Below are positions 1 through 24,033 of a DNA stretch of 24,033 nucleotides, in pieces; positions within the stretch are counted from its first letter, which is position 1; every line of letters starts with the position of its first letter. The notes beneath the pieces are model-generated. The model did no database searches. It was not told where the DNA came from and was given only the letters and a program-made list of their open reading frames with translations. This stretch comes from a virus (taxonomy: Duplodnaviria > Heunggongvirae > Uroviricota > Caudoviricetes): IMG/VR virus record IMGVR_UViG_2690316176_000008, one strand, 5' to 3'. Made by a program: the position numbers and the translations under genes.

Positions 1-15914: not shown

Positions 15915-15991
15915 TGGACCGCCTTCGGGGACCCGAACTCTGCGCAACCAGCTTCGAAAGCTGGCGCTCTTTCCTGATGAGCTAATGGCGG
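15915..15991 (-). tRNA. argN: tRNA-like element, possible tRNA-Arg (UCG) with degenerate T arm and acceptor stem
   Basis: Acceptor CCGCCAT/AAGGCGG (one A-A mismatch), D arm GCTC-ATCAGGAAA-GAGC, anticodon arm CCAGC-TTTCGAA-GCTGG, encoded CCA. The T stem pairs at only 3 of 5 positions (CAGAG vs CCCCG around loop TTCGGGT). Sits between the two good tRNAs at 7 and 13 nt spacing. Confidence 0.45.
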
Positions 15992-15998
15992 TATGTGA

Positions 15999-16074
15999 TG
16001 GTGGCCCTTGCTGGATTTGAACCAGCGACCTGGCGATTATGAGTCGCTCGCTCTCACCACTGAGCTAAAAGGCC
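15999..16074 (-). tRNA. ileZ: tRNA with CAU anticodon (Ile2-type or Met)
   Basis: Acceptor GGCCTTT/AAGGGCC (one G-T wobble), D arm GCTC-AGTGGTGA-GAGC, anticodon loop CTCATAA, T arm GCTGG-TTCAAAT-CCAGC, encoded CCA. Order CAU-tRNA, middle element, UCU-tRNA matches the ileZ-argN-argO trio found downstream of Q in Stx phages. Confidence 0.8.
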
Positions 16075-16100
16075 GGGCCGAAAATAATAATCAGATGAAA

Positions 16101-16814
16101 TCAAAAATCAAGCCCTTGCCTGGATACATATCTGTCTGGCGGGAAGCCATAATAGCGGTGAAATACAGAGATAAAGTAGGCTCTACTTGAATAACCGCAT
16201 TTTGCTGCTACAGCCTGTCCATATCCATGCCGGGAACATAACATATTTACAGCAACCCGCATCCGTTCCTCAAGTAACAAATTACTGAACCTGAGACCTT
16301 CATCCTTGAGTTTTTTCTTTAACAAGCTCTCACTCATATGCAACTGTAGAGCAATCGCACCAAGCGTCCAGCTTGCTGATATATCTGTTTGAATTATCGC
16401 TCTGACTTTGGCACTTATACTGGATACACATCCACTTAAAAATAATGACATCCGTTCATCTGATTCAAACAGCGACAGGCAGGCCATCATAAGAAACATA
16501 TCCGTGGTCTCTCCGGAAAGTCTCTGACTGGTAATTAAAGCCACAGTCAACGCAGGATTGTTGGGTTCCAGCAACAAGTAAAGCGGAATGTCAGTCAGAG
16601 GACCTCTCGTCAGCTTATGCTGGCTTTCCAGATATTGACTTACTATAGAATGGCTTATATCGACAATTTTAACTTTGCCATAATGCATAAGGAAAAGCTC
16701 CCTGATGCATTTGGTGGCCAGAACGACTGAGCCGGGCTTAAGTGACAATGTATCCTTTTCAAGAAAAATATTAATTGGGGAACAAACCATGATAACTGAA
16801 CAGATAGCAGTCAT
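16101..16814 (-). CDS. AraC/XylS-family transcriptional regulator
   Basis: 237 aa. The C-terminal ~100 residues carry the two-HTH AraC signature (WTLGAIALQLHMSESLLKKKLKDEGLRFSNLLLEERMRVAVNML...GYSSRAYFISVFHRYYGFPPDRY). AT-rich gene. Confidence 0.85.
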   Translation of the reverse strand: MTAICSVIMVCSPINIFLEKDTLSLKPGSVVLATKCIRELFLMHYGKVKIVDISHSIVSQYLESQHKLTRGPLTDIPLYLLLEPNNPALTVALITSQRLSGETTDMFLMMACLSLFESDERMSLFLSGCVSSISAKVRAIIQTDISASWTLGAIALQLHMSESLLKKKLKDEGLRFSNLLLEERMRVAVNMLCSRHGYGQAVAAKCGYSSRAYFISVFHRYYGFPPDRYVSRQGLDF

Positions 16815-16939
16815 TATAATTTTACTTTAATTAGCAATCGGTTAGCTTAATTATAGCCCCAAAAAGTAAATTCTCATCAACACATAAGCAAATGACTGAC
16901 AGGTGCCGCTAACACCCACCAGCCGCCCATTTACCACAA

Positions 16940-16963
16940 ATAAAAAACCTTCAGGACTGAAGG
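16940..16963 (-). terminator. hairpin plus T-run at the 3' end of the small HTH gene
   Basis: Stem ccttca / tgaagg with a 4-nt loop, followed on the minus strand by TTTTTT. Overlaps the stop codon at 16951. Confidence 0.45.
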
Positions 16964-17148
16964 ACTCTGTAACAACCAAACTGATAGTCTGCCAGACCCG
17001 CCATAACCAGCTGGGTCAGTATTAACTGGCAGCGTTCGCGTGAAAGGTACATATTCTGCGCAATCTCCCCGACTGTCGCCGGTTCGGTGACGCTTAACTC
17101 ATTAAACACCACTCTGGCGGTTTCGGTCATATCCTGCTGTTTTAGCAT
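16951..17148 (-). CDS. hypothetical 65 aa protein with HTH-like segment
   Basis: Track ORF 16951..17307 has a junk-like N-terminus. The likely start is the internal ATG at 17148 (MLKQQDMTETARVVFNELSVTEPATVGEIAQNMYLSRERCQLILTQLVMAGL...), with a PATVGEIAQNMYLSRERCQLIL helix-turn-helix-like pattern. Confidence 0.45.
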   Translation of the reverse strand: MLKQQDMTETARVVFNELSVTEPATVGEIAQNMYLSRERCQLILTQLVMAGLADYQFGCYRVLQS

Positions 17149-17329
17149 GTCTTTTTCCCTTTTCTGGTTAACGTAACATACCAATAACTCTTGTCGAAAA
17201 AGCCAGCAAGTTGAAAGACCGGTATTCGCAACCACCAGCGCGTTTAATGTTCTGTACCGCTTTTCGGGCACAATAAATATCCTCCGGCATAGCCGGAGGT
17301 TTTTCAAATGCGCCTATAAGGCTCTCTTA

Positions 17330-18035
17330 CCAGCCGCGCCCTAACAGGCGCACACGATCTGACATTTGCATCCAACTTCGTTACTTACGGCCCGTAAACG
17401 GGCTGCCCGGATAGGGAATCGATAACTGCTCTCCCATTTTATCCTCTTCAAGCTGGTGCTTTATGTAATCCTGTATCTTCGCCGTGTTCTTACCCACCGT
17501 ATCGACGTAATACCCTCTGCACCAGAACTCCCTGTTCCTGTACTTGAATTTCAAATCACCAAACTGCTCGTAAAGCATCAGACTGCTTTTCCCTTTCAGA
17601 TATCCCATAAAGCCGGATACGCTCATTTTGGGCGGGATCTCCACAAGCATATGGATATGATCTGCACAGCATTCAGCTTCCAGAATCCGTACACTTTTCC
17701 ACTCACACAGCTTTCTCAAAATACAGCCTATTGCTCTACGCTTCTCTCTGTAGAACACCTGTCTTCGGTATTTTGGCGCAAATACTATGTGATATTTACA
17801 GTTCCATCGGGTGTGCGCTAAGCTCTTTTCGTTCCCCATTGGGACCCCCTTTTGATTTCTTGTTTGACACTTGCAGTTGCCAGACCGCAAGGTGTTTTAA
17901 CAAATCAAAAGGGGTTTTAATAACTGGCTCAAAGCTGAAAGCTTTCCGGAACCCCCAGCCTAGCTGGGGGTTTTCTGTGCACAAAAAAACCCGCTCATCG
18001 GCGGGTTTAAGCTGTGCGGCGTAGTAACCACTCTT
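17330..18035 (-). mobile_element. IS200-like insertion sequence (IS200/IS605 family); ends approximate
   Basis: Contains a Y1 (HUH) transposase gene flanked by the expected structured left end: hairpin aaacccgc...gcgggttt plus T-run near 17985..18010 and palindrome cccccagc-cta-gctggggg at 17953..17970. A subterminal hairpin gcgcc-ctaaca-ggcgc lies near 17335..17350. Size about 0.7 kb. Exact termini not determinable by eye. Confidence 0.75.
17381..17839 (-). CDS. tnpA: IS200 transposase TnpA (Y1 HUH tyrosine transposase)
   Basis: From the internal Met: MGNEKSLAHTRWNCKYHIVFAPKYRRQVFY...ECCADHIHMLVEIPPKMSVSGFMGYLKGKSSLMLYEQF...YYVDTVGKN, near-identical to remembered IS200 TnpA. HxH (HIH) motif and catalytic Tyr region present. 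Confidence 0.9.
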   Translation of the reverse strand: MGNEKSLAHTRWNCKYHIVFAPKYRRQVFYREKRRAIGCILRKLCEWKSVRILEAECCADHIHMLVEIPPKMSVSGFMGYLKGKSSLMLYEQFGDLKFKYRNREFWCRGYYVDTVGKNTAKIQDYIKHQLEEDKMGEQLSIPYPGSPFTGRK

Positions 18036-18083
18036 AACAGTATATTCAACTTTTTACGATCGTAAAGCGTTCGGGGGAAATTT

Positions 18084-18644
18084 TTAAAGCCGCATCAACC
18101 GCTCCACCAGTTGCTCTTTACGGGCAACGATCCACCCGTGTTGCTCCAGATAAAATTTAAACCGTTCCAGAGTGCATACCATCGCATCGGCGGGCACCTT
18201 TTCCGTGAACTCAACCTGACCATGTTTATCGAAGTGGATCAGTAATGCGCATCCATCATTTTCGATAGATGTGTTTTGTGCCGCTGGTGGTTGTTTTTGG
18301 TTGAAATAACAGTCTTCCAGTTTTTCGAATACTTCCCACGCCTGATCGGTTTCGAGCATTTTGGCGTGACGGGCTGCTCCGCGTTCTGTCCAGAGTATGA
18401 GCTTTCGGACATTTGGGGCGATCGTTTGAAAATCCCTTAAAGAGATTTTCAAATTTTGGAGGTCTGCGCCTTTCGCAATTATGTAGTGCTTCCCTTCTGC
18501 AAATCGCTCTTTATTACGGTGGTGATTTCTATGAATACACTCGACGCTACAGCCATATAGTTTGGCCAGTAACTCTGTAGTGACAACTGGGAGCTGGTTG
18601 TGTGTGATCGGGGAAAGAGTTTCGACAGAAACTTGAGTCGTCAT
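18084..18644 (-). CDS. ORF6N-domain / antirepressor-like protein, first gene downstream of pR'-tR'
   Basis: 186 aa. The N-terminal ~100 residues (NQLPVVTTELLAKLYGCSVECIHRNHHRNKERFAEGKHYIIAKGADL...) resemble the ORF6N DNA-binding domain of phage antirepressor-like proteins. Family call from memory. Confidence 0.6.
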   Translation of the reverse strand: MTTQVSVETLSPITHNQLPVVTTELLAKLYGCSVECIHRNHHRNKERFAEGKHYIIAKGADLQNLKISLRDFQTIAPNVRKLILWTERGAARHAKMLETDQAWEVFEKLEDCYFNQKQPPAAQNTSIENDGCALLIHFDKHGQVEFTEKVPADAMVCTLERFKFYLEQHGWIVARKEQLVERLMRL

Positions 18645-18804
18645 GATAACGCCCTCTGGTTGATGGATTTAACTATCACCACCGTCAGGTTCCAATCATT
18701 GGGTGGTGAGACGTACAGGGTTGGAACTACCGGATCAACCAACCGGCGAGCCTTTCAGCTCCCCCATACGCCCCACCATTATTCAGATGTGCGTGTGCTT
18801 ACGA

Positions 18805-18830
18805 CAATAAAAAACACGCTCGCGGCGTGT
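18805..18830 (-). terminator. tR'-like rho-independent terminator downstream of the late promoter
   Basis: Stem acacgc / gcgtgt with a 5-nt loop, followed on the minus strand by TTTTTTATTG, about 60 nt downstream of the predicted pR' start. Confidence 0.6.
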
Positions 18831-18892
18831 GTCTGTCGCGGTTGAATATCCGGGGTTCCAATCCCGACGCCAGATTTTGCTGACGCGCGAGG

Positions 18893-18922
18893 AATATAGC
18901 CCCGGACAATGTATATGGTCAA
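18893..18922 (-). promoter_or_regulatory. late promoter pR' (sigma-70, -35 TTGACC, 18-bp spacer, -10 TATATT) immediately after Q
   Basis: On the minus strand TTGACC (18917..18922) and TATATT (18893..18898) are separated by 18 bp, a few nucleotides after the Q stop codon, the canonical position of pR' and the Q-binding element. Confidence 0.55.
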
Positions 18923-18926
18923 GCAC

Positions 18927-19313
18927 CTACATAATTCGTTCTACATATCTGTCCATCTCCAGCCGGATATCAAGCATCATCAACATGCCATCGATAACCC
19001 CTTCCGCCTTCTGCAGGCGCTTACCAACACAGGTATCCGAACATCCAAGTTTCCGTGCCAGACTCATAAAAGTCATTCCATATACGTAATAATCCACCAG
19101 CAAATCGTGCAAATCCTGATTTTTCTTGTTTAACCGGGCCATACAGCCACAAATTATCATTGCATCATCATCAGAACACTGAGGACGTGATTTCACTTTC
19201 GACGGAATTAACCCTTTAAAACCAGCAGCGATCGACGCCCAGGATACATCTTCATGAGTGTTTGCAGCCCAAGCCCCCCACCGTTCCATAACCTGCTGAA
19301 TATCACGCGCCAT
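18927..19313 (-). CDS. quuD: late antiterminator Q (QuuD / phage 82-type)
   Basis: [61 protein letters not shown]...[26 protein letters not shown]...[24 protein letters not shown] is near-collinear with DLP12 QuuD as I recall it. The track ORF begins three codons earlier at 19322. Confidence 0.85.
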
Positions 19314-19674
19314 CGTTATCACCTGTGATTTCGTAAATCTTCACGCCCAGTCGCCCACCAGGAACGAGCTGACCGCGCACAATATTGATTTCATCAAACT
19401 GCTCGTCGTCTATGAGAAGTTCGGCATGCGTCAGCGCATCCAGTGGTGCTTTCAGGATATTGTCCAGGTCACGACGGCGCTTATCCGGTGGCTCTGCAAT
19501 CACCTTTATCGCCAGCCTTCCGGACAGGCTTAATTTCAGCCGCTGCTGGCGAACAATAAGCGCCACAGCCCGGCGATAACGCTTTCCCTCCTCCGAGATA
19601 AAATATGTGCTGCCACGGCGTCGCCAGTAAGTGTTCACCGTCGGCGGGTAAGGTAAAACCAAATCTATGAGCAT
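19303..19674 (-). CDS. rusA: Holliday junction resolvase RusA
   Basis: 123 aa with [20 protein letters not shown] and [11 protein letters not shown], matching the RusA catalytic core (DRRRRDLDN in K-12 RusA). Lies immediately upstream of Q as in DLP12. Confidence 0.88.
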
Positions 19675-19686
19675 CAGTCACCTCTT

Positions 19687-20736
19687 TTACCCAAGCACGC
19701 CAGTTGCAAAGGCGTGATCAAGAAAACGAAAAATTAAATCAACCTGAGAGCCATGCTTTTCTTCGAACGCCAGCGGATCCGCATGAAGCTCGTTGTGATG
19801 CTCCCGACACAGCGGTAGCGTGAAAATATCGTGAGATTTTGTCCCCATTCCGCCCTGACCATGACCAATCAGGTGATGGGGATCGTCGGCTGGCTTACCA
19901 CAACACGCACACGGCTGAGTCTTCACCCAGCGTGTGTATTTCTCGTTAACCCAGCGGCGACGTTTAGGTCGTTTCATGAAAGATTCCGGAGACTCAGGAT
20001 CAACGGCAATGCTGACCACCGTCTTTTCCTGTGGTGGGTTCTGTTGCTGGTGGACGTCAGGCAGTAACGCAATATTTTTTGTGCGCTGCTTCAGTATGCT
20101 GGTGGCGGTCTGCTCTCCCGGCACGATGTCGCTTTCACGGTACATTGAGCGGATTTTTTCCGCACGCACCCCCAGCGAACGACGTAATACCGCTTCCGGT
20201 AGCGCGTCCGCCACCTGATTGCGGACCGCCCACCAGGATAATTCAGCCAAAGATAATTCACGCTCCTGCGTACCGCTTATTGCGTGACCGATGACGTCAA
20301 TCATCCATGCTGACAGGTTTTGATGAGCAAGTTGCTCGAGTGATTCGGATGTCTGGTCACGCAGCTGGTTGTCGCAGTGCCAGCACAACACCATTGCGCC
20401 GGTACCATAACGGTGAATGACAGTTTCGCTGTGATGATAATCGCCGTGTGGCCACTGGCAGGATTTAATATGGCGCAACAGCCAGTCAGACAATGCACCA
20501 GCACCACCAGCAGCACGAATCACCCGTGCGTTACTGAAAAACGGCAGCAATGTTTTGTCTTCCTCCAGCGGCTGGCGAACGGCAGGAACGACCCCGGACG
20601 GCAGATTACGCATGCTTTTCGGTTCCGGCTCCATCAATACCCGGGTATTGTGGAATACTGGCATGGATTCACGGCCCGGCTTAACGATCACCAGCCCGAG
20701 TTCCGGTACCAGAACAGGTCGAAGTAATACCCGCAC
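19687..20736 (-). CDS. ydfU: DUF968-family protein (YdfU-like) with C-terminal Cys/His-rich HNH-like motif
   Basis: 349 aa. C-terminus QPCACCGKPADDPHHLIGHGQGGMGTKSHDIFTLPLCREHHNELH has the CxxC...HH...H spacing of DUF968/HNH-like zinc-binding modules. Position upstream of rem-hokD-relEB matches Qin ydfU. Identification from memory. Confidence 0.7.
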   Translation of the reverse strand: MRVLLRPVLVPELGLVIVKPGRESMPVFHNTRVLMEPEPKSMRNLPSGVVPAVRQPLEEDKTLLPFFSNARVIRAAGGAGALSDWLLRHIKSCQWPHGDYHHSETVIHRYGTGAMVLCWHCDNQLRDQTSESLEQLAHQNLSAWMIDVIGHAISGTQERELSLAELSWWAVRNQVADALPEAVLRRSLGVRAEKIRSMYRESDIVPGEQTATSILKQRTKNIALLPDVHQQQNPPQEKTVVSIAVDPESPESFMKRPKRRRWVNEKYTRWVKTQPCACCGKPADDPHHLIGHGQGGMGTKSHDIFTLPLCREHHNELHADPLAFEEKHGSQVDLIFRFLDHAFATGVLG

Positions 20737-20737
20737 G

Positions 20738-21016
20738 TTACCTCCAGATGCGTTGCTGGAATGTGCGAGACGGACGCGGTGGGCGTTCAGAGTAAGGAAG
20801 CCTGACGGAGATTATCCAGTGACGGTAGTCGAGACTAAGGGCTTTCTTAACCTCGTATCCGCGCCTGCGGTAACACTGAATTATCCATTCAGCCTGCTCT
20901 TCAGTACATGGAGGGTGTTGGAACCATTCAGACTTGAATGCGTGAGAATACCGCTCGTGCGTGCAGGCAAGAACGGGCGAATTATCAGAATTGTAATATT
21001 TTACGTTGCGTGCCAT
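20738..21016 (-). CDS. hypothetical 92 aa protein (nin-region-like, Cys/His containing)
   Basis: ORF abutting the DUF968 gene, with CTHERYSHAFKSEWFQHPPCTEEQAEW. No family recognised. Could instead be a frameshifted upstream extension of the DUF968 gene. Confidence 0.35.
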   Translation of the reverse strand: MARNVKYYNSDNSPVLACTHERYSHAFKSEWFQHPPCTEEQAEWIIQCYRRRGYEVKKALSLDYRHWIISVRLPYSERPPRPSRTFQQRIWR

Positions 21017-21082
21017 CGGTTTTCTCCGGTGGCACGGTGTTACTCAGCGGGAGTTCAGCCCCGCGCAAGATTGTAGATGAGT

Positions 21083-21334
21083 TTATTCTTCTGCAAAAGC
21101 TGAAAAGCCTGCTTTTATTCCGATCTCTTTCAGTGCCTGTAATGAAGTGACAAACTCACCTTCGCGCAAGATAAATCCGTCTGTCACTCGACCATCCACA
21201 AAATTAATTAACGCAGCCCCATTCTTTCGCAAACACATAATGCGGTAATGACTAACAAGATTTCCATTTTCAACGCACACAGCATAGAGGCCATCTTCAC
21301 AAAAAATTTTACGCAGTTCTTCGATGTTCATCAT
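21083..21334 (-). CDS. rem: Rem-like small protein (Qin prophage rem homologue)
   Basis: 83 aa (MMNIEELRKIFCEDGLYAVCVENGNLVSHYRIMCLRKNGAALINFVDGRVTDGFILREGEF...) matching my recollection of K-12 Rem in length and sequence. Located between ydfU-like and hokD as in Qin. Confidence 0.65.
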   Translation of the reverse strand: MMNIEELRKIFCEDGLYAVCVENGNLVSHYRIMCLRKNGAALINFVDGRVTDGFILREGEFVTSLQALKEIGIKAGFSAFAEE

Positions 21335-21550
21335 CAGAATCCTTCCGGATAATTAGCTCTCCCCTTTAAGGGACCATCCCTCTTATCCCTGCGCGCTACT
21401 TAAGTATTTTTGATTCTATTCCGGCGCCGTCCAGAACTTCAAACGCGTTGAAAATAAAAACAAAAACCCGCCGAAGCGGGTTAAGTGCGGGTGCGTTGAG
21501 GATGCCTGCCACATCAGAGGTGGCGAGGGATTTCTCCCCCGCCGGGTCTC

Positions 21551-21706
21551 TTACTCCTCAGGTTCGTAAGCTGTGAAGACAGCGACCTCCGTCTGGCCGG
21601 TTCGGATTCGTACCTCGCAGAGGTCTTTCCTCGTTACCAGTGCCGTCACTATGACGGTTAAACAGATGACGATCAGGGCGATTAACATCGCCTTTTGCTG
21701 CTTCAT
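21551..21706 (-). CDS. hokD: HokD (RelF) type I toxin, Hok/Gef family (below the track's 60 aa cutoff)
   Basis: Hand translation from the ATG at 21706 gives MKQQKAMLIALIVICLTVIVTALVTRKDLCEVRIRTGQTEVAVFTAYEPEE (51 aa, TAA stop), the HokD sequence. Directly downstream of relE. Confidence 0.9.
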   Translation of the reverse strand: MKQQKAMLIALIVICLTVIVTALVTRKDLCEVRIRTGQTEVAVFTAYEPEE

Positions 21707-21777
21707 AGCCTGCTTCTCCTGTCAACGCAAAGCAGAAGTGTCACCTTCGGTGCGAAACAGAGATGTCATGCTTTGGT

Positions 21778-22065
21778 TCAGAGAATGCGTTTGACCGCCT
21801 CGCTATATACTTCCGAGCGTTCTCTTTTCCCAACAGAAATCACGAAAACGACAACTTTCTCGTCTATAACCTGGTATACAAGGCGATAGCCTGAAGACCG
21901 GAGCTTAATCTTGTAACAATCAGGCATACCACGGAGCTTGTTTGCTTCAATCCGGGGTGACTCAAGTACTTCAACCAGCTTCTTTTTCAACTGTTCACGT
22001 ACCGTCGAGCCCAGCTTTCGCCATTCCTTTAGTGCCCGCTCGTCAAAATCCAGAAAATACGCCAT
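21778..22065 (-). CDS. relE: RelE mRNA interferase toxin
   Basis: 95 aa MAYFLDFDERALKEWRKLGSTVREQLKKKLVEVLESPRIEANKLRGMPDCYKIKLRSSGYRLVYQVIDEKVVVFVISVGKRERSEVYSEAVKRIL, essentially the K-12 RelE sequence. Confidence 0.95.
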   Translation of the reverse strand: MAYFLDFDERALKEWRKLGSTVREQLKKKLVEVLESPRIEANKLRGMPDCYKIKLRSSGYRLVYQVIDEKVVVFVISVGKRERSEVYSEAVKRIL

Positions 22066-22304
22066 CAGAGTTCATCCAGCGTCACACGTACTGGCTTAGG
22101 ATTACGAAGCCGTTCTTTCACTATCTCCACAAGTTCAGCATCTTCATCACTCAGGAGTGTCTGTTTGAACGGCAAGCGTTCATTGTCAGCGATATACTCG
22201 AGCATGAGACGAAGCGCTTCAGAAGGAGTTACACCCATTTTTTCAAGCGCGGCGTAAGAACGCGCTTTAAGTTCATCGTCAATACGCAGGTTAATGCTAC
22301 CCAT
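22065..22304 (-). CDS. relB: RelB antitoxin
   Basis: 79 aa MGSINLRIDDELKARSYAALEKMGVTPSEALRLMLEYIADNERLPFKQTLLSDEDAELVEIVKERLRNPKPVRVTLDEL. Its stop overlaps the relE start. Confidence 0.93.
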   Translation of the reverse strand: MGSINLRIDDELKARSYAALEKMGVTPSEALRLMLEYIADNERLPFKQTLLSDEDAELVEIVKERLRNPKPVRVTLDEL

Positions 22305-22375
22305 GTCTTACACCTCTTGTAATTACAAATGTCATTACAAGTATCGCACTACAACATGCTTAGGGCAAGTCACGA
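22305..22375 (-). promoter_or_regulatory. relBE promoter/operator (relO)
   Basis: Upstream of relB on the minus strand: TTGCCC-N17-GATACT followed by the repeated TTGTAATGACA / TTGTAATTACAAG operator-like hexad repeats, then GAGGTG RBS. Confidence 0.55.
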
Positions 22376-22786
22376 AGGAAGTCAGAAAGTAGTCGTAAGA
22401 ACAGTGATCACTGTCCGCTTTGTGCCAGGAGCAGCCATTGCTAAGTCCATCCTGTATTGTGCAGGTCAGCTCGTTTTTAAAGAGTCCGGCCATCATCTTA
22501 CTGGTACAGACACCATATACTTTGTGACGGTCAGGCTACATATGCACAACTCAACTTATTCATCTATTTTTTGCTTTAGCATGTCAGTGTTGCTTTCTCG
22601 TCGGCGGGTGAGCGGTGACCTGACCTGTCGATAAAGGAACGTAACACGTTTTATGCAACACCCGCATGCGGCAGAAAATTATTGCCGAACGTTTACCCCT
22701 GTCAACAAGCTTTACTTTCTGAGGCGCGCCAGCCCGCGAGGAAAACAATCTGAACATCAAACAATTAATGACACAAGAAATACGAT

Positions 22787-22813
22787 TAAAGATTTTTTTG
22801 TGCATGCCGATAG
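22787..22813 (+). promoter_or_regulatory. sigma-28 (FliA) class promoter upstream of flxA
   Basis: TAAAGATT (22787..22794), an 11-nt spacer, then GCCGATAG (22806..22813) matches the TAAAGTTT-N11-GCCGATAA flagellar promoter consensus. The flxA ATG is 24 nt downstream. Confidence 0.65.
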
Positions 22814-22836
22814 TGCTTTTTTAAAAGGAGAAATCT

Positions 22837-23169
22837 ATGTCTGTCACAATTCAGGGAAATACCTCAACCGTTATTTCAAACAACTCCGCCCCGGAAGGAA
22901 CATCAGAAATAGCCAAAATCACAAGACAAATTCAGGTGCTGACTGAAAAGCTTGGGAAAATCTCATCGGAAGAGGGGATGACGACACAGCAGAAAAAAGA
23001 AATGGCTGCATTGGTACAGAAGCAAATTGAAAGCCTCTGGGCTCAACTGGAGCAGTTGTTAAGGCAGCAGGCAGAGAAAAAGAATGAAGACGCGACAGTT
23101 CAGCCTGATAAAAAAGAAGAGAAAAAAGACGATACAAATACCGCTGGCACCATTGATATTTACGTCTAA
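22837..23169 (+). CDS. flxA: FlxA (FliA-regulated prophage protein)
   Basis: 110 aa MSVTIQGNTSTVISNNSAPEGTSEIAKITRQIQVLTEKLGKISSEEGMTTQQKKEMAALVQKQ..., matching K-12 FlxA in length and sequence as recalled. AAGGAG RBS. Confidence 0.85.
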   Translation: MSVTIQGNTSTVISNNSAPEGTSEIAKITRQIQVLTEKLGKISSEEGMTTQQKKEMAALVQKQIESLWAQLEQLLRQQAEKKNEDATVQPDKKEEKKDDTNTAGTIDIYV

Positions 23170-23183
23170 GTGACAGCCGTATT

Positions 23184-23206
23184 GTGGCCCTCATCGGGCC
23201 ACTTTT
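23184..23206 (+). terminator. rho-independent terminator after flxA
   Basis: Stem gtggccc / gggccac with loop tcatc, followed by TTTT, 15 nt after the flxA stop. Confidence 0.6.
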
Positions 23207-23595
23207 CGCCATCAGCCTTTTCTTTAAAGACATATTATCTTTGTATCATTTCTGATAGTTAACATTACAAGATATAAGTAATGGACGCACTCCCAATTAG
23301 TCTATTTAAATCGCCACGAGTTTAACTGACAACCCATGATCAATTATGAATTGCAACTATTTCTGTAGTCACTTTTGTGGGGACAGTCCACAAAACTGCC
23401 AACTTCCGCTTCTTGCTCTTAGCGGACATTAGCATAGGCTATTTACCATAACGCCTCATTACGCGCACCGCCCAGACTGACTCAGCGCGTTTCTGGCATA
23501 TCCCCGGTAAAACAAGTAACAAACCACCCGAAAATGAACACCAGAAACGCGACTTAAGAATCTACCCTATGAATGGATATGCACTCAACCGAATC

Positions 23596-23919
23596 GATCT
23601 TGGTTTCAATCTTTTTTATCGGGATCAGGCTTCTTTTTAGGTAACTTCGGGGGCTTAACTTGCTGATGACTTTGCGTTCGGCGCGTAAGCCAGGGATGGT
23701 CAGCTTTAGGTTTAACATAGTATTTTGAGCGTAAATCAATACGGGCATTATCCACTCGTTCATGGACACTCTTTTCATCATCCAGTGGTATAGGCTCCGG
23801 GCCATCAACATACTTTTCCCAGCCCAGCGCTTTCCCGTCATACAGAACGTTAATTTCACCGTCAAAGTTCTCGCATACAGTAACAACCGAATGCCTAAGT
23901 CGATATCCCCGGCCCTCAC
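23596..23919 (-). pseudogene. 3' fragment of an unknown ORF truncated by the IS629-like insertion
   Basis: An open frame with no Met runs from the IS boundary to a TGA at 23596..23598: ...SVVTVCENFDGEINVLYDGKALGWEKYVDGPEPIPLDDEKSVHERVDNARIDLRSKYYVKPKADHPWLTRRTQSHQQVKPPKLPKKKPDPDKKD. It looks more protein-like than the overlapping track ORF 23554..24012, which crosses the IS boundary. Confidence 0.4.

Positions 23920-24033: not shown

Follow-up and report, generated by a model that had tools for sequence, protein, structure and literature searches.

The window, the whole 24,033-nucleotide stretch analyzed here, carries part of a degraded lambdoid prophage. On its minus strand, between a candidate tR' terminator and the tRNA cluster ileZ-argN-argO, lie a gene for an AraC/XylS-family regulator (hereafter the psr-like gene) and a separate small gene (Table 1). 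An earlier note on the same DNA had placed both there, on the late-gene strand, and the ORF list, ARAGORN, and a terminator scan bear this out. The two genes share their strand with the Q antiterminator gene, the three tRNAs, the nanS-p esterase gene, and the lysis genes. A type III effector gene of the NleB/SseK family lies in the same prophage, as that note had also claimed.

Table 1. Features of the late region and the effector end of the prophage.
Feature	Position	Strand	Description	Basis
NleB/SseK-family type III effector gene	1..981	-	tail-fibre end of prophage	Pfam SseK_NleB 5.1e-171
Terminator-like hairpin after tRNA cluster	15810..15793	-		terminator scan
tRNA cluster ileZ(CAT)-argN(TCG)-argO(TCT)	15825..16074	-		ARAGORN, Rfam, Sakai homologous-tRNA annotation
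psr cassette	about 16080..16879 (~800 bp)	-	stretch differing from methyltransferase-type loci	
psr-like gene	16101..16814	-	237-aa AraC/XylS-family regulator, ATG start	ORF list, Pfam
Candidate psr promoter	16850..16877	-	ATGAGA-16 nt-TATAAT, 10/12 consensus matches, within cassette	
Two conserved hairpins after small gene	16963..16948 (stem, then T-run); 16924..16894	-		terminator-like scan
Small gene	16951..17148	-	65 aa, phrog_331, homologue of SfV orf47	ORF list, profile searches
IS200C	17268..17978 (711 bp); tnpA 17381..17839	-	late-transcription orientation	Y1_Tnp 2.3e-37, RefSeq annotation
Intrinsic-terminator-like hairpin with T-run	17987..18008	-	between ORF6N gene and small gene	
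ORF6N-domain antirepressor-like gene	18084..18644	-		Pfam ORF6N 2.8e-16; phrog_2379 anti-repressor 9.9e-84
C4-like antisense RNA	18699..18783	-	with a1/b1 target-like element 18847..18899	
IsrK-like short RNA	18809..18886	-	full length	Rfam RF01394, 75.6 bits
Candidate late promoter pR'	18893..18922	-	TTGACC-18 nt-TATATT, starts 5 nt after Q stop codon	
Q antiterminator gene	18927..19322 (RefSeq start 19313)	-		Phage_antitermQ 2.8e-52

The product of the psr-like gene is identical to the RefSeq protein WP_000125029.1. It matches HTH_AraC (2.8e-11, 43.7 bits against a gathering cut-off of 26.6) and HTH_18 (3.3e-10, 40.6 bits against 33.6) at residues 155-230, so that its C-terminal ~100 residues carry the two helix-turn-helix motifs that define AraC/XylS regulators, the class proposed earlier. 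The nearest solved structures by sequence are GadX and Rns, with the GadX DNA-binding domain (3mkl) matching at 5.7e-20.

The protein aligns without gaps over all 237 residues with PsrA of Sakai (ECs_1087; 88.2% identity) and with the EDL933 copy from OI-57, which is PsrB by position (90.3%); identity to the PatE homologue, taken to be Sakai ECs_0287, is 37%. The reference genomes are EDL933 (NZ_CP008957.1) and Sakai (NC_002695.2). ECs_1087, found in Sakai prophage Sp4, is named psrA in PMC13502914, and the EDL933 copy at 1,905,274 falls inside OI-57 (1,849,324-1,929,825; PMC8565820). Compared with each other, the two O157 proteins show 91% identity, in agreement with the published PsrA-PsrB identity of 90% (PMC10877973). 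Reviews place psrA in OI-50 (CP-933N), where no AraC gene is annotated between Q and the TerB-like gene in Sakai Sp6 or in CP-933N of resequenced EDL933.

Genes of the Psr group, named for prophage-encoded secretion regulators, are recognized by high identity with PsrA and PsrB over the whole protein, by a position in the late region of a lambdoid prophage adjoining ileZ-argN-argO, and by a type III effector on the same prophage, and each of these features is found here. Association with a PerC/Pch gene has been reported for the family without being strictly defining, and it is not seen in this case: no such gene is annotated in two near-identical prophages (which carry TccP2 in place of NleB), and none is obvious in the ORF list of the window between the lysis and head genes. 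Judged by sequence, it is an intact member of the Psr regulators already described from prophages of pathogenic E. coli, and the view that it is a prophage regulator of that kind is correct.

The alignments also place the gene in a third Psr allele group beside PsrA and PsrB. Its distance from either is about equal to the distance between the two, and it is shared with SCU-125 (99%) and the Stx2k prophages (95%). Set against PsrA and PsrB, the window allele has 23-28 residue differences. Residue 167, in the first helix-turn-helix region, is lysine here, threonine in PsrB, and isoleucine in PsrA, and residues 169-178, between the two motifs, differ as well; target specificity of this allele could therefore differ.

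Chromosomal relatives are far more distant. Full-length alignments give 34% identity to GadW of K-12, 30% to YdeO, and 29% to AppY, and GadX reaches 42% over the C-terminal half only. The protein matches the NCBIfam equivalog model of YdeO over its full length at 100.7 bits, below the cut-off of 348, and scores 89.9 bits against 500 for GadX. Orthology to a K-12 chromosomal regulator is rejected at 29-42% identity and scores so far under the equivalog cut-offs. Because the nearest K-12 relatives are this dissimilar, the gene is not a recently captured housekeeping gene, an origin that the earlier note had named as evidence against its reading.

The regulator occupies a discrete cassette. Homology with the SfV, Stx2a, and RM10466 loci stops upstream of psr at ~16880, about 65-70 nt short of the ATG, and restarts a few nucleotides before the first tRNA; in the SfV, mEp460, phiNP, and Stx2a phages, the same slot is occupied by a DNA methyltransferase gene. 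G+C content is 42% in the psr-like gene and 38% just upstream, compared with about 50% in the flanks, and lies between 42 and 44% in psr genes of this group, PsrA, and PsrB. The gene is thus AT-rich, as claimed, to a moderate degree. Within the cassette lies a candidate promoter, whose -10 block, GGGGCTATAATT, is invariant across five psr loci that vary by 5-10% elsewhere, although the consensus scan returned 7 sites where 5.4 are expected by chance. This element may serve as psr's own promoter. The gene has a single terminator-like site of its own, a weak hairpin located at its stop codon. Of the features of a moron, discrete junctions and lower G+C are present, and the candidate promoter is a conserved consensus match. 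The analysis yields a precise cassette, at about 16080..16879, and a candidate promoter.

The gene occurs in some 810 of the 5,426 complete genomes of E. coli, at least 776 of them at a coverage of 80% or more, and the reading frame is intact in every relative inspected, so that this is not a gene that has become a pseudogene in most relatives. Among the three allele groups, dN/dS is 0.2-0.4, which indicates purifying selection. The gene order Q, variable gene, small gene, psr, ileZ-argN-argO, nanS-p is common to all psr loci examined (Sakai Sp4, EDL933 OI-57, S88, SCU-125, and the Stx2k prophages). The link from prophage state to virulence drawn in the earlier note is not supported by the present analysis. 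Psr-type genes also turn up in S88, an NMEC strain, and in an isolate taken from a healthy person, which fits control of acid resistance as the general role, with control of type III secretion as its consequence in LEE-positive hosts.

The small gene has a different standing. Its product matches the phrog_331 profile over residues 1-64 (1.2e-35), and 328 homologues at E<=0.001 occur in Escherichia, Shigella, Salmonella, Klebsiella, Citrobacter, and Buttiauxella; dN/dS is 0.06-0.38. RefSeq lists the protein as WP_000917753.1. A Pfam scan places it in no family above the gathering cut-off (TrmB, 18.3 bits, 0.0021, against 25.6; MarR_2, 14.3 against 27), and PHROGs gives phrog_331 no function. 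The predicted fold has three helices, and its nearest solved folds are winged-helix DNA-binding domains; as Foldseek E-values for the 65-residue model all exceed 0.1, the model supports a general winged-helix class and no specific family. The HTH-like gene described earlier is thus real and conserved. SfV orf47, which is 92% identical, likewise follows Q and a terminator, and about 135-150 bp separate it from the gene behind it.

This gene precedes the DNA methyltransferase gene in phages that have no psr, and beside psrA in Sakai it has a 1-bp frameshift. On the methyltransferase-type loci and the frameshift, a psr-specific partnership is rejected, against the pairing implied by the earlier note. 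By these comparisons, the small gene is a conserved late-leader gene of lambdoid phages, present with or without psr and neither cargo nor a required partner. The cargo label consequently holds for the regulator and not for its neighbor, which should not be counted as virulence cargo. The suggestion that both genes have promoters of their own fares similarly: psr has its candidate element, whereas the consensus scan finds no promoter-like site on the late strand from the terminator at 17987 to the small gene. The two hairpins in 16894..16963 are common to psr-type and methyltransferase-type loci.

Upstream, the IsrK-like RNA begins about 7 nt after the -10 of the candidate pR' and ends at a terminator at 18830..18814; it may represent the pR'-to-tR' leader transcript. 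Published work derives IsrK from a phage promoter that is under antitermination control (PMC7547250, PMC4825925). C4-like RNA elements score 71.8 bits (RF01695) and 49.3 bits (RF03163), both over the gathering scores, and the ORF6N gene fills the variable slot between Q and the small gene. This arrangement of Q, a terminated IsrK-like RNA, C4-like elements, and an antirepressor-like gene resembles the antQ-isrK-orf45-anrP locus of Gifsy-1 and the C4/ant immunity module of P1. Its elements fix where the candidate pR' and tR' lie and put further barriers in the way from the promoter to psr. The end of the hairpin that follows the ORF6N gene aligns with the terminator annotated upstream of SfV orf47. 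The IS200C element, whose site is empty in SCU-125, includes an Rfam STnc490 match at 17849..17972. The earlier note had located the regulator just downstream of the late promoter, a description that does not hold: the distance is about 2 kb, compared with about 1.1 kb in IS-free relatives, because the antirepressor module and IS200C intervene, along with several terminator-like hairpins.

Compared with close relatives, the prophage also lacks the tail genes and those for the portal and the large terminase, and beyond about 21720 the early region has been replaced. With this degree of degradation, Q expression may never occur in the host. The window is not identical to NZ_CP148579.1, and the annotation of that record does not carry over to it as a whole.

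We consider it likely that the psr-like gene is a functional member of the Psr group, carried between Q and the lysis genes of this degraded lambdoid prophage as a self-contained moron cassette, and that it acts on host acid resistance as PsrA and PsrB do. PsrA and PsrB activate gadE, yhiF, and hdeA and thereby repress type III secretion from the LEE (PMC10877973). By homology, AT-rich sites at the promoters of gadE and hdeA are the most likely targets of the protein encoded here, which would activate gadE and yhiF and so raise glutamate-dependent acid resistance; where the host is LEE-positive, repression of type III secretion by GadE and YhiF would follow. This assumes that the host has the GAD island and the LEE; the presence of nleB in turn implies a type III system. 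In the lysogen, its own promoter-like element probably drives transcription of psr, since several terminator-like hairpins and IS200C separate the gene from the candidate pR'. A second route would open if Q were produced: transcripts that start at pR' and resist termination would extend through psr and on through the tRNAs, nanS-p, and the lysis genes. In this reading, the small gene bounds the cassette slot on the left and is dispensable for Psr function. The sequence evidence establishes what the gene is, its family, where it lies, the cassette boundaries, and its conservation under purifying selection, whereas its DNA targets, regulatory effect, promoter use, and dependence on Q are inferred.

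Missing structural genes, an insertion sequence upstream, AT-rich composition, and a dN/dS more relaxed than that of typical core genes would all suit a gene that, though intact, is in effect a silent passenger; the upstream hairpins, IS200C, and probably H-NS would keep it off, and it would have no role in the host. We regard this as unlikely: every locus examined has an uninterrupted reading frame, the -10 block is invariant, and purifying selection extends over the three allele groups. PsrA, moreover, resides in the similarly degraded Sp4 and yet has a published deletion phenotype and regulated expression (PMC10877973, PMC13502914). Alternatively, psr could mainly serve the phage; its targets in late development might, for example, be the neighboring tRNAs, nanS-p, lysis genes, or superinfection functions, and not host genes for acid resistance. 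Its place in the late operon immediately upstream of the tRNAs, its weak terminator-like hairpin, and the phage DNA methyltransferase that holds the same slot elsewhere are compatible with such a function. It is nevertheless distinctly improbable, since functional phages almost never carry psr (one of 50,697 records in a phage collection has a close homologue), host promoters are the targets of all its relatives, PsrA, PsrB, PatE, GadW, YdeO, and AppY, and its composition and promoter-like element fit a lysogenic-conversion moron.

Two further readings involve the small gene. That it forms a two-gene regulatory unit with psr, either controlling psr or acting together with its product, would fit the adjacency and common orientation of the two in all psr loci examined, the conserved two-hairpin spacer, and the predicted DNA-binding fold. 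The same gene and spacer, however, precede a methyltransferase in psr-less phages, the frameshifted copy stands beside psrA in Sakai, and homology to non-psr loci stops before the psr promoter-like element, which together make such a unit highly unlikely. A looser version is that the small gene and its spacer (16894..17148) are a control module for whichever cassette lies downstream, methyltransferase or psr, in which a controller-like protein made only from Q-dependent late transcripts tunes the cassette. We give this little credence; if true, it would couple Psr output to the induction state of the prophage and not only to host signals.

As a third allele, the gene shows the family to be wider than the two studied O157 genes, and its allele group occurs directly upstream of stx2k in Stx2k prophages as well as in the isolate from a healthy person. 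Regulators of this type give a prophage access to the conserved circuit of acid resistance; in attaching-and-effacing E. coli, they also let it time type III secretion.

Among known systems, the closest counterparts are PsrA (Sakai ECs_1087 in Sp4, z1789 in reviews) and PsrB (EDL933 z2104 in OI-57). Protein length, locus order, AT-rich composition, and the upstream promoter-like block are all as in the window, and their prophages likewise carry type III effectors. The present locus differs from theirs in having the ORF6N module and IS200C between Q and the small gene. Both Sp4 and OI-57 contain a PerC/Pch gene, unlike the near-identical prophages of the window. PatE (z0321, OI-8), a prophage-borne AraC-like protein of the same subfamily, likewise starts with 'CSVI' at the N terminus, carries a double helix-turn-helix at its C terminus, and is a reported activator of gadE and hdeAB (PMC10877973); its homologue lies at the far end of the remnant prophage Sp1, whereas psr occupies the Q-to-tRNA slot. 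GadW, YdeO, AppY, and GadX of K-12, AraC regulators of the acid-fitness network of which AppY is itself located in prophage DLP12, have the subfamily and domain layout in common with the psr-like protein.

The AraC/XylS-type regulator gene psr represents a third allele group within the Psr family and is neither psrA nor psrB itself. Its product, identical to RefSeq WP_000125029.1, matches HTH_AraC and HTH_18 over residues 155-230, both above the Pfam gathering scores. Alignment to the YdeO NCBIfam model spans the whole protein, with a score far short of the equivalog threshold; the GadX NCBIfam model is also matched, and among solved structures Rns and the GadX DNA-binding domain come closest in sequence. 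Over the full 237-codon ORF, the protein is 88% identical to Sakai ECs_1087 (PsrA); it is 90% identical to the product of the EDL933 gene at 1,905,274-1,905,987 and 37% identical to ECs_0287 of Sakai prophage Sp1, which we treat as the PatE homologue. The EDL933 gene is taken as PsrB because it lies inside the published OI-57 interval (1,849,324-1,929,825; PMC8565820), and its product shares 91% identity with ECs_1087, in agreement with the published figure (~90%). The comparison with PatE, PsrA/B and GadX proposed in an earlier note on this DNA thus identifies a Psr-type protein. Identity to the K-12 relatives is 34% for GadW, 30% for YdeO, 29% for AppY and, in the C-terminal half only, 42% for GadX, values that argue against a captured housekeeping regulator. 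The protein shares its N-terminal "CSVI" start with PatE, GadW, YdeO and AppY, in support of translation from the ATG at 16814 rather than from the M43 of older annotations (195-aa forms). The nearest alleles are found in SCU-125, which was isolated from a healthy student (99% identity), and in Stx2k-converting prophages (95%); pairwise dN/dS between alleles is 0.2-0.4.

Earlier publications cover the Psr family, including its carriage on prophages and its association with effector loci; the window allele itself is uncharacterised. Three AraC-like regulators have been described in O157:H7 prophages: PatE (z0321, OI-8), PsrA (z1789) and PsrB (z2104, OI-57), the last with ~90% identity to PsrA. 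By increasing GadE and YhiF, PsrA and PsrB indirectly repress type III secretion, and PsrB and PatE activate hdeA, gadE and acid resistance (PMC10877973; PMC8565820). Two reviews assign psrA (z1789) to OI-50/CP-933N, yet in the resequenced EDL933 (CP-933N) and Sakai (Sp6) records no gene of that prophage is annotated as AraC-type. We found psrA in Sakai Sp4 as ECs_1087, the Sp4 gene to which a 2026 paper from the family's describing laboratory gives the name psrA (PMC13502914). A possible cause of the mismatch is that prophages were mis-assembled when EDL933 was first sequenced.

Alignment of five psr loci with three psr-less loci (SfV, an Stx2a phage and RM10466; alignment A2) shows homology in all of them from ~130 nt upstream of the small winged-helix ORF, through that ORF and two hairpins, to ~16880, where the two types diverge completely. 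In a second alignment (A3), homology restarts a few nucleotides ahead of the first tRNA. psr is therefore an ~800-bp cassette, roughly 16080..16879, with 42% G+C against ~50% in the flanks. The same slot in psr-less phages holds a DNA methyltransferase gene of ~1.05 kb. A promoter-like element with 10 of 12 consensus matches lies within the first 30 nt of the cassette, and its -10 block does not vary among the five psr loci. Being conserved and placed at the cassette start, it is a reasonable candidate for an autonomous psr promoter by consensus match, in a region where the scan returned 7 sites against 5.4 expected by chance. The earlier note considered it plausible that both ORFs had promoters of their own in the lysogen; psr has such a candidate, but the same scan found no promoter-like site upstream of the small ORF. 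A terminator scan found only a weak hairpin at the psr stop codon, and the next convincing terminator-like site (15810..15793) lies behind the third tRNA.

ORF calls, Pfam and ARAGORN bear out the coordinates and gene types first assigned (table), but the small ORF is not the cargo that it had been proposed to be. It has 328 homologues at E<=0.001; those aligned at full length (63-74 aa) come from Escherichia, Shigella, Salmonella, Klebsiella, Citrobacter and Buttiauxella, and its family is phrog_331. Changes fall mostly at third codon positions (dN/dS 0.06-0.38). An AlphaFold model contains three helices (mean pLDDT 70.6), and the closest solved folds found by Foldseek are winged-helix DNA-binding domains such as Lrp/AsnC, PefI, LexA and DeoR, with probabilities >0.9 and E-values of ~0.1, the latter because the protein is so short. 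The gene occurs in functional phages, including SfV (orf47), phiP27, mEp460, the cdtI phage, Citrobacter phiNP and many Stx2 phages. In all four contexts examined (SfV, mEp460, phiNP and one Stx2a phage), it follows Q and precedes a DNA methyltransferase. Beside psrA in Sakai Sp4 (locus L014, 28343..28582), a 1-bp deletion at codon 49/50 (alignment A4) yields a 79-aa product annotated as ECs_1086. That psr and the small ORF form a two-gene regulatory unit, as their adjacency might suggest, is accordingly very improbable: wide conservation, the pre-methyltransferase setting and the Sp4 frameshift identify a conserved phage gene flanking the cassette slot, neither cargo nor a required Psr partner. 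PefI, a 71-aa stand-alone winged-helix regulator, is among its best structural matches, a resemblance only. PefI is a member of the PapI family, whose proteins act together with Dam methylation. The methyltransferase usually found behind the small ORF is annotated as an adenine methylase (dam) in phiNP.

Features of the window that bear on psr and its surroundings
Feature	Position	Strand	Details
SseK/NleB-family effector ORF	1..981	(-)	complete, 326 aa, 5.1e-171; tail-fibre end
tRNA-Arg(TCT)	15825..15901	(-)	ARAGORN
tRNA-Arg(TCG)	15915..15991	(-)	ARAGORN
tRNA(CAT)	15999..16074	(-)	ARAGORN
psr ORF	16101..16814	(-)	237 aa, ATG start
Candidate psr promoter	16877..16850	(-)	ATGAGA-16-TATAAT
Small winged-helix ORF	16951..17148	(-)	65 aa, ATG start
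IS200C	17268..17978	late orientation	711 bp; directly behind T-run of second terminator
Second terminator	18008..17987	(-)	end aligns with terminator annotated upstream of SfV orf47
ORF6N antirepressor-like gene	18084..18644	(-)	ORF6N domain; phrog_2379
C4-like RNA	18699..18783	(-)	Rfam; a1/b1-like targets at 18847..18899
IsrK-like RNA	18886..18809	(-)	Rfam, full length, 75.6 bits
Candidate pR'	18922..18893	(-)	TTGACC-18-TATATT; 5 nt past Q stop codon
ParE/RelE-type toxin ORF and adjacent 79-aa ORF	21778..22304	(-)	Pfam ParE_toxin 2.2e-13

The element is degraded. Against its closest complete relatives, which are 99.3-99.8% identical over 86% of the window, two stretches are missing. One (~8.8 kb; junction near 6340) begins where J starts and reaches the head-tail joining gene upstream of FI. 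The other (~4.1 kb; junction near 9751) takes in the portal and large terminase genes, a head-tail joining gene, the 3' end of the S49 peptidase gene and part of the small terminase gene. The prophage cannot make virions. Beyond ~21720 it diverges from these relatives; the 79-aa ORF beside the toxin gene looks like an antitoxin, and the end (23920..24033) matches an IS1203/IS629 terminus. The presence of an NleB effector in the same element is confirmed; at its position, tccP2 and an espV fragment are found in the two closest prophages. Such decay would suit a psr that is a silent passenger, but relatives are not mostly pseudogenes: psr is intact in all seven loci examined in detail, carries normal protein-coding annotation in 40 of 40 sampled records and has the low dN/dS noted between alleles, and we consider this reading unlikely. 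Matches occur in 810 of 5,426 complete E. coli genomes (776 at >=80% coverage), nearly all chromosomal, with best-match identity of >=95% in 67 genomes and 90-95% in 659; the cluster of the EDL933 OI-57 protein has 2,285 members.

psr might instead serve the phage. It lies downstream of Q on the same strand (Phage_antitermQ 2.8e-52), followed by a tRNA trio annotated in Sakai as ileZ-argN-argO and by a nanS-p-type SASA esterase gene. In Stx2k-converting prophages (STEC309, L013 3804..4517; phage OQ243220.1), it is directly upstream of ileZ-argN-argO and stx2k, where the examined Stx2a phage has the methyltransferase. Set beside the acid-resistance targets of PsrB and PatE, this alternative seems quite improbable. 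A full-length Rfam match to the STnc100 sRNA (138 bits) at 15558..15748 (-), between the tRNA cluster and nanS-p, occupies the interval where Stx phages have stx genes. Two prophages, L009 (3958..4683) and L010 (3587..4312), carry a more distant AraC-like gene (57% amino-acid identity) in another slot, between nanS-p and a tolA-like gene that follows the tRNAs. As both retain the methyltransferase, the Q-to-lysis interval has acquired AraC-like cassettes on at least two occasions.

We favour psr as a regulator of the host. What the analysis shows directly is the family to which psr belongs, where it lies, how its cassette is built, and that it is conserved and under selection. Its product would, if it behaves like PsrA, PsrB and PatE, activate gadE, yhiF and hdeA, leading to more acid resistance and, in a LEE-positive host, less type III secretion. 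Since NMEC strain S88 and SCU-125 carry Psr-type genes as well, acid-resistance control is more likely to be the general benefit, which would make secretion control a side effect in attaching-and-effacing strains. In the lysogen, expression would depend on the cassette's own promoter-like element, because three terminator-like hairpins and IS200C lie between the candidate pR' and psr. If Q is made, polymerase modified by it would pass these terminators, and late transcription would then include psr. The cassette boundaries, the methyltransferase swap, the small ORF as a conserved flank and the Psr allele directly upstream of stx2k may be unpublished points, none of them surprising to specialists.

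The late leader upstream of the small ORF also has known counterparts. The IsrK-like RNA starts ~7 nt past the -10 of the candidate pR' and ends at a hairpin with a T-run (18830..18814). In Gifsy-1, a promoter under antitermination control lies downstream of a Q-like gene and yields IsrK as a short, terminated transcript (PMC4825925; PMC7547250), and from position and homology to that arrangement we infer that the promoter-like site and the hairpin are pR' and tR'. SCU-125 has an empty IS200C site, and the IS200C end ATTGTGC resembles the target TTTGTGC. The slot of the ORF6N module is variable, with a WYL-domain gene in S88, a CAAX-protease-like gene in Sakai Sp4 and nothing in EDL933 OI-57. 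As a whole, the module between Q and the small ORF, comprising the promoter-like site, the IsrK-like and C4-like RNAs and the ORF6N gene, resembles Gifsy-1 isrK-anrP and P1 C4/ant.

Follow-up and report, generated by a model that had tools for sequence, protein, structure and literature searches.

Since 1997, the flxA promoter has served as a textbook example of a FliA (sigma-28) target outside the flagellar genes. FlgM keeps FliA inactive until the hook-basal body is complete, and FlxA is a late (class 3) product because FliA is freed from FlgM only at that stage. In E. coli K-12, flxA (b1566) is carried by the Qin cryptic prophage. FliA ChIP-seq detected a peak at flxA with the motif TAAAGATTTTTTTGTGCATGCCGATAGT (Fitzgerald et al., 2014, PMC4183435), and flxA expression was 280 in the wild type versus 2 in a ΔfliA mutant (PMC4183435; corrected table in PMC4203485). 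Zhao et al. (2007, PMC1935009) measured a 28.4-fold decrease of flxA transcript in a fliA deletion mutant and an 8.2-fold increase at 5 min after inducing FliA. Moreover, genomic SELEX gave a peak of 23.2 in the ydfV/flxA spacer (Shimada et al., 2017, PMC5493296); since the sigma-28 holoenzyme alone was used, binding needs no accessory factor. Co-regulation of flxA with flagellar genes was seen in two further transcriptomes, and Ide and Kutsukake (1997, Gene 199:19), as that work is cited in PMC4183435, reported flxA to be FliA-dependent and dispensable for motility. For the K-12 sequence, it is established that the sigma-28 holoenzyme binds both promoter boxes, and that almost no flxA mRNA is made without it.

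Other described systems share some features with flxA and differ in others. The class-3 flagellar promoters (fliC, tar, flgMN, flgKL, and tsr) have both 8-mers, the 11-nt spacing, and near-total FliA dependence in common with flxA, where the flxA data come from the identical K-12 sequence; the flgMN promoter also shares the identical -35 element, TAAAGATT (Table 2, PMC4183435). In contrast to these promoters, that of flxA lies on a mobile element, serves a gene without a known flagellar or chemotaxis role, and has G instead of A as the last base of its -10 element. Phage morons, such as lambda lom and bor, resemble flxA in having their own promoter and terminator, the latter being predicted for flxA, in lying between modules, in being counter-transcribed, and in being AT-richer than the structural genes. 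Unlike these morons, flxA relies on an alternative host sigma factor instead of sigma-70 and has chromosomal homologues with the same type of promoter. These chromosomal FlxA-like genes (PF14282; Enterobacter, Pantoea, and Erwinia) encode proteins with the size and architecture found throughout the FlxA family (102-119 aa, an S/T/G-rich N-terminal tail, a heptad-rich core, and a C-terminal IDIY[VI]) and have a sigma-28-type promoter 27-32 nt before the ATG. However, they show only 27-37% identity to FlxA, contain an additional G[VI]NRP motif ahead of IDIY[VI], lie off mobile elements, lack a separate terminator, and have a TCAAG-type -35 element.

The flxA unit and its identity to the K-12 copy

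The DNA analyzed here, called the window, is a 24,033-nt stretch of a Caudoviricetes record (IMG/VR IMGVR_UViG_2690316176_000008). The flxA unit and its neighbors occupy the following positions, with the evidence for each in parentheses.

21551-21706, - strand: hokD (Pfam, K-12 annotation)
21778-22065, - strand: relE (Pfam, K-12 annotation)
22065-22304, - strand: relB (Pfam, K-12 annotation)
22329-22634, + strand: ydfV (K-12 annotation)
22787-22794, + strand: sigma-28 (FliA) -35 element TAAAGATT, 7/8 versus TAAAGTTT (direct reading, pattern search, identity to the published flxA FliA motif)
22795-22805, + strand: 11-nt spacer TTTTTGTGCAT separating both 8-mers (direct reading)
22806-22813, + strand: sigma-28 -10 element GCCGATAG, 7/8 versus GCCGATAA (direct reading, pattern search, published motif)
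22820-22822, + strand: probable flxA transcription start, about 7-9 nt past the -10 element (general knowledge of sigma-28 promoters)
22825-22830, + strand: Shine-Dalgarno sequence AAGGAG, 6 nt ahead of the ATG (direct reading)
22837-23169, + strand: flxA coding sequence, 110 aa (open reading frame list, Pfam FlxA, K-12 annotation, AlphaFold2 model)
23184-23206, + strand: intrinsic-terminator-like hairpin GTGGCCC-TCATC-GGGCCAC followed by UUUU (RNA folds)
23606-23755, - strand: ydfW (K-12 and DEC9B annotation)

An earlier sequence-only reading had described positions 22787-23206 as a prophage flxA gene driven by a FliA promoter, in an arrangement known from K-12 Qin, and these coordinates proved exact on direct reading. 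The open reading frame at 22837-23169 matches Pfam FlxA (PF14282) over residues 7-101 with 53.8 bits (E = 2.3e-14), which is above the gathering cut-off of 26.3 bits, and is annotated flxA in K-12, in agreement with the proposed gene identity. Its neighbors fall in the Hok, RelE/ParE, and RelB families of Pfam.

From 22640 to 23260, all 621 bp, including the promoter, 5' UTR, coding sequence, and terminator, match E. coli K-12 MG1655 and W3110 at 100% identity, and the 28-mer at 22787-22814 is the FliA ChIP-seq motif itself. Of 5426 complete E. coli genomes, 1204 contain this 621-bp region at ≥99% identity, annotated flxA. The identity to K-12 extends over a 2354-bp block (21437-23790) with one difference, at 22403, and the gene order hokD-relE-relB-ydfV-flxA-ydfW is the same in the K-12 annotation. 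Thus, the Qin arrangement recognized earlier is confirmed base for base, and the flxA copy is ordinary because of this identity to the well-studied K-12 copy; flxA with its sigma-28 promoter is already known in full for the identical sequence.

Promoter and terminator-like hairpin of flxA

The flxA promoter matches the TAAAGTTT-N11-GCCGATAA consensus at 14 of 16 positions. In a search of both strands of the 24-kb window, this pattern had a single match, with 2 mismatches, and no second sigma-28 site was found at ≤2 mismatches. Upon realignment, the spacing between the 8-mers is 11 nt, as in the tar, fliC, and flgMN motifs (PMC4183435), so that the earlier call of a near-consensus FliA promoter with correct spacing stands. 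The -10 element ends 23 nt before the ATG at 22837, with the Shine-Dalgarno sequence in between; the GGAG of the latter is conserved among aligned homologues. A consensus scan for sigma-70 promoters and terminators reported no promoter for flxA on the + strand.

The ydfV-flxA spacer also contains a near-perfect match to a sigma-70-type promoter on the - strand (TTGACA-16 nt-AATAAT; 11/12; 22678-22705), which is directed antisense across ydfV toward relBE. The TGTCAACAAGCTT stretch of this site is also present in an Enterobacter homologue locus (L008). The known relBE operator repeats lie much nearer to relB, which implies that the site is either an additional upstream promoter or a chance match.

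The hairpin downstream of flxA begins 15 nt after the stop codon (23167-23169) and consists of a 7-bp stem with 6 GC pairs (23184-23190 with 23196-23202), a 5-nt loop, and TTTT at 23203-23206. Its folding energy is -14.5 kcal/mol (z = -4.6 versus shuffles), and the same hairpin occurs downstream of the FlxA homologues in loci L011 and L026. However, the sequence after the stem, UUUUCGCC, provides only 4 U, and the hairpin was not reported by a generic terminator consensus scan, which demands 5 T in 8, for this reason. The hairpin is stable and GC-rich, but the term "clean terminator" in the earlier reading was slightly generous, since the U-tract is only 4 long and is not called by a simple scan.

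Sigma-28-type promoters across the FlxA family

A word-indexed protein search with FlxA returned almost exclusively near-identical E. coli proteins, whereas 57 relatives emerged from an exhaustive HMMER search against 1.84 billion representatives. Those with names belong to Enterobacter, Pantoea, [Erwinia] mediterraneensis, and unclassified Enterobacteriaceae. Pantoea ananatis, with 54% identity, and a few Salmonella were obtained through a profile search, and a search of species-representative genomes gave only 4 flxA-related loci. One of these 4, at 3930-4320 of E. coli ECGI0523 (L007; 66% identity), was rejected as a divergent FlxA. Its promoter is identical, and its coding sequence contains many single-base indels, an ATG read as ATA, and homopolymer length changes, so that it looks like the product of long-read assembly error instead of a real pseudogene.

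For 12 independent FlxA-family lineages, we scored the 200 nt upstream of the gene for the best match to TAAAGTTT-N(10-12)-GCCGATAA. The -35 and -10 elements and scores were as follows, where the spacer is 11 nt unless given.

Window: TAAAGATT and GCCGATAG, 14/16
Enterobacter sp. (L008): TAAAGATA and GCCGATAG, 13/16
Metagenome (L011): TAAAGTCT and GCCGATAC, 14/16
P. ananatis (L026): TAAAGTTT and GCCGATAA, 16/16
L015: TAAATTTC and GCCGATAT, 13/16
L014: TAAAGATT and GACGATAA, 14/16
L012: TCAACTTT and GCCGATAA, 14/16
E. roggenkampii (L017): TCAAGCTA and GCCGATAC, 12/16
Pantoea (L019): TCAAGTCG and GCCGATAA, 13/16
Erwinia (L021): TCAAGCTG-N12-TCCGATAA, 12/16
L023: TAAAGTCT-N12-GCCGATAA, 15/16
L024: TTAAGTTT and CCAGATAT, 12/16

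A sigma-28-type site scoring 12-16 of 16 was found in every one of the 12 lineages, down to ≈27% protein identity, and its -10 element always ends 23-38 nt before the ATG. By comparison, 3.6% of control 200-nt tiles from the same loci (n = 1042) reach 12/16, 1.2% reach 13/16, and 0.3% reach 14/16. The spacer is 11 nt, or 12 nt in two lineages, and its sequence is different in every lineage. In a three-way DNA alignment, ATTAAAG and TGCCGATA form conserved islands amid diverged upstream DNA. The TCAAG form is a recognized -35 variant, present for example in the flgKL and fliL promoters (Table 2, PMC4183435). Judged from this upstream DNA, predicted sigma-28 control characterizes the FlxA family throughout the sampled lineages. 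Its presence in every one of them argues that FlxA has a function under selection in connection with late flagellar assembly, although FlxA is not known to have a motility phenotype.

The distant members (Enterobacter L017, Pantoea L019, Erwinia L021, and L012) occupy one phage-free chromosomal slot, gltX-flxA-like-yfeR-yfeH-ypeB-ligA-zipA, in which the gene is followed by a yfeR-like LysR gene, a yfeH-like SBF gene, a ypeB-like gene, ligA, and zipA. In these four loci, the 3' end of the flxA-like gene abuts or overlaps the convergent LysR gene. E. coli K-12 presumably has tRNAs and xapRBA-yfeN at the gltX-yfeR position instead. A link between flxA and yfeR through a paper on a LysR regulator was considered and discarded; flxA appears there only among flagellar co-regulated genes. 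In limited literature searches, we found no earlier report of family-wide sigma-28 control of FlxA and nothing on FlxA function or family-wide regulation past regulon lists. The increment beyond what was known is thus the family-wide sigma-28 promoter together with the chromosomal gltX-yfeR homologues.

Predicted structure of FlxA

AlphaFold2, run with a 28-sequence alignment, predicted a hairpin of two helices in FlxA (residues 24-42 and 50-87; pLDDT 77-92) and disorder in the tails (residues 1-21 and 88-110), with a mean pLDDT of 66 and a pTM of 0.46 for the model. The prediction is thus of a small, soluble protein that folds into a helical hairpin and has disordered tails at both ends. A Foldseek search of the PDB with this model gave no match at E ≤ 0.001, and searches of the PDB and NCBIfam with the FlxA sequence returned only coiled-coil noise. 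A likeness of one homologue to Campylobacter FspA ("flagellum-secreted nonflagellar protein") was rejected, as it had E = 0.024 and 15 bits versus a cut-off of 120. No known RNA was found by Rfam within or adjoining the flxA unit. Our best guess, made with low confidence, is that FlxA acts as a coiled-coil interaction partner or accessory of the late flagellar program. It is speculation that FlxA might be exported via the flagellar apparatus, serve as a late-assembly accessory, or act against flagellotropic phages.

Expression of the flxA unit and alternative explanations

These results lead us to conclude, with near certainty, that flxA is a self-contained monocistronic class-3 flagellar unit, and that a defective lambdoid prophage carries it as a "moron" within its early region. 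It has the attributes of a moron, namely its own promoter and predicted terminator, a position between relBE/ydfV and ydfW in the lambdoid early region, and a deviant GC content (42.9%, compared with a window mean of 50.9% and 52-59% for the structural genes), and it is opposite in orientation to relBE, ydfW, and the late genes. In the proposed mechanism, FliA (sigma-28) RNA polymerase would recognize TAAAGATT-N11-GCCGATAG and start transcription about 15-17 nt before the ATG, which would give a 5' UTR of about 15-17 nt. Transcription would stop at the hairpin-U4, so that the mRNA would be monocistronic and about 385 nt long, and FlxA would be produced only in cells finishing flagella, alongside flagellin and the chemotaxis proteins. 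The unit runs against prophage early-right (dicC-side) transcription, which, together with its AT-richer composition, implies that flxA is governed by the host and would be expressed while the prophage is repressed. The promoter is silent if the source strain lacks active FlhDC or FliA. The flxA unit is a clean example of a prophage-borne host-regulon gene with its regulatory signals intact, and its promoter is useful as a positive control for recognizing alternative-sigma promoters in sequence. A targeted study of FlxA function would be reasonable, although flxA is not a surprising discovery.

It is extremely improbable that the flxA motif matches the consensus by chance or that, in the present prophage, it is the nonfunctional remnant of a decayed site. 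Short bipartite motifs do arise by chance, and 19 of 100 dinucleotide-preserving shuffles of the window gave at least one match at ≤3 mismatches, corresponding to an expectation of 0.21. However, at the 2 mismatches observed, the expectation from these shuffles is 0.01, and the site is correctly positioned ahead of a Shine-Dalgarno sequence and ATG. Moreover, it is the experimentally validated K-12 promoter sequence and is conserved across the FlxA family, so that this explanation is already effectively refuted. Nor do we give much weight to a functional tie, coordinated with motility, between flxA and the virulence cargo of the prophage (NleB, Lom, and the AraC-like regulator), which we regard as very unlikely. 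The sequence-only reading had placed flxA beside virulence-associated cargo, and both are indeed within one prophage. The only effector gene in the window is a complete NleB/SseK-family type III effector glycosyltransferase gene (1-981, - strand; 326 aa; E = 5e-171; 34% GC versus a window mean of 51%), which sits beyond the tail fiber genes and is the actual virulence cargo of the window. But this gene and flxA are ≈22 kb apart, at opposite ends of the prophage, and the effector gene is on the other strand and without a sigma-28 site, the sole such site in the window being that of flxA, whose actual neighbors are hokD, relBE, ydfV, ydfW, and IS elements. In addition, the hokD-flxA-ydfW cassette is a mosaic module that is identical in effector-free K-12, and related prophages bear other cargo (tccP2/espV or nleG/espW). 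The tie to virulence cargo thus has no support.

The origin of the promoter is a separate matter. The idea, implied in the sequence-only reading, that the prophage had placed the gene under host control is not well supported, given the conservation of the promoter throughout the family, including chromosomal copies outside prophages. Because of this conservation, the Qin-type phage most likely acquired the gene, promoter, and terminator together, and we infer a chromosome-to-phage direction from the genomic context and the near-invariance of the E. coli copies. In the opposite scenario, which we consider doubtful but deserving of some weight, the sigma-28 promoter arose in a prophage, and the FlxA-like genes of Enterobacter, Pantoea, and Erwinia are domesticated phage descendants. 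Consistent with this scenario, the clade nearest to E. coli FlxA always adjoins mobile-element genes: the prophage here, an integrase and transposase in Enterobacter sp. (L008 and L009) and P. ananatis (L026), and a transposase fragment in L011. By contrast, the most diverse members (27-37% identity) share the single syntenic, phage-free slot in three genera, which suggests old vertical inheritance, while the E. coli prophage copies are ≥99% identical across ≈1200 genomes, which suggests recent spread; in addition, the promoter is already present in all copies of the family. As a tentative broader account, still short of probable, FlxA may be an old enterobacterial member of the sigma-28 regulon, with its home between gltX and yfeR, that was captured with its promoter by a Qin-type phage and spread through E. 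coli. It could then be a late flagellar accessory, a substrate of flagellar type III export, or, on the prophage, a factor whose action is confined to flagellated cells and directed, for instance, at flagellotropic phages; the class-3 timing, the disordered S/T-rich N-terminus, and the conserved C-terminal IDIY[VI] hint at such functions.

Mosaic structure of the prophage

The window corresponds to a lambdoid prophage read from right to left. At its right end are IS sequences, ydfW, flxA, and ydfV, followed leftward by relBE-hokD, rem, a ydfU-like DUF968 gene, RusA, and a Q-type antiterminator. Left of the antiterminator are an ORF6N protein with C4/isrK-type RNAs, an AraC-family regulator, three tRNAs, and nanS-p, and the left part of the window contains lysis genes, head genes, an FI-J fusion open reading frame, Lom, a tail fiber, and the NleB-family effector gene.

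Homology to K-12 is limited to 19687-23790. Left of 21186, which includes the ydfU-like region, identity drops to 80-90% (10-20% divergence), and the segment 19687-21186 has 9-55 mismatches per 250 bp compared to the K-12 locus (L001), with a sharp mosaic boundary. Collinearity with Qin is absent past the flxA cassette, where the late region and cargo differ: the nanS-p gene, the three tRNAs, the AraC-like regulator, the C4/isrK module, and the NleB effector gene in the late region distinguish this prophage from Qin. The near-identity of 21437-23790 next to a diverged left flank implies that a Qin-type cassette is embedded by mosaicism in a different lambdoid prophage, and these sequence comparisons suggest a recent exchange of the toxin-antitoxin-flxA cassette between lambdoid prophages that are diverged elsewhere. 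A phage collection contained only one record with FlxA, PhiR42_1, which has the same cassette and so added nothing independent.

Rightward of ydfW, there is an ISNCY-type (ISEsa1-like) transposase remnant, as in many E. coli strains, which is interrupted at about 23920, where it meets the left end of an IS3-family element whose orfA ATG is at 23974. We take this element to be IS629/IS1203-like. Since K-12 homology ends at 23790 and IS sequence lies beyond, the Qin dicC-dicA immunity region is absent and replaced here by IS elements.

The prophage is defective. A 1085-aa open reading frame (3498-6755, - strand) has a DNA-packaging FI domain at its N-terminus and continues into the C-terminal two-thirds of the tail tip protein J, whereas the closest full prophage has ≈9 kb of tail genes (Z to K) between FI and J, which implies an in-frame deletion of the tail module. 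Moreover, the interval 9735-11000, which separates the lysis region from the S49 head protease gene (8229-9734), contains no - strand open reading frame of ≥70 aa. Related prophages have portal and terminase genes (≈4 kb) at this place, and their absence suggests a second deletion or decay, in the packaging module.

Several other features of the window were observed. The AraC-family HTH regulator gene (16101-16814, - strand; 42% GC) lies beside the three tRNA genes, which are Arg-tct, Arg-tcg, and one with a CAT anticodon that is annotated Ile in a relative. The sRNA STnc100 (15558-15748, - strand) is just upstream of nanS-p (13482-15335). No stx genes are in the window; the position of STnc100 and the tRNAs upstream of nanS-p is where Stx phages carry stx. 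Rfam matches were also obtained for STnc490 (17849-17972), C4 antisense RNA (18699-18783), isrK (18809-18886), and the c4 a1b1 target (18847-18899), and the ORF6N-domain gene (18084-18644) adjoins these RNAs. The region 17849-18899 (- strand) resembles a C4 antisense immunity or anti-repressor module in the style of P1/P7 and is situated upstream of the Q-type antiterminator.
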